A DNA stretch of 64,000 nt, from NCBI GenBank assembly GCA_963666215.2, contig CAXWPL010000001.1:710371-774370 (forward strand). The letters run 5' to 3'. Source of the stretch: Acidobacteriota bacterium. Lineage in GTDB: Bacteria > Acidobacteriota > UBA890 > WLXD01. The stretch's first letter is position 1; each line of letters begins with the position of its first letter. The position numbers and the translations under genes were made by a program. Shown in pieces: positions 1 to 64,000 of the stretch. The notes below the pieces were generated by a model. It saw only the letters and a list, made by a program, of their open reading frames with translations. It did no database searches and had not been told where the DNA came from.

Positions 1-160
1 TGGTGGGGCTTCGGGATCGGCGTCGGCGGCCTGTTTTGCGTCCGGCTTGGAGGGGCTCGATTCGGTCATCCGGAGACGATAGCAGCCGGCCCGCCCGAGC
101 TGGGATCGCCAGGGTCCCTGGCGGATCCGGGCTCACCTCCGCGCGTGGGCTCGAGAGGCG

Positions 161-218
161 TTGCTCTTGCCTCATCATGTGAGGTATAGTCGCCGCTACC
201 TCCCCTCATCATATGAGT
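161..218 (+). promoter_or_regulatory. sigma70-like promoter with two palindromic operator-like boxes upstream of padR
   Basis: TTGCTC (161-166), 18 nt, TATAGT (185-190); CCTCA-tcatg-TGAGG (170-184) and CCTCA-tcata-TGAGT (204-218). Confidence 0.6.
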
Positions 219-245
219 CCAACCTTTCCGACTAGCGGAGACAGC

Positions 246-578
246 ATGCGTCGACGGCGTTCTAACCTGCTGCAGGGTACGGTCGAGATCCTCATCCTGC
301 AGATGCTCGACGGCGAGCCCATCCATGGCTACGCGGTGTCGCAGGCCATTCGTGAGCGCACCGACGGTGAGCTCGAGCTCGAGGACGCGGCGCTTTACCA
401 GGCACTGCATCGGCTCGAGGGGCGTGAGCTCGTCACGTCGCGTTGGGGCATCACCGAGAAGCGCCGACGCGCCAAGTATTATGAGCTCACCGACGCCGGC
501 CGCGAGCGGCTACGCACCGAGGTTGTGTCGTGGCGACGCTACGTCGACGCTGTCTCCAAAGTCCTCGAGCCGGTCTGA
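246..578 (+). CDS. PadR family transcriptional regulator (acidobacterial type)
   Basis: LLQGTVEILIL...HGYAVSQAI...ALYQALHRLE...WGITEKRRRAKYYELT; GGAG RBS before ATG 246. Confidence 0.9.
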   Translation: MRRRRSNLLQGTVEILILQMLDGEPIHGYAVSQAIRERTDGELELEDAALYQALHRLEGRELVTSRWGITEKRRRAKYYELTDAGRERLRTEVVSWRRYVDAVSKVLEPV

Positions 579-586
579 GGTTTCCG

Positions 587-3334
587 ATGCCCTCAAATCC
601 TTTTCGTCCGTCGAAGTTCCGCTTCCGGCTACCGTTCCACACCGCTCGACAGGCCGATGGAGACCTCTCTCGGGAGATCGATCACCATCTCGACGAGCGG
701 GTCGACGATCTCATCGCCCAAGGTGTTTCCGAGAGTCAGGCTCGCACGCAGGCGCGGCAAGAGTTTGGCGACCTCGAGGCTACGCGGCGTGGCTACGTTC
801 AGATGTCGGAACGCAAGGACCTGCGGCGGCGCCAGCGTGAGTGGTTTCAGCACCTCCTTCAAGACGTCCGCTACGCCGCCCGCCAGCTGCGGCAGAGCCC
901 CGGCCTGAGCGCCATTACTCTCACCGTTCTGGCGCTCGGCATCGGCGCCAACGTTGCGATCTTCAGTCTGGTCGAGGCGACGCTGCTCCGAGCGCCCTCG
1001 GTGAGCGAACCTGAGCGACTCGTGGCGATGTGGACGACCTGCCGACGCGGCGATGAGCGCTGCTCGTCGTCGTACCCGGACTATCTCGACTTTCGCGACA
1101 GGTCGCGCAGCTTCGACGATCTGGCCGCCTATGACGGGACGGTGGCGACTCTGGGCGGCGACGCCGGTACCACCAGCGAGGCCGAGCTCGCCAACACGGT
1201 GTTCGCCACGGGCAACTACTTCGATCTGCTGGGCCTGCAACCGGTTCGCGGTCGCTTGCTCACGCCGGCCGATGACGATCGCGCCAGCCCAATGCAGGTC
1301 GCCGTTGTGAGCTATCGCCTGTGGCAGCAACGCTTCGGCGGTGCCGATGATGTCGTAGGTTCAACGCTCCGCATCAACAAGGCGCCGTTCACGGTGGTCG
1401 GTGTTCTTCCAGCAGGATTCAACGGCCTCTTCGTCGGCGGTGAGCCCGACGTTGTTGTCCCGCTTCTCACTGCGCCCGTGCTTGGCGAGAGTGGCGTCCC
1501 CGTTGAGATCTTCGCCGAGCGCGCTGCCCGGTGGATCGACCTTACGGTCGGTCGGCTCGCTCCCGGGGTCGACTTCGAAACCGCGCGAACGGAGATGCTC
1601 GCGATCTCCGAGCAGCTGGCTGTCGAGGATCCGGAGGCCCGTGGTCCGCGCTCAGTTCACCTCGAGCCGATCGGCCGTTACCTGCTGCCGACCTTCGGTG
1701 GCTTCGATCTGTCGCGTTTCCTCTTCGTGCTGCTGTCGGTCGTCGGTATGGTCCTGCTGTTGGCCTGCGCCAACCTCGCGAACGTCTATCTGGCGTGCGC
1801 CACAGCCCGGCGGCACGAGATGGGCTTGCGCATGGCGATCGGCGCCAGCCGCGGTCGGCTGGTCCGGCAGTTGTTGACCGAGAGCGTGGTCTTCGCAGCG
1901 ATCGGAGGCGTGCTCGGAATCGCCGCCGCGGCGCTCTCGTTGCGCCTGCTGGCAAGCCCGCAGCTGCCCGGTGGCCTGACGTTGGCGTCGGTTCGGCCCG
2001 CCCTCGATCTCCGTTTGCTCGCCCTTGGCTGCTTGTTGGCTTTGATCACGGGCGCCGCGTTCGGCCTCGTACCGGCGCTTCGGGCGACGCGTGGAACCCG
2101 CGCCAGCCTGCAGGCCGATCTGCGTGGCGCCCGCAGCGGTGACGGCAACGATCGCCTGCACCACGTGCTGATTGCGGCCCAGATCGGGATCTGCGTCGTG
2201 CTCCTTACCGGCTCTGGCCTGTTCCTGCAGGCGGCTCGCAATGGACTGAGCATCGATGTCGGGTTCGCGACCGACGGGTTGGCGGTGGCGCGCTTCGACC
2301 TCTCGAGCCTGCAGTACGAGCCAGCCGCGGCCCGCGAGTTCACCGACGCGCTTGTGGCTCGCATCGAGGCACTGCCGGGCGTAACCGGCGCCAGTGTCAG
2401 CACCCGTGTCCCGGTTACCGACAGCGCCGGCACAGCCACGATGTTGAGCGCGGTTCAGGGTTATGAGCCGGCGCCCGACGAGGAGCTCAGGCTCGAGTAT
2501 GCCCACGTCGCGCCCGGCTATTTCGAGGCCCTGGGCTTGCCGGTGGTCCGCGGCCGTACATTCGAGGCTGCCGATGACCAGAGTCGCCCGCGGGCGATGG
2601 TGATCAACCAGACGATGGCGCGTGCTTGGTGGCCCGACGGCAACGCCGTGGGCGGGATGGTCACGCTGGGCGAGGCGCAGATCGAGGTCATTGGTGTTGT
2701 CGCCGACGCGAAGTGGGACGATGGCCTGCGGGTTGACGGCTATCCGTTCGGGTTCTTTGCCTTGGCGCAGGGCAGCGAAGGCACCGTCGCGCATCAACGT
2801 CCGATCAATCTGGTCGTTCGGGGCGCCAACATCAAACAGCTGTTGCCCGCCGTGCGACGCGAGATCCAACTGCTCGATGGCGACCTGGCGCTGTCGAGCT
2901 TGCAGACCATGGGCCGCGTTCTGGACCAGGTGTTGGCGCCGCAGCGGGCTGGCGCGGCCTTATTCAGCGGTTTCAGCCTGTTGGCATTGACGCTCGCGGC
3001 AGTCGGAATCTACGGCGTGGTGAGCTACAGCGTTGGGCGGCGGACGCGCGAGATGGGCATCCACTTGGCGCTCGGGGCCAGCTCGCGCGACGTCGTGAGC
3101 CTGGTTGCGCGCGGCATTGTCATACCGGTCGTTGCCGGGTTGGCGGCGGGCCTGGCGGCAGCGCTCGCGCTGTCGCGAGCCGTGGAGGGGTTCATGTACG
3201 ACGTGACCCCTGGCGATCCGCTGACGCTCGCGGTCGTACTGGGGTTGCTCGCACTCGCCGCAGCGGTTGCGACAGCGATCCCGGCACGTCGCGCCGGTCG
3301 TGTAGATCCGGTGGTCACGCTCGCGGCCGAGTAG
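587..3334 (+). CDS. duplicated orphan ABC permease (ADOP; MacB/FtsX-type domains twice)
   Basis: QDVRYAARQLRQSPG, LALGIGANVAIFS, LLLACANLAN, R..EMGLRMAIGASRGRL, C-terminal PARRAGRVDP; directly after padR. Confidence 0.92.
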   Translation: MPSNPFRPSKFRFRLPFHTARQADGDLSREIDHHLDERVDDLIAQGVSESQARTQARQEFGDLEATRRGYVQMSERKDLRRRQREWFQHLLQDVRYAARQLRQSPGLSAITLTVLALGIGANVAIFSLVEATLLRAPSVSEPERLVAMWTTCRRGDERCSSSYPDYLDFRDRSRSFDDLAAYDGTVATLGGDAGTTSEAELANTVFATGNYFDLLGLQPVRGRLLTPADDDRASPMQVAVVSYRLWQQRFGGADDVVGSTLRINKAPFTVVGVLPAGFNGLFVGGEPDVVVPLLTAPVLGESGVPVEIFAERAARWIDLTVGRLAPGVDFETARTEMLAISEQLAVEDPEARGPRSVHLEPIGRYLLPTFGGFDLSRFLFVLLSVVGMVLLLACANLANVYLACATARRHEMGLRMAIGASRGRLVRQLLTESVVFAAIGGVLGIAAAALSLRLLASPQLPGGLTLASVRPALDLRLLALGCLLALITGAAFGLVPALRATRGTRASLQADLRGARSGDGNDRLHHVLIAAQIGICVVLLTGSGLFLQAARNGLSIDVGFATDGLAVARFDLSSLQYEPAAAREFTDALVARIEALPGVTGASVSTRVPVTDSAGTATMLSAVQGYEPAPDEELRLEYAHVAPGYFEALGLPVVRGRTFEAADDQSRPRAMVINQTMARAWWPDGNAVGGMVTLGEAQIEVIGVVADAKWDDGLRVDGYPFGFFALAQGSEGTVAHQRPINLVVRGANIKQLLPAVRREIQLLDGDLALSSLQTMGRVLDQVLAPQRAGAALFSGFSLLALTLAAVGIYGVVSYSVGRRTREMGIHLALGASSRDVVSLVARGIVIPVVAGLAAGLAAALALSRAVEGFMYDVTPGDPLTLAVVLGLLALAAAVATAIPARRAGRVDPVVTLAAE

Positions 3335-3442
3335 CCAGACCTGGTCGAATCAAGCGTGAATCGGCGAGTCGGCCTGGCGCGATGGGGAGTGGGCGAGTAA
3401 GAATCGAGGTCCTCACGCTGACGAGTCTGCGCTCCGAACCTT

Positions 3443-4516
3443 TTGGATGGCAGTCCGCGCGGCGGTGGGTCCACCACGTTGACATCCCCCGACCTACCGG
3501 AGGTCACACCCATGCGCCCTGCCGTCTCTTCCAGCGCCCGCGTCGCGCCCAGCCGGCGCCATGACGATGGGTCCGCGGTGTCGAGGGCCACGGGCGTCGC
3601 CACGGCCGCGATCGCCGTTCTCGGGGCGATCACGATCTCCCTAGCCGTCGAACCGCTAGGGGCCGAGGCCGCACAATCCAGTCGTGCGGTATCGAGAACC
3701 GAGCGGGCGGTCAAGTACATCTCTGACAACCGACCGACCGAAGCGCTCAAGGAACTCGACCTGGCGATCGAGGACGACCCGGAGTATTGGGAGGCCCACT
3801 ATCAGCGCGGTCGCTTGCTGGGCCAGATGCAGCGCATGGACGAAGCGTTGCCGTCGCTGCTTCGCGCAACCGAGCTCAACCCTGCGATGGCGCACGCACA
3901 CGAGCTGGCTGCGATCGCCGCCTGGGAGACCGACGAGTACGAGGTTGCCTGGGATCAGGTGATCCAGGCGCATCTCGGCGGCGCTCAGGTCGAAGAGCGT
4001 ATCCAGCGTATGGCCGGAGTGCGCCCTCCACCCGACGACTTCATGGAGCGGATCACCGCGCCGCGCGGGTTCGTTCTACCGCTCGACCTGGAGGAAATCC
4101 AGACTCGCGCCGAGCTCCCGTTCGACCGCAATGCGCAGGTCCGTGACGACGAGAACCGCAGCGGAATCCCGGAAAACATCCTCGGGCGAGACCTGGCCAT
4201 CGAGACCGCCGCCGAGCAGGTCGACGTGCTCACGGCCTTCAGTAACGCGCTCGCCGACTCCCGCGTGTACGGCGTCGTTTCCGACCCGCGACTGGCGGAG
4301 TACATGCTGCGCATCTCCGTCGACGAGCTCGCCGAGCGCCCACCGCGCCGCATGGAGGGCTTTCTCGACCTGGTCGGCCGGGAAAGCGGGATCTCGGGCT
4401 ACCGCACCGCCTTCACGTTCCGCGACATCGGCTCCAAAGGAGTTCTTCGCGGCGAGATCGCGCGCCTCGTGGACGACATGGGGGATTGGCTGCGTAAGCT
4501 GCGCGCTTCTCAATAG
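3443..4516 (+). CDS. exported TPR-repeat protein with unknown C-terminal domain (start uncertain)
   Basis: Hydrophobic N-terminal segment; TPR-like helices (EALKELDLAIEDDPEYWEAHYQRG; EALPSLLRATELNP). Confidence 0.7.
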   Translation: MDGSPRGGGSTTLTSPDLPEVTPMRPAVSSSARVAPSRRHDDGSAVSRATGVATAAIAVLGAITISLAVEPLGAEAAQSSRAVSRTERAVKYISDNRPTEALKELDLAIEDDPEYWEAHYQRGRLLGQMQRMDEALPSLLRATELNPAMAHAHELAAIAAWETDEYEVAWDQVIQAHLGGAQVEERIQRMAGVRPPPDDFMERITAPRGFVLPLDLEEIQTRAELPFDRNAQVRDDENRSGIPENILGRDLAIETAAEQVDVLTAFSNALADSRVYGVVSDPRLAEYMLRISVDELAERPPRRMEGFLDLVGRESGISGYRTAFTFRDIGSKGVLRGEIARLVDDMGDWLRKLRASQ

Positions 4517-4568
4517 TAGGGCGCTGGCGACGGTTGCTGGAGGGCGCGAGGGCGCGCTGCAGAGAGCC

Positions 4569-4940
4569 TCACGCCTGCGGCCCCGCGTCGTCCGAATCGG
4601 TTTCAACCGTGTACTCGACCGCGATGATGTCGGGACGCGACCTCGTGGCCTTCGTCGCGGCGCCCGTTGAGGCCACGCGGCGGCCTCTCCGCCGTAGCCA
4701 CTGCACTCGAATCAATCCCACAACGAGCAACACCGCGCCGACCACCAGGAAAACGGAAAACAGAAAGCCGGCGAGTACCAGCAGCACGATCCCGACGAGC
4801 GTCGCCATCAGGCGTCCGGCGAGCCCCCTCGGAGCGAAGGTGACAACGCGGGCGTCGGTCACCGCGCCGCCTCCGTATGCTGTTTTCGAAGCTGGTCCAT
4901 ACCGACAGTCTACTGCCGTCAAGCGCCCGCGTAACGGCAA
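4569..4940 (-). CDS. small membrane protein, hypothetical (start uncertain)
   Basis: Long hydrophobic stretch LMATLVGIVLLVLAGFLFSVFLVVGAVLLVVGLI followed by basic residues; fills the intergenic gap. Confidence 0.5.
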   Translation of the reverse strand: MPLRGRLTAVDCRYGPASKTAYGGGAVTDARVVTFAPRGLAGRLMATLVGIVLLVLAGFLFSVFLVVGAVLLVVGLIRVQWLRRRGRRVASTGAATKATRSRPDIIAVEYTVETDSDDAGPQA

Positions 4941-5090
4941 TCGGAGGTTCGCGGCCGTGCAGTTCGACGACCGCGTGGTGTCCCCAGAGACGCGCGTCGT
5001 CGATGCCGACCCGACTCAGACCAGATGGCGATGTCACCTAGAATCAGCCGATCACGATGAACTGCACCCTCACCCGGAGCCCAGACGACA

Positions 5091-5993
5091 ATGATCGACG
5101 CACTGCGCACTCCCGAGGAAAGCTTCATCGACATCCCCGACTTCGATTGGGCGCCCAACTACGTCGACGACCTTCCGGGGTACGAGGGGCTGCGTATGCA
5201 CCTCATCGATGAGGGCCCACCGCTCGCCGAGAACGTCTTTCTCTGTCTGCACGGCGAGCCGACTTGGAGCTTCCTCTATCGAAAGATGATTGCGGTCTTT
5301 CTCGAGGCCGGCGGCCGGGTTGTGGCTCCCGACTTCTTCGGCTTTGGCCGCTCCGACAAGCCGGTGGACGACGCCGTTTACACGTTCGACTTCCATCGCG
5401 ACGCGCTGATCGCGTTGCTCGAGCAGCGTCAGCTGCAGAGCATGACCCTGGTGTGCCAGGACTGGGGCGGCCTCATTGGTCTGACCTTGCCGATGGACAT
5501 GCGCGATCGTTTCGATCGCATGATCGTCATGAACACAACGCTCGGAACCGGCGACGTGCCGTTGCCCGCGAGTTTCCACGCCTGGCGTCAATACGTGCGC
5601 GACAACCCCGACTTCAACATCACATCGCTCATGAAAAGAGCCTGCCCCACGTTGACCGAGCGCGAGCTCGCCGCCTACGAAGCGCCGTTTCCAGACACTC
5701 GATACTGCGCTGGCGTGCGGCGGTTTCCCGCCATCGTTCCGGCGCATCCCGACGATCCCGGCGCCGCGGTTTCGCGTCGTGCCCGCGACTTCTTGTCGTC
5801 GACGTGGTCGGGGGCGACATTCATGGCAGTGGGAGCCCAGGACCCGGTGCTGGGAGAGCCCGTCATGCGCGCGCTCCATTCGATGATCAACGGCTGCTCC
5901 GAGCCGCTCGTGATCGACGAAGCCGGCCATTTCGCGCAAGAGCATGGCGACGTGATCGCCGCCAAAGCGCTCGAGTACTTCGCCGACCTCTGA
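5091..5993 (+). CDS. haloalkane dehalogenase (alpha/beta hydrolase, DhlA-like)
   Basis: LRTPEESF N-terminus, HGEPTWSFLYRKM, GFGRSDKP, nucleophile elbow QDWGG, GAQDPVLG, AGHF. Confidence 0.9.
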   Translation: MIDALRTPEESFIDIPDFDWAPNYVDDLPGYEGLRMHLIDEGPPLAENVFLCLHGEPTWSFLYRKMIAVFLEAGGRVVAPDFFGFGRSDKPVDDAVYTFDFHRDALIALLEQRQLQSMTLVCQDWGGLIGLTLPMDMRDRFDRMIVMNTTLGTGDVPLPASFHAWRQYVRDNPDFNITSLMKRACPTLTERELAAYEAPFPDTRYCAGVRRFPAIVPAHPDDPGAAVSRRARDFLSSTWSGATFMAVGAQDPVLGEPVMRALHSMINGCSEPLVIDEAGHFAQEHGDVIAAKALEYFADL

Positions 5994-6154
5994 CGGTTGG
6001 CGGCCGCAGCTTGTCCGCGAGCCTCCGAGCGTTCGCCGTGGAATTCACATAGCCCGTGGCCGTCTCACTGGGGTAGGGGACCCCTGGGAGGGTTGAGTTC
6101 CGCAACCGGGGTCAACCGGGTCTTCTCTCTCGATCTCAGATGACTATAGGAATT

Positions 6155-6174
6155 GACCATGGTCGTGATAGATT
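6155..6174 (+). promoter_or_regulatory. operator palindrome and extended -10 of the toxin-antitoxin operon (probably leaderless)
   Basis: GACCATGGTC palindrome (6155-6164); TGnTAGATT ending 6 nt before ATG 6181. Confidence 0.45.
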
Positions 6175-6180
6175 CACGTC

Positions 6181-6474
6181 ATGGAAAAGATGGCGATCTC
6201 GGAGTTCAAGGCGACCTGCCTGGCGGTTCTGGAGCGGGTTCGTCGCACCGGCCAGCCGCTGCTGGTTACGCGGCGCGGTGAGCCGGTGGCTCAGGTAGTA
6301 CCGCCGCCCGTCGACGTGGGTCCCGAGAGCGTCTTCGGATGCATGGCCGGGACGATTGAGCTTCTCGGCGACATCGTCGGGCCGGCGCTCGATCCGAGCG
6401 ACTGGGAGGTTTTGCACGATCCGGACGCCGTACTCGATCCCGAGGTCCGCCGGTCGCTCGATTCCGAATCGTGA
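6181..6474 (+). CDS. Phd/YefM family antitoxin
   Basis: MAISEFKATCLAVLERVRRTGQPLLVTRRGEPVAQVVP. Confidence 0.88.
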   Translation: MEKMAISEFKATCLAVLERVRRTGQPLLVTRRGEPVAQVVPPPVDVGPESVFGCMAGTIELLGDIVGPALDPSDWEVLHDPDAVLDPEVRRSLDSES

Positions 6475-6481
6475 GCGGTGC

Positions 6482-6871
6482 GTGAGGGGCTACCTGCTCG
6501 ATACTCATGTTTGGTGCTGGTACGTAACGGGCTCCGATCGACTGGCCGACGCGCACCGGCGGAGAATCGAGGATGCGCCCGCCGAGTGCTGGTTATCGCC
6601 GATCTCGTGCTGGGAGCTCGGTCTGCTCGTCTCCAAAGGTCGCCTGCGTGTTGATCGTCCGTTCGTCGATTGGCTCGCCGCCGCGCGTCGCCTATTCCCT
6701 GTGCAGGAAGCGGCGCTGAACATCGAAGTCGCCGCGGCCTCGCTCGCCATCGGGCTGCCCCACCAAGACCCCGCCGATCGGTTCCTGGCGGCCACGGCCC
6801 AGGTGTTCGAACTCATCCTGCTGACCAGCGATCGCCACCTGCTCGAAGCCGCGGGTGTCGAAACGCTCTAG
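6482..6871 (+). CDS. vapC: PIN-domain VapC toxin
   Basis: YLLDTHVWCW, SPISCWEL, HQDPADRFLAATA, LLTSD; GTG start just after the antitoxin. Confidence 0.88.
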   Translation: MRGYLLDTHVWCWYVTGSDRLADAHRRRIEDAPAECWLSPISCWELGLLVSKGRLRVDRPFVDWLAAARRLFPVQEAALNIEVAAASLAIGLPHQDPADRFLAATAQVFELILLTSDRHLLEAAGVETL

Positions 6872-6947
6872 CTACCGCGGGCCAGCGGGCACTCCAGCCG
6901 GCAGGAGACGGCCCCGCTTCCGCGCAAGAATGGCGTCGACGTCGCGC

Positions 6948-8189
6948 TCATCCCGCTTCTCTCCAGATCGTCGCGAGGCGTCGAATGCCCTCGCGGATCA
7001 GTGTCGGCTCGGTGGCGAAGCTGAGGCGGAAATGGCCGCTGGCGCTTCTGCCGCTTTCGGTGTCGAACCCGAACGCGCTGCCGGGGATGAGGACGACGCC
7101 GGCCTCGTCGCGGGCGCGCAGGCAGAAAGTCATCGCGTCGCTCCCTGATCCAACGGAATTCAGGTGGGGCAGGGGCAGCCAGGAGTAGAAGCCGCCGTCC
7201 GGCTCGATGGGCGCGACATCCGGTAGGTGCTCGGCCATCGCTTCGCGGAGTGCCGACCATCGCACCCGGAGCTGGCGGCGTCCTTCTTCGAGCACCGGCT
7301 CGCCGGCGCGCAGAAGAGCAGTTGCTGCGCGTTGCGACGGGGTTGCGGCCGCGATGACCGTGAAGCCCTGGACGACGCGGGCCGGCTGCAGCCAGCGGGG
7401 ATCGCCGACGCACCAGCCGATGCGAAGGCCAGGGGCCGCCCATGCTTTGCTGAGCGATTCTACGACTACGCCGAGGCCTGTTTCTCGCAGGCTCGGCTGA
7501 GGCTGACCTATCGTCAGCTCGCGGTAGACCTCATCGGAGATCAGCAGCAAGCTGCGCTCTTCGCAGGCTTCCGCCACGCGCCGGAGCTGGTTGGTGGTTG
7601 CGCCACCACCGGTAGGGTTCGACGGGTGATTCAGGACAACCACTTTCAGTCGCTCGGTGTCGAGCCGGGAGATGATTTCGTCGGCGTCGAGTCGGTAGTT
7701 GACACGCCCATCGAAATTCGTCGCGACCAGTGGGTAGGGGATCGGTTCGGCGTCGCACAGGCGAGCTAGCGTCGGGTAGGCGACGAAGCCGGGGTCGGGC
7801 ACCAGGACGCGGTCGCCGATGCCGAGCCACGCGGTGAAGAGGTTGGCGAACGCACCCTCGGCGCCACAGGTTACGAATACTTCTGCGTGTGTCACTCGAT
7901 GGCGTTCGGCGAGCGCGTCGCGAATCTCTTCGAGTCCGGCGTGAGGGCTGTATCCGCAGTTTCCAGAGCCCTGCCCGACGAGAGCTTGCCAGCCGACCTC
8001 AGCCATGGGCCAGCCGGGCTGCCCAAGGCCGAGCGGGATGGCGCCAGGAGGTGCTCCCTCACTTATGGTGCGTATCGGCGAGGTCTCGATGCCTCGAAGA
8101 CGTCCCGCGACCGGCATTGCACCGACAGGTTTTGTCTGGTGGGTCGCTTGATCGGTTCCGGGTCCGGTCGGTGCCGTGGTCGGGTTCAT
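6948..8189 (-). CDS. class I/II PLP aminotransferase, probable DapC role in the dap operon
   Basis: NHPSNPTG, ISDEVY, SLSKAWAAPGLRIG; ATG 8189 overlaps the dapD stop (ATGA). Confidence 0.8.
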   Translation of the reverse strand: MNPTTAPTGPGTDQATHQTKPVGAMPVAGRLRGIETSPIRTISEGAPPGAIPLGLGQPGWPMAEVGWQALVGQGSGNCGYSPHAGLEEIRDALAERHRVTHAEVFVTCGAEGAFANLFTAWLGIGDRVLVPDPGFVAYPTLARLCDAEPIPYPLVATNFDGRVNYRLDADEIISRLDTERLKVVVLNHPSNPTGGGATTNQLRRVAEACEERSLLLISDEVYRELTIGQPQPSLRETGLGVVVESLSKAWAAPGLRIGWCVGDPRWLQPARVVQGFTVIAAATPSQRAATALLRAGEPVLEEGRRQLRVRWSALREAMAEHLPDVAPIEPDGGFYSWLPLPHLNSVGSGSDAMTFCLRARDEAGVVLIPGSAFGFDTESGRSASGHFRLSFATEPTLIREGIRRLATIWREAG

Positions 8190-9001
8190 CGGAGAGCGCC
8201 TTCGAGTGCGGTGGCCGCGTCGGTGCTTTGGTCGCGGTATTTGACGATTACGGGGGCCGATAGCTGCAGGCCGTGGTCGCGCGCATAGTCGCCGCGCGCC
8301 GGCCTCGATCCAGGAACCACGACCGCGTTGGCGGGCACCTCGTGGCGTATCTCGTGGCCGTTGACGAGATCGAAGATCACGGTCGAGCCGGTGAGCGTGA
8401 CACCGGGCGCGAGCACCGCGCCAGCGCGCACAACGACTCCCTCGAAGATGCCGCAGAGGGCGCCGATGAAAGCGCCATCTTCCACCACGACCGGCAGCGC
8501 GCCGGCGGGTTCGAGCACGCCGCCGATTTGCGCTCCGGCCGACAGGTGAACGCGTGCGCCGACCTGGGCGCACGAGCCGACCAGGGCGTGGCTGTCGACC
8601 ATCGTCGCGTCGCCGACCCAGGCCCCGACGTTGATGTACGCGGGCGGCATGACCACGACGTTCGCACCGAGCCGCACCCCACGGCGGATGCTCGAACCGC
8701 CGGGCACGAGGCGAACACCGTCGCTGAGCTGAAGCGCGCGGGCGGGATAGCTCGCCTTGTCGATGTAGTCGAACCCCGGCCCCGGCATCGCTGCGGTTTC
8801 GCCGCGCCGGAAGCCGATCAGAATCGCGCGCTTCACCCAGGTGTTGGCGCTCCAGTTGCCGGCTGCGTTGGGCTCGGCGGCCCGAACGTCGCCGGCCTCG
8901 AGAGCGGCCAACAGGGCTTCGTGGGCCGCGGGCCAGTTGGCATCAACGGCGAGCTCGCCGTCGTCGCGCTCGTAAAAAGCTTGAAGCTCCCCGACGGTCA
9001 T
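8186..9001 (-). CDS. dapD: tetrahydrodipicolinate N-succinyltransferase
   Basis: WVKRAILIGFR, VRLVPGGSSIRRG, YINVGAWVG, VGSCAQVG, QIGGVLEP hexapeptide region. Confidence 0.95.
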   Translation of the reverse strand: MTVGELQAFYERDDGELAVDANWPAAHEALLAALEAGDVRAAEPNAAGNWSANTWVKRAILIGFRRGETAAMPGPGFDYIDKASYPARALQLSDGVRLVPGGSSIRRGVRLGANVVVMPPAYINVGAWVGDATMVDSHALVGSCAQVGARVHLSAGAQIGGVLEPAGALPVVVEDGAFIGALCGIFEGVVVRAGAVLAPGVTLTGSTVIFDLVNGHEIRHEVPANAVVVPGSRPARGDYARDHGLQLSAPVIVKYRDQSTDAATALEGALR

Positions 9002-9111
9002 CTCGTTGTTTCCGCACCTCGTGATTGGGTCATGCGCCAGGTCGGTGATCGCGCTGTTTCGCAGCCTCCAATACTCCGATCTGGGGACGCCGCGATCTAG
9101 CCCGAATGTTG

Positions 9112-10002
9112 CTAGCTCGAGCCAAGTGCGCCGAGACTCTCGAGCGCGTCCCTGACACCGCGTCGCGTCGACTCACTCGCCGGCGCCAGTGGCGCGCGCA
9201 CCACCTCGGTCGCCAACCCGAGCATCGCGAGGCCGGCCTTGAGCGGGATCGGATTCGACTCGGCGAACAGTGCGTCCATGAGCGGCAGCAAGCGGTGGAA
9301 CGTGCTCCGGGCAGTGCCGACATCGCTCCGTCGGGCTGCGTCGACCATGACCTTGGTGGGCGCAGGAAGCAGATTGCCGACCACCGACACGAGGCCCGCG
9401 GCGCCAACGGCGATCGCCGCAACCGCCATGTTGTCGTCACCCGCCAGCAAACCTTTTCCCGCGGGCAGCGTGCGAGCGATCTCGGCGATCTGCGGCAGGT
9501 CGCCCGACGACTCCTTCACCGCCACCACCTGGGGGTTGTCCCAGAGCCGGGTGAGTGTCAACGGTGCGAGGTTGAGCCCTGTGCGACCCGGAACGTTGTA
9601 GACGATCAGCGGCAGGTCGGGGGCCGCAGCGGCCACCGCTTCGTAGTGCCGTACGAGGCCATCCGGCGTTGGTTTGTTGTAGTAGGGCGTCACCACGAGC
9701 GCGCCGGCGGCACCGAGGTCGGCGGCGCGCCGCGTCATCTCCACCGCTTGCGCAGTGGCGTTGTGCCCGGTTCCCACCACCACGGGTTGACCTTCGGCGG
9801 CCTCGATGCAGGCTCGAATCGCGATATCGCGTTCGCCGGCGGTCAAGACGGCGGCCTCGCCGGTCGAGCCGAGGGCGACCAGGAAGTCCACCTCGCCTGC
9901 CACGACGTGCGAAACGAGTCTCTGATAGGCATCGATATCGAGCTCGCCGTGCTGGGTGAAGGGCGTCGCGAGCGCTACGGCGAGGCCAGTGAAAATGCTC
10001 AT
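9112..10002 (-). CDS. dapA: 4-hydroxy-tetrahydrodipicolinate synthase
   Basis: ALATPF, GSTGE, PYYNKP, YNVPGRTG, VKESSG, ESNPIPLK. Confidence 0.95.
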   Translation of the reverse strand: MSIFTGLAVALATPFTQHGELDIDAYQRLVSHVVAGEVDFLVALGSTGEAAVLTAGERDIAIRACIEAAEGQPVVVGTGHNATAQAVEMTRRAADLGAAGALVVTPYYNKPTPDGLVRHYEAVAAAAPDLPLIVYNVPGRTGLNLAPLTLTRLWDNPQVVAVKESSGDLPQIAEIARTLPAGKGLLAGDDNMAVAAIAVGAAGLVSVVGNLLPAPTKVMVDAARRSDVGTARSTFHRLLPLMDALFAESNPIPLKAGLAMLGLATEVVRAPLAPASESTRRGVRDALESLGALGSS

Positions 10003-10018
10003 GCTTGTTTCCTGTTTC

Positions 10019-10783
10019 CTACAGGGGCGGGAAGGAGAACAAGGGATTCAGAAGGTCGGCAACAACAGAATCGAAGGGGTGCACGCCCGTCCGGTCGTGG
10101 ATCCAGCGCGCTGCCACCAATGCTCCCACACCGAAGGCTGCCCGCGAGTGTGCCTGGTGGGTGATCTCGATCTTTTCTTCAGTGCCGTCGACCCCCACAG
10201 TATGAAGGCCGAACTCCGAGCCGGCGCGCAGCGACGCCACGGCCAGTTGATCGGGTCTGACGTTGCCTTCGACGAGGTGCCACTCGCGCTTGCGTGGGCA
10301 TGCCGCGAGGACCGCCTCGGCGAGCTGGATGGCGGTTCCGGAGGGAGCATCGATCTTGGCGGCGTGGTGATGTTCGAAGACGTAGGGGTCGCGCGTCTCG
10401 TCGAGTGCCGCGAAGCCACCGAGCACGTGCGCGATCCGCCGCGTCAACGCCGCTCCGATCGAGAGATTCGGCGCCACTACTACGCCGATGCGATCGCCAA
10501 CACGCTGCTCCAGGTCGTCGAGGGTCCATCCGGTAACCCCGATCACCAGCGGCGTTCGGTCTTCGATCGCCCAGTCCACATGCGCGCCTACCCCGGCGGC
10601 CACCGATGCGTCGATGGCGACGTCCACGGCATTGGCATCGTCACCGGGCGCCTCTGGGTTTTCGTCGCGACCCATTTGCCAGACAACCGAGCCAACGCTG
10701 CGCTCGGCGATGCACGTCACGATCGCCGACGCCAAACGCCCGCGGCCGAAGAGGCCGATACGCAGCCCGGAATCGTCGGTCAC
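10019..10783 (-). CDS. dapB: 4-hydroxy-tetrahydrodipicolinate reductase
   Basis: Rossmann GRGRLA, IGVTGW, APNLSIG, EHHHAAKIDAPSGTA, HQAHSRAAFGVGA. Confidence 0.92.
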   Translation of the reverse strand: MTDDSGLRIGLFGRGRLASAIVTCIAERSVGSVVWQMGRDENPEAPGDDANAVDVAIDASVAAGVGAHVDWAIEDRTPLVIGVTGWTLDDLEQRVGDRIGVVVAPNLSIGAALTRRIAHVLGGFAALDETRDPYVFEHHHAAKIDAPSGTAIQLAEAVLAACPRKREWHLVEGNVRPDQLAVASLRAGSEFGLHTVGVDGTEEKIEITHQAHSRAAFGVGALVAARWIHDRTGVHPFDSVVADLLNPLFSFPPL

Positions 10784-11982
10784 GAGGCGTTCCGGAGGAA
10801 ATGGAGGGCGAGTCGGCGGTTGAGATCGATGCCGGCCCAGAGGTCGGCGAACGAGAGGTGTTCCTCCTCGGTATGGGCGACGTCGATGCTCCCCGGTCCC
10901 GCCAGCACTACGGTTCCTGAGCCAGCCGCGGCTGCAGACCCCGGCGTGGCCGCCCTCGCCAACGCTGCCAGCACGGGCGCGTCGGAGCCGAACGGCACGG
11001 TGCCACGAGCGAAGCCGTGGATCTCGGAAAATCGCACGGCCTCGCGTTGCAGCAGCACCTCAGTCTCGCCGCCAGGCGGTGCCAGCGCTCGAACCCTTGT
11101 TTCGATTGTCGAGCCCTGGAGCACGCGACAGAACAGCTCGGCCTCAGCCGCGTCGGGAACGACGTTCGGTGCGGTCCCACCCTCGATGCGTGAAAGATTG
11201 CAGGACTCCTCGCCAAGCTCCGCATCCGACGCCCATTCCAACGATTCGATCGCGGCCAGCCAGGCGACGAGATCCTCGATGGCGTTGTGTCCGTTTTCGG
11301 GAGTCGAGGAATGCGCTGCCCTGCCGCAGGTTCTGAGTCGGAGGTGGAGAATCCCACGCTGGCCGGTTGCCAGCAGGAGGTCGGTGGGTTCACCCACGAC
11401 GACGGCAGCGCACTCCGGCAGGCGCGATTTCAGAGTCAGCGCGGCGGCGGCCCCATCGCTGTGAGTTTCTTCGCCGACCACTCCGAGCCATCCCACGTCA
11501 GATTCGCCCGCGGCCAGCAGCGTCTCGATTGCACCGAGCTGCGCCACGATCTGACCCTTGGCATCGCACGCCCCGCGGCCGAAGACGGCGCCTGGCACCA
11601 GTTGAACGCCGCTCGCCTCGCTAGCGCTTCCCGGTATTCGGCATTCAAGCCATTCATCGTCAACGCGACACTCGAGCGCCGGCGGCACAGTGTCGAAATG
11701 CGTCGCGAACAGAACGCGCGGTGACCCCCAACAGGCGAGAACGTTGGTTCGATCGGGAGCCACTTCTTGAAGGTGCACGTCGGCGCCGAGCTCTTCGAGC
11801 CAGTCGATGAGCTTCGGGAGTCCTCGATCTTCGTGCCCGGTTACCGTGTCGTCCCTGCAGAAATCGGCAAGTCGACATCCGAGACGCCTCACGAACCGCG
11901 TGGCCGGGATCTCGTTCGAGCGAAGGTCGACGCCATCACGAATACTGTCTTGCAGGCGCGATTCCGGGCCGGACGAGAGCAT
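10780..11982 (-). CDS. M20 family metallopeptidase, probable succinyl-diaminopimelate desuccinylase (DapE/ArgE-like)
   Basis: HFDTVPP, GRGACDAKG, GEETHSDG, GEPT, GRAAHSS, AHTEEE; stop overlaps the dapB start. Confidence 0.8.
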   Translation of the reverse strand: MLSSGPESRLQDSIRDGVDLRSNEIPATRFVRRLGCRLADFCRDDTVTGHEDRGLPKLIDWLEELGADVHLQEVAPDRTNVLACWGSPRVLFATHFDTVPPALECRVDDEWLECRIPGSASEASGVQLVPGAVFGRGACDAKGQIVAQLGAIETLLAAGESDVGWLGVVGEETHSDGAAAALTLKSRLPECAAVVVGEPTDLLLATGQRGILHLRLRTCGRAAHSSTPENGHNAIEDLVAWLAAIESLEWASDAELGEESCNLSRIEGGTAPNVVPDAAEAELFCRVLQGSTIETRVRALAPPGGETEVLLQREAVRFSEIHGFARGTVPFGSDAPVLAALARAATPGSAAAAGSGTVVLAGPGSIDVAHTEEEHLSFADLWAGIDLNRRLALHFLRNAS

Positions 11983-12049
11983 GGGAGGAAGCTACCACGC
12001 ACCTGCGTTCCGGTCCTGGCACTATCCGCAGCCGATATGAGCCTGGAGC

Positions 12050-13226
12050 ACCACGGCACCAGGTTGGGCTCGAGGCGGTCGATCCGCGTGGGCGGGAGGC
12101 TGTAATCGGAGTACGCGTAGAAGCCGAGCAGCGAGCGCGGGCGTCGTCGCGCCACGCGGCGCGCAACGTCGTTGGCCAGGTCGACGAACCGATTCGAAAA
12201 GCTGACGCGGCCGCTCGAAGGCTCGATGGCGCTCGGGTCGTCCAGCCGAGTGCTTTCTGGACTGAAGTCAAACGCCAGCCCGTCGGGGGGTGACAACGAC
12301 GCCGGCTCTCCTGGCTCGAGGCGCGTGATCATTCGGCGGGCAAGCTCGGCGCGCATCTCGGGATTGGCGCTGTTGAGCCAGCGGCCACGCACCCGTTCGC
12401 CGCGGTCGTTCATGGCGAACCAGTCGGGGTGCTCGTCGAAGTCGTCCTCGGTGATTTCTCGCCACGAGTGGCTCGCAACCATCGGAACGCCGCCGGCGCC
12501 GTTCCAGCGTTTCCACGGCGTGGAATCGGCCCAGCCGCCGGATCCCCAGATCCTGCGGTGAGCGAACCCCGGACGGTCGGTGATTGTCATCGGCTCGATC
12601 GCCAGCGTTTCGAGGTCGGGGTGCACTCGGCCGAGGTCTCCCTCCATGAACCATCGACAGCCAAGCTCCTCCAGCAGTATGGCCACCGCTCTCGATAGCG
12701 CCTGTGGAGACTGAGCACCGATCAAGACGCGGTCGGGCTCGACAACCACCCTGACAGCGTCGTTCGACCTGCTGCTGACATCGCCGAGCTCGAGACCGGC
12801 ATCGGCGGCTCGACTGCCTATGTAAATCTGCATGCCCGCACCGGGAGCTTCGGCAATCGGCAGCTGTGCACCCGTCATCAGGCCGATCCACTGCTGCAGC
12901 AACTGAGCGGCGTGCTTCTCGTGGATACCGCTCTCAGAGCGACCGGCGTCGGGTCCGATGACGATGGTCGCGGTCGCCTTTCGGTTTCGAACCACAACGG
13001 CCGCATCGCCGTCGCCGGGTCGAACAGTGGGTCTCGCGAAGTGCAGCTGCGGATCGGGTCGATAGTCGGGCGCCGCCGCCGCGCCGACGAAGTCTGATTG
13101 GCGCGAGCCTAGGGTTGCGACGCACGCTGCTATCGTGCCAGCGACCACGAGCGTGGCGGTTGTGCCGAGAGCGCGGAGATCGCCACCACGAGCGGAGCGG
13201 ACTCGGGCCCACGCGTTGGTTGCCAC
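12050..13226 (-). pseudogene. DUF4838-like secreted protein, apparently 3'-truncated
   Basis: LLEELGCRWFMEGDLG, PGFAHRRIW, HPDWFAM, SLSPPDG, GFYAYSDYSLPP; after PNLVPW the frame becomes non-homologous-looking and runs 94 nt into dapE. Confidence 0.55.
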
Positions 13227-13227
13227 G

Positions 13228-14910
13228 CTAGCCGTTACGCTCGAGCCAGTCGGTCAGTTCGGTGACAACGCGCTCGATCTCGGCGGTGGCAACGCCAGGG
13301 TCGTTGCTCGAGAGCCGGATGCTCTCGTGTGCTCGTACTCGATCGCTGCCGGTTTCGTGCAGGTGCAGATCGATTCGGAGATCGACTTTCTCCGGCTCGA
13401 ACCTGTCGACCTCCAACGAAAGCCACCAATCGGCAAGGTCCAGGGTGGCGGCGCGCCCGAGGCCGGGGGCAGCGATGACGGCGCCACTGAAGCGACGCTC
13501 GATGGCCCGCAACCATGCCGCTGCCTCCGGGTCGTCGTTCCAAGCGCGCACTACGGCCATGGTCGGGGCGAGCAGACGTAGATCCAAGTCGGGCGGTGGC
13601 GTGGAGTCGCGGCGCAATCCATCGATTACGCTGCCGGAATCGAGCCCTGCCTGGTAAGCACGGATGGCGTACTCCCAGGCTGTGTTGATGTCGCCGAGAT
13701 CGCGCGAGACTCTGGCGATGTGGAGCTCGGAGGTCCCTGGGCGGATCTCAGCAGCGCGCAGGAACGACTCCCGCGCGGCCGTCAGCTTGCCGCCCCTCAT
13801 CAACGCAACGCCGCGCTGGAAGTTGGCGTCCCACGACTCGACGTCGCTGGCCACGGCGCTGTCGAACAGGCGCAGTCCCTCGGTCGGGTTCGAGAAGAGA
13901 AGCTCGCGCGCCGCCGCCGCCACGTCAGCGCGCGCCGCGCGACGACCCCCCGCCGACGTGTAGTAGCCTGGCCTCGCGAATACGGTGGCCGCACCGGGTA
14001 CTTTCACCTGGATCTGCCGCCAAAGCGGCAGCTCGGCGGCCGTTGCCGGCTCGGTCTCGAGTGACCCGGGAACGTAGCCGAGCAGGTACGACGAGCGCAG
14101 CAGCACCAGCACTTCACGGTAGCCGTCGACCAGCGACCCGCCCGCGTGCTTCATCCGTCGCCCGCCACTGAGCTCGGTCATGCGTTCAATCTCGTCGCCG
14201 CCGAACGCCGCCGTCTGCAGGACGAAGAGCGGAACCTCCACCTCGAGGAGTCGGTCGAGGGCCTGTGGGCCGGAGGACAAGCTGTGGCTGTCGGTGCCGT
14301 CGGTCACGATGACGATGGCGCCACGGCGACCGGAAGAAGTCTTGTCGTCGCTACCACACCCTGGCGCTACATGGCCGCCGCGGAGGGCCAGCAGGCGGTC
14401 GATTTGCAGCTCCTCTTGCGCGTCGACAGCACCGATGAGCGCATCCCACAGCGCAGTTCCGCCGTCGGCGCCGGCGCGCTCGATGCGATCGCGCGGTGCC
14501 TCGTCCTGTGGGGCGCCCCAGGCGCTGCCCGGAACCCGGTGGTCGAACGGCATGACGTAAACGCAGTCGCGCGACCCGAGCGCGTCGAGAAAGGCCAGTG
14601 CAGCTGCGCGCGCGTTGGCCATCCTCGGAGTCGTGCTGCGACTGACGTCGAGCGCCAGAACGAGGTCGAGGGGGGCGTCGTCGGGCCGCAGGAACACCTG
14701 GATCGGTCGAGAGTCGCCGTCTTGGCGAACCTCGAAGTCCTCCACCGTGAGATCAGGTAGAGCCTCGCCACGGTCGCCGAGCACGGTAACGGGAACGCGG
14801 ACGATCTCGACCTCGGTCCGGTAGGTGGGTACCTGACCGGCGGCGAAGATCGAGCTCGCGGCGAGTATCGCGAAAGCCGCGCCGGCTTCACGCATTTGTA
14901 ACGGACTCAT
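13228..14910 (-). CDS. VWA-domain protein (acidobacterial VWFA-related) fused to a TPR module
   Basis: Signal peptide, TYRTEVEIVRVPVTV, DFEVRQDG, MIDAS-like DVSRS, GGTALWDA, VTDGTD, ARPGYY, then TPR helices. Confidence 0.85.
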   Translation of the reverse strand: MSPLQMREAGAAFAILAASSIFAAGQVPTYRTEVEIVRVPVTVLGDRGEALPDLTVEDFEVRQDGDSRPIQVFLRPDDAPLDLVLALDVSRSTTPRMANARAAALAFLDALGSRDCVYVMPFDHRVPGSAWGAPQDEAPRDRIERAGADGGTALWDALIGAVDAQEELQIDRLLALRGGHVAPGCGSDDKTSSGRRGAIVIVTDGTDSHSLSSGPQALDRLLEVEVPLFVLQTAAFGGDEIERMTELSGGRRMKHAGGSLVDGYREVLVLLRSSYLLGYVPGSLETEPATAAELPLWRQIQVKVPGAATVFARPGYYTSAGGRRAARADVAAAARELLFSNPTEGLRLFDSAVASDVESWDANFQRGVALMRGGKLTAARESFLRAAEIRPGTSELHIARVSRDLGDINTAWEYAIRAYQAGLDSGSVIDGLRRDSTPPPDLDLRLLAPTMAVVRAWNDDPEAAAWLRAIERRFSGAVIAAPGLGRAATLDLADWWLSLEVDRFEPEKVDLRIDLHLHETGSDRVRAHESIRLSSNDPGVATAEIERVVTELTDWLERNG

Positions 14911-14946
14911 CGGCCCGCGCTCTTTGGAGGCGATGGTGTCGTCGAG

Positions 14947-16593
14947 CTACTCCTGTCCGCTGTCTGGCGTGATGCTGTCGATCGATCGTTCCATCTTTTG
15001 CTCACGCACCATCTCGCGCACGTCCTCACGCAGTTGCTCAGCGTCGTACACGATGCCGTCTTTGATCGTGTATTTGATCTTGCCCACGCGAGCCACGGTG
15101 CCGTCGTCCATGAGCTTCACGGCTCCGGTTCCGTAGAGCACCTTGAGGTTCTCGAGCGGATTCTCCGGTACCACGATGATGTCGGCGAGCATGCCTTCAG
15201 CGATCACGCCACGGTCGATGGGTTGATTCTTTCTCTTGAACAGCTCCATCGCCGAGTGCTTGGTCGCAGCGCGGATGACCTCGAGCGGATGGAAGCCGGC
15301 TTCCTGAAGAAGCTCGAGCTCCTGGATGTAGCTGAAGCCGTAGAGCTGGTAGATGAAGCCGGCGTCGGAGCCGGTCGTTACCTTGCCGCCGCGGTCCTTG
15401 TACTCGTCGAGGAACTGCATCCACACCTTGTAGAAGTTCTTCCAGGCGATCTCGTCCCACGACGTCCAGTAGAACCAGTACGACCCGTGCGCGCGTCGCG
15501 ACGGCTGGTAGAAGTCCCACTGCGAAGGCAGGGTGTATTCCTGATGCCAATCGGCGTTGCGCGACCGCATGACGTCGCGGCCGGCTGAATAGATCGTCAT
15601 GGTGGGGTTGAGGTAGAAGTCGAGCTCGAGCATCTCGTCCATGACGGCACGCCACTTTTCGCCGCCCGGCTTTACGAAATCGACCTGCCGGGCCACCTGG
15701 CCGAAGCGGTGCTGCTCGTTGGCGTAGTTGTGGTCAACCGGGTACGGCTGCACCGAGGTGCCCTCGTACATGGCCTCGAAAAGCCCGTAGTAGTGGGTCA
15801 TCGAGTCGAGACCGAGGCGTGCGGCGTCGAGCGCGTTCATGTCGGCCACGCCCGTCTGCGCCAGGTGGGCGGTAGTTCCCATCTCTTGCTTGTGGGCCTC
15901 GTCGATCAACGCCTCCATGATGTCGGGCCGATAGGAGCCGAGCTTGAGCCCGTCGACGCCCTTGGCCTTGGCGTAGCGCACCCACTCGCGCGCGGTCTCG
16001 GCGTTGTCTACGGAACCGCCCTCCCAGTCCTCACCCTGGCCGGGGCGCTGGTAGGCAACAAGACGCGGCGCGGCGATCTCGTTGCGGGCGCTTCGTTCCT
16101 TCTCGGCAAGCGAGAACTCCAGAGACCCGAAGCCGACGCCGCGAGCGGTCGTGATGCCGTTGGCCATCCACAGCTTGTAGGTGTACTCGGCCTCGGGCGC
16201 CTTGCCTGGACCTCCCGTGTGGGTGTGCAGATCGATGAGCCCGGGCAGCACATACATGCCGTGGGCATCGACCTCGTAGTCGGCGTCTTTTGGGCGGCGG
16301 TCCTCGTCGATGGGCAGGCCAGGGAAGCCGACGCCGGTCACCTGCGTAATGCGATTGCCCTCCACAACGATGTCGACCGGGCCCATCGGTGGGCCGCCTG
16401 TGCCGTCAATAACCGTGGCGCCGCGGATGATCAGCCGGTTGTACGGGCCCATGCCTTCCGAGCTGCCGCGATCGGGCGCCGGGATCATCTGCGGGTCGGC
16501 GCCCTGCTGGGCCAGCGCTCCGTCGGTGGCGACGGGTAGTGCGAGGGTAGCTACGAGGAGAGCGGCGAGCAGTACGAACGAGCGGCTACGCAT
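14947..16593 (-). CDS. secreted amidohydrolase family protein
   Basis: Signal peptide; IRGATVIDGTG, PGLIDLHTH, GSDAG, ELELLQEAG, GMLADII. Confidence 0.88.
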   Translation of the reverse strand: MRSRSFVLLAALLVATLALPVATDGALAQQGADPQMIPAPDRGSSEGMGPYNRLIIRGATVIDGTGGPPMGPVDIVVEGNRITQVTGVGFPGLPIDEDRRPKDADYEVDAHGMYVLPGLIDLHTHTGGPGKAPEAEYTYKLWMANGITTARGVGFGSLEFSLAEKERSARNEIAAPRLVAYQRPGQGEDWEGGSVDNAETAREWVRYAKAKGVDGLKLGSYRPDIMEALIDEAHKQEMGTTAHLAQTGVADMNALDAARLGLDSMTHYYGLFEAMYEGTSVQPYPVDHNYANEQHRFGQVARQVDFVKPGGEKWRAVMDEMLELDFYLNPTMTIYSAGRDVMRSRNADWHQEYTLPSQWDFYQPSRRAHGSYWFYWTSWDEIAWKNFYKVWMQFLDEYKDRGGKVTTGSDAGFIYQLYGFSYIQELELLQEAGFHPLEVIRAATKHSAMELFKRKNQPIDRGVIAEGMLADIIVVPENPLENLKVLYGTGAVKLMDDGTVARVGKIKYTIKDGIVYDAEQLREDVREMVREQKMERSIDSITPDSGQE

Positions 16594-17040
16594 GGAGCCT
16601 CCGGCGGAGAGAAGAGCTTGTTGAGGCTGGACCCGGCGACTCTACCTGCGGATCGCCTCGCCGACAACGGGCGCTGGCGGCAGCGCTGTTGTTGTGTCCA
16701 CCACGGAAGTCTGTTCTGGACGTGGTGACGTTGGACCAGGATGATCCTCGGTCAGGCGAGACGCGCCTGGCGATGATCGGATATGAGGTCTTTGCAGCGA
16801 CGAACCAGCGGGCGCACTACCTGTTCCTTAGACATAGATCCTCCAATTGGGGGCGCTCGCGGGAGCGCGGGGAGTATCCGTGCTTACGGCTCTCGACGGC
16901 GATCAGAGCGTGACGAACGCGCTGCTGAGCGTGGCGAACGGCCGCCGCGCGCCGTCGATGGCCGGTGTCCGGCAGCGGATCCGATGAGGAGGGCGGCGTT
17001 GAGACGCCGCCCTCCCGTCGGATGCGCGATATGAGGGGCG

Positions 17041-17537
17041 CTACTGCAGGAAGACGCAGTCTTCCTTGGAAGGCGACACGCCGGCGTCATTGAACGCGCT
17101 GACGCGGAAGCAGTGCTCCGTTTTCAGGGCCAGCTTGCCGAACCTTTGCCTGCGGGTATTGGCTGGCACGATTGTTACTCTCGTCAGCGACGGGCTGGCA
17201 ATCCGGAACCCGGTTTCCCCGTCCACGTTCGACCAGCTCACGCGCACGGTTCTGCGGTTCTTGGTCCGCCGCACGGTCACGCGTCGCGGCGTTTCCGGAG
17301 CCCCGACGATGTCTTTGCCGAGCTGACGTATTTTCAGGTCTCCACCGCTGGCCACCTTGATCCTCCCCACTCGCGGTGACCCTGTTGCGTTCTCTTCGAG
17401 GACGAAATCGAAGTCACCGTCGCCCGACTGCTTGCCACCCTGTGGCTTGATCCAGTCGGCCTTCGACGTGGGTTTCCATCCACAGGCGGGGGCATTCACA
17501 TCCACCGCCGCATTGAAGGTCCCCCCTGTGCTCCCAG
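17041..17537 (-). pseudogene. BACON + fibronectin type III C-terminal fragment of a surface protein
   Basis: CGWKPTSKADWIK...NATGSPRVGRIKV...IRQ (BACON-like), then APETP...VSWS...ETGFRI...FRVSAFNDAG (FN3); no signal peptide or N-terminus. Confidence 0.55.
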
Positions 17538-17673
17538 CACAAGGTTCGAGTTCATGTTCACGTCATAGAAACACGGAGCGGTAATCAGGATCGCCCCCGG
17601 TGCTCGATGCTGCGTGTCCGTTAGGTAGCCTATCGACGGTAGAGCGACGACGGCCAGGGTAGCCGCCACCCTC

Positions 17674-17704
17674 TTGACCGATCTGACTGCTAGCGTGCTA
17701 CGAT
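17674..17704 (+). promoter_or_regulatory. possible sigma70 promoter
   Basis: TTGACC (17674-17679) and extended -10 TGcTACGAT (17696-17704); the 19-nt spacer is long. Confidence 0.35.
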
Positions 17705-17868
17705 CGCCAGCGTCGGTCGCAGCGCGCTCCGAGTGTTCCGCGGCCTACAGCTACCTTCGTGTACCGGCGATGCCGGGGCACGACGGCTACCGGCCGGCGG
17801 GCGGCGTCGGAAGCCGGGCGAGGTTGGGTCCTCGCTGACCTGAATTGGCCCGGAAAGGAGGTGGTCTA

Positions 17869-17913
17869 GTGATATCGAATTTATGTGGCTTAGCGGAGGT
17901 GGCGGCCCTGTAG
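17869..17913 (+). CDS. candidate 14-aa small ORF MISNLCGLAEVAAL
   Basis: AAAGGAGGTG Shine-Dalgarno (17854-17863) 5 nt before GTG; TAG at 17911-17913. Confidence 0.5.
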   Translation: MISNLCGLAEVAAL

Positions 17914-18050
17914 GGGACTCTCCGCGCTCCGTGCGGGCGCTCGCGCGCCTGACACGGTGAGAGCGTCAGTGACGCTTGGTTCTAAGGTGCCCCGTAGTAC
18001 TCAGTGAGTGCTCGATGATCGGGGAACCCACCGCCACCGAAGCAAGTTCG

Positions 18051-18098
18051 GGCCCCGGCGCGCGACTGTTAGATGTCGCCGCCGGGGCCTTATCTGTT
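18051..18098 (+). terminator. intrinsic terminator-like hairpin
   Basis: GGCCCCGGCG-C-GCGAC / loop TGTTAGAT / GTCGC-CGCCGGGGCC followed by TTATCTGTT. Confidence 0.6.
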
Positions 18099-18199
18099 CA
18101 GGGCCGCGGCTAGTGGGCTGCGCCTCCTTCCGCTGGGCGACGCTCTGAAGGTCGCGGCCAGCAACGCGAGAGCGGCAACGTAGAGTCACGGGCAACGAG

Positions 18200-19267
18200 A
18201 TGCGTGAGTCCCCAGACTTGATAGCCCCGATCACCCCGATCAACCGGATCGCCATTGGCGAGATCCGGGCAGCCGCTCAGCGGTTGGACGGGCGCGTACT
18301 GCGCACGCCCCTGCTGCGGTTGCCGGCAGATACCGACGAGAGCGGAGCCGAGATCTGGCTCAAGCTCGAGAACCTACAGCCAATCGGCTCGTTCAAGCTC
18401 CGCGGTGCCGGCAACGCCATGCTGCTCGCCGGCAGCGACCGGCTCGCGGCTGGAGTGTGGACCGCGAGCGCCGGCAACATGGCACAAGGCGTGGCGTGGA
18501 ATGCGCGCGAGATGGGGATCGCGTGCACGGTCGTCGTGCCGGACTACGCGCCGCGGAACAAGCTCGACGCCATCGAGCGGCTCGGAGGGGTGATTCGAAA
18601 GGCTCCATTCGATGATTGGTGGCGGATCTTGGTCGAGCATCGAGCGCCTCCCGAGTGGGGGCTCGAGGGATTGTTTGTCCACCCAGTCTCGGACCGGGCG
18701 GTGATCGCCGGCAACGGGACGATTGGCCTCGAGATTCTCGAGGATCTGCAGGATGTCGACGCCGTAGTCGTGCCCTACGGCGGCGGTGGTCTGAGCTGCG
18801 GCATTGCGTCGGCGATCAGGGGCTCAGGATCCGCGGCCCGGATCTTCGCGGCCGAGGTCGACACCGCCGCTCCACTGGCGGCGTCGCTGGCCGCTGGGGA
18901 GCCGCGCCAGATCGACCACAAGGGCAGCTTCGTCGATGGCATCGGTGGCAAGAGCGTACTGCCGGAGATGTGGCCGCTCGCCAGCACGCTCTTGAGTGGC
19001 TCGATTGTCTGCGGCCTGGACGAGGTGCGCGGCGCGGTGAGGCGGCTTGTTGAACGCTGCCGGGTCGTCGCGGAGGGCGCCGGGGCAACGTCGGTGGCCG
19101 CTGCTCATCGACTCGCGTCGGCGTGCCGGCCGACGGGTTTGGTCGAGCTCGGCCACGAGAGCCGTTCCGCAGAGGGATGGGTCGCTCCCCAACGTCTTGT
19201 CTGCGTTGTTTCGGGAGGCAACATCGATACGGCGCGACTGGCCGAGATCCTCGGCGAATCGCGGTGA
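18200..19267 (+). CDS. threonine/serine dehydratase family PLP enzyme
   Basis: LKLENLQPIGSFKLRGA, SAGNMAQG, PYGGGGL, EGAGA, SGGN. Confidence 0.9.
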   Translation: MRESPDLIAPITPINRIAIGEIRAAAQRLDGRVLRTPLLRLPADTDESGAEIWLKLENLQPIGSFKLRGAGNAMLLAGSDRLAAGVWTASAGNMAQGVAWNAREMGIACTVVVPDYAPRNKLDAIERLGGVIRKAPFDDWWRILVEHRAPPEWGLEGLFVHPVSDRAVIAGNGTIGLEILEDLQDVDAVVVPYGGGGLSCGIASAIRGSGSAARIFAAEVDTAAPLAASLAAGEPRQIDHKGSFVDGIGGKSVLPEMWPLASTLLSGSIVCGLDEVRGAVRRLVERCRVVAEGAGATSVAAAHRLASACRPTGLVELGHESRSAEGWVAPQRLVCVVSGGNIDTARLAEILGESR

Positions 19268-19345
19268 CCGCATGGTCCGGCGGGGCCACGCTTCGACGAT
19301 CGGAAGCCGGCCGTTGCCACGTCGCGAGTCGCGCGACGGGCAGGT

Positions 19346-19978
19346 TCATGGTCGCGGCTCGCTGACGTACCGACACCCGGCCACAGCGAATCGCAACGGT
19401 CGCGCCGCCCACTCCTGGGCGTAGTCGACGCCGACGCGTGGTCCGCAGGCGATACGGGCCAGCGGCAATGCGCGCCCACGCCTCTGCTCCAGGAATAGAG
19501 TCTTGCCACTCACGAGGTCCTCGGCGTCGTGCTGCCGCGTGATCGCCAGCGCCTGGCAGAGCTTCGCCGGTCCGGAGCAGAGGTCGATCTCGCGGTGAGC
19601 CTTGGCGCGTCGCGCGAACATGGTCTCGATGCCGATCTCGGGCTGCAGCGCGCGGATCAACGCCGCTACGGGTTGCCCGGGCGTCCCGGCGACGACATTC
19701 ATGCAGTGATGCATACCGTAGGTGAAGTAGACGTACGCGTGTCCTCCGTCGCCCCACATGCTGCGGACGCGCTCGGTGCGGTGACCCCCGAAGGTGTGCG
19801 CGGCCTTGTCGGGAATGCCCAGGTAGGCTTCGGTCTCGACGATGACGCCCGCGGTGCGGAGGCCGCCGATTCTCGACACGAGGCGTTGGCCCAGCAATGC
19901 CCGCGCCACGCGTACGGGATCGCGGCGAAAGAAGGCCCTGGGAAGGCGCACGGGGATATCGGCGTCGGCGCTGATCAT
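19346..19978 (-). CDS. DNA-3-methyladenine glycosylase (MPG/AAG family)
   Basis: VARALLGQRL, IVETEAYLG, AYVYFTYGMHHCMNVV, LIRALQP, GPAKLCQAL, PRVGV. Confidence 0.93.
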   Translation of the reverse strand: MISADADIPVRLPRAFFRRDPVRVARALLGQRLVSRIGGLRTAGVIVETEAYLGIPDKAAHTFGGHRTERVRSMWGDGGHAYVYFTYGMHHCMNVVAGTPGQPVAALIRALQPEIGIETMFARRAKAHREIDLCSGPAKLCQALAITRQHDAEDLVSGKTLFLEQRRGRALPLARIACGPRVGVDYAQEWAARPLRFAVAGCRYVSEPRP

Positions 19979-19996
19979 TGGAGTACGCTACACGCG

Positions 19997-21004
19997 ATGC
20001 GGTACACACGATTGGGCGGCACAGGCCTCGAGGTATCGAGAATCTGCCTCGGTTGTATGAGCTATGGCGACCCCGGTTGGCGCTCGTGGGTGCTCGGGGA
20101 AGCGGCGTCGCGCGAGCGTTTCGAAGTCGCCCTGGAGGCCGGTATCAATTTCTTCGACACGGCCGATATGTACTCGCTTGGCCGCAGCGAGGAGGTCACA
20201 GGGAAATGGCTGGGTGAGCTCGCCGACCGTGACGACTACGTGCTGGCGAGCAAAGTCCACTTTCCGCTGAGCGACGCGCCGAACCGCTCAGGGTTGTCGC
20301 GCAAGCACATCCTTGCCGCCTGCGACGATTCGCTGCATCGTCTGGGGACCGACTTTATCGATCTCTACCAGATCCATCGGTGGGACTTTTCCACTCCAGT
20401 GGAAGAGACGCTCGAGGCGCTTGATTCGCTGGTCCGGGTGGGCAAAGTCCGCTACCTGGGCGCCAGCAGCATGGCGGCCTGGCAGTTCGCCAAGCTCCTC
20501 TCGACTTCCGACCGCTTGGGCCTTCATCGGATGGTCTCGATGCAGAACCATCACAATCTGGCCTACCGCGAGGAAGAACGCGAGATGATTCCGCTGTGCC
20601 TCGACGAGGGGGCTGGATTGCTGCCGTGGAGCCCGCTGGCGCGGGGGTTCCTGACGGGCACGCGCACGCGCGAGAATCCGCGTGTCACGGCGCGGGCGCA
20701 GGACGATCAGCATGCCGACGCGATGTACTACCGCGACTCCGATTGGCACGTCCTCGACGCGCTACTCGAGGTCAGCGCTGCCCGAGGCGAGTCGCCGGCG
20801 AGCGTGGCGCTCGCATGGTTGATGTCGGTGCCTGGAGTGACGGCGCCGATTATCGGCGCCACGAACTCGGATCACATCCGCGCCGCCGCGGAGGCGGCGG
20901 AACTGTCGCTAGCGGCGAACGAGATCGAGCGGCTCGAGGCGGCGTACGTGCCGGGCCCGATCCGCGGTCATGATCAACCTCTGCCTCGACAGATGAGCCA
21001 CTAG
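19997..21004 (+). CDS. aldo/keto reductase
   Basis: LGGTGLEVSRICLGCMSYG, FFDTADMYS, LGTDFIDLYQIHRWD, PWSPLARGFL, PIIGAT. Confidence 0.93.
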   Translation: MRYTRLGGTGLEVSRICLGCMSYGDPGWRSWVLGEAASRERFEVALEAGINFFDTADMYSLGRSEEVTGKWLGELADRDDYVLASKVHFPLSDAPNRSGLSRKHILAACDDSLHRLGTDFIDLYQIHRWDFSTPVEETLEALDSLVRVGKVRYLGASSMAAWQFAKLLSTSDRLGLHRMVSMQNHHNLAYREEEREMIPLCLDEGAGLLPWSPLARGFLTGTRTRENPRVTARAQDDQHADAMYYRDSDWHVLDALLEVSAARGESPASVALAWLMSVPGVTAPIIGATNSDHIRAAAEAAELSLAANEIERLEAAYVPGPIRGHDQPLPRQMSH

Positions 21005-21086
21005 CTCAACGTTCGCCTCACGCGGCCGATGCGGCTTTTGTTCCCGAGCCGTATCGCCGCCGGTGGTGGGAAGCGCATCCGATTTG

Positions 21087-21494
21087 TTATTGGGCTTGGC
21101 CAGAGTCGTGCTCGGGTTCTCCCGCTTGCGGCTCGGCGTTCTCGCCCTCCGGGACGGCCCCAGGCACTTGTTCCTGTTCCTGGAACATCGGCGGCGCCTC
21201 GCTGAACGGCTGGACCCGCTGCCCAATCGACCGTAGAAGCCACACCATTCCCCCCACCGTCCCGATCAGCAGGACGATCAGAAGCACGATCGAGCCCTTT
21301 TGCCAGCGAGTCAGCGGAATCTTCTGCGGCGGCGGGGCGTGTTCGCGCACCGCGGCAAGCAGGAGCTCCGCGCAAGCGGGGCAGTCGCGGCAATGCCCCA
21401 GGATGCGCTCCTTCTTGTTCTCTCCGAGCTCCTCCTTGGCAAAGTTCAGGAAGTCCGCGGCGTCGGGATGGCGGGGCAAATCGGTGGGTGACAT
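21087..21494 (-). CDS. zinc-finger (HxxxCxxC) membrane protein, anti-sigma-factor-like
   Basis: HP...GHCRDCPAC followed by one transmembrane helix. Confidence 0.65.
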   Translation of the reverse strand: MSPTDLPRHPDAADFLNFAKEELGENKKERILGHCRDCPACAELLLAAVREHAPPPQKIPLTRWQKGSIVLLIVLLIGTVGGMVWLLRSIGQRVQPFSEAPPMFQEQEQVPGAVPEGENAEPQAGEPEHDSGQAQ

Positions 21495-21503
21495 GGCCGT
21501 CTT

Positions 21504-22370
21504 CTAGCCCCGGAAGATCTTCGCGACGGCCCAGCCGAGCAGCAAGATCGCTCCAAGGACGAATGTGCTGTGGGTGTGTCCGTACGAGATCGTCGGGTAA
21601 TGGTTGCTCACCATGATGAGGATGAGCGGTTGCACGATGAACGTATTGTGCTTGGAGCGCAGTGGGCCTGCAGCCAACAGCTTGGCGCTCGGGGTTTCGC
21701 CGCGCTGTGCCTGGGCGATCAGGCGCGTTTGCGCCGGCAGGATTTTCAGCCACACGTTGGCCGCCATGATGGTGCCCAACAGGGCCCCAATCATGAAGAA
21801 CGACGCGCGGGACGCGAGCACCTGTCGCAGTCCATAGTGGGTCGCGAGCAGCAGAACCAACCCTACCGCCGCGAAGCCCACCGGGCTACGCGCCAGCGGC
21901 GTTGCCACGAGCCCGTCGTAGACCAGCCAGCCGACGAGGAGCAAGCCCAAGCCGATCGCGCCCGCCAGCCGCGCGTTGCCGTTCGGCGGTACGAGCAGGC
22001 CGCCCAAGTAGTACGTGAGGATGAGCAGCAGGAAGCCGCTGATCCACGTCGTTGCGGCTTCCTATTTGAACCAGTGCAACTGCGGCGGCATTGCGGCGGA
22101 AGGGGCGTGCTTCTCGGCGAGCCAGAAGCCGCCGCCGTGAATCATCCAGACGTGGCCTTCCACGTGGCTCGTTAGTCCGCCACCGGCAGGATCACCTGGT
22201 GGTTCGGCAGCGCCAGGGCTGGCGGGCGGGGTCGGCGCCGCCAGAGGTGGCTGAACGGCACGCTCGAAGCGGTTGAACAGGTACGTCTGCCCGATCCATA
22301 ACATCGCCGCGAACACGTGAGCCCAGCGCACCAGCAACTGCAGCCAAGCGGTCAGGTCGTAGGAGCTCAT
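21504..22370 (-). pseudogene. urate hydroxylase PuuD-like membrane protein with an internal amber stop
   Basis: RWAHVFAAMLWIG, WMIHGGGF, LHWFK*EAATTWISGF (TAG at 22062-22064), GTIMAANVW, RSKHNTF, MVSNHYP. Confidence 0.8.
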
Positions 22371-22381
22371 CCCAGGTGCCC

Positions 22382-22542
22382 GTCCATCGTGGCCTCGAGA
22401 GGTACAAGCGGTCCTGACTCGGTCCGAGAGCTCGAGGACCCTATCCAGCGAGCTCAAGGTCCAACAGTGGCAGCGAGGGGAGGGACCAGCTCGCTACAAC
22501 TCTGGAGCTCGGACCGCTTGCACCTGTCGAAGCCGCGTGGAC
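22382..22542. repeat. long imperfect inverted repeat (rod-like hairpin, ~160 nt)
   Basis: 22382-22414 is complementary to 22511-22542; inner AGCGAGCT/AGCTCGCT and GGTCC/GGACC arms. Confidence 0.7.
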
Positions 22543-22696
22543 TCGACCCAGACTGCCGAGAAAGCCCCCTTATCGTCAACCAGCCGCCTGGTGTCGGATC
22601 GCCGGGCCAATCGTGCGATTCGCGCGGCCGCAAGTCGATCGGATACTAGTTGGCCGCCGCGGCGAAAGCCACCGGCGGTCGGGCTAGGCGGGAGCG

Positions 22697-23695
22697 CTAG
22701 TAGACGTCGAGGTCTTGGCCGGAGACGGTGGCACCGTCGTAGCGGCTTGCGACTTCTTCGAGCAACCCGGATTCGGTCGTTCCCCAGAACAACTGGTGGT
22801 ACAGAACCAGTAGACGTGGCCTTGCGCGCGCCGCAATTTCGCCGAGCTCGGTAGCCGAGGTGTGGAAGCTCGAGTGATATCGCTGCCACTCCGGCGGCCG
22901 AGCGGCGAACCCGGCGTCGCTGTAGACCTCGTGAACGAGCATGTCGCAGCCGTTGCAGTACTCGACGATCGCCTCGCTCGGGCTCGTGTCGCCGGAGATT
23001 ACGAAGGTGCGGTCGGCGGTGCGAAAACGAAATCCGAAAGCGTGATCCCACGAGCCGTGCGGCACGCGGAAGGCGTCTACCGACACGTTGTCGTCGCGGT
23101 AGATCTCGCTGATCGGGCGACTCTCGTCGATGCCACGGATCTCATGGACAACATTCGAATGTCCGGTGTCGTTCGCCGGCTGACTGCCGTCCAGACGCAG
23201 GCGGATATCGACGGTGTACGCCGCAGTCAGATGCTCCATCATCGACGCGATGCCGGGCGGGCCGTAGACCTCCAGAGGCGCCTCACGGTCGTCGGCCGTC
23301 CAGGGCGACAGCAGCAGATCGGGCAGGCCGAGGGTGTGGTCGGAGTGCAGGTGGGTGATGAAGACACGCTGGAGCTGCGAGTTATGCAGGCCGTCGACGC
23401 CACGCTCCGCGGCCGCGGCCGCGCGTCGGACGATGCCGGGTCCAGCATCAACCAGATACGACTCACCGCCGACAATCACGGCCACCGCCGGGCCCGATCG
23501 CGCCGGGTCGGAGTTGGGTGTGCCGGTGCCGAGAAGCACCAGCCGAGCCGTACTTGGTGCGGCCGGAGCGCTCTGGCCGCATCCAAGGACCGCTAGCACG
23601 GCGGCCACGACGCATACACGGACGGACGGTCGACGCGGACCGGGTTCTTCTCCGTTGATCTGGCGCACGACCCCGACCACTGCTCGCATAGACAA
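22697..23695 (-). CDS. MBL-fold metallo-hydrolase (RNase Z/AtsA-like), possible lipoprotein (start uncertain)
   Basis: LLGTGTP, LVDAGPG, THLHSDHTLG, SGDT, LVHE, LYHQ; LAVLGC lipobox-like motif. Confidence 0.88.
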   Translation of the reverse strand: MSMRAVVGVVRQINGEEPGPRRPSVRVCVVAAVLAVLGCGQSAPAAPSTARLVLLGTGTPNSDPARSGPAVAVIVGGESYLVDAGPGIVRRAAAAAERGVDGLHNSQLQRVFITHLHSDHTLGLPDLLLSPWTADDREAPLEVYGPPGIASMMEHLTAAYTVDIRLRLDGSQPANDTGHSNVVHEIRGIDESRPISEIYRDDNVSVDAFRVPHGSWDHAFGFRFRTADRTFVISGDTSPSEAIVEYCNGCDMLVHEVYSDAGFAARPPEWQRYHSSFHTSATELGEIAARARPRLLVLYHQLFWGTTESGLLEEVASRYDGATVSGQDLDVY

Positions 23696-23697
23696 CC

Positions 23698-25404
23698 TCA
23701 GACCTCGATCTCACTTCCGACCGTCAGCACCCAGCGGCTCCTGCCGGTCACTTCCGACAGCCCGTAGGCCAGGTCGAGGCGGAAGGTGGGCTGGTTCGTC
23801 ACCAATCGGTTGCGGGCAACAAGCAGGCCGGCGCCGACGTTGGTGCGTAGGTCTCCGAGCGCTAACGACTGACCGCCGGGCCAAGCGTATCCAGAATCCA
23901 CGAATACCGCGGCGCCAAGCGACAGCACCTGGATGAACTCGTCGACGAAGAACCAGCGGTCCTCGAGGGTCAGGAGCATCGAACGGTCGCCCACCCATTG
24001 GTGCACGGCGTAGCCGCGCAGCCCGTTGTGGGCACCCAAGGTGATCTGACGCTCTGGGTCGAGCCGAGATCCGTGTTCGAGCACGGCCTTCGCAACGAGC
24101 AGGTTGCGCGCTGCGAGCCGATCGACGTACGAGAGCCTGGCGCTCAGGAGGCTGTTTTGCAGTTCATCGTCGCGCTGCCGCGCGCTCCATGACACCTGTC
24201 CACGCACGAACCTGGCGGGGCGGAGAAGCACGCCGCCGCTGTGAGAGAGTCGAAAGAACAGGCTCGTACCGCGCTCGCCCCCGAGCCAGTCGGTCGAGAC
24301 GCCGAGCGAGGCACGCGTTTCGGAGCCCAGGTTGAAGTCTTCGGCCACTTCGAAACGATTGACGTGGGTGAGCTTGACGAAGCGGTGCTCGACTCGGGAG
24401 AGGCCAACCTCGAGGATGCCGAAGTCTCGCAAGTCGCCGGCGACCTCATCGCGTCGCCTCCGATAGGCCGTGTGGAGCCTTATGGCGGAGCTTTCGCCGT
24501 GGCCAACGGCTCGCGCGTACTCCAGGTCGTACCAATCGCGGGCGTGCGCAAGCCCGCCAACCCGATCCGCCGACTCGTAGAGCGGGTCGATTTGCTCCCA
24601 GCTCTCGGCGCGCGCGGCCATGCTCCAGGTTGCGTCCAGCGCGTAAAAGGGGCGTTCCAACCTGAGTGCCACCCGGTTGCCGTCGGAGCGATTACCATAG
24701 GCCGCCGCCAAACGGAAACGCGACCCGCCGAGTCGTGGGTCGCCGTAGGTCAGGCCGGTCTCGTTGCGCTCCAGGTCTTGACGCCGAAAGACATTGATCT
24801 CTTTGCCGAGACCGGCGAGGTTCTTTTCGGTGAATCCCAGGGTCCACAGCGTGCGATCGCCGACGCTACCGAACTGGATTTCCGGAGAGGTTGTCCAGTT
24901 GTCCCAGGTGGTCACACGCACATGGACGCCACCAGGCGGGCCGGCATCTCCAATGGCGGCTGCCGCGGCGGTTTTCTCGACTCGCGCGTCGCGCAGAAAC
25001 GGAAGCGCACGCAGGTTGCGCTCAGTTTGCGCAAGGTGTTCGGCGTCGACTCGATCGCCCACGGCAAACAGCAGTTCCCGACGGACGACATGCTCGCGCG
25101 TCTGGACGTGCAATTTGTTCGCGAACTTGCGACCGCCGCGCGCTCTGCCGCCGGCCTCGTCGAACACGTCGTGCCGCACGATCTCGACCGAGACGATCGT
25201 GTCGGCCTGCTCGAGTGTCTCGAGACTCTCCACCAATTCGCCCGTCGCTGAGTCGCCTCGAGCCGAGCTCGGGGGCGCGGCTTCCACAGCTTGGCGCGTT
25301 GCGGCGGCCGCCACAGAAGGGGCGACAAACCCAACGACCGCGACGAGCGCCAGTGGGATGACTGCGAGCCGAGCGAGTTGGGTGCCTTGCGGGCGACTGC
25401 TCAC
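23698..25404 (-). CDS. BamA/TamA-family outer membrane protein with POTRA domain
   Basis: ANKLHVQTREHVVRRELLF, TERNLRALPFL, EKNLAGLG, LGAHNGLRGY, FVDSGYAW, RLDLAY. Confidence 0.85.
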   Translation of the reverse strand: MSSRPQGTQLARLAVIPLALVAVVGFVAPSVAAAATRQAVEAAPPSSARGDSATGELVESLETLEQADTIVSVEIVRHDVFDEAGGRARGGRKFANKLHVQTREHVVRRELLFAVGDRVDAEHLAQTERNLRALPFLRDARVEKTAAAAAIGDAGPPGGVHVRVTTWDNWTTSPEIQFGSVGDRTLWTLGFTEKNLAGLGKEINVFRRQDLERNETGLTYGDPRLGGSRFRLAAAYGNRSDGNRVALRLERPFYALDATWSMAARAESWEQIDPLYESADRVGGLAHARDWYDLEYARAVGHGESSAIRLHTAYRRRRDEVAGDLRDFGILEVGLSRVEHRFVKLTHVNRFEVAEDFNLGSETRASLGVSTDWLGGERGTSLFFRLSHSGGVLLRPARFVRGQVSWSARQRDDELQNSLLSARLSYVDRLAARNLLVAKAVLEHGSRLDPERQITLGAHNGLRGYAVHQWVGDRSMLLTLEDRWFFVDEFIQVLSLGAAVFVDSGYAWPGGQSLALGDLRTNVGAGLLVARNRLVTNQPTFRLDLAYGLSEVTGRSRWVLTVGSEIEV

Positions 25405-25550
25405 AGGACAGGGGACCGAGACATGCCGGCCACCCTATTGCACCCAGGAGTCCCACGCCAACGCCCGGCCAGCATCCAGAGGTCGAACGCCGACGGCCGG
25501 CCAATCCTCGTTCTGGACTCGCTCTCGCTGATCTCGTCGATCTGGCGAAT

Positions 25551-25808
25551 CTAAAGGCCGTCCAGGATCTCGACTGAAACGACCGTCTCGACACCCTGGA
25601 GACGGTGGCCGCGGTGGGTGTACCAGGTGCGCGCGGCGGGTAATCGTGGGCCGCCAGCTTCGACCTCACCCTCGAACACCATCGTCGAGCCGTCGTTGCG
25701 GCGCTCGTTGGTGAGGTGGAGCTTACACCCCAGCAGCTGTGCCGTTTCTGGATCGATGTAGAAGAACCAGATATGCCGGCCCACCGAGCGCTCGTAGCTC
25801 GCTCGCAT
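25551..25808 (-). pseudogene. probable C-terminal remnant of a DUF6503-like protein
   Basis: Y..SVGRHIWFFYIDPETAQLLG...DG..MVFEGEVEAGGPRLPAARTWY; resemblance recalled from memory; no N-terminus. Confidence 0.4.
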
Positions 25809-25832
25809 ATCCGGTACGGGCGACGACGAAAG

Positions 25833-25845
25833 TGTACTTTGTACA
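25833..25845. promoter_or_regulatory. palindrome upstream of the second ADOP gene, possible PadR operator
   Basis: TGTAC-TTT-GTACA in an AT-rich patch about 40 nt before ATG 25882. Confidence 0.4.
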
Positions 25846-25881
25846 GAAACTTGAAGTTGTGCCGCCCCGTAGTGAGATGAC

Positions 25882-28788
25882 ATGCAGCAGAACGAAGAGA
25901 GCAAGCCCGGTCCGGAGACGGCGAGTGTTCCACGACCCTCGGACGCCGGGCGAGGCGCCGGTGAGCATCGGCGTTCGCCGGGGTTGGAGTGGCTCCTGGC
26001 GCGCTGCGGTTGCGCGGCTCCACGCGACGTCTTGGCTGATCTCGACGACGAGGTCGCCGCTGCGGCGGCTGCCTCCGGCGACCGCAGTGGGCTGCGCGAT
26101 CGTGCGTGGCTGTGCTGGCAGGTATCCATTGTGTGCGGCTACGAGCTGCGCGACTCCCTGCAGCGGTGGCTCGGTGGGCGGCGCTCGAGCTGGTCGCTCA
26201 AACCCATGCTGGCGGCCCGTCTAGCCGCTCGAAGTGTGCGACGGCAACCGGCGATTCCCCTGGCTGCCGCGGTGACACTCGGGCTCGGCTTCGGGGCCGC
26301 CGCAACGATCTTCAGCGTGTTCGCGGGTTTCGGGCGGTCGCTACCGGTACCGCAGGGCGACCGCATTGTCGAGGTTACGCTGGCCGCTCGGGGTGGTGGC
26401 GGGGAGCTCGGGTTGGAGCAGTTCGAAACGTGGCGGACGGCGGGCTCCTTCGAGGCAGTTACCGGGTTCTCGCTGAGCACGAGCGTTCTCAGCGGCGACG
26501 GTATGTACGCCACCGGCGTCTCCAGCGCGGCGTTCACGCCCGGACTTCTGGAGATGCTGCGAGTGCCACCGCTGCTCGGCCGGTTGCCGGCCCGCCTCGA
26601 CGACGCCGTCGTCCTCAGCCATACGCTCTGGTCGGGCTATTTCGATGCCGACCCCGACCTCATCGGCCGTACGGTTCGTGTCGACGGCCAGCCTCGCGAG
26701 GTCGCGGCGGTGATGCCGGAAGGCTTCAGGTTCCCTTTCTTCGAGAGCCTGTGGATTCCCTACGGCGACCGGGTTGATGGGGCCGATTCGGGGCCGTCGG
26801 CTGCGGAACGGCGCGCCTCAGTCGGGGGGGCCGGCCGTTCCGTTCAGGTCGTCGGTCGTCTCGCCGAAGGGGTGTCGCCCGAGCGTGCCGAGGCCGAGCT
26901 GCGTGGGCTGCTGTTGCCGGCGAATCGGGTCGGCGACGGGGAGCCGCCACGCGTCCTCGTGCGCGGATTCACCGAGGCGCGTGGCGAGGGCGGGAAGAAC
27001 GTTGCCCTGATCGCGCTGCTGATCTTGGTTCTGGCCTTGCTGTTGGTGTCGTGCTCGAACGTGTCGAACTTGCTGCTCACCCGGGCGCTCGCCCGCTCCC
27101 GAACGCTTTCACTCCATGCTGCTCTCGGGGCCGATCCCGGGCAGGTTGTTCTGCAGCTGTTCGCCGAAGCCCTTTTGATTTCCCTGTTCGGCGCCGCCCT
27201 CGGGGCTGGATTGGCGTGGGGCGCATCGGGTTACATCGAGAGCACGCTCGCGGGCAACTGGGGCTACTACTGGATGCGCGTGGGTATGGATGCCCGCGTG
27301 CTGCGTTTTGTACTGCTGCTCGCCGTGGCCGTAGCGGTGATCGCCGGCGCTCTACCGGCACTGCGCGTGCGGCGCGCCGATATCGCTGCGGCGCTCAAGA
27401 GCGAGTCGTCGGGCACGCTCGCGGTGGGAGGGGGGTGGATCGGGCGCGCTTTGCTCGGCGCGCAGGTCACGTTTTCGGCCTTGGCACTGCTGGTGGCGAT
27501 GCTGGTGGCGGCGGGCCTGCTGAACACCCGCCAGGTCGCTCCCGGGTTCCCGTCGGAGACCGTTCAGGTGGCGACGGTGGCGCTGACGGGGGAGCGCTAC
27601 GAAAGCCGCGAGGCCCGGCGCTCGTTTCGCGACAGGTTGGCGCGCGAGCTCATCGAGTCGAGCTCGATTCGAGAGGTTGCGTTCGCCAACGGCCTGCCCG
27701 GTCTCAATGTGCCCTTCGGGCGCCTCGAAGTCGACGGACTGCCGGTCGATCCCACCAGCCAGCAAGCGCGTCGCCCCGTCGTGGCGCTCTCGACCAGCGC
27801 CGAGTTCTTCGACCTGTTCGGAGTGCGCCTGCTGGCCGGCCGTTTGCCGACTGCGCTCGATGGCGCGGGCTCCGAACCCATATGCGTGGTTACAGCTGAC
27901 TTCGTTGCTCGACGTCTGATCGGATCCGAAGAGCTCCGACAGCACGAGGGACCCGAGCGTCTTGCCGACGCCGCGAACTCTCCCCGACCGACAGCCTCCG
28001 CCGACTCTGACAATGTCGAGCGCCACGAGCGCCCCACCGGCGCGGCCCTCGAGGAGGCGCTCGACCGTCGCATCCGGCTGCAGGGTGTCACTCCGGAGGG
28101 AACCTGGGCGCGCATCGTCGGTGTCGTCGAGGATCTCCCGACGTACGAAGGCGAGGACGACGTGCCGCACGACTGGGCGTTTCTGCCGCTCGACCAGCTG
28201 GACTCGTCGCGTGCGGGCAGGTTGTTTGTGCTCGTCACGGCAGACGGCAGTGCCTCTTCCGCGGCGGGGGTGACCGTAAAGAGCCAGCTGCAGGCGGCGG
28301 TGGCGCAGATCGATCCCGAGCTGCCGCTCAACGGCGTCATGCGGCTCGAGGGTGTGCCGCGGCTGGCCGATGTTCTCGACTACGTTCGCCGACTGTTCGA
28401 GACTGCGGGGTTGCTGGCAGCACTGGGCGGCCTGGCGGCGGTTCTGGTGGCGATTATCGGCTTGTACGGCATTGTCCGCTTCGACGTTCAGCGACGCATG
28501 GGCGAGCTGGGGGTGCGGATGGCCTTGGGGGCGCGGCGCGAGCAGATCATGGTCACGGTTCTCAGACGTGGCCTCTGGAGCGTCGTGCCGGGGTTGGTGC
28601 TCGGTCTCGGTTGCGGGTGGCTGGTTGCGCCGTTGTTCGGCGTCTTTCTGCGTGGCACGGAGCCGCACGCGCCGTGGCTCTACGTCACAGCTGCTAGCGG
28701 TTACTTGCTGGTTGCCGCCGCCGCCACGCTGCAGCCGGCGCGACGCGCGGCCCGTGTGGATCCGGTAGATGCGCTGCGTGACCAGTGA
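25882..28788 (+). CDS. duplicated orphan ABC permease (ADOP)
   Basis: TLGLGFGAAATIFS, VMPEGFRFP, LLVSCSNVSNLLL, GLYGIV, ELGVRMALGA, PARRAARVDP. Confidence 0.9.
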   Translation: MQQNEESKPGPETASVPRPSDAGRGAGEHRRSPGLEWLLARCGCAAPRDVLADLDDEVAAAAAASGDRSGLRDRAWLCWQVSIVCGYELRDSLQRWLGGRRSSWSLKPMLAARLAARSVRRQPAIPLAAAVTLGLGFGAAATIFSVFAGFGRSLPVPQGDRIVEVTLAARGGGGELGLEQFETWRTAGSFEAVTGFSLSTSVLSGDGMYATGVSSAAFTPGLLEMLRVPPLLGRLPARLDDAVVLSHTLWSGYFDADPDLIGRTVRVDGQPREVAAVMPEGFRFPFFESLWIPYGDRVDGADSGPSAAERRASVGGAGRSVQVVGRLAEGVSPERAEAELRGLLLPANRVGDGEPPRVLVRGFTEARGEGGKNVALIALLILVLALLLVSCSNVSNLLLTRALARSRTLSLHAALGADPGQVVLQLFAEALLISLFGAALGAGLAWGASGYIESTLAGNWGYYWMRVGMDARVLRFVLLLAVAVAVIAGALPALRVRRADIAAALKSESSGTLAVGGGWIGRALLGAQVTFSALALLVAMLVAAGLLNTRQVAPGFPSETVQVATVALTGERYESREARRSFRDRLARELIESSSIREVAFANGLPGLNVPFGRLEVDGLPVDPTSQQARRPVVALSTSAEFFDLFGVRLLAGRLPTALDGAGSEPICVVTADFVARRLIGSEELRQHEGPERLADAANSPRPTASADSDNVERHERPTGAALEEALDRRIRLQGVTPEGTWARIVGVVEDLPTYEGEDDVPHDWAFLPLDQLDSSRAGRLFVLVTADGSASSAAGVTVKSQLQAAVAQIDPELPLNGVMRLEGVPRLADVLDYVRRLFETAGLLAALGGLAAVLVAIIGLYGIVRFDVQRRMGELGVRMALGARREQIMVTVLRRGLWSVVPGLVLGLGCGWLVAPLFGVFLRGTEPHAPWLYVTAASGYLLVAAAATLQPARRAARVDPVDALRDQ

Positions 28789-28859
28789 CGACCGTGGGAA
28801 GCACACTGCGAAGCACCAACTCTCATCAGTCCGACGGCTCTGCGTGAGCGACTCCGACG

Positions 28860-29210
28860 ATGGGTAGCGATTACCTCGGCGAGTTCGAGCATCTGGTGCT
28901 GCTGGCGATCGCTCGGCTGGGCGGCGAGGCCTACGGTGTGACGATTCGGTGCGTCATCGTCGATCGCGCCGAGCGTGGAGTTTCCTTCGGATCGCTCTAC
29001 TCCACCCTGCGCCGCCTGCACGCGAAGGGTTTTATCGATTTCGACCTCGTGTCGCCGGGAGCTCCACCCGGCGGCCGGCCGCGAAGGATGTGGCGCTTGA
29101 GCACCGCTGGCGAGCAGGTGATGTACGCGGCGCAGCGACGTATGCGACGGATGTCCGAGGGGCTGGGCGAAGAGCATGGGCAGCTCGAGGTCGCAGGCGA
29201 CCGGGGCTGA
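28860..29210 (+). CDS. PadR family transcriptional regulator
   Basis: LGEFEHLVLLAIARLGGEAYGVTI, GSLYSTLRRL, GGRPRR. Confidence 0.88.
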   Translation: MGSDYLGEFEHLVLLAIARLGGEAYGVTIRCVIVDRAERGVSFGSLYSTLRRLHAKGFIDFDLVSPGAPPGGRPRRMWRLSTAGEQVMYAAQRRMRRMSEGLGEEHGQLEVAGDRG

Positions 29211-29260
29211 CCTCGGGCCCATTCGGCCGCGGCCCTCTCTGAAGACCGGAGTGAGCGTGA

Positions 29261-29866
29261 CTACAGGAACGCGCTCGCGCCCCAGACGATCAGCCCGAGG
29301 CCCGCGGCGCGGCTTACGAGCTCGCCGTGCTCGAGGATTTTCTCGGCGCATATCAGCGCCGTTAGCCCGAGCATCGCGGCCAGGCTCATCATGCCCACGC
29401 CGAGGCAGAGCAGCATCAGCAACCAGCAACAACCCAGGCAATAGAGTCCGTGATGCAGCCCCATCCCGAGCGCGCCTCGGGGTCCGTCGCGCCAGTTGCT
29501 GAGGAAATAGGTGAGCGGGTTGCGGCAGTGCCGCAGACAGGCTGCCTTGAAGGGCGTGAACTGATAGAGGCCGGCCGCGATCACCGCGAAGGCGGCGCTT
29601 CTTCCGGCGATCGCGACCAGGTCGGAGCCCCACGACTGTAGCCCGGCCGCACCAAGGCTGAACAGCAGCCACACGCCCATGTAGCCGGCGGCGAAGCCGA
29701 CCGCCGGACCCTTGGCCGGCCGCGTTATCCTCGCCAGCATCCGTAGCCAGGGCGTTACCGCCGGCAGCATCATCACCGCCGACATGGTCATCCAAGCGGC
29801 AACCGCCACCAGGAACCGCTCGGTGGTCCCGCCATACAGACCGGCCGTTAGCAGGTGAGCGCTCAC
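29261..29866 (-). CDS. DUF2182 family predicted metal-binding membrane protein
   Basis: WMTMSAVMMLP, AGLYQFTPFKAACLRHCRNP, GLYCLGCCWLLM, EK; GTG overlaps the upstream stop. Confidence 0.85.
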   Translation of the reverse strand: MSAHLLTAGLYGGTTERFLVAVAAWMTMSAVMMLPAVTPWLRMLARITRPAKGPAVGFAAGYMGVWLLFSLGAAGLQSWGSDLVAIAGRSAAFAVIAAGLYQFTPFKAACLRHCRNPLTYFLSNWRDGPRGALGMGLHHGLYCLGCCWLLMLLCLGVGMMSLAAMLGLTALICAEKILEHGELVSRAAGLGLIVWGASAFL

Positions 29867-30492
29867 CCCGCCGTAACTTCCCACGAGAAGCTCGAGTAGA
29901 GGCCGTGGGTGCCTTCGTTGCCGATCACGATCACGCCATCGTCGTAGCGCGTCGAGCCGGTTGCGAGTACCTGCGAGGTGGGGTGGATTTGGTTGAACAT
30001 GTTCTCGAAGGTCACGGGCCGGGTGCGGTCGCGCCCGCGGATAGGCTCGACGCTCCCCTCTAGCAGTCCCTCGATGCGGACGCGCTTGGATCCGTCGGCC
30101 TCTTCGATCTGAATGGGCGCGAAGCGTGTCGGCAGGAAGGTGCTGACGAATGGCGCGAGCTTGGCCCACGGCCCGCCCGATTCTCCCTTGAGGATCGTTT
30201 CGATGGCGGTGCGCTGTTGGGGGGTGGCCGCCTCGTCGATGATCAAGACCTCGGTCCAGTCGCCGTCGATCATGTGCTGCGGGGCGTCGTAGGCGATCAC
30301 CGCTCGGGTGCCTTGGAGCGGAACCTCTTGGAACTCGCCCTCGTCGAAGCGGATCGCCCAGAAGCCAACGCAACGCTCGTGAGTGCAATTCTGGCTGAAG
30401 TGCACGTGCCCGGGACAGACGAGAGTGCAGCTGCAGTTCTCGAACAGCAGGCCTCGGGCCCACCAACCTGCCGAAGCTTCGGGATCGCTCAT
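29863..30492 (-). CDS. DUF1326 family protein
   Basis: ENCSCTLVCP...C.GFWAIRFDEG, IDEAATPQQRTAIETILKGESGGPW; usual partner of DUF2182. Confidence 0.85.
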   Translation of the reverse strand: MSDPEASAGWWARGLLFENCSCTLVCPGHVHFSQNCTHERCVGFWAIRFDEGEFQEVPLQGTRAVIAYDAPQHMIDGDWTEVLIIDEAATPQQRTAIETILKGESGGPWAKLAPFVSTFLPTRFAPIQIEEADGSKRVRIEGLLEGSVEPIRGRDRTRPVTFENMFNQIHPTSQVLATGSTRYDDGVIVIGNEGTHGLYSSFSWEVTAG

Positions 30493-30682
30493 ATCGACTC
30501 CATCCGTTGAGGTGGGTGATCCACATGGCACCGGGGTAGGGGTAGGCATCGGGCCTGGGCGAGCAGGGTGCCGACGCGGCTTACGGCGCCGCCGGGTCTG
30601 GCTACTTTACGTCAGCCGGCGTGGGCATCCCGCCCACGCCAGCTTCGTTCGAGCGTGTCGACGCGGGTGTGGAAAACAAAAG

Positions 30683-30742
30683 TGCTGAAAAAACAGCAAA
30701 TACACTTGCGCCGCCACACCGGGAATTGCTATTTTTCCAGCA
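30683..30742 (+). promoter_or_regulatory. blaI-like promoter with two 16-bp operator palindromes
   Basis: TGCTGAAAAAACAGCA (30683-30698) and TGCTATTTTTCCAGCA (30727-30742); -35 TTGCGC (30706), -10 TATTTT (30730) inside the second box. Confidence 0.65.
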
Positions 30743-30825
30743 GTTTCTACGGAACCCCGAGAGTTCGGGCTCGCTTCACCCGCGATGCTCGCCGCCACGC
30801 TCGATTACGTAGCCCTGGAGACGGA

Positions 30826-31278
30826 ATGCCGAAAACGTCGAAGCAGTCAGCTCCTGCGGGTGCGCAAGGGCCAAGAACCGCGCAGGCGCCCCGCACCGAG
30901 CGCGCACACGAGGCCCTGAGCCGCCGCGAACGTCAGATCATGGATCTGCTGTATCGGCGCGAGCGGGCGACCGCCGCCGAGATTCACGCTGAGATGCCCG
31001 ATCCGCCGAGCTACTCGGCGGTGCGTGCGGCGCTACGCGTGCTGGAGGAGAAGGGGCACGTGGCACACGAGCGTCGCAGCCACCACTACGTCTTCTGGCC
31101 CACGATTTCGCGCAGCGTCGCGCAGCACGATGCCGCACGCCGGCTGCTCACAACCTTCTTTGCGGGTTCGGCATCCAACGCTGTAGCGGCTCTCCTGGAG
31201 TGCTCGGACGAGCTGCCCGACGAGGAGCTGGCCCACCTCCGAGAGCTCATCGATGCCGCGCGTCGGGAGGGGCGCTGA
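30826..31278 (+). CDS. BlaI/MecI/CopY family repressor
   Basis: LSRRERQIMDLLY, PPSYSAVRAALRVLEEKG, FFAGSASNAVAALL. Confidence 0.92.
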   Translation: MPKTSKQSAPAGAQGPRTAQAPRTERAHEALSRRERQIMDLLYRRERATAAEIHAEMPDPPSYSAVRAALRVLEEKGHVAHERRSHHYVFWPTISRSVAQHDAARRLLTTFFAGSASNAVAALLECSDELPDEELAHLRELIDAARREGR

Positions 31279-31279
31279 G

Positions 31280-33655
31280 ATGCTGATGATGGATATCGCT
31301 TCGCGCGCGGCGCTGCTGCTCGCCGCGGCCGGCCTCGGGACGCTGCTCCTGCGTAGGAGCGTGGCCGCGACGCGGGCGCTCGTTTGGGGGACGTCTCTGG
31401 TCTGCATCCTCGCTCTACCACTGCTCGGGCGCGTGGTTCCGGAGCTCCGCGTTCCGATTCTGCTGGCGGTGCAAGAACGTGCTTCTCTCGAAGGCGATTC
31501 TGCGGATACCGCGTCTGGTGTGGTGAAGCCTCTGGGGTCTGCGTCGGAGGCGTTGGCGACGCGGTCGAGCTCGTTGGAGCGCGCGAACACCTCGAATGGC
31601 CGAATTCGTTCCGTCAGCAGCAGCCACACAACCGTTGCGCGGGGCTCGGAGGGCAGGCCACCTCGTCGCTTCCGGGAACTTCAGATCGAGGGCGGGCGGC
31701 CGCGCAGCGCCGCTGGTGCTGCAACTTCAGGCATGACCTCGAGCGTGAGCGGTCGGCTGGCTCCTCTCGTCGCGACGATCGTGGCTTTCGCCAAGCTCGT
31801 CGATCGGCTTGCCGATGCCGCCCGTAGCGTGGGCTTCTGGCGGGTCCTGCTTGTTGCCTGGGCCGTCGGAGTGTCGCTGCTGATCGCGCGGCTGGCCGTG
31901 GGCGTGGGGCGAGTGGCGTGGCTGGCGCGGCGTGCGAAGCGGGTCACGAGCGGTGCGCTGTACGAGCGATCGCGACAGGTCGCGGCCGAGCTCGGTGTGC
32001 GGTCACCGGTGGTCTTGCTCGAGACCTCTGCGGCGGTTGTTCCGGTGGTTTGTCATTGGGTCCGTCCTCATCTTCTGGTGCCTCCGGCGATGCGCGACTG
32101 GTCGGCCGAGCGTCAGCGTGTGGTGCTACTGCACGAGCTGGCACATGTGCGCCGCCACGACTGCCGGCTGCAGCTGTTTGCCTACCTCTCCGTGGCGCTG
32201 CACTGGTTCAACCCGATGGCCTGGCTTGCCCTGAGGCGCCTGGGCGTCGAGCGCGAGCGGGCGTGCGACGACATCGTGTTGCAAGCGGGCGTTCGTCCTT
32301 CTGCGTACGCCGACCATCTTGTTGCCATCGCCCGCGCGTCTCGATCGCGCTGGCTGGGCGGTCAGGTCGATCCGGCGCTGGCTGCTGCCATGGCGCTCTT
32401 CCGCCCGAGCCGGCTAGCAGGGCGCGTGAGCGCGATTCTTGATCCTTCCGTACGACGACAGTCCCCGAACAGGAGAACCAACGTGTCAGTATTAGCCTTC
32501 GCAGCCGTCGTGCTGCTGCCGCTGGCGGCAATCCAACCCGTGCCGGCAATCGCGATCTCGCAGCAAGCGCCCGCGGCGCCGATCGTGATGGTCCAGGCCC
32601 CTCCTTCGCCAACTGCGGGTGCGCCGGCAGCTCAGCCCACACAGACACAGTCCGCCGCGCCGGCACCGCTGGCTTCTGAGAGCCACAGCGTGCCGACAGC
32701 TGCCCCGCTTCCTCCGGGCATCTTCCCGTCGCCGGCACCCTCAGGGGTCCCGCTCGCGACGGTGGCCCCGACCCCGATCGCACAAAGCGGCGAGCCCACA
32801 ATCGACGAGCTCGTGCAGATGCGCATTCACGGCGTGACTCCCGAGTACATCGAGGGCATCACGACGATGATGGGTCGGCCGCCGGTCATCAAAGAGCTCA
32901 TCCAGATGCGCATCCACGGTGTGACACCGGAGTACGCCGAGGAGATGCGGCAGGCGTTCGGCGACGGCCTCGAGCTCGACGATCTGGTGCAGGGCCGCAT
33001 CCACGGCGCCTCTCCCGAAGCCGCGGCGGCGCTACGCAGCGCATTTGGTGACGAGTTGCGCTTCAAGGATGTCATTCAGGCGCGCATCCACGGCGTCTCA
33101 GCCGAATACTCCGGCCGCATGGCGGAGCTTCTGCGGGAGGATCTCGCCTTCAAGGAGCTGATTCAGATGCGCATCCACGGCGTAACGGCCGAAGCCATCG
33201 AGGGTATGACCGTGGCATTCGGTCGTACTCCGAGCGCTGAGGAGATGGTGCAGGTGCGCATTCATGGCGTCAGCGCCGAGTACGCCGATGGCATGCGTGC
33301 CGTCTTCGGCAACCAGCTGGAGCTCGATGATCTGGTGCAGGGACGCATCCACGGGCTCGACGGCGACTACGCGCGCGGCATGCGCAACGCCTTCGGCGAC
33401 GGACTCGAGTTCGACGACCTGGTGCAGGGCCGCATTCACGGCGTCTCATCTGAGTTCGCCGGCGCGATGGCCGAGCAGTTGAGCGGCGAGCTGGCCTTCC
33501 GCGATCTCGTGCAGATGCGCATTCATGGCGTCGACGAAGAGATGATTCGCGAGCTCGAAGCGGCTGGCTACGACGATCGGACGGCCGACGAGCTTGTTCG
33601 CATCAAGATCCACGGAATGGAGCGCATCATGGCGCGCCGCGGGAGGCAACAGTGA
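31280..33655 (+). CDS. M56 family (BlaR1-like) membrane metallopeptidase with a C-terminal 29-aa repeat array
   Basis: VLLHELAHVRRHD, WFNPMAW, ERERACDD, Y.DHLV; Pro/Ala linker; repeats containing IHG. Confidence 0.9.
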   Translation: MLMMDIASRAALLLAAAGLGTLLLRRSVAATRALVWGTSLVCILALPLLGRVVPELRVPILLAVQERASLEGDSADTASGVVKPLGSASEALATRSSSLERANTSNGRIRSVSSSHTTVARGSEGRPPRRFRELQIEGGRPRSAAGAATSGMTSSVSGRLAPLVATIVAFAKLVDRLADAARSVGFWRVLLVAWAVGVSLLIARLAVGVGRVAWLARRAKRVTSGALYERSRQVAAELGVRSPVVLLETSAAVVPVVCHWVRPHLLVPPAMRDWSAERQRVVLLHELAHVRRHDCRLQLFAYLSVALHWFNPMAWLALRRLGVERERACDDIVLQAGVRPSAYADHLVAIARASRSRWLGGQVDPALAAAMALFRPSRLAGRVSAILDPSVRRQSPNRRTNVSVLAFAAVVLLPLAAIQPVPAIAISQQAPAAPIVMVQAPPSPTAGAPAAQPTQTQSAAPAPLASESHSVPTAAPLPPGIFPSPAPSGVPLATVAPTPIAQSGEPTIDELVQMRIHGVTPEYIEGITTMMGRPPVIKELIQMRIHGVTPEYAEEMRQAFGDGLELDDLVQGRIHGASPEAAAALRSAFGDELRFKDVIQARIHGVSAEYSGRMAELLREDLAFKELIQMRIHGVTAEAIEGMTVAFGRTPSAEEMVQVRIHGVSAEYADGMRAVFGNQLELDDLVQGRIHGLDGDYARGMRNAFGDGLEFDDLVQGRIHGVSSEFAGAMAEQLSGELAFRDLVQMRIHGVDEEMIRELEAAGYDDRTADELVRIKIHGMERIMARRGRQQ
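32807..33652 (+). repeat. ten tandem 87-nt (29-aa) coding repeats, the last one partial
   Basis: Units start at 32807, 32894 ... 33590; consensus (E/D)L(V/I)Q(M/G)RIHGV(T/S)xEY. Confidence 0.9.
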
Positions 33656-34353
33656 ATCTATCGATACGCGACGACAAACGCGGCCCTGCAATCGGCAGTG
33701 TCTTGCTGGCGACGGTGCTGGCGCTGGGCCTGCAATCTTCGGCTCTCGCCGCCGTAGGCGCCCAAGCAGCGGGTGTCGACGGCACCTGGGAGATGCGTGC
33801 GGGCAGCGGCGAGCGCTGGAGGGACGGCCGCGTACAGCTCAATCTGAAGGTCGACCGCGATGGCCGCAGTGACAACTGGAACATGGGCTACGGGCAGTCG
33901 CTCGACGACTTGCAGGGCCTTTCCGAAGCCCAGGCGACGGGTTCGGCAGAAGGGGTTCGCTTCGAGCTCGTGCGTGAGGCGGGTACCGTTGCGTTCGAAG
34001 GTGACTTCCGAAGCGGCCGCGGCACCGGCTTCTTCAGCTTCACGCCGAGCACGATGTTCGTGTCGCGCATGGCCGACCTAGGCTACCGCGACCTGCCCAA
34101 TGATCGTCTGCTGATGTTCGCGATTCATGACCTGACGACCGCGTACATCACCGACTTGCGCCAGCTTGGCTACCAGCTCGCGACCAAAGAACTGACGAAC
34201 TTCGTCATCCACGGCGTGTCGGTGGACTTCATTACCGTGATGAATCAGGCCGGTTACAACAACATCGACGCCGACGATCTCGTGAAGATGCGGATCCACG
34301 GCGTAACGCCCGAATACGTTCGCCAGGTCCGCGCCGCACTCCGCAGTAGCTGA
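33652..34353 (+). CDS. secreted protein with three IH(G/D) repeats like those of the upstream M56 protein
   Basis: Signal peptide, FELVREAGTVAFEG...GTGFFSFTP domain, repeats AIHDL / VIHGV / MRIHGVTPEY; start overlaps the M56 stop. Confidence 0.8.
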   Translation: MNLSIRDDKRGPAIGSVLLATVLALGLQSSALAAVGAQAAGVDGTWEMRAGSGERWRDGRVQLNLKVDRDGRSDNWNMGYGQSLDDLQGLSEAQATGSAEGVRFELVREAGTVAFEGDFRSGRGTGFFSFTPSTMFVSRMADLGYRDLPNDRLLMFAIHDLTTAYITDLRQLGYQLATKELTNFVIHGVSVDFITVMNQAGYNNIDADDLVKMRIHGVTPEYVRQVRAALRSS

Positions 34354-34419
34354 GGTCAGCGAGGCCGGCCGCGATTTCAAGCGGCCGACTTCGTCCTCCC
34401 CTTCGAGGGAACCGGCTCG

Positions 34420-36099
<1,680 letters not shown>

Positions 36100-36239
36100 G
36101 TGCTCTCAGAGACGCTGAATTTGCACAGAGTGCGCGCCGTGAGCACGGCAGCGCTGAGAACCGGGTCGTTTCCAGGCCGCTAGATCTAACAGCGTTTCGA
36201 CCGACAGCGTGAGCACGACCGTCGCAGACAAGCTCTTTC

Positions 36240-36625
36240 GAACGCCGGCGGGCTGCGAGCGCCTCAACTGGATTGACGCGCGCAGCGCGGCGAGCAGGCA
36301 AATAGCACGCGATCGTGGCGATGGCCAGGAGGGCGAGCCTAGCCGCGCCGAAAGTCGCCGGGTCGGTGGGACTGATCTCGAACAGCATCGCGTCCAGGAA
36401 GCGAGTCAGAGCCGCGGCCAGAACCAAGCCAGCGATCAGGCCGAGCGCCGCCACCGAAGTTCCCTGGCGCAGCACGAACGTGGCCACCAGACACGCCGGT
36501 TGTGGTGATGAGCTACCTTCTTCGCCGGCCTTGAGATCGTCGCCTGCCCGGCGGCTGTGGCCCCAAGTCTTCGAGCCGAGCCCCGCCGAGCGGTGAAGAA
36601 TGCCAAAGAGAACGCCTGCCGTCAT
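36240..36625 (-). pseudogene. internally deleted remnant of an ADOP permease
   Basis: TAGVLFGIL...DLKAGEEGSS (mid-protein motif) joined to VLRQG...LFEISPTDPATF...ACYLPARRAARVNPVEAL (C-terminal motif). Confidence 0.65.
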
Positions 36626-36661
36626 TCTGGGTGAGAGGACGTCCGCGAATCGAGCAACTCG

Positions 36662-38935
36662 ATGGCTGATGTAGCGGCGGCGCCCGAAAGTGTCGAGGTG
36701 GTGGCGCCGCCGACGGACGTAGCCAAGCGCGGCGGCATGGGCACGTTCAGCGGGGTGTTCACGCCGTCGGTGTTGACGATTCTCGGCGTCATCATGTACC
36801 TGCGCTTCGGCTGGGTGGTGGGCAATGTCGGGCTCGTGCCCGCACTCGGCATCGTCACCCTCGCCACCTTGATCACGTTGCTGACCGCCTGCTCGGTGGC
36901 CGAGATCGCGACAGACCGCGTGGTCAGAGTCGGTGGCGCGTACTACATGATCAGCCGCGCCCTGGGGATCGAGACGGGCGGCGCCGTGGGTGTGCCGCTG
37001 TTTCTGGCACAGGCACTTTCGGTGGCGCTCTACACCATTGGCTTCGCCGAGAGCATCACGCTGGTCTATCCGCAGGTCGATCAGCGGACGGTGGCCGTGC
37101 TGGCGACAATCGGGGTCACGGTGGTGGCCCTGACATCGGCGAAGCTGGCGATCCGCGCGCAGTACCTGATCATGGCCGCGATCGCGTTGTCGCTCGGGTC
37201 GTTCTTCGCGGGGCATCCGGTGGATGCTGGCGGCACCGAGCTGTGGGTCGGCCACGCCGACTCACCCGGTTTCTGGGCCGTGTTCGCGGTTTTCTTTCCG
37301 GCGGTAACCGGAATCATGGCCGGTGTGAGCATGTCGGGCGATCTGCGCGAGCCCAGCCGGTCGATTCCGCGCGGCACGTTCGCCGCTGTCGGCGTTGGGT
37401 ACGTCGTCTATATGACGGTGCCGGTGTTCCTGGCGATGCGCGCCGAGCCTTCGACTTTGGTCTCCGACCCGCTGGTGATGCAGCGCATGTCGGTTTGGGG
37501 ACTGCCGATCCTCTTCGGCCTGTGGGGCGCGACGCTCTCGAGCGCGCTCGGCAGCGTGCTCGGGGCGCCAAGAGTGCTACAGGCGCTGGCGCTCGACGGC
37601 GTGCTGCCACGCTGGCTGTGGTTTCTGGGCCGTGGCACGGGATCGGGGAACGAGCCACGTGCAGGCACGATAGTTACGCTTCTGATCGCGCTCGGCGCCG
37701 TGTGGGTGGGCGACCTCGATCTCATCGCCCCGGTGTTGACGATGTTCTTTCTCACCACCTACATGGTGCTGAATCTCGCCGCTGGCGTGGAGCGACTGGT
37801 TGACAGCCCATCCTTTCGGCCCACCTTCAGCGTTCACTGGTCGCTGTCGTTTCTCGGCGCGGCCAGTTGTCTGGGAGTGATGTGGTTGATCAACCCCGTC
37901 GCTTCAGTGGTGGCGGCGGGCGTTGTGGGCGGGCTGTACGTGTGGCTCGAGCGTCGCGAGTTGCAGACCACCTGGGGCGACGCCCGCAAGGGCATCTGGA
38001 TGAGCTTGATGCGCAGCAGCTTGCTGCGAGCCGAGCGCGAGCACGACCCACGGAACTGGCGGCCCCATCTGCTGGTTCTCTCTGGCGCTCCTTCGCGCCG
38101 CTGGCCACTCATCCAGCTCGGCGCCAACCTGACGCACAACAAAGGGTTGATGACCATCGTGAGCGTGGTGCAGCCGGGAGCTTTCGGCGTTCGCCGACGC
38201 CACGGCCTGGAGCAGACGATTGGCGATCACCTCAAGTCGCGGGGTGTGCACGCGATGGTGCGGGTTGCGTCGGCCGAGAGCCCGCTCAGCGGGGCGCGCG
38301 CGCTACTCGATAACTACGGGCTTGGGCTCGTGGCCCCCAACACCCTGATGTTGGGGATGCGGCACGAAGAGGACGTTGATGACTACGCCGAGCTGATCGC
38401 CTACGCGCACGAGGCGCGGAAGAATGTGCTCGTGTACTCCGATAGCGACGGTCGTTCCCCTGACGGCGCCGAGCGCGAGGCGCGATTCGAGACCATCGAC
38501 GTGTGGTGGGGCGGGCTGCATCGTAATGGCGGACTGATGCTCGTTCTTGCGTACGTGCTCGGCACAAGCGTCGAGTGGAAACGCGCCCGCGTCCGCCTGC
38601 GGCTCTGCGTGGAGGATCTCGAGGCCGTTCCGCGGGCACTGAGCAACCTCGCCCACATTGTCGAGGGCTTGAGGATGAGCGCGGTGCCGCAGGTTCTCGT
38701 ACGAGACGGGCGGCCTTTCGACGATCTGCTGGTGGAGAAGTCGGCCGACGCTGATTTCGTTCTACTTGGAATGGCGGAGCCGGGCGACGATACTGCCGAC
38801 TACGCGAGCTACATCCACAAGGTCCAGGAGCGTGGGCGCCGTCTGCCGCCGGCTGCATTCGTGTTGGCCGCCGAGGGAATTCGTTTCTCGCAGGTTCTCC
38901 TCGAAGACGGTCATGGCGAGCCCGGGTCGGCTTGA
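36662..38935 (+). CDS. cation-chloride cotransporter (SLC12A/CCC) family APC permease
   Basis: GTFSGVFTPSVLTILGVIMYLRFGWVVG, GGAYYMISRALG, FFPAVTGIMAG, NWRP, PNTLMLG, IDVWW. Confidence 0.92.
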   Translation: MADVAAAPESVEVVAPPTDVAKRGGMGTFSGVFTPSVLTILGVIMYLRFGWVVGNVGLVPALGIVTLATLITLLTACSVAEIATDRVVRVGGAYYMISRALGIETGGAVGVPLFLAQALSVALYTIGFAESITLVYPQVDQRTVAVLATIGVTVVALTSAKLAIRAQYLIMAAIALSLGSFFAGHPVDAGGTELWVGHADSPGFWAVFAVFFPAVTGIMAGVSMSGDLREPSRSIPRGTFAAVGVGYVVYMTVPVFLAMRAEPSTLVSDPLVMQRMSVWGLPILFGLWGATLSSALGSVLGAPRVLQALALDGVLPRWLWFLGRGTGSGNEPRAGTIVTLLIALGAVWVGDLDLIAPVLTMFFLTTYMVLNLAAGVERLVDSPSFRPTFSVHWSLSFLGAASCLGVMWLINPVASVVAAGVVGGLYVWLERRELQTTWGDARKGIWMSLMRSSLLRAEREHDPRNWRPHLLVLSGAPSRRWPLIQLGANLTHNKGLMTIVSVVQPGAFGVRRRHGLEQTIGDHLKSRGVHAMVRVASAESPLSGARALLDNYGLGLVAPNTLMLGMRHEEDVDDYAELIAYAHEARKNVLVYSDSDGRSPDGAEREARFETIDVWWGGLHRNGGLMLVLAYVLGTSVEWKRARVRLRLCVEDLEAVPRALSNLAHIVEGLRMSAVPQVLVRDGRPFDDLLVEKSADADFVLLGMAEPGDDTADYASYIHKVQERGRRLPPAAFVLAAEGIRFSQVLLEDGHGEPGSA

Positions 38936-38995
38936 TGCGTTGTCGACGTGGTCGCTGATCGCGGTTCGCAGCGCACGGGCTCGGTGAGTCGCTGA

Positions 38996-39994
38996 ATGGG
39001 TATGGCAATGGGCACGTCAGTCGACGGAACCGTCGATCAAGTCCCGGGGCAGGCGGTCGCGGCCAACCGCGTTCTGCTGGTGCTGGCCGGCCTGGCTGCT
39101 CTGCTCGTGTTCGGTACCGACGCGCTGCTGACCCGCAGCGCGTGGTTCTGGGTTGTTGCCGAGGATTGGGGCTCAGGACGACTACTCGAGGCCGAGGCAC
39201 GGCTGCAAAAGGCCTCGGCGGGGGACTGGGATGTGCTGTTCATTGGCTCGAGTGTCGCCGCCACGAATATCGATGCCGAGACCGTTGCGCACGGCCTGCA
39301 CCTGCGTCCGGGCGCAGTGGCCAAGGTGGACGTCGCGGGTGCGGTGGCGCTCGAATTCGCGATGTATTCGCGCGAGCTCGTGCGACTGCGGCCGCGAGCT
39401 CTAGTCTACGTGTTCACGGCAGGGACCGTGACCTCCGACATCGAATGGGATCTGGTGCGCCCCTACGACCCTTCGGTTGCGCTCGAGCTGTTCTCGTTGC
39501 CCGAGCTGGTTGCTGGTCGCGAGTTCCATGCCGGCGGTCTGCTGCGCGCGGCGAACGTACTCATTCGGCATCGCGCGGATCTGCGTTACGGAGCCGTTGG
39601 TGTGATCACCCGCGGCAGAGGCCCGGCGCTTTGGCGCGAAGAACGAATGCGGTGGATCAGCCACGTGCCGGAGCTGCCCAATGTCAACACGCGCGCCTTG
39701 GCGTTGCTCGCGCGGCGCGCAATCGAGGCCGACATCGCCGTGGTGCTCGCGTCGTCTCCGTTGGGGCGAGAGAACCGGGTGCAGCGCGAAACCCGGCTCG
39801 CAGCCGAGAGCTACTTGGCCGAGCTGGGAGAGCAGCGAGGTTTCCGGGTGGTGGCCGCCGGTGACGTGCAGCTTCGGCTCGCAGCCGATCTTTGGGACGA
39901 TCGTCTCCATCTTGGTCGCGAGGGCGCGCGCATCTTCTCCGAGTCCCTCGTGCCAGCGCTGGCGGAGGCGCTCCTCACCAAGCCGCCTCAGTAG
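38996..39994 (+). CDS. SGNH-like membrane-anchored protein (probable polysaccharide acylation partner)
   Basis: N-terminal transmembrane helix, VLFIGSS, C-terminal DRLHLGREGA (DxxH). Confidence 0.6.
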   Translation: MGMAMGTSVDGTVDQVPGQAVAANRVLLVLAGLAALLVFGTDALLTRSAWFWVVAEDWGSGRLLEAEARLQKASAGDWDVLFIGSSVAATNIDAETVAHGLHLRPGAVAKVDVAGAVALEFAMYSRELVRLRPRALVYVFTAGTVTSDIEWDLVRPYDPSVALELFSLPELVAGREFHAGGLLRAANVLIRHRADLRYGAVGVITRGRGPALWREERMRWISHVPELPNVNTRALALLARRAIEADIAVVLASSPLGRENRVQRETRLAAESYLAELGEQRGFRVVAAGDVQLRLAADLWDDRLHLGREGARIFSESLVPALAEALLTKPPQ

Positions 39995-42200
39995 ATGCGT
40001 TTCGACAGCGCCGAGTTCCTGTTTTTTGTCCTGGCGGTGTTTCTTCTGGGGCGCGATCGGCTGAAGCGTCGCCGTCGCCGTACAGCCCCGGGCGGAATGT
40101 GTTGCCTCCGTCGGCCGAGCTGACTGCCGTGGTCACGAACAGGCGGTCGCCCCAGACGACCGGACTCGCGTGGCCCAGGCCCGGGAGGGTCGTCCGCCAG
40201 CGGATATTTTCGCCGGACTCGCCGTCCCAAACATCTGGCAGATCCTGCCCGTCGCTGACACCAGAGGCGCTCGGGCCACGGAACGACGGCCAGCTCTCCT
40301 CGGCGCTGGCTGGCGCGGGGAGTGGTCGCGTATCGCCCGGCCTCATCGAGATGCGCCGCTCGGCAAAGGCCGGGGCGCTGCCCGCCGCTCGCCAGGTGCT
40401 GCCGTCGAGGATCATGCCGCGAATCCCGCAGCCCTCGTCGAGAGCGCGCAATGTCATGGCGGGGCCATCGAGGTGGATCTCGTAGCGCCCTGGTCCCTCG
40501 CAGCCCTCGGGCGCTTCCGGAGAAACGAGCACGAGCTCGGTGCTCTCGGCATCAGCTGCGGCCATGGTTTCCCAGGAGCCTCTGAATTCCGGCCACCCCT
40601 CGCCCTCGAGGTGATACTCGCCGGATACATCGAACGATGCCGTGAAGCCGCCGAAGGTCAAAGGTCCCGCCAGCGGAGCCGCATCGTCTCCTTCAACGGC
40701 GCCGCTTTCGGCGGACACCGAGGCTCCTTGAAGTGGATTTTCTTCGCGGATCGACCACAGGCGATGTTGTGTGCGGATCAGCAGCCGGTCGCCGACCATC
40801 GCGGGCGTGGCAAGCGCGAACTCGCCGAGGGAGTTGGTTCCGAGCAGCTCGAACTCGTCACCGGCGCTCATGACGAAGGTGTCGCCCTCCTCGCTGAGCG
40901 CGAAGATCTTGCCGTTGTAAGCCCAAGGTGACGAGGTGAAGGCCGAGGCGCCAGGCCCGATGCGCGAGCGGTAGAGAATCTCGCCGCTCTTGGCGTCGTG
41001 CTTGGTCAGGATGCCCTTGTCCTGGAGCACGTAGATCGCGCCGTCGTACAGCACGGGGGTGCTGAGGTAGACGCCGCCCTTCCAGTCGAACCAGACGACG
41101 TGCTCGCTGCTCGTGGCTCCATCAGCAAGCGTGATGTCGCCGGAGGCGCCGGGGGCGATTGCGGCCATCGGCCAGGCGTTGCCGCCGGGCGGACCGGTGG
41201 TCAAGTAGAGAAGCCCTTCCCAGGCGAACGGCGTGGCGATGGGCATCATTCCCAACTTGCCCATGCGCCAGAGCTCGTTGCCGTCGAGGTCGTAGGACAC
41301 CGCGGTGAGCGGGCCGACGGTAATCAACTCCGTCCGCTGATCGTTCTCCCAGACGAACGGCGACGACCAGGTCGAGCCGCGACCCACCCGGAGGTCGGCG
41401 CGCCTCGTCCGCCAGATTTCCTCGCCGGTGCGCTTGTCGAAGGCGGCGACGAAGCTGGCCCCCTCGTTGTCGTTAACAACATAGAGGCGCTCACCATGCA
41501 GCGCTGGCGAGGTGCCACCGCCGAAGTCGAGATAAACCTGGTGCGCCTCCAGCGGCGTTGTCCACAGCTCGTTGCCGTCGAGGTCGTAGGCGTACAGGCC
41601 CTGGTGAGCGAAGTAGACGTAGATCGCCTCGCCATCGGTCACTGGTGTTTCCGACGCGAAGCTGTTCTTGCGGTGTCGTCCCACGGCCGGCGGGCCGCTG
41701 TGCAGCTGCCGTTCCCACACCAGCTCGCCGCTCTCGAGATCGAGGCAGTACAGCATCAAAGCGATGTCGATCTCGTGCGGGTACTCGGTGTCGCGCTCGC
41801 CGATCTTTGCCAGTATTTCCTCCATCGACAACCCCTGAGCCTGCAGCTCGGCCACGTAGTCGTTGGAGAAGTCGACGCCGAGACTCGGTTGCTTCATCGG
41901 CTGCTCGCTGGTGGCCGACGTGACGAACACCCGGTCGCCCCAGACGATCGGTGATGACCACCCCATCCCGTCGATCTCGGCCGACCACTCGACGTTCTCG
42001 GTTGTCGACCAGCTTGTGGGCAGGTTCGGGTGCGTGCCCACGGGGATCCCGGTGGGGCCAAGGAACCGCGGCCAGTTGTCGTCGGCCGCCGATGGTGGCG
42101 CACCCAGCGACATTGCGCCAAGGACGAAGAACATCGCGATCGCGGCCGGTGCGAGGGTGGCGAGCACGGCGTGCTGACGAAGGGGCTTTCGCGTAGACAT
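39975..42200 (-). CDS. PQQ-binding-like beta-propeller protein; second propeller truncated
   Basis: NWPRFLGP, GWSSPIVWGDRVFVT, ASETPVTDG, SSPWAYNGKI, ATPAMVGDRLLIRT; second unit WPSFRGP...ASPVVWGDRLFVT stops after GLYGDGDASAD. Confidence 0.85.
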   Translation of the reverse strand: MSTRKPLRQHAVLATLAPAAIAMFFVLGAMSLGAPPSAADDNWPRFLGPTGIPVGTHPNLPTSWSTTENVEWSAEIDGMGWSSPIVWGDRVFVTSATSEQPMKQPSLGVDFSNDYVAELQAQGLSMEEILAKIGERDTEYPHEIDIALMLYCLDLESGELVWERQLHSGPPAVGRHRKNSFASETPVTDGEAIYVYFAHQGLYAYDLDGNELWTTPLEAHQVYLDFGGGTSPALHGERLYVVNDNEGASFVAAFDKRTGEEIWRTRRADLRVGRGSTWSSPFVWENDQRTELITVGPLTAVSYDLDGNELWRMGKLGMMPIATPFAWEGLLYLTTGPPGGNAWPMAAIAPGASGDITLADGATSSEHVVWFDWKGGVYLSTPVLYDGAIYVLQDKGILTKHDAKSGEILYRSRIGPGASAFTSSPWAYNGKIFALSEEGDTFVMSAGDEFELLGTNSLGEFALATPAMVGDRLLIRTQHRLWSIREENPLQGASVSAESGAVEGDDAAPLAGPLTFGGFTASFDVSGEYHLEGEGWPEFRGSWETMAAADAESTELVLVSPEAPEGCEGPGRYEIHLDGPAMTLRALDEGCGIRGMILDGSTWRAAGSAPAFAERRISMRPGDTRPLPAPASAEESWPSFRGPSASGVSDGQDLPDVWDGESGENIRWRTTLPGLGHASPVVWGDRLFVTTAVSSADGGNTFRPGLYGDGDASADRAPEETPPGQKTGTRRCRNASTEAAW
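39995..40050 (+). pseudogene. 5' stub of an MBOAT (AlgI/DltB-like) acyltransferase
   Basis: ATG directly after the SGNH stop encodes MRFDSAEFLFFVLAVFLL, resembling the M.F.S..FL.F start of MBOAT proteins. Confidence 0.55.
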
Positions 42201-42344
42201 GGTCACTACTCCTGAGAACGTTCTTCGAGGCTGTTCATCGGGTTGAGCGTTGTCCCTGGCGGGCGCCGCTGGGGCGCGTCGATGAAGGGGGCCATTCGCC
42301 AAGCGTCACTAGAGTATCGCTGGCTGGGGCGTATCCTGTGGCGT

Positions 42345-42608
42345 GTGTCGAAACGTCAGACGATCGATGTCGAATGCCACTGCGGCGAGCCGCTGGCGCG
42401 CTACCGCAAGGGCGGCAAAGGCCGGCTCGTCAAGATGTTCCTCGATCGTATCGTCGTGGATCACGTTGGAAGGTTCGTAACCGAGCCGCCGTTGCCGTTG
42501 CACGCCCACGTGTACTGTCCGGCCTGCGCGGCGTGAGTGGCGACCGTGCAGATTGTTCGAGGGCGCTACGCAGCCAAGGTCAACCAGGGCGCCGTCCGCG
42601 TTGCATGA
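42345..42608 (+). pseudogene. small zinc-ribbon-like protein interrupted by an in-frame TGA
   Basis: C.CGEPLARYRKGGKGRLVK...CPAC, TGA at 42534-42536, frame continues VATVQIVRGRYAAKVNQGAV. Confidence 0.6.
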
Positions 42609-42660
42609 CGGCGTCGACCAGTCACCAACTCAGACTTGAAGCGAGATCCGGAAGCAGACC

Positions 42661-43659
42661 ATGGATTATCGCCACCTCGGATCGTCGGGCCTGAAGGTCT
42701 CGGCCCTGTCGTTCGGCGCATGGGTGACGTTCGGCATCCAGGTCGAAGACGACACCGCCTACGACTGCATGAAGACCGCGTTCGATGCCGGGGTCAATCT
42801 GTTCGACAACGCCGAGGTTTACGGCGGCGGTCGGGCCGAAACGGTTATGGGACAGATCATCAAGCGAGCCGGCTGGAAGCGGTCCGATCTGGTGCTTTCA
42901 ACCAAGATCTTCTGGGGTGGCGCAGGTCCGAACGAGCGTGGCCTGTCGCGCAAGCACCTCATCGAGGGTACGAACGCTTGTCTGGAACGCTTGCAGACCG
43001 ATTATGTCGACCTTCTCTTCTGCCATCGGCCCGACGTGCACACGCCCATGGAAGAAACCGTCCGGACCATGAGCAACCTGGTCGATCAGGGGAAGGTCTT
43101 CTACTGGGGAACCAGCGAGTGGAGCGCCGAGCAGATCCGCCACGCCTACGAGATCGCCCGCCGCGAGCATCTGGTGCCGCCAACCATGGAGCAGCCGCAG
43201 TACAACATGGTCACGCGCGATCGCGTGGAGGGTGAGTACGCTCCGCTCTACCGCGACATCGGCCTCGGGCTGACCACGTGGAGCCCGCTCGCCAGTGGCG
43301 TGCTCACGGGTAAGTACAACGACGGCCTCCCGAGGGGCTCCCGCATGGAAACGGAAGGCTACGACTGGCTCCGCGATCGCGAGCTCGGAAGCTCGAAGGG
43401 GCGCAGCAACATCGAGACGGCCCGGCTGCTGCTGCCGATCGCCGAGGAGAGCGGTTGCACGCTGGCGCAGCTGGCGATCGCCTGGTGCCTGAAGAATCCC
43501 GACGTCAGTAGTGTCATCACCGGTGCGTCGAAGCCGTCGCAAATCGAAGAGAACATGCACGCGCTCGAGCTCGTCGATCGACTCACCGACGACGTCATGG
43601 CACAGGTCGAGGCCGTCCTCGACAACAAGCCAGAGCCAGAGGCGAACTGGCGCGACTGA
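42661..43659 (+). CDS. aldo/keto reductase, Kv-beta-like
   Basis: [54 protein letters not shown]. Confidence 0.93.
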
Positions 43660-43799
43660 TCGCCGGATCCCGGATCGCCTCCGCGCGTCTGAAACGCCCC
43701 CCACCCACTCAGCCCAACGACCACGCCACGAAGAACATCCTCCGCATCCCGGTCGCCTGTTGATCTCCGAAGTGAGTCCCCGAGGCTCCCGCGAGGTGG

Positions 43800-45035
43800 C
43801 TAGCCCGCGTGCGATGCCTCGGCCTGTCGCTTGCTCGATGTGAGCAACATCGAGAGCGCCCCGACGGCGAGTACCGCGGAGAAGGCAAACGGCGCTCCCG
43901 GGAACAGAATCGACGCGTCGGCCGATGTGAAGCGGCGGAACAGCTGCGTCATGAGCGGTGGCCCGATGATTGCGCTCAGGCTCATCAGGCTGGCCACCGC
44001 GCCTTGGAGCTCGCCCTGAGCATTGCCGGGGATGTTCTGTGTCATCAACGACTGCATCGAGGGTGTCACCAGAGCCGCCAGGAGCCAGCTGAACAGCCAG
44101 GCAAACATCATCCAGCCCTGGGTTGCGAGGGCGAAGCCGAGCAAGCCGAGGGCACCGCTTGCCAGGCCCAGCGCGGCAGTTCGGCGCTCACCGAGCCACG
44201 GAATGACCAATCGCGGCATCGTGCTCTGCCCGAGCACGATGATCGCGCCCACGAACGCCAGCGACGCGCCGACCATGGCCTCCGACCAGTCGAACTTGAA
44301 CATCGTGTAGAACGACCAGGTGCTGGGCATGACCTGATGGGCCACCTGCCAGACGAAGAAGGTTGCGAGCAACCACAGCACCACCGGGTAGCGCCGAATC
44401 TGCAGGAGCGTTCCAACAGGGTTGGCCCGTTTCCAGGCGAAAGGTCGGCGGCGATCTTCCGACAGCGTTTCGGGCAGCACGAACCAGCCGTAGACGAAAT
44501 TGAGCAGACTGAGTCCGGCGGCGGCGAAGAAGGGCGCACGCGGCCCGAGCTCGCCCAGCAAGCCGCCGAGCGCCGGGCCGAGCACGAAGCCTCCACCGAA
44601 GGCCGCCCCGATCAAGCCGAAGTTCTGCGCCCGCTTCGCGGGCGAGCTGATGTCGGCAACGTAGGCATACGCCGGAGTGAATGAGGCGCCGGCGATGCCG
44701 GCGATCGCGCGGCCCACGAACAGCCAAGCGATTGTCGGCGCATTGCCCATGATCAGGTAGTCGACGCCGAGTGTGGCGACGGCGAAGAGCAGCACCGGGC
44801 GCCGGCCGAAGCGATCGCTCAGGTTGCCGAGCACCGGCGCGAATACGAACTGCATGATCGCGTACACGAAGCCGAGCCAGCCGCCATACACCGCCGCGCG
44901 GCTGAGTCCCTCGCCGGTGAGCTCCATGATGAGCTCGGGCGTGACGGGGATGATGATCCCGATCCCCATCGTGTCGAGCAGCACCGTGATCAGAACGAAG
45001 ATCAGCGCTGCTTTGCCCGCCGGTCGGGGAGCCAT
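43800..45035 (-). CDS. TCR/Tet family MFS efflux transporter
   Basis: FVLITVLLDTMGIGIIIPV, GNLSDRFGRRPVLL, GRAIAGIAGAS, GPALGG, QGELQG. Confidence 0.92.
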   Translation of the reverse strand: MAPRPAGKAALIFVLITVLLDTMGIGIIIPVTPELIMELTGEGLSRAAVYGGWLGFVYAIMQFVFAPVLGNLSDRFGRRPVLLFAVATLGVDYLIMGNAPTIAWLFVGRAIAGIAGASFTPAYAYVADISSPAKRAQNFGLIGAAFGGGFVLGPALGGLLGELGPRAPFFAAAGLSLLNFVYGWFVLPETLSEDRRRPFAWKRANPVGTLLQIRRYPVVLWLLATFFVWQVAHQVMPSTWSFYTMFKFDWSEAMVGASLAFVGAIIVLGQSTMPRLVIPWLGERRTAALGLASGALGLLGFALATQGWMMFAWLFSWLLAALVTPSMQSLMTQNIPGNAQGELQGAVASLMSLSAIIGPPLMTQLFRRFTSADASILFPGAPFAFSAVLAVGALSMLLTSSKRQAEASHAG

Positions 45036-45076
45036 CGCGTTGCCTCGGAATCAGCCTCGGAATCGCTTCGAGAACA

Positions 45077-45111
45077 AGAAAAAAGGCCGGAACGAGATGC
45101 TCGCTCCGGCC
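45077..45111 (-). terminator. intrinsic terminator following the tRNA 3' end
   Basis: Minus-strand GGCCGGAGCGAG-cat-CTCGTTCCGGCC followed by a U tract. Confidence 0.8.
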
Positions 45112-45113
45112 GA

Positions 45114-45161
45114 GGTAGCCCCAACGGGATTTGAACCCGTGTCTCCGCCTTGAGAGGGCGG
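45114..45161 (-). tRNA. 3' half of tRNA-Glu(CTC); att-like fragment, not a full gene
   Basis: CCGCC-CTCTCAA-GGCGG anticodon arm, ACGGG-TTCAAAT-CCCGT T arm, TGGGGCTACC; no D arm or 5' acceptor strand upstream. Confidence 0.85.
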
Positions 45162-45204
45162 ATTCTTGTACTTTCTCGGACCTTCGTAGACTCCCGCGGA
45201 TTCG

Positions 45205-46579
45205 CGGTGAAGTGGTTGGGGATTGTTACGCAGTACGGCGCTCCTGCTCAAGGGGAACGTCGACGGCGGTGTTGAGTACGGCATCGAGCTTGGCGATGTC
45301 GCGGTAGCCACGAACCCTCCGGAACTTGCTCTCGGCCTCGATGAGTGCAGTAACCGCCCATCGAACGATCATGCTCCCGGAGCGCCACCGCTTTACGTTG
45401 CGGCTGACGTGTTTGATCGTCCCGTTCAGGTTCTCGATCGTATTCGTTGAACGTAACGTCCGAAGCAGCGGCCCCTGAACTCGGAGCCGAGTGACGGTGA
45501 GCGTCTCTTGCATTCCTTCTCTGAGCGAGGCCGCTGCACCGGGGTGATCGGTCTCCAGCTCCTTGACCACGGCGTCGAGCTGCTTGGTCGCTGCCGTGGC
45601 CGTCTCCGCCTTCCACGCCTTGCGGATCTTGGCTGCGAACCAGGGCCGGATATGCCCTGGCAGATGCTCCAATACGTTCTTGATCTTGTGGACACGGCAG
45701 CGCTGGATCAGGGCCCACTCGCCGAACGTGTCGCGCACTGCTTTACGGAGGCCCTTGGAGCCATCGATTACCACCAACCGCGCCCGTTCGACGGGCATGC
45801 CGCGCTCGATCAACTGCCGCAGCAGCGACCGGCACACGTGGGAGCTCTCCGTGGTGCCCTCTACGGCACCCAGCACATGCTTGACGCCGTCCGCGTCGAT
45901 GCCCATGGCGATCACCAACAAGTGCTTGCCCATGTGCGTGCCGTCGATCACCAGCACCGGCAGGTCCACTTCATTGAGCGGTTGGGCCAGGTACTGCTGC
46001 ACCTGCTTGGCTGTACGCGCTACGAACCGCCGCGACACACTCGAGCGACTCGTTCCCGACGAAGCTCGCCCGTCGTCGAGCCGCTCTAACGAGCGCTCGT
46101 ACTTGCGCGTCGTGACGCCGCACAGGATCTGCTCTACGGCGCGCTCTTCGAGCGGATCTGTTGCCTTGAACCTCTCCCAGTGCGGCAGCGGCAGCTCTTG
46201 GCCATCGACGCTCCGAGCCCGCGGCTTGCGTACCTTGACCCGCCGGCCGCCCATCACCAGCGAGCCCTCGTCGTAGCCGTGTCGGTACGCCCGCCGCTGC
46301 TGTGACCGCGCGTAGCGCTCTCCGCAGAGCTCCGCCCGGTCTTCTTCCAGCAGCGAACCCAACACCCCGAAGCCCGCGTCCATGACCAGCGCTCGTAGAT
46401 CCGATCGCGCCGCTACCACTGCCTCCAGGAGCGGGTTCTCTTGGCGCTCCGCTTTCCTACTTGTCTCTGTTCTGCGACTCTTGCTCATGACGGTGATCCT
46501 CCATGCCAGTGGATTGACCCCGACACACTATCGAGGTCGGATCACCGTCACCCTTTTTCAACGGAGCCTGTGACATCCC
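45205..46579 (-). mobile_element. IS256 family element, copy 1 (right inverted repeat missing)
   Basis: Left IR GGGATGTC...CCGTTGAA; similarity to copy 2 ends at about 45205. Confidence 0.88.
45226..46488 (-). CDS. IS256 family transposase
   Basis: LVIDG, AMGIDADGVKHVLG, VIDGSKGL, QRCRVHK, STNTIENLN. Confidence 0.95.
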   Translation of the reverse strand: MSKSRRTETSRKAERQENPLLEAVVAARSDLRALVMDAGFGVLGSLLEEDRAELCGERYARSQQRRAYRHGYDEGSLVMGGRRVKVRKPRARSVDGQELPLPHWERFKATDPLEERAVEQILCGVTTRKYERSLERLDDGRASSGTSRSSVSRRFVARTAKQVQQYLAQPLNEVDLPVLVIDGTHMGKHLLVIAMGIDADGVKHVLGAVEGTTESSHVCRSLLRQLIERGMPVERARLVVIDGSKGLRKAVRDTFGEWALIQRCRVHKIKNVLEHLPGHIRPWFAAKIRKAWKAETATAATKQLDAVVKELETDHPGAAASLREGMQETLTVTRLRVQGPLLRTLRSTNTIENLNGTIKHVSRNVKRWRSGSMIVRWAVTALIEAESKFRRVRGYRDIAKLDAVLNTAVDVPLEQERRTA

Positions 46580-46598
46580 CCATCGCGCGGTGTATTGT

Positions 46599-46646
46599 CC
46601 AAGCCTGATTAAGTCAGGCTCTCGCTCATAGAGCCGGGTCGCGCGC
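46599..46646 (+). repeat. double-hairpin direct repeat, copy A
   Basis: ccaAGCCTGAttaagTCAGGCTctcgctcatagagccgggtcgcgcgc. Confidence 0.85.
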
Positions 46647-46886
46647 CGCTTCGGCCCACCTTGCGTCTATCCGATACCCGGACGGACTCCTAGCAGCCGA
46701 ACCTCTCGAGCACAGCGAAATCAGCGTGTCAGGTACCAGGGAAGTGGGGCTACGCAAGGCGCAGCCATGAGGGGTTTCGAGTTTGGCAGGCTGGAGTGCT
46801 TTCCAGCACTGGCGTTGTTCTCCCCTTTGAGGGAAACTTCTTTCGCAGCATTTGCCGCCCGGCAGCACGGTCGGTAGCTTCTCAAC

Positions 46887-48248
46887 ATGCCCCATCTTCG
46901 TACTAGGATCCAAGCGTCGCCGCTAGCACCCGAGAAGCCGCTCGCCTGCCTGGATGCCCCGACCCGGTTCGGAGGGCTATCGGAGCTTCTCCGCATAGAA
47001 CGCCCATCTCAACTGGTCTTCTGGATCCTCTTTGCTGCGATGGCCTCGCTCATACTATTCATTCGGATATCCAATGTGTTCACCTACCATCCTGTCTTCG
47101 CAGGATATGGGGTGATAGTTGGCGCGCTTATCATCGCCCGCTATGTGTTCTTTGCGTTGTACAGCCCCAACCTTCTGCCGCCTGGCGTTTACGAGCCCGA
47201 GGTTGCTGCACTTATTCCTGCCAAGAATGAATCAATGGGGATATACGCGACGGCACGCTCTCTTGCCGAGCAGGACTATCCAAGCGAGAAGTTGACAGTG
47301 GTCCTGATCAACGATGGAAGCACCGACGACACCCGCTACTGGATGGATCGCGCATCCACCGACTTTGGCTTCAAGGTCATCGACCTAGTCGAGAACAAAG
47401 GGAAGAGGGTCGCGATAGCTGAAGGGATGAAGGTACACGATGCCGAAGTCACTGCCTTGATTGATAGCGACGTTCAGCTCGATCGCGATGCGCTTCGCCA
47501 GATCCTGAGGGGCTTTTGCTCTCCGCGGATCGCGGCTGTCTGTGGACACACGGATGTCGAAAACCATGAAGTCAATTGGTTGACAAAAATGCAGACGCAA
47601 CAGTACTTCATTGCGTTCAGAGCATTTCGGGCGCTCGAAGGTCATTTCCGCAGCGTCATCTGCTGCTCTGGAGCATTCAGTGCATACCGCACGAGTGTTC
47701 TCAGGAGAGTCATGAAGCGGTGGTTGGGCCAGACCTTCTTGGGCGTGAAGCGGACCTTCGGAGACGATCGAGGCTTGACGAATCTGATCCTGCAAGACAG
47801 CCTCGATACGATTTATGTACCTGTTGCCAGGGCGAGGACGATCGTGCCCGAGACGCTCTCCAAGTACATGAAGCAACAGATACGATGGCGTCGATCTTTC
47901 ATCATCGAAGCGATCATCGGTGCCAGGCACATGTGGAGGAGACCGCTGGGCGCCGCAATGGCGTTCTATGGCCTTGTTCTGGTGACCTTGATGGCTCCCG
48001 TCATAGTGGGGTACTTCCTCGTGCTCGGACCGGTCATTGGGCAGGTGAATCCGGTCGGCTATTTGATCGGGCTGTGCCTTATCGTGATGCTACACCAGAC
48101 TTTCTACTGGGCGTTCCAGCTGCCACCTGCCAAGAAGGTGGGTTTCCTTTCGTTGATGCCGATGCTGCCCATGTGGATCGTGGCGTCGTTGCTCATGCTA
48201 CCTTGGGCTATGGTCACACTCGGGAAAAGAGGCTGGGGCACGCGCTAG
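46887..48248 (+). CDS. processive GT2 glycosyltransferase, class I hyaluronan synthase-like (start uncertain)
   Basis: INDGSTD, NKGKR, IDSD, CCSGAFSAYR, QTFLG...GDDRGLTN, QQIRWRRSF, C-terminal WGTR; multiple transmembrane helices; visibly more AT-rich than the backbone. Confidence 0.85.
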   Translation: MPHLRTRIQASPLAPEKPLACLDAPTRFGGLSELLRIERPSQLVFWILFAAMASLILFIRISNVFTYHPVFAGYGVIVGALIIARYVFFALYSPNLLPPGVYEPEVAALIPAKNESMGIYATARSLAEQDYPSEKLTVVLINDGSTDDTRYWMDRASTDFGFKVIDLVENKGKRVAIAEGMKVHDAEVTALIDSDVQLDRDALRQILRGFCSPRIAAVCGHTDVENHEVNWLTKMQTQQYFIAFRAFRALEGHFRSVICCSGAFSAYRTSVLRRVMKRWLGQTFLGVKRTFGDDRGLTNLILQDSLDTIYVPVARARTIVPETLSKYMKQQIRWRRSFIIEAIIGARHMWRRPLGAAMAFYGLVLVTLMAPVIVGYFLVLGPVIGQVNPVGYLIGLCLIVMLHQTFYWAFQLPPAKKVGFLSLMPMLPMWIVASLLMLPWAMVTLGKRGWGTR

Positions 48249-48459
48249 AGTAGAGATACTTGGTAGGTTTGAGGCGCTCGTCGGCTTTTCTGTCCGTGCA
48301 AGGCGCCGTCCAGAATCTCGTCGACCTGAGCCGGCACCGACTACGCTCCGCAAACTACCGGGTGCTTCGAACTCGTGCTTTGGGGACCTGGAGCGAGGCA
48401 GCAACCGCCTGGGCGTCTCGGGTGGTTAGGACCTTCTACGGTTAGGCCCGCAGCCCAGC

Positions 48460-49062
48460 CAGATCCGCGCCGAGCGACTCCCCCGCGGTCGTGCTCTTGC
48501 AGGCGGCGAGCTCCGTGCGCTCTTTGCCACCTGCGCTGCCGACGACTCTCCCTCGGGCTCAAGAGACGCCGCGATCCTGGCGGTGCTCTACGGAGGGGGC
48601 CTCCGGCGGTCGGAGCTGGTAGCCCTGACTCTCGAGCACTACGACGAGTCCACAGGGGCGCTCACCGTGCGCGGTGGCAAGGGGCGCAAGGACCGTGTGG
48701 GATACGCAACGAACGGCGCTCTCGATGCCCTACAGGCGTGGATAGAGGCGCGCGGGCGCGAGCCTGGGGCACTCTTCGTCCCGATCAACAAGGGGGGCCG
48801 TATGGAGCTCCGTCGCATGAGCGACCAGGCCGTTCTCTATATCCTGCGGAGGCGAGCCAAACAGGCCGGGGTCGCCGCCTTCTCGCCGCATGATCTTCGC
48901 CGCACGTTCATCTCCGACCTGCTCGATGCCGGGGCTGATATCGCGACCGTGCAGGCGTTGGCGGGCCATGCCCAGGTCACAACGACTGCCAGGTACGACA
49001 GGCGTGGCGAAGTTGTGAAACGGAAGGCCGCCGAGCTGCTTCACGTTCCCTTCGTCGCCTAG
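48460..49062 (+). pseudogene. tyrosine recombinase, catalytic domain only (5'-truncated)
   Basis: In-frame IRAERLPRGRAL...RDAAILAVLYGGGLRRSE, GKGRKDR, PHDLRRTF, AGHA, TTARYDRR; no N-terminal binding domain. Confidence 0.8.
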
Positions 49063-49328
49063 GAGATGCCGAGCCGACCGTCGTGGAGGCTGCGGCGGTC
49101 GATCTGCGTGATGAGCGAGTGCCTAGCTGCGCTCGTCGATCGACCATCACTCGTATCCGATCGCCTAGCTGGTTTGAGATCGGTGAGACGTCGTTTCGAT
49201 CTACGCGGAGCGGGTGTCGTGCCACACGCTCGCGACGCGGCCGGCGCGAGTGAGTTACCGACCCGTCGGCACCAGCCGCTTCAACTCCTCGAACCAGTTG
49301 AGGACGATCGTGATCTCGGTCGCCGGCG

Positions 49329-51850
49329 TCACCGTATGTAGCCAAGCGCCCGCAGCGTCCGAAGCTGCTCGGGGGTGTACGGCGACTCCTCGCCGGGGGT
49401 GAACTGCTGCGCCAGCAACTGGTGCGCCTCGAACTGCGCTTCGAGGAACTTCGTATATTTCTCCACCAGGTCAGGCCGTTCCTCATGCAGGCTGCTCAAG
49501 GCGTGCGGGTCGTTCCACAGGTCGTAGAGCAACAGGGAGGCCGGGCGCTGTTCCTCTTCCTCGTCCGGGTCGGGGTTGATCTCCAGCGACGCACCCCAGC
49601 GTCCGTCGATCACCTCGATCAGGCCCCGGAGCTCCCCCGTCTGTCGATCAACACGGAAGTCATCAAGATCACGGGCCGTGGTTCCCACCCGTCCGTCCCC
49701 AGCAGTAAGGGTGCGAGGGACTGCCCTTGCATGATGTCGGGCATCGGCAGACCGGCAAGATCGAGAATCGTCGGCAGAACGTCGATCATGGAGACAGGAT
49801 CAGAAAAACGCTGTCCTGAGGCAATGCGCTCCGGCCAGACGACGATCAGTGGAACGCGGGTGACGTGAGGCCTGAGCAGTGCCCACTGCCCGGCAGGCGG
49901 CATCGGATCGAGGCGTCGGCGACTCGCACCCGGATAGCCATGATCAGAGGCCACGATCAAGAGCGTGTGTTCCCACTCACCGGCCGCTTTGAGACGCTCC
50001 ACCAACCGGCCGATCTGGTAGTCGTTGTGGGCCATGGTCTCGTCGTAGAGTCCCTGCTCGGCATGGGCGTGCGCGACTCGGCTGACCCCCGCGGCGTCAT
50101 AGTTGCCCAGACCGGAGCCGCCGGCACTCCTCGCACTCCGCAGCTGGCTCTCCCATCGGTAGTACGTCTCGCGCAGTTTGGGGCTGATAAACAGACCCGC
50201 GAACGGAGCCACCGGGTGAAACGGCGCGTGCACGTCGGTGGTCTGGAAATGCACCCAATACGGCTCGCCCGGGGAGGCACTCCGCCAGTTCCAGTAAGCC
50301 CGGTGGAGTTCCACCGACGAGGCGGAGTTCACCCCCCCGGCATAGGCGTCGCGATACGTATCCACGCCTCGATCCGTCGCGGTGCCCGCGTTGGGGTTCG
50401 AGGTCAACATAGCCGTTTGATAGCCGCCGGCCCTCATGTGCTGGGCCATCGTCATCGCCTGTTCAGGGAGCCCTCTGCCACCTGTGCCGCCGAGAACGCT
50501 GTCGTGTAGCGACGTCACGAAAGAACGCGTGGGAGAAGGCGTTCCCTCCGAATTACTGTAGGCATGCTCGAAGACCGCGCCCTCGGCCGCCAATTGTGCG
50601 ATGTACGGCGTCGTCCGACGGTTGTAGCCGTAGACGCTCATAAAGTCTGCGCCCGCACTATCGATGACGTACAAGATGATGTTCGGCTTGCCGGTGTTTC
50701 TTGAACCGCTGAGCGTGGGGGCGACCCAGAGCGCCGGGGTCCCAACCCGATCCGACGTCGCGGTCAGCACCAGGTCCACCGCTTCACCCTCGAAGCGGAT
50801 CAGATCCACGCTACGCTGTGCCCAATCGCTGCCGGAGTACGTTTCCTCCAGGAGCGTGACGGCGTCACCACCGAGCCGGCGCACCGTAATCGCGAAATCC
50901 ACTGGCACGTCGTCGCGAACAACCCCCAGCCCAACGTCGAAACGTCCGCCGTCGGGTACATGCACGCAGTACTCCAAGCGCGCTGGCGCATGCGTGTACA
51001 GCGCCCGTCGTTGGAGGTTGCCGCTGAATGTTGGGGTGACGCCGACGTCTGCGTCAGCGTAGGCAGCTTCCTTCGGGATGAGACTGACCGAAAGAAAGTC
51101 AATGCTGGTTGGTACGCCTCCAGGTTGCGATCCCACACGGATCCGCAGGCCGAGCTGCGTCCACGGTTCATCTCAGTCCTCCTCCCGACTGACGTGCAGG
51201 AGGTACGTGTGTACCAAGCCGTCGGTGATGAGAGGTGCGTCATCTCCGAAATACCTCAACCGCCAGCCGCCGGCCGGTGCATATTCTGAGTCAGGAGTCT
51301 GGGAGGGGTCAGACTGATCAGTCAGGTTGAACCACAGTCCTATATCAGAGACTGCTGGCTGAGTAGCTCGCGCACGCACCGAGACGTAGGCCCAATCCTC
51401 GGGTCTCAAGTCGGGCAGGTCGATGTAGACCCACCCCTCATGTGACCGGCGCCCGCTCTGGGCCGTGCGGTAGTTCGCTTCGGTTATGTCGACGCGCATT
51501 GCATCGTCGAGCTGCGTCAACCGTGCTGGCTGGGATTCCGCAAACCCAACCGGTTTCCAGTCCGGCTGGGGTTCGTCGAAGCGCCACTCCAGCACCTCAG
51601 GAAGGTCTGCCGGCACTTCCGACCCCTGGATCATGGCTACGTCCAGATGGTCTTCCAGGTGCAGGGGAACCTCGGCCGTCATCGGCGGCTGGCCCGGGTC
51701 AAGGCCCGAGCAGCCAGAGGCAAGCAGGATGGCGAGCAGCGATGCTGCACACCGGAAGTAGCGCAAGCTGTGCGCCCGATACACCTCGCCCATACCGCCA
51801 GCACCGAGGCGGTCGATGATCTCGTAGGGTCCGAGTCGCCTGCCTAGCAT
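49329..51850 (-). pseudogene. sulfatase-like lipoprotein broken into three frames, with a kinase stub at the 5' end
   Basis: KPNIILYVID, YGYNRRTTP, DVHAP, ASDHG, VPLIVVWP, IDVLPTIL, LYDLWNDP, LRALGYI; frameshifts near 51175 and 49660. Confidence 0.8.
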
Positions 51851-51958
51851 GGCCGCCTAGGCTAGCGGTCCTCGAGCTAGTGCACAACGGTCACGAATAC
51901 GTGGCCAAGAGCCGCGACAGCCGCATCCATGCGCAGGGTAGATCCACGTCGCGCTAGT

Positions 51959-52663
51959 TGTGTTTTCTAAGTAGGTTGTTCACATCGGGGCTCACTTCTG
52001 AGATCAATGGGGTTGTTCAAAAGACTCCACGACCTCAGAAGGAGCGCCCGATGCAGCTGCATGGTAACGCCCGCACGACGCCGTATATACGCCGAGAGAT
52101 GGTCCGCCGAGTCCGGGAGCGGGCGGAGCCCGTGACGGAAACGGCGGCGGCTCTGGGCGTGTCGACTCGAACGGTCTACAAGTGGCTGGGTAGATACGAG
52201 CAAGAAGGTGAAGCGGGGCTCTTGGATCGATCCAGCCGGCCGCAGGGCTGTCCGCACCACACCGCCACTGGAGTTGTGCGGCAGATCGACAAGTTGCGGC
52301 GGCGGCGACTGACGGCCTGGCAGATCAGCGAGAGGTTGGCTGTGCTGCGCTCGACCGTCTCCGCGTGGCTGAGCCGACTGGGTCTAGGCAGGCTATGCCC
52401 TCGAGCCCAAGCCCGAGATCGTCCGCTACGAGTACAAGAGCCCCGGTGACCTACTGCACCTGGACACCAAGAATCTGGCCCGCATCCGACGACCGGGGCA
52501 CCGCATCCATGGCGATCGCTCTCGGAAGGCCTACGGCGTCGGTTGGGAGAACGCACACGTCGCTATCGACGATCACTCACGGGTGGCGTACGTCGAGGTG
52601 CTGCCTGCCGAGGACCAACACACCTGCACGGCGTTCCTGCAACGAGCCGTCGAGCACTTCGCG
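51959..52663 (+). mobile_element. IS481 family remnant (frameshifted, cut by IS256)
   Basis: CTAG then TGT...TAGGTTGT end; ATG 52051 MQLHGNARTT, GLLDRSSRP; after a frameshift near 52400, PGDLLHLDTK, HVAIDDHSR. Confidence 0.88.
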
Positions 52664-54070
52664 GTGATGTCTCGCTTTCCGTTGAAAAAGGTGACGGTGA
52701 TCCGACCTCGATAGTGTGTCGGGGTCAATCCACTAGGCATGGAGGATCACCGTCATGAGCAAGAGTCGCAGAACAGAGACAAGTAGGAAAGCGGAGCGCC
52801 AAGAGAACCCGCTCCTGGAGGCAGTGGTAGCGGCGCGATCGGATCTACGAGCGCTGGTCATGGACGCGGGCTTCGGGGTGTTGGGTTCGCTGCTGGAAGA
52901 AGACCGGGCGGAGCTCTGCGGAGAGCGCTACGCGCGGTCACAGCAGCGGCGGGCGTACCGACACGGCTACGACGAGGGCTCGCTGGTGATGGGCGGCCGG
53001 CGGGTCAAGGTACGCAAGCCGCGGGCTCGGAGCGTCGATGGCCAAGAGCTGCCGCTGCCGCACTGGGAGAGGTTCAAGGCAACAGATCCGCTCGAAGAGC
53101 GCGCCGTAGAGCAGATCCTGTGCGGCGTCACGACGCGCAAGTACGAGCGCTCGTTAGAGCAGCTCGACGACGGGCGAGCTTCGTCGGGAACGAGTCGCTC
53201 GAGTGTGTCGCGGCGGTTCGTAGCGCGTACAGCCAAGCAGGTGCAGCAGTACCTGGCCCAACCGCTCAATGAAGTGGACCTGCCGGTGCTGGTGATCGAC
53301 GGCACGCACATGGGCAAGCACTTGTTGGTGATCGCCATGGGCATCGACGCGGACGGCGTCAAGCATGTGCTGGGTGTCGTAGAGGGCACCACGGAGAGCT
53401 CCCACGTGTGCCGGTCGCTGCTGCGGCAGTTGATCGAGCGCGGCATGCCCGTCGAACGGGCGCGGTTGGTGGTAATCGATGGCTCCAAGGGCCTCCGTAA
53501 AGCAGTGCGCGACACGTTCGGCGAGTGGGCCCTGATCCAGCGCTGCCGTGTCCACAAGATCAAGAATGTATTGGAGCATCTGCCAGGGCATATCCGGCCC
53601 TGGTTCGCAGCCAAGATCCGCAAGGCGTGGAAGGCGGAGACGGCCACGGCAGCGACCAAGCAGCTCGACGCCGTGGTCAAGGAGCTGGAGACCGATCACC
53701 CCGGTGCAGCGGCCTCGCTCAGAGAAGGAATGCAAGAGACGCTCACCGTCACTCGGCTCCGAGTTCAGGGGCCGCTGCTTCGGACGTTACGTTCAACGAA
53801 TACGATCGAGAACCTGAACGGGACGATCAAACACGTCAGCCGCAACGTAAAGCGGTGGCGCTCCGGGAGCATGATCGTTCGATGGGCGGTTACTGCACTC
53901 ATCGAGGCCGAGAGCAAGTTCCGGAGGGTTCGTGGCTACCGCGACATCGCCAAGCTCGATGCCGCACTCAACACCGCCGTCGACGTTCCCCTTGAGCAGG
54001 AGCGCCGTACTGCGTAACAATCCCCAACCACTTCACCGTCGCCTTAGTTCAACGGACGGTGGGACATCCC
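52664..54070 (+). mobile_element. IS256 family element, copy 2 (both inverted repeats present)
   Basis: Left IR GTGATGTC...CCGTTGAA; right IR TTCAACGG...GACATCCC. Confidence 0.9.
52755..54017 (+). CDS. IS256 family transposase
   Basis: Nearly identical to 45226..46488 (three amino acid differences seen). Confidence 0.95.
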   Translation: MSKSRRTETSRKAERQENPLLEAVVAARSDLRALVMDAGFGVLGSLLEEDRAELCGERYARSQQRRAYRHGYDEGSLVMGGRRVKVRKPRARSVDGQELPLPHWERFKATDPLEERAVEQILCGVTTRKYERSLEQLDDGRASSGTSRSSVSRRFVARTAKQVQQYLAQPLNEVDLPVLVIDGTHMGKHLLVIAMGIDADGVKHVLGVVEGTTESSHVCRSLLRQLIERGMPVERARLVVIDGSKGLRKAVRDTFGEWALIQRCRVHKIKNVLEHLPGHIRPWFAAKIRKAWKAETATAATKQLDAVVKELETDHPGAAASLREGMQETLTVTRLRVQGPLLRTLRSTNTIENLNGTIKHVSRNVKRWRSGSMIVRWAVTALIEAESKFRRVRGYRDIAKLDAALNTAVDVPLEQERRTA

Positions 54071-54426
54071 CGCGCAGCTGGACGACCGGCGAGGCCACGT
54101 ACTGGGATAACTATGGGGCCCCGTCAGCGGGCCCAGCTAGACCGGCACGAGACACTGAAGAGCCTCGGCCCCCGCAACCTAGAGGCACCGCCCGACTCGC
54201 CGCCGGCAAAGCTTTCGGCCCGCTGATCGACAGCACTTCCGAGCACAGCGCGCTCGCGCTGCCCTTCCTGCGGGACCAAAACTTTCTCCAGTTCCTCCGA
54301 GGGCACTCATTCCATTTATTTCTTGTTAGGCGGGACCCCCCGTACGGTTCGGCGGTCGTCGGACCTAGCTAGCTGGCCAGCCAAGCGATCGTTGGCGCCC
54401 AGCCAAGCCAACGCACGCAGTGTCTC

Positions 54427-54473
54427 CCAAGCCTGACCAAGTCAGGCTCTCGCTCGTAGAGCGGGTCGCGCGC
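54427..54473 (+). repeat. double-hairpin direct repeat, copy B
   Basis: ccaAGCCTGAccaagTCAGGCTctcgctcgtagagcgggtcgcgcgc. Confidence 0.85.
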
Positions 54474-54628
54474 TGTACGAATCTCTCAATGGCCTCGTCG
54501 GGCAACCCTAGTCCCCTCCGAGCTGAAGTGCACCCCGAGGAATTCGAAACCTTTCTCGATGCGGCCGATAATATATCTTGCTCGGATGCCTGTTCATGCC
54601 CACGCCTTAGGATTGAGCTAAGACACAG

Positions 54629-56692
54629 ATGCCAAGCTCTCGCCGCCGGCGCCTTGTTCTCGGAGCCCTCGCGCTCCTGGCCGCGCTGGCGATCAACAAG
54701 TGGTCGCTCGAGATCCTGTTCTCGCGGGATCTCCGCATCACCGACCTAGTCACGCTCGGGACCATCTGGGGGTTCCAGCTCGTTGCGACGGTTTTCGGCG
54801 CGTGGCTCATTATCGGTAGACCCCAGCTGCCACGACCGCTGCGCGTGGCAGTCGATCACAAAGTGCTCGGCCCAGCCCTGATGGTGGCACTTGTGGGCGC
54901 GACGGCTTTCGGCGCGTACGTCGATGTCACTGCCTACGGGCTCTTGCGAAACGACCGCGAGATGCTGCGCCCGACCGCCGAGATGGTGATGGCCGAGGAG
55001 GTCATCGCCGAGCTGCGGCCGCACATGCGCGGCGTTGCCCGAGCCCTGCGCAACCTGAGCCTGCCGGATCGAAGCTCACCGGGACTCTGGAGCGACGAGG
55101 TGGAGGTCATCGATCTCGAGGCCGGACACACGCAGCTCATCGACAAGCGCCTCGCGCTGCAGCAGACGGCCATGCACGCCGCCGATCGCACGGCGGGTTC
55201 GCCGCAGGAGCTCGAGCTGTGGAGCCAACTGTTCGCGGACGTGGCGTGGATCGACAGCGCCGAAACCCATGTGGCGAGCGGTGAGTTCCTCGACGAGGCG
55301 CGCCTGCGGTTCCGGACCCTCGTCGACTTCGAGGCCTTGGCGCAACTGTTGGACGGCAGGTCGGCGACGTTGCGCGGCGAGATCCGGATCGGCTGGCAAC
55401 GTGATGCCCCTGGAGCGGCCTGGCGCATCGAGCTCTTCGAGACGATCGAGCTGGAGCAGCTCGCCGCGGCATCGAGCCTGTTCCGCGACGTGATCCCCGA
55501 GGTGCTCCCCGACCCTGCCACTCTGCAAGCGGCAACCCGCTCGCTGCATGATGAGCTCACGGCGGACAGTATTCGCAGCAACGTGGCGGGAGAAAGGAAC
55601 CGCTTTTCGATCGCGCCGACGCTCGTGCATCCGTCGGTTGCGGTCGTCGACATCGACGCCGACGGCTGGGACGACCTCTACTTCATGCCGGCTTGGGGCA
55701 AGAATCTACTGCTCCGGAATCGCGGTGATGGCACGTTCGAAGACGTCGCGCCCGCACTGGGTCTCGACCTCGAAGGCACGGTGGCAGCCCTGTTCGCCGA
55801 CTACGACAACGACGGCGACGCCGACGTCTTCATCTCGGCAGGACGGGACTCGGCTCGCTACCTCCGCAACGATGCGGGTCGTTTCGTCGACCGTTCGGTG
55901 CTGGCCGACGGTGCGCCTCTGCCACGACAGGTCACATCGATGTCGGTGGCCGACTTCGACGGAGACGGCCTGCTCGACGTTTACATGGCTACCTACGCCG
56001 CCGGGCCGGTGGATCTGTCGGTTGGCGCGCGGCTTCTGACCTCGGCGCTGGAGGGCGCCGAACGGCCCGGCGCCCTCAATCGTGGCGGGCCACCGAACGT
56101 GCTGCTGCGCAATGTGGACGGATCCAACTTCGAGCGTGTAGGCGAGGAGACGATTCCTACCGTACGGCGCTGGAGCTTCCAGGGAACCTGGGGCGATTTC
56201 GATGCCGACGGCGACGCGGATCTGTACGTTGCCAACGACTACGCGCCCGACAACTTGTTGGAGAACCGAGCCGGCCGGCTGGTCGACATCAGTGAGGCCG
56301 CGGGCATCGACCGGCGCGGCTTCGGTATGGGCGCGAGCTGGGGAGACTTCGATCAGGACGGCTGGCTCGATCTGTACATCACCAACATGTCGAGCCACTC
56401 GGGGGCCCGCATCACCGCCCGCTTCCCACAGCTCCCCGAGGCCTACAAGGAAGCGGCGCGCGGCAACTGGCTGCTGCGCAGCGTTACGAATCCAGAAACC
56501 GCTCCTTCGTCGCCGGTGAGGCGATTCGAGAAGGTCTCGTCGATCGACGGCACCGGCTACCCCGTACAAGAAGCGGGCTGGGGGTGGGGTTCGCAGTTCG
56601 TCGACCTCGACAACGACGGCGACCTCGACATCTACGCCCCGGCCGGGTACTACACGGCGCCGCCGTCGGTGGCGACCGATGTCGACACGTGA
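54629..56692 (+). CDS. membrane-anchored FG-GAP repeat protein (CRTAC1/UnbV-like), N-terminal part
   Basis: N-terminal transmembrane helices; repeated D.D.DG..D motifs (DIDADGWDD, DYDNDGDAD, DFDGDGLLD, DFDQDGWLD), WGWGSQFVD. Confidence 0.88.
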   Translation: MPSSRRRRLVLGALALLAALAINKWSLEILFSRDLRITDLVTLGTIWGFQLVATVFGAWLIIGRPQLPRPLRVAVDHKVLGPALMVALVGATAFGAYVDVTAYGLLRNDREMLRPTAEMVMAEEVIAELRPHMRGVARALRNLSLPDRSSPGLWSDEVEVIDLEAGHTQLIDKRLALQQTAMHAADRTAGSPQELELWSQLFADVAWIDSAETHVASGEFLDEARLRFRTLVDFEALAQLLDGRSATLRGEIRIGWQRDAPGAAWRIELFETIELEQLAAASSLFRDVIPEVLPDPATLQAATRSLHDELTADSIRSNVAGERNRFSIAPTLVHPSVAVVDIDADGWDDLYFMPAWGKNLLLRNRGDGTFEDVAPALGLDLEGTVAALFADYDNDGDADVFISAGRDSARYLRNDAGRFVDRSVLADGAPLPRQVTSMSVADFDGDGLLDVYMATYAAGPVDLSVGARLLTSALEGAERPGALNRGGPPNVLLRNVDGSNFERVGEETIPTVRRWSFQGTWGDFDADGDADLYVANDYAPDNLLENRAGRLVDISEAAGIDRRGFGMGASWGDFDQDGWLDLYITNMSSHSGARITARFPQLPEAYKEAARGNWLLRSVTNPETAPSSPVRRFEKVSSIDGTGYPVQEAGWGWGSQFVDLDNDGDLDIYAPAGYYTAPPSVATDVDT

Positions 56693-56723
56693 CCCACGCT
56701 CTGGCGCTCGGTCGTGCGCGGGG
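56693..56723 (+). promoter_or_regulatory. SECIS-like hairpin directly after the in-frame TGA
   Basis: CUCU-G-GCGC-UCGGUCGU-GCGC-GGGG stem-loop with apical GU 19-20 nt after the UGA. Confidence 0.5.
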
Positions 56724-57800
56724 CAGCGAATCACTCGAGGCGAGAGCCAGAAGAGAGACGCGGGATCGCCGTCCAGCTTCGCGAGGGCGCCTCGTATAGC
56801 GGCCGCGAGCGCAACCGCGTGTTCCTCAATCAGCTCGACGAGCCCGGTCGCGACTTCTGCGAGCTTGGCGGGGTGTCGGGAGCCGACGACATCGGCGACA
56901 CGCGCTCGTTCTCCAGGCTCGACTACAACCGCGACGGTGCCCCCGACCTCGCGCTCGCCAACCTCAATCGCCCGGTTACACGACTGCTGCGCAACGAGAT
57001 CGCGCCCGACAAGCTCGGCGGCTACGTCGCCATTCGGCTCGAGGGAGGCAATCGGCAGGCGGCAACGAGCTCGGAATGGAGCACGCGCGACGCTTGTGGA
57101 GCACGAATCGAGATCGAGCGCAGCGACGACGTGCTACTGGTGCGCGAGCACCGCTGCGGCGAGGGTTTTGCCGGGCAGAATTCAAGCACCGTGATCGTCG
57201 GCCTTGGAGAGCACGACGCACACTCGCTGACCGTGACCTGGCCCTCCGGCAAGCAGCAGCGTTCGACCTCCGTGTCGGCCGGCGACCTGGTGACGGTCTA
57301 CGAGAACCCGGAGCACGCCCCGACCGGCGATGCATTCGTTCACACGCGCTACGCCGTGCCGCTGCCAGCGTCGCCGCGCCGGGCGAAAGCGAACGATCTC
57401 GGCTCGCCTCCGCTGCCTGGGGCCGTTGTGCAAGAATTGACGCGAGGCGCGCGCCTGACGTTGCTGACCACCATGGCAACCTGGTGCATCGCCTGCCAGC
57501 ACGACGTGCCACAGCTCGAGCTGCTGCTGGAGCGTTTCTCCGACAGCGAGCTCAACATTGTCGGCCTTCCCATCGAACCCACCGACGATGACGCCAAGCT
57601 CGCCGCCTGGGTGGAGCAGTTCCAACCACCCTACGAGCTCGTTACCGAGCTGACGGCCGACGAGCGCACCGCGGTGATGGCGAGCGTTGCCGAGCTCACC
57701 GGCTACGTTTCTTGTTGACGAGCACGGCACGCTGATCGCCGTGCAGCTCGGTGTGCCAACCGTGTCCGACATCCGCCGACATCTGGGAATCAAACCGTGA
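56693..57800 (+). CDS. in-frame continuation: ASPIC/UnbV domain plus TlpA-like thioredoxin (frameshift near 57705)
   Basis: SYSGRERNRVFLN, DYNRDG, RDACGARI, GEGFAGQNS, WPSG, ATWCIAC; alternate frame TFLVDEHG...GVPTVSDIRR ends at TGA 57800. Confidence 0.75.
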
Positions 57801-58759
57801 TCGAGCTTTCTCGCGACGACTTCGCCCAGGCCTACGAGCGCGTTTCGCCGCACGTCTATCGCACACCGATGCTGACGTCGCGGCTGCTGAGCGAGCACAC
57901 CGGCTTCGATATTCGGCTCAAGGCCGAGCTGTTCCAGCGCGGCGGCTCGTACAAGGTGCGCGGGCCGATGAACAAGTTCAGCTACCTGAGCGACGAGCAG
58001 AAGGCGCGCGGAGTGGTTTGCTCGTCGGCCGGCAACCACGCGCAGGGGGTGGCGCTGGCCGCCAAGCTGCACGGCATCCGAGCCGTGGTCTGCATGGCCG
58101 AGAACGCCACCCAGTCGAAGATCGACGCCACCGAAGGCTACGGTGCCGAGGTCGTGCTGCACGGCCAGATTTGGGACGAGGCCAACGAAAAGGCGCTCGA
58201 GATTGTCGAGAAGGAAGGGCTGACCTACATCCATCCATTCGACGATCCGCAGCTCATCGCCGGTCAGGGCACCGTGGGCTGGGAGATCTACCACGACTGG
58301 CCGGAAGTCGAAGTGGCGATCGTGCCGATTGGCGGCGGCGGGCTGATTTCCGGCACCTCGATGGCACTCAAGTCGCTCAACCCGGATATCCGCGTGATCG
58401 GCGTCGAGTCGTCGGGCGCGCCGGCGATGCAGCGCAGCGTCGAGGCCGGCGAGCTGGTGACGCTCGAAGAGGTCGACTGTGTGATCGACGGCCTGCGCGT
58501 GAAGCGAGTGGGGCAGCACACCTTCTCGGTGGTACAGCGCTTCGTCGACGAGATCGTTACCCTCCCCGACGAGCAGATTTTCGAGGCCCTGATCTGGACG
58601 ATGGCGCACTGCAAGGTAACGCCCGAGGGCGCGGCCGCGGCCCCAGTGGGCGCGTTGCTCCAAGGACTGATCGACGCGCCCGCCGGCTCGAAGGTGGTCT
58701 GCGTCCTGAGCGGCGGCAATCTGGGCCTGGACCAACTGCGCGGACTGAGCTGGAACTGA
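57797..58759 (+). CDS. threonine/serine dehydratase (catabolic-type length)
   Basis: KAELFQRGGSYKVRG, SSAGNHAQG, HPFDD...AGQGT, PIGGGGL, SGGN. Confidence 0.92.
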   Translation: MIELSRDDFAQAYERVSPHVYRTPMLTSRLLSEHTGFDIRLKAELFQRGGSYKVRGPMNKFSYLSDEQKARGVVCSSAGNHAQGVALAAKLHGIRAVVCMAENATQSKIDATEGYGAEVVLHGQIWDEANEKALEIVEKEGLTYIHPFDDPQLIAGQGTVGWEIYHDWPEVEVAIVPIGGGGLISGTSMALKSLNPDIRVIGVESSGAPAMQRSVEAGELVTLEEVDCVIDGLRVKRVGQHTFSVVQRFVDEIVTLPDEQIFEALIWTMAHCKVTPEGAAAAPVGALLQGLIDAPAGSKVVCVLSGGNLGLDQLRGLSWN

Positions 58760-58941
58760 GCTCGGCCAGCTCGGGCACCTCGGTCCGGCTCCCCACCCGG
58801 AAACCGGATCGCCGCGCCCGTCTCTTTCTAAGAGAGGCCCCGTTCGCAGGCATTTGCACGCCGACCGGGCGAACGACGCAAGATCCCGAGAGCGCACAAA
58901 AGGCGCGGGGAAAACTTGTGATGACGTTATATGATGTCGGC

Positions 58942-59169
58942 ATGAGAACGATCGTGGAACTGCCCAACCGTCAGCTGGATGCGCTCGCGGCGATCTGTCG
59001 CGCGGAGAAAATCTCTCGTGCGGAGGCCATCCGCCGCGCTATCGATTCCTGGATCGAGACTGTCCCATCCGAAGCGGTCGAAGCCTTCGGACTATGGCGC
59101 GAACGCGGTATCGATGCGCTGCAGTACGAGGCCTCACTCCGGGCCGAGTGGGACCGGCCGGAGTCGTGA
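58942..59169 (+). CDS. ribbon-helix-helix (CopG) antitoxin
   Basis: MRTIVELP...SRAEAIRRAI...AFGLW...LRAEW; palindrome GACGTTATATGATGTC just upstream. Confidence 0.85.
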   Translation: MRTIVELPNRQLDALAAICRAEKISRAEAIRRAIDSWIETVPSEAVEAFGLWRERGIDALQYEASLRAEWDRPES

Positions 59170-59531
59170 GAGTCGTCTTCGACACGAACGTGCTCATCGA
59201 CTACCTCAACGGCGTTCCACAAGCGAAAGAGGAAATCGCACGCTACAAGAAACGGTATGTCAGCATCGCGACCTGGATGGAGGTGCTGGCCGGTGCCCGC
59301 GATGGCGCAGAGATGGACCTGCTGCGTGTCTTCCTTGCAGGTTTCGAGATTGTGGAGCTCGACCGGCCGATCGCCGAAGCGGCGATTGAGCTACGGAGGA
59401 CGCACCGTGTTCGACTTCCCGATGTCATCATTTGGGCGACGGCTCGAACGCTGGACGGGCTCCTCGTTACACGCAACACGCGCGACTTCCCGGAACGTGA
59501 CCCCGACGTCCGCGTCCCCTATCGCCTGTAA
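59166..59531 (+). CDS. vapC: PIN-domain VapC toxin
   Basis: VFDTNVLIDYL, TWMEVLAG, LPDVIIWATA, LVTRNTRDF; GTGA overlap with the antitoxin stop. Confidence 0.9.
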   Translation: MRVVFDTNVLIDYLNGVPQAKEEIARYKKRYVSIATWMEVLAGARDGAEMDLLRVFLAGFEIVELDRPIAEAAIELRRTHRVRLPDVIIWATARTLDGLLVTRNTRDFPERDPDVRVPYRL

Positions 59532-59552
59532 GTCGGTCCCTCGACTACGCGA

Positions 59553-61736
59553 ATGAACACGACGCTTCCGTTCGATACTGGGCAGTCCCACGCCGACGTC
59601 ATCGAGGTTGTGCGTCGGTACTGGGGCTTCGAGATGCTGCGGCCGCTGCAGGCCGAGGCGGTGCGTGCCGGACTCGATCGCCGCGACTCGCTGGTAGTGC
59701 TGCCGACCGGCGGTGGCAAGTCGCTGTGTTATCAGGTGCCGCCGTTGTTGGCCGGGCGAACCGACATTGTGGTGTCGCCGCTGATCTCTCTGATGAAGGA
59801 CCAGGTTGACGGCCTGCGCGCCAACGGATATCCGGCGGCCGCCGTGCACAGCGGGCTCGACCGGCAAGAGCGCGCCGAGGCCGAGCGCTTTATTGCGTCG
59901 GGCGACTGTCGACTGGCGTTCGTGTCGCCGGAGCGCCTGGTGACATCGTGGTTTCTGCAGACCGTCGAGCGACTGGGCATTCGCTCGTTCGCGGTGGACG
60001 AGGCGCATTGCATTAGCCACTGGGGTCACGATTTCCGGCCCGAGTACCGGCAGCTGGCGGTGCTCAAGGAACGCATCCCCGGCGCCAGCGTGCACGCCTA
60101 CACCGCCACCGCGACGCCGCGCGTTCGCGACGACATCGTGGCGCAGCTCGGGCTCGAGGACGCCCAGGTGCTGGTGGGACGCTTCGACCGGCCGAATCTC
60201 ACCTACCGACTGGTGCCGCGGCTCGACCTGCGAGCCCAGGTGGAAGAGATTCTGGCTCGGCATACGAACCAGGCGGCCATCATCTACTGCATCAGCCGCA
60301 AGGACACCGAGAAGCTCGCCGAGCATCTCATCAAGCGCGGTCACCGCGCCGCCTGCTACCACGCCGGTCTCGAGCCAGCCGTTCGCCGCCGCACGCAGGA
60401 GGCGTTCACCAACGAACAGATGGACGTGGTCGCCGCGACGGTGGCGTTCGGCATGGGCATCGATCGCAGCGATGTGCGGTGCGTCATCCATGCCGCGATG
60501 CCCAAGTCGATCGAGCACTACCAACAGGAGACGGGCCGCGCGGGTCGTGATGGCCTCGAGGCCGAGTGCGTGCTGCTCAACTCTCCGGCCGACGCGGTGC
60601 GCTGGCGACAGTTGCTGGAGCGCAACGCGCAGGAAAACGTGCCGGCTGCGTCTGGCGTCTCGGGCATTTCCGATAGCGAGCCGCCGCCGCCCGACCTCTA
60701 CGACGCCGACGACCCCGGAATCGCGCAGGAAGAGCCTCCGTATCCTTATGAAGAGCCTCATGAAGAGCCTCTCGATGGAGGGCCTGTGGATGAAGGGCCT
60801 CTCGACCACGACGCGGCGATCCCGCGAGTTGTGGTGGCACGCGAGAGCAAGCTCAGGGCCGTGACGCCGCCAGCCACGGGGGTCGACCCACAGAAGGCCG
60901 CGCTGGAGCTGCTCGACCAGATGCGGCGCTTCTGCACCCCCGGCACCTGCCGCCACCAGGCGCTGTCGGAGTACTTCGGCCAGACGTACGAGCCCCCGTG
61001 CAGCTCCGAGGCTATCGACACCCACGCCGACGGCGATGACGACGACGCTGGCGTCCAGATCGCCGAAGGCTGTGGCGCCTGCGACGTTTGCCTCGGGGAA
61101 ACCGACGGCTGGGTGGACGGCACTCGCGACGCCCAGATGGTGCTGTCTTGCGTGGCTCGTCTCGGCCAGATGGGCACCGCGTACGGCATGAACCACGTGG
61201 TCGATGTGCTGCGCGGCGCCGACACCCAGTCGATCCGTTCGCGCGGCCACAACACACTCTCGACCTGGGGCGTGATGTCGGCAAAGGGACGCAAGGAGTT
61301 GCTGCATCTGACCTTCCAGCTCATCGACCAGGCGGTGCTCGAGCGCAGCGACGGCGAGTACCCGGTGCTGACGCTCAACGACCGCTCGCTCGAGGTACTG
61401 CGCGGCGAGCGCACCGTGCGGCTCGCCCCGGTGCGCGTCCGAGCCGCCAAGACCTCTGCGCGTGACGCGGCGTCGTGGCACGGCGTCGATGTCGATCTGT
61501 TCGAGCGCCTGCGCGGACTTCGCACCGAGATCGCGCGCGCCCGCGACGTGCCGCCCTACCTCATCTTCAACGACGCCAGCCTGCGCGACATGGCCAGCAG
61601 CCGTCCCGAGACTCCACAAGAATTCCTCGCCATCCACGGCGTGGGCGACAAGAAGCTTGCCGACTTCGGTGAGACTTTCCTCGCCTGCATTGCCGGAGCG
61701 CCCGAGTCGATCGAGACCGCCAGCGACACCGCCTAG
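59553..61736 (+). CDS. recQ: RecQ DNA helicase with acidic insertions
   Basis: LPTGGGKSLCYQ, DEAHCISHWGHDFRPEY, ATVAFGMGID, QETGRAGRDG, Zn-binding CR..CGACDVC, winged-helix and HRDC domains. Confidence 0.95.
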   Translation: MNTTLPFDTGQSHADVIEVVRRYWGFEMLRPLQAEAVRAGLDRRDSLVVLPTGGGKSLCYQVPPLLAGRTDIVVSPLISLMKDQVDGLRANGYPAAAVHSGLDRQERAEAERFIASGDCRLAFVSPERLVTSWFLQTVERLGIRSFAVDEAHCISHWGHDFRPEYRQLAVLKERIPGASVHAYTATATPRVRDDIVAQLGLEDAQVLVGRFDRPNLTYRLVPRLDLRAQVEEILARHTNQAAIIYCISRKDTEKLAEHLIKRGHRAACYHAGLEPAVRRRTQEAFTNEQMDVVAATVAFGMGIDRSDVRCVIHAAMPKSIEHYQQETGRAGRDGLEAECVLLNSPADAVRWRQLLERNAQENVPAASGVSGISDSEPPPPDLYDADDPGIAQEEPPYPYEEPHEEPLDGGPVDEGPLDHDAAIPRVVVARESKLRAVTPPATGVDPQKAALELLDQMRRFCTPGTCRHQALSEYFGQTYEPPCSSEAIDTHADGDDDDAGVQIAEGCGACDVCLGETDGWVDGTRDAQMVLSCVARLGQMGTAYGMNHVVDVLRGADTQSIRSRGHNTLSTWGVMSAKGRKELLHLTFQLIDQAVLERSDGEYPVLTLNDRSLEVLRGERTVRLAPVRVRAAKTSARDAASWHGVDVDLFERLRGLRTEIARARDVPPYLIFNDASLRDMASSRPETPQEFLAIHGVGDKKLADFGETFLACIAGAPESIETASDTA

Positions 61737-61748
61737 CGTCGACTCTGG

Positions 61749-61985
61749 CTAGCGCCGGCCGATCGCGAACAGGTGCCGGTCGCCGCGCACGTACAAGCGG
61801 CCGTTGGCGATCGCGGGCGACGCCCAGAGCGACTCGCCCATCGAGTTGGTCGCCAGCACCTCGTGCTCGGGCCCGGCGCGGACCACGAACATGTCGCCGT
61901 CTTGCCCCGACAGCACGATGTTGCTGCCGAACGCAACGGGTGACGCTACAAAGCGCGTCGGCAGTGGCACGCGGCCCGCCGTGCC
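61749..61985 (-). pseudogene. C-terminal remnant of a PQQ-like beta-propeller protein
   Basis: FVASPVAF...DGDMFVVRAG..HEVLATNSMGE..WASPAIANGRLYVRG..HLFAIG. Confidence 0.7.
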
Positions 61986-62288
61986 GCTGATCGCGATCGC
62001 CGGAATTGGCAACAAGCACCGCCGCCACAGCAGCAACGAGCGCGGCGCCGTTGGAACGGCTGAAACTCATGCCCCTCTGTTCGTATCGGATCACACGCTT
62101 CCTCCCGAGCCGCTGAGCTCCCGTTTCGACCTCTTTCGATCAATCTCGATCGACTGCCATTGTCGAGTCTCGACGCGACCGCGGAACAGTACTTGATTCG
62201 AACCTACCCGTCGTCGGATCCGATTCGGACGGCCTCGCTCGATCAGCGCCCGCCTGCGCTTCGTGTTCTGACGCGCTCCAGCAGCTCC

Positions 62289-63414
62289 TCAACCAGCTCG
62301 GTTTGGCGATCCCCGCTGAACCGCGTGGTCGCCAGGCGGCGGGCCTCTTGGCCCATCGTGCGAACCGTCGCCCCGGTCGGCGGCGAGAGACGCGATGGAT
62401 CTTGCTAGTTTCTCGATGTCGCCCGACGGGTAGAAGCGCGCGGCACCGGTGAGATGCTCGCGCATGTAATCGATATCAACGGTGACAATGGGCAGACCCG
62501 CGGCGAGAAACTCGAACAGCTTCAACGGCGACCAGTACCAGGCCCAGTTGTAGCGCCGGGGTGCGCGGCCAGATTGAATGGCGCCAAGCCCACGTCGGCC
62601 GCCGCCAAGCGCGCCGGCACCTCGAGATGAGGAACGGCGCCGGGAAACTCGACACGATCCTCCACACCCGCCGAACGAGCGACGGCTCGGGCGGCGTCCC
62701 AGCGTGGGCCGTGGCCGAGGAACGAAACCTGGATGTCGACGCCGAGCTCCACACACCTGGCCACAGCCCGCACCAGATCTTCGGCGCCGTGCCTAGGCGC
62801 GAAAACTGCTCAGGTACACGCAACGCAACGGTCCGTCGTTACTGGCCGGCGGCCCGGGCTGGAATCGCTCGGTGTCGGCGCCATTGACAACGTCGACGTA
62901 GCCCTCCCGATACTCCTCCGGCATCACCAGCGCCGCCTGTCCGTAGAACGCCGAGGCCATCTTCCATCTGCGCACGACGCCATCGCGCGATGGGCCGTAT
63001 GAGAGAAAGCGCGTCGAGGCGATCGCGCCACGAGCCCGGGTACGGTCGCGCCGGCGTATGCACTTCGGCCACGGCCGGAACGCCCAGCGCGCGCGCAGCC
63101 AGCAACCCCGTACCACCGAAAGCATGGAAACGCTCGATGACGATCTCGGGCCCGACCCGCTCGGCAATGCGCCGGACCTGTTTTCGTGCGGTCCACTGCA
63201 GCTGGTCCATCGCCAGCCACGGTCGTACCGGATAAAGGCGAATGCCCTGCAACCAGTCCGCGGTCTCGGCGGTCGTGCCAGGCTCGCCTGCTTGGGCAAC
63301 GAGATGCAGCTCGTGCCCGCGCCGAACCAATCCGCGCGCCAGCTCGATGGTGTGAACGCTGCCGCCGTGCGAGCCCGGAATCGGAATCCCGGTGGTCACG
63401 TAGAGAATGCGCAA
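62289..63414 (-). pseudogene. GT4 family glycosyltransferase with multiple frameshifts
   Basis: LRILYV...HGGSVH, VVNGADTERF, FLGHGP, VEFPGAVPH, SPLKLFEFLAAGLPIV lie in different frames. Confidence 0.8.
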
Positions 63415-63416
63415 GT

Positions 63417-64000
63417 TCAGCGGTGCTGCGGATTCGGGCGATCCGGGCGGCTCAGGGGACCGCCGTCCCAGTTCTGCGCACTCGAGATGTTCGGCATGCC
63501 GTGGTCGGCGCCGTTCCATCCCTGGAAGCCCTCCATGCGGAACGCCCAGAAGCCGCTGGTGGAGTCGGAAACCACAATCAACCCGTCGGCGTTGCGCACG
63601 TCGACGCCGAAGGCGCCGTTGAAGACGTCGGTGAAATCGGTATTCAACGACCCGAGGTAGGTGTCGTAGTAGGCGACGGTCTGCGGATTCTTCGGGTCGG
63701 CGAGCGTGAAGACTTGCAGCCCGTCGACGTAGCCCGAGACGAACACGTAGGGCCAGCGCACCTCGTGGTTATGAACCAGATGGCGCCAGTCGGCGGTCCA
63801 GGCCGAGATCGGCGTTCTGATGTTGCTGGTCTCGCCATCGAGCGCCGGCTTGAGGTCGAAAATCCGCAGCGGCGCGTATCGGTATTCGGTTTCGCCAATG
63901 GCATAGCGACCATCGGGCGACGGCGTGAAAGTGTGACCCCATTGCACGCCGCTGATCCCGGTGAGCGAGATCCGCAACGCCGGGTTCTCGAGGTCGGTCA
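63417..64000 (-). CDS. LVIVD-repeat-like protein, 3' part (runs off the window)
   Basis: PLRIFDL, VHNHEVRWPYVFVSGYVDGLQVF, VAYYDT, NGAFGVDVR, SDSTSGFW. Confidence 0.7.
   Translation of the reverse strand, partial: TDLENPALRISLTGISGVQWGHTFTPSPDGRYAIGETEYRYAPLRIFDLKPALDGETSNIRTPISAWTADWRHLVHNHEVRWPYVFVSGYVDGLQVFTLADPKNPQTVAYYDTYLGSLNTDFTDVFNGAFGVDVRNADGLIVVSDSTSGFWAFRMEGFQGWNGADHGMPNISSAQNWDGGPLSRPDRPNPQHR

Follow-up and report, generated by a model that had tools for sequence, protein, structure and literature searches.

Bacterial selenoproteins of the E. coli formate dehydrogenase type are encoded by genes in which an in-frame UGA is followed, inside the coding region, by a stem-loop (bSECIS) with G-U in a small apical loop, in genomes that carry selA, selB, selC and selD; all of these features recur at the locus described here, which lies in a 64,000-nucleotide stretch of an Acidobacteriota genome (the whole of which is herein called the window). 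The host protein differs, however, in being a CRTAC1-like beta-propeller rather than a thioredoxin-fold or molybdopterin enzyme, and homologs with cysteine at the position of the putative selenocysteine (Sec) are rare here (three), the column being otherwise variable. The CRTAC1/ASPIC-UnbV proteins, exemplified by murine CRTAC1 (9etn), for which we know of no enzymatic activity, share with our protein the FG-GAP_3, FG-GAP and UnbV_ASPIC domains and the fold, whereas here the predicted Sec starts a helix after the last propeller blade, fusion to a TlpA-like domain is usual and an extra N-terminal domain is present. The extracytoplasmic thiol:disulfide reductases TlpA, ResA and DsbE (CcmG) are all matched by the C-terminal domain of our gene's canonical paralog, although here that domain and its presumed client form one polypeptide and, in the window copy, the domain is truncated and falls below the family cut-offs. 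A precedent in concept is the Trx-MsrA-MsrB protein PilB of Neisseria, in which a fused TlpA-like domain with a CxxC motif regenerates a periplasmic catalytic residue; it has no sequence relationship to our protein, in which the corresponding module is a propeller carrying one Sec.

We consider it probable that the locus encodes one exported or membrane-anchored selenoprotein of 1029 residues that belongs to an uncatalogued propeller family, is built around a putative Sec/CxxC redox relay and represents, in the window, a divergent paralog. The candidate gene occupies 54629..57718 on the + strand (as do all features below) and comprises 1029 codons and a terminal TGA (57716-57718), with one internal TGA read through. 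The sequence-only reading had described a single reading frame split only by a TGA, and both the coordinates and the translation bear this out: the open reading frames 54629..56692 and 56714..57718 are in the same frame (offset 2085 = 3 x 695), and the TGA at 56690-56692, the stop of the former, is the sole one to interrupt the 1029-codon frame. Reading through this codon yields a product of 1029 residues with U688 in the context ...ATDVDT-U-PTLWRSVV..., and the sequence quoted after the TGA, with G-U at +19/+20, is likewise as described, the G-U being 56711-56712. The allele is genuine, as contigs from 4/4 public runs belonging to 4 studies show zero differences over 56603-58000, and a second genomic copy (G000:C4) is identical to the window gene.

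The internal TGA (56690..56692), which almost certainly encodes a selenocysteine (residue 688), is conserved in homologs. It falls in one alignment column in the window and in 19/19 fetched relatives from the same phylum, which share 28-35% identity; filling this column in all 19, it is conserved beyond chance. TGA is likewise found there in the paralog from the same genome (L051), at two further loci (L049 and L050) and in 12/16 close homologs from Acidobacteriota, Planctomycetota and Verrucomicrobiota, so that the recurrence across independent genomes for which the sequence-only reading had proposed a search was found. The TGA forms have in common the motif D(T/L)-U-S-x-F-W-R-(H/Q)-V-V, and the best 24 matches in a six-frame search of 41 genomes, representing 20/41 of them, contain exactly one TGA each. 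Among close database homologs, 101/116 terminate precisely at the TGA column.

Where the column does not hold TGA, its composition is broad. In 45 close full-length representatives we find S (8), E (8), D (7), N (6), A (5), Q (3), R (2), L (2), C (2), I (1) and G (1); S, E, D, N or A accounts for most non-Sec forms, and W, V, M, R, F or a gap is seen in more distant members of the family. Cysteine occurs in 1/15 closer homologs that span the column and in three forms overall (P0032, P0112 and P0154), a small minority of the non-Sec forms. The alignment with Cys elsewhere that the sequence-only reading had proposed to look for therefore exists in these three proteins, but homologs without TGA are mostly non-Cys. 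Sec/Cys pairing among homologs is the usual hallmark of a catalytic Sec; within the CRTAC1-like propeller family the pairing is weak, which counts against a catalytic residue. No conserved second Cys near the Sec site was found among the invariant alignment columns. An AU test rejected monophyly of the Sec/Cys forms (p 6.5e-5, lnL difference 852), a group that was defined only after inspection of the tree.

Directly downstream of the TGA lies a SECIS-like hairpin (56699..56723) with CUCU/GGGG and GCGC/GCGC stems and G-U in the apical loop at 56711-56712. In the family, the hairpin has an 8-bp stem that starts 10 nt past the TGA and a GUN apical loop; in relatives this loop opens 18 nt 3' of the UGA. 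The corresponding distance in the window is about 17 nt, and the hairpin there sits at the same position, retains the G-U, has GGUC at its apex and folds with a minimum free energy (MFE) of -15 kcal/mol. Both the family and the window hairpins satisfy all published bSECIS constraints, namely a loop of 3-9 nt, a stem of 4-16 bp, G in the first two loop positions, a spacing of 16-37 nt and an MFE <= -7.5 (PMC13188914, section 5). Across an alignment of 31 sequences, 81% of cells are paired, and pair 24-34 varies as CG (17), GU (7), AU (2), GC (2) and UA (2). The covariation score of 0.205 lies above every slid control and compares with 0.092 +/- 0.015 for shuffled alignments, 0/500 of which reach it, and in 3/3 non-TGA homologs that keep the peptide, pair 24-34 is broken and 3-4 of the 8 pairs are left. 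The covariation across homologs proposed earlier as a check is thus present, and the hairpin is broken in forms that lack the TGA. Because the hairpin overlaps the codons of a conserved peptide, constraint on the protein could nevertheless account for much of the conservation of its sequence. Folding energy, moreover, does not single it out: the window hairpin is no better than shuffled sequence in single-sequence folding (z +0.52), and four relatives, with z from -0.8 to -2.2, are not significantly better than shuffles. A search of 56500-56900 against Rfam (E <= 10) matched no family and returned two chance miRNA-like hits only.

The source genome (G000) encodes the full set of Sec genes for which a search had been suggested: selA (518 bits) and selB (340 bits) are detected as profile matches, selD (341 bits) is itself of the Sec type, with its own TGA at GG-U-AAK, and tRNA-Sec (selC) scores 67.8 bits with anticodon tca. 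In other phyla, selA is above the cut-off in 6/6 tested genomes with Sec forms; within the phylum of the window it is present in 36/41 genomes, and its co-occurrence with the family there is hence non-discriminating. The sequence-only reading had named the lack of sel genes, or of a conserved TGA or hairpin, as grounds against its proposal, and on every count the opposite was found. Its assignment of residue 688 as selenocysteine is strongly supported by comparative evidence, that is, by the conserved TGA column, by a covarying hairpin that is lost without the TGA and by complete Sec machinery.

In a single chain, the protein combines a CRTAC1-like FG-GAP propeller and a UnbV_ASPIC domain with a thioredoxin domain of the TlpA-like type. 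Its N-terminal translation contains RRRR followed by a hydrophobic stretch, and the AF2 model places hydrophobic helices, with low pLDDT, at residues 4-31, 37-61 and 80-97 (54638..54919), which are likely a membrane anchor or export signal; the N-termini of relatives are signal-peptide-like, and we infer that the window protein is exported or membrane-anchored and extracytoplasmic. The FG-GAP beta-propeller repeats (55634..56638), with DxDxDG calcium-type loops, match Pfam FG-GAP_3 (7.2e-35, 119.8 bits) and FG-GAP (3.9e-19, 68.5 bits), and residues 822-887 (57092..57289) form the UnbV_ASPIC domain (PF07593, 53.3 bits); all three matches are above their cut-offs and lie in one chain. The best Foldseek match of the window model is murine CRTAC1 (9etn_A, E 4e-24, TM 0.70), with which the model of the Cys-form homolog P0154 (pLDDT 81.7) aligns over 451 residues at 26% identity (Z 43.8, rmsd 2.3 A). 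Residue 688 is the first residue of helix 688-700 in the window AF2 model, and in the P0154 model the Cys at the Sec column likewise begins a helix, a placement shared by the first cysteine of the CxxC motif. Such a position at a helix N-terminus is typical of redox-active residues.

The C-terminal domain (57443..57715) is TlpA/ResA-like and ends, in the window copy, before the cis-Pro strand. It contains a CxxC motif (WCIAC, residues 952-956, 57485-57496), where the canonical paralog has W-A-T-W-C-x-P-C, yet its profile matches are weak: AhpC-TSA scores 20.1 bits over residues 939-1014 against a cut-off of 26, NCBIfam models give only weak sub-threshold matches (TlpA, DsbE, ResA and WAxxUGC_long), and the family thioredoxin profile of 130 positions is matched at positions 7-85 only. 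The complete thioredoxin fold including the cis-Pro strand, absent from the window copy, is present above the family cut-off in the canonical paralog L051, for which the closest solved structures are TlpA (1jfu, 2e-16) and ResA.

Across the family, the state of the Sec column and that of the CxxC motif are associated. An intact CxxC is found in 31/34 Sec/Cys forms and in 7/54 other forms; 32 of these 54 are without a thioredoxin domain and 15 have a degenerate motif. Of 11 independent contrasts on the tree, about 6.3 show CxxC changing in the same direction and 0.0 in the opposite direction, while 4.6 are ties (median p 0.03 by sign test). Loss of Sec is thus accompanied by loss or degradation of CxxC, which supports a Sec/CxxC redox relay. 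There are exceptions on both sides, in that the thioredoxin domain is missing in three Sec forms, whereas nine non-Sec/Cys forms keep an intact CxxC (the 7 in the tree set together with P0152 and P0153). Complex prediction between the propeller-ASPIC part and the thioredoxin domain of P0154 returned a score of 0.00 and gave no answer. The earlier suggestion that Sec is paired with its own C-terminal thioredoxin domain is therefore favoured for the family by these counts and independent contrasts, but the domain is truncated in the window copy, and the relay may consequently be impaired in the window gene itself.

For the catalytic role of Sec and the direction of electron flow, we infer the following scheme. 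The UGA at 56690-56692 would be decoded as Sec, the hairpin within the W-R-x-V-V coding sequence recruiting SelB and tRNA-Sec, and would give rise to a protein made of an N-terminal domain, a CRTAC1-like FG-GAP propeller, a UnbV_ASPIC domain and, in most cases, a TlpA-like thioredoxin domain at the C-terminus. As the first residue of the helix after the last propeller blade, an exposed, redox-active Sec would react with an oxidised substrate outside the cytoplasm and would then be restored to the selenol state by the fused CxxC domain, which may itself draw electrons from a membrane protein of the DsbD/CcdA type. A DsbD_TM protein (131.7 bits) is encoded in the source genome. More broadly, we tentatively suggest, as a reading that could well hold or fail, that these proteins are a large, phylum-spanning group of extracytoplasmic CRTAC1/ASPIC-UnbV selenoenzymes whose catalytic Sec is recycled by CxxC, in which Sec is ancestral and the Sec and CxxC module has been dropped repeatedly while the scaffold was kept.

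Other explanations bear on whether the TGA encodes Sec at all. That it is a nonsense mutation in a once-continuous gene, leaving a pseudogene, might be suggested by the IS-rich window and by the truncated 3' end of the gene, but it is already contradicted by the TGA column shared with 19/19 relatives and 12/16 homologs that include other phyla, by the 101/116 database homologs that end there and by the covarying hairpin, and we regard it as scarcely credible. It is also very improbable that the locus consists of two separate genes, one for an FG-GAP protein and a second, for an ASPIC/thioredoxin protein, starting from GTG 56714, or that the TGA is reassigned or passed by near-cognate read-through. 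Public gene callers do annotate two genes, with the N-terminal pieces named hypothetical, VCBS repeat-containing or FG-GAP; however, a conserved S-x-F-W-R-H-V-V peptide lies directly 3' of the TGA and, in the window, precedes the next possible start codon, which argues that translation passes through the TGA, and the frame across it is kept in every fetched locus. CRTAC1, moreover, is one chain across the junction (model range 231-783). As for reassignment or read-through, 812/1768 (46%) of the long open reading frames of the source genome are terminated by TGA, which is hence a normal stop there, and the SelB-type hairpin and full Sec machinery are both present.

Two further explanations accept Sec in the family and concern its function. 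One holds that the window copy is decaying or functionally reduced, without a working thioredoxin domain but maybe still translated, and it has a modest chance of being correct. The sequence-only reading had noted a late frameshift; this is not the case, as tblastn with P0111, the nearest full-length homolog, gives no continued match in other frames, and the gene instead ends about 45 residues before P0111 and before every relative that carries a thioredoxin domain. The copy lies on a long branch (nearest relative 43% identical), beside an IS256-like element and inside a duplicated 11.3-kb segment, a complete canonical paralog (G000:C5) exists elsewhere in the genome, and pLDDT is < 50 over most of residues 911-1029. 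Given the missing cis-Pro part, the adjoining IS element and the duplication, the copy could be decaying, as the partial profile match and the sub-threshold AhpC-TSA score would also allow; against this, all 1029 codons are open except for the conserved TGA, the hairpin G-U and CxxC are kept and the allele is identical in all four runs. The window copy is a divergent paralog in which the UGA, hairpin and CxxC persist but the thioredoxin fold is missing its final ~45 residues. The other explanation, which we think unlikely, is that Sec is inserted but is no partner of the thioredoxin domain, serving instead as a metal or metalloid ligand, as part of a structural selenenylsulfide or as a means of making synthesis of the C-terminal half depend on selenium. 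The variable and rarely Cys column in non-Sec homologs, the three Sec forms without a thioredoxin domain, the nine non-Sec/Cys forms that keep CxxC and the lack of a conserved second Cys near the site are in its favour, but the co-evolution of Sec/Cys with an intact CxxC and the position of Sec at a helix N-terminus, like that of the first CxxC cysteine, point to the relay.

As far as our searches reach, these genes appear to form a widespread, uncatalogued family of exported bacterial selenoproteins. None of the 119 families in Table 1 of the 2026 catalogue (PMC13188914) is an FG-GAP, ASPIC, CRTAC1 or propeller entry, in agreement with the earlier remark that the family was not known to be characterised. 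No NCBIfam model matches the propeller part of the window protein, none of the named database entries of the family is called a selenoprotein, and a literature search linking selenoprotein or selenocysteine with FG-GAP, ASPIC, UnbV, CRTAC1 or VCBS returned nothing relevant. If the broader reading of a selenoenzyme family with ancestral, catalytic Sec is true, it would offer a first catalytic clue for a superfamily of >300,000 members without known enzymatic function. The co-evolution of Sec and CxxC offers a testable redox hypothesis for CRTAC1/ASPIC-UnbV proteins, of which the bacterial ones carry no assigned function. The prokaryotic selenoproteome would gain a family with Sec outside the thioredoxin fold, in a large exported propeller. 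At least 101 public protein clusters are cut at the TGA codon and go under the names 'hypothetical' or 'VCBS repeat-containing', so that annotation of this gene would be systematically wrong in several environmental phyla. The repeated replacement of Sec by residues other than Cys is an unusual pattern with implications for the gain and loss of selenoprotein functions.

The neighbourhoods of 12 family genes (139 open reading frames) show no conserved functional partner, and in none of the 12 does a DsbD/CcdA gene adjoin the family gene. Nearby genes include selA in 2 cases, MacB/FtsX permeases in 3 and an Rrf2 regulator with DUF1800/DUF1501 in 2/12; the window itself is rich in IS elements.

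The ORF at 54629..56692 (+) ends in a TGA at 56690-56692 and shares its frame with the ORF at 56714..57718, an arrangement noticed in the sequence-only reading and borne out by the ORF listing, the raw sequence and translation with TGA read as U. Read-through gives a product of 1029 residues in which U688 lies within ATDVDT-U-PTLWRSVV; Pfam places FG-GAP_3, FG-GAP and UnbV_ASPIC in this protein, all above their cut-offs, along with an AhpC-TSA match below cut-off (residues 939-1014) and a WCIAC motif (residues 952-956). The allele is real: a second copy of the gene in the assembly (contig C4) is identical, and the segment 56603-58000, which takes in the 3' end as well as the TGA and hairpin, is covered without one difference by contigs from all four public runs compared (four studies; one run may be the source of the assembly).

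We conclude that the TGA very probably encodes selenocysteine (Sec), as had been proposed, and the codon recurs at this position across independent genomes. We searched 41 genomes in six frames (the window's own plus 10 from its family, 15 from its order and 15 from its phylum) with residues 528-900 as query. The 24 best rows, from 20 of these genomes, had exactly one TGA each and 33–40% identity over that part of the protein. When the extracted frames were aligned, the TGA fell in a single column in the window and in 19/19 fetched loci (28–35% full-length identity to the window protein), within the motif (K)TM(N/E)DT-U-S-x-F-W-R-H-V-V-A; it also occupies this column in the complete canonical paralog of the same genome (L051, contig C5) and in two more sub-branches (L049 and L050). 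A wider scan of one genome per species with a family-built profile returned 77 loci, mostly ordinary FG-GAP/ASPIC proteins, and 16 close homologs, 12 of which carry TGA at the column (the remaining four have G, A, A and E); judged by record title, these 12 are from Pyrinomonadaceae and other Acidobacteriota, Planctomycetota (Pirellulaceae, Phycisphaerae) and Verrucomicrobiota (Roseibacillus, Akkermansiaceae). Two separate genes divided by an ordinary stop are ruled out, because the conserved peptide starts directly after the TGA and, in the window, precedes the earliest codon at which translation could restart.

The CUCU/GGGG and GCGC/GCGC arms reported earlier are present 3' of the TGA in the window, with G-U at 56711-56712. 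In relatives, the sequence following the UGA reads AGC NNN UUC U-GGCGCCAC-GUN-GUGGCGUC and forms a stem of 8 bp capped by a three-base loop; the loop opens with G-U, 18 nt after the UGA. Three results count against a SECIS reading: half of this stem is encoded by a conserved peptide, the folding energy of single sequences does not beat dinucleotide shuffles (z +0.52 for the window and −0.8 to −2.2 for four relatives), and the region matches no Rfam model. Covariation, which had been suggested as a check, favors the SECIS-type hairpin. In an ungapped alignment of 31 of the 35 known Sec-form sequences (leaving out L026 as a near-duplicate, L030 for an N, and L039 and L049 because their branch has another hairpin), the stem is paired in 81% of cells, and the variable pair, which joins the wobble base of the Arg codon to position 1 of the codon following V-V, is CG in 17, GU in 7, AU, GC and UA in 2 each and unpaired in 1. 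The covariation score of 0.205 was reached by none of 500 shuffles (0.092 ± 0.015) and lies above all six slid controls, and the pair is kept at the cost of changing the encoded residue (A, S, P or T). Three non-TGA homologs retain the peptide S-F-F-W-R-Q-(V/L)-V, and in all three the variable pair is broken (GG, AG, GA), with 3–4 of 8 pairs left. A 2026 review (PMC13188914) gives bSECIS constraints of a 3–9 nt loop, a 4–16 bp stem, G in the first two loop positions, a spacing of 16–37 nt and an MFE ≤ −7.5 kcal/mol; the family hairpin satisfies all of these, as does that of the window (MFE −15, GGUC apex, register shifted by one base). L039 and L049 form a Sec sub-branch that lacks the thioredoxin domain and has the motif D(F/L)-U-L-P-(F/Y)-I-(V/L)-S-A-V-A-H-I and its own hairpin (GCGC/GCGC, with a GGUC loop three bases farther from the UGA).

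The full Sec machinery sought in the window's genome is present: selA (518 bits), selB (340 bits), tRNA-Sec (67.8 bits; anticodon tca by ARAGORN) and selD (341 bits; L001, contig C2, 219892-220839), the last with its own in-frame TGA in GG-U-AAK; this selenophosphate synthetase is a selenoprotein itself. TGA ends 812 of the 1768 long coding-like ORFs in this genome and is therefore an ordinary stop there; TAG is nearly as frequent (803), and it is the stop of the family gene in 13 of 19 relatives (L023-L041). selA exceeds its cut-off in 36/41 genomes of the phylum sample, so that co-occurrence there says little. It is present in 6/6 tested Sec-form genomes of other phyla and in three genomes with Ala or Glu forms, and was not found in the Tunturiibacter gelidiferens genome, which has a Gly form. 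One genus of the window's family has selA 0.5–4 kb downstream of the selenoprotein gene (L129 and L131).

The family sits within a very large superfamily, with 312,866 matches in an exhaustive profile search of 1.84 billion representatives (E ≤ 0.001). Among the best 150 of these, 13 proteins end exactly before the column (...DT) and 45 close full-length proteins span it, with S in 8, E in 8, D in 7, N in 6, A in 5, Q in 3, R, L and C in 2 each and I and G in 1 each. Of 116 close proteins from a word-based search with the canonical paralog, 101 end at the column (some labelled Acidobacteriota) and, where named, are called hypothetical, VCBS repeat-containing or FG-GAP, none of these names being selenoprotein; the other 15 span it, with S in 8, C in 1 and V, L, A, T, D and I in one each. 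The expectation of Cys at this column elsewhere is thus borne out by three proteins (P0032, P0112 and P0154), while most non-Sec forms carry other residues; Cys forms exist but are rare, an unusual pattern for a catalytic Sec.

A maximum-likelihood tree (IQ-TREE quick, LG+G4, Sec column masked) of 89 rows (33 Sec, 2 Cys and 54 other; L026, L030 and L022 left out as duplicates or N-containing) scatters Sec forms across the whole subfamily, with at least nine state changes forced by well-supported branches. Forcing the Sec/Cys forms into one group, which was defined once the tree had been seen, lowers the log-likelihood by 852 units, and the AU test rejects it (p 6.5e-5). The window copy is placed well away from the canonical paralog; it branches with P0111, a Ser form that is 43% identical to it. 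The thioredoxin domain is found in 29 of the 33 Sec forms, with CxxC intact in 29/29 (of the remaining four, three have no such domain and one is truncated by the end of its contig), and CxxC occurs in 2/2 Cys forms; among the 54 other forms, CxxC is kept in 7 and degenerate in 15, and the domain is missing from 32. Across 11 phylogenetically independent contrasts of CxxC with Sec/Cys, ~6.3 run in the same direction, 0.0 in the opposite and 4.6 are tied (sign test, median p 0.03). This apparent co-evolution is the main support for the earlier suggestion that Sec and the thioredoxin motif act together; nine non-Sec/Cys forms that keep CxxC and three Sec forms without the domain are exceptions to it. 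We infer, with slightly more confidence than doubt, a Sec/CxxC relay.

Among solved structures, murine CRTAC1 (9etn_A) is the best match to the window protein as modelled by AF2 (pLDDT 69.1, pTM 0.71; Foldseek E 4e-24, TM 0.70 on target). The model of the Cys-form homolog P0154 (pLDDT 81.7, pTM 0.83) also aligns to 9etn_A (Z 43.8, rmsd 2.3 Å over 451 residues, 26% identity), and in both models the helix after the last propeller blade starts with the Sec or Cys. In the canonical paralog, the C-terminal domain, with the motif W-A-T-W-C-x-P-C, is closest to solved TlpA (1jfu, 2e-16), ResA and DsbE. Signal-peptide-like segments at the N-termini of relatives, together with the RRRR stretch and the three hydrophobic helices after it that begin the window protein, suggest an extracytoplasmic location. 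A DsbD_TM protein encoded in the genome could supply electrons.

As host of a standard bacterial Sec-insertion signal, this family represents a new type. Table 1 of PMC13188914 has 119 prokaryotic selenoprotein families and subfamilies, with no FG-GAP, ASPIC/UnbV, CRTAC1 or propeller protein among them, and these words are absent from its text; NCBIfam release 20.0 has no model for the selenoprotein family, and full-text searches turned up no paper linking these domains with selenocysteine (an earlier mention is possible in subscription journals or supplementary tables, which lie outside that scope).

The window copy itself may have reduced function. It is 37% identical to P0111 over 937 residues, the alignment holding up to PPYELV; the protein stops ~25 residues later, whereas P0111 and all domain-carrying relatives run ~45 residues further, including the cis-Pro strand. 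The late frameshift suspected earlier did not hold up: the 3' end is a truncation, since no other frame of the window continues the P0111 match. The gene also lies directly downstream of an IS256-like element, inside an 11.3-kb stretch present twice in the assembly. Against decay, 1029 codons are open, and the UGA, hairpin and CxxC are retained. This stretch (52678-64000) makes up the final 11.3 kb of contig C1 and matches contig C4, 464317-475632, at 99.86% identity, with 16 differences and none inside the selenoprotein gene; it reflects either a true duplication or an artefact of assembly at the IS element. Two oppositely oriented copies of the IS256-like element (Transposase_mut, 420 aa) lie in the window, at 52678-54088 and 45205-46590, each with roughly 27–29 genome matches at 96–100% identity, and a second repeat of ~715 nt (51950-52662) has roughly 41 genome copies at ~90% identity. 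The next gene after the selenoprotein gene encodes a PLP-dependent enzyme (57797-58756), followed by overlapping ribbon-helix-helix and PIN-domain proteins forming a VapBC-like toxin–antitoxin pair (58900-59528) and a 748-aa ORF (59394-61637, −) that Pfam does not match at E ≤ 0.001. Two genomes from different families have the selenoprotein-family gene flanked by an Rrf2-family regulator and a DUF1800/DUF1501 pair (loci L130 in G003 and L132 in G012).
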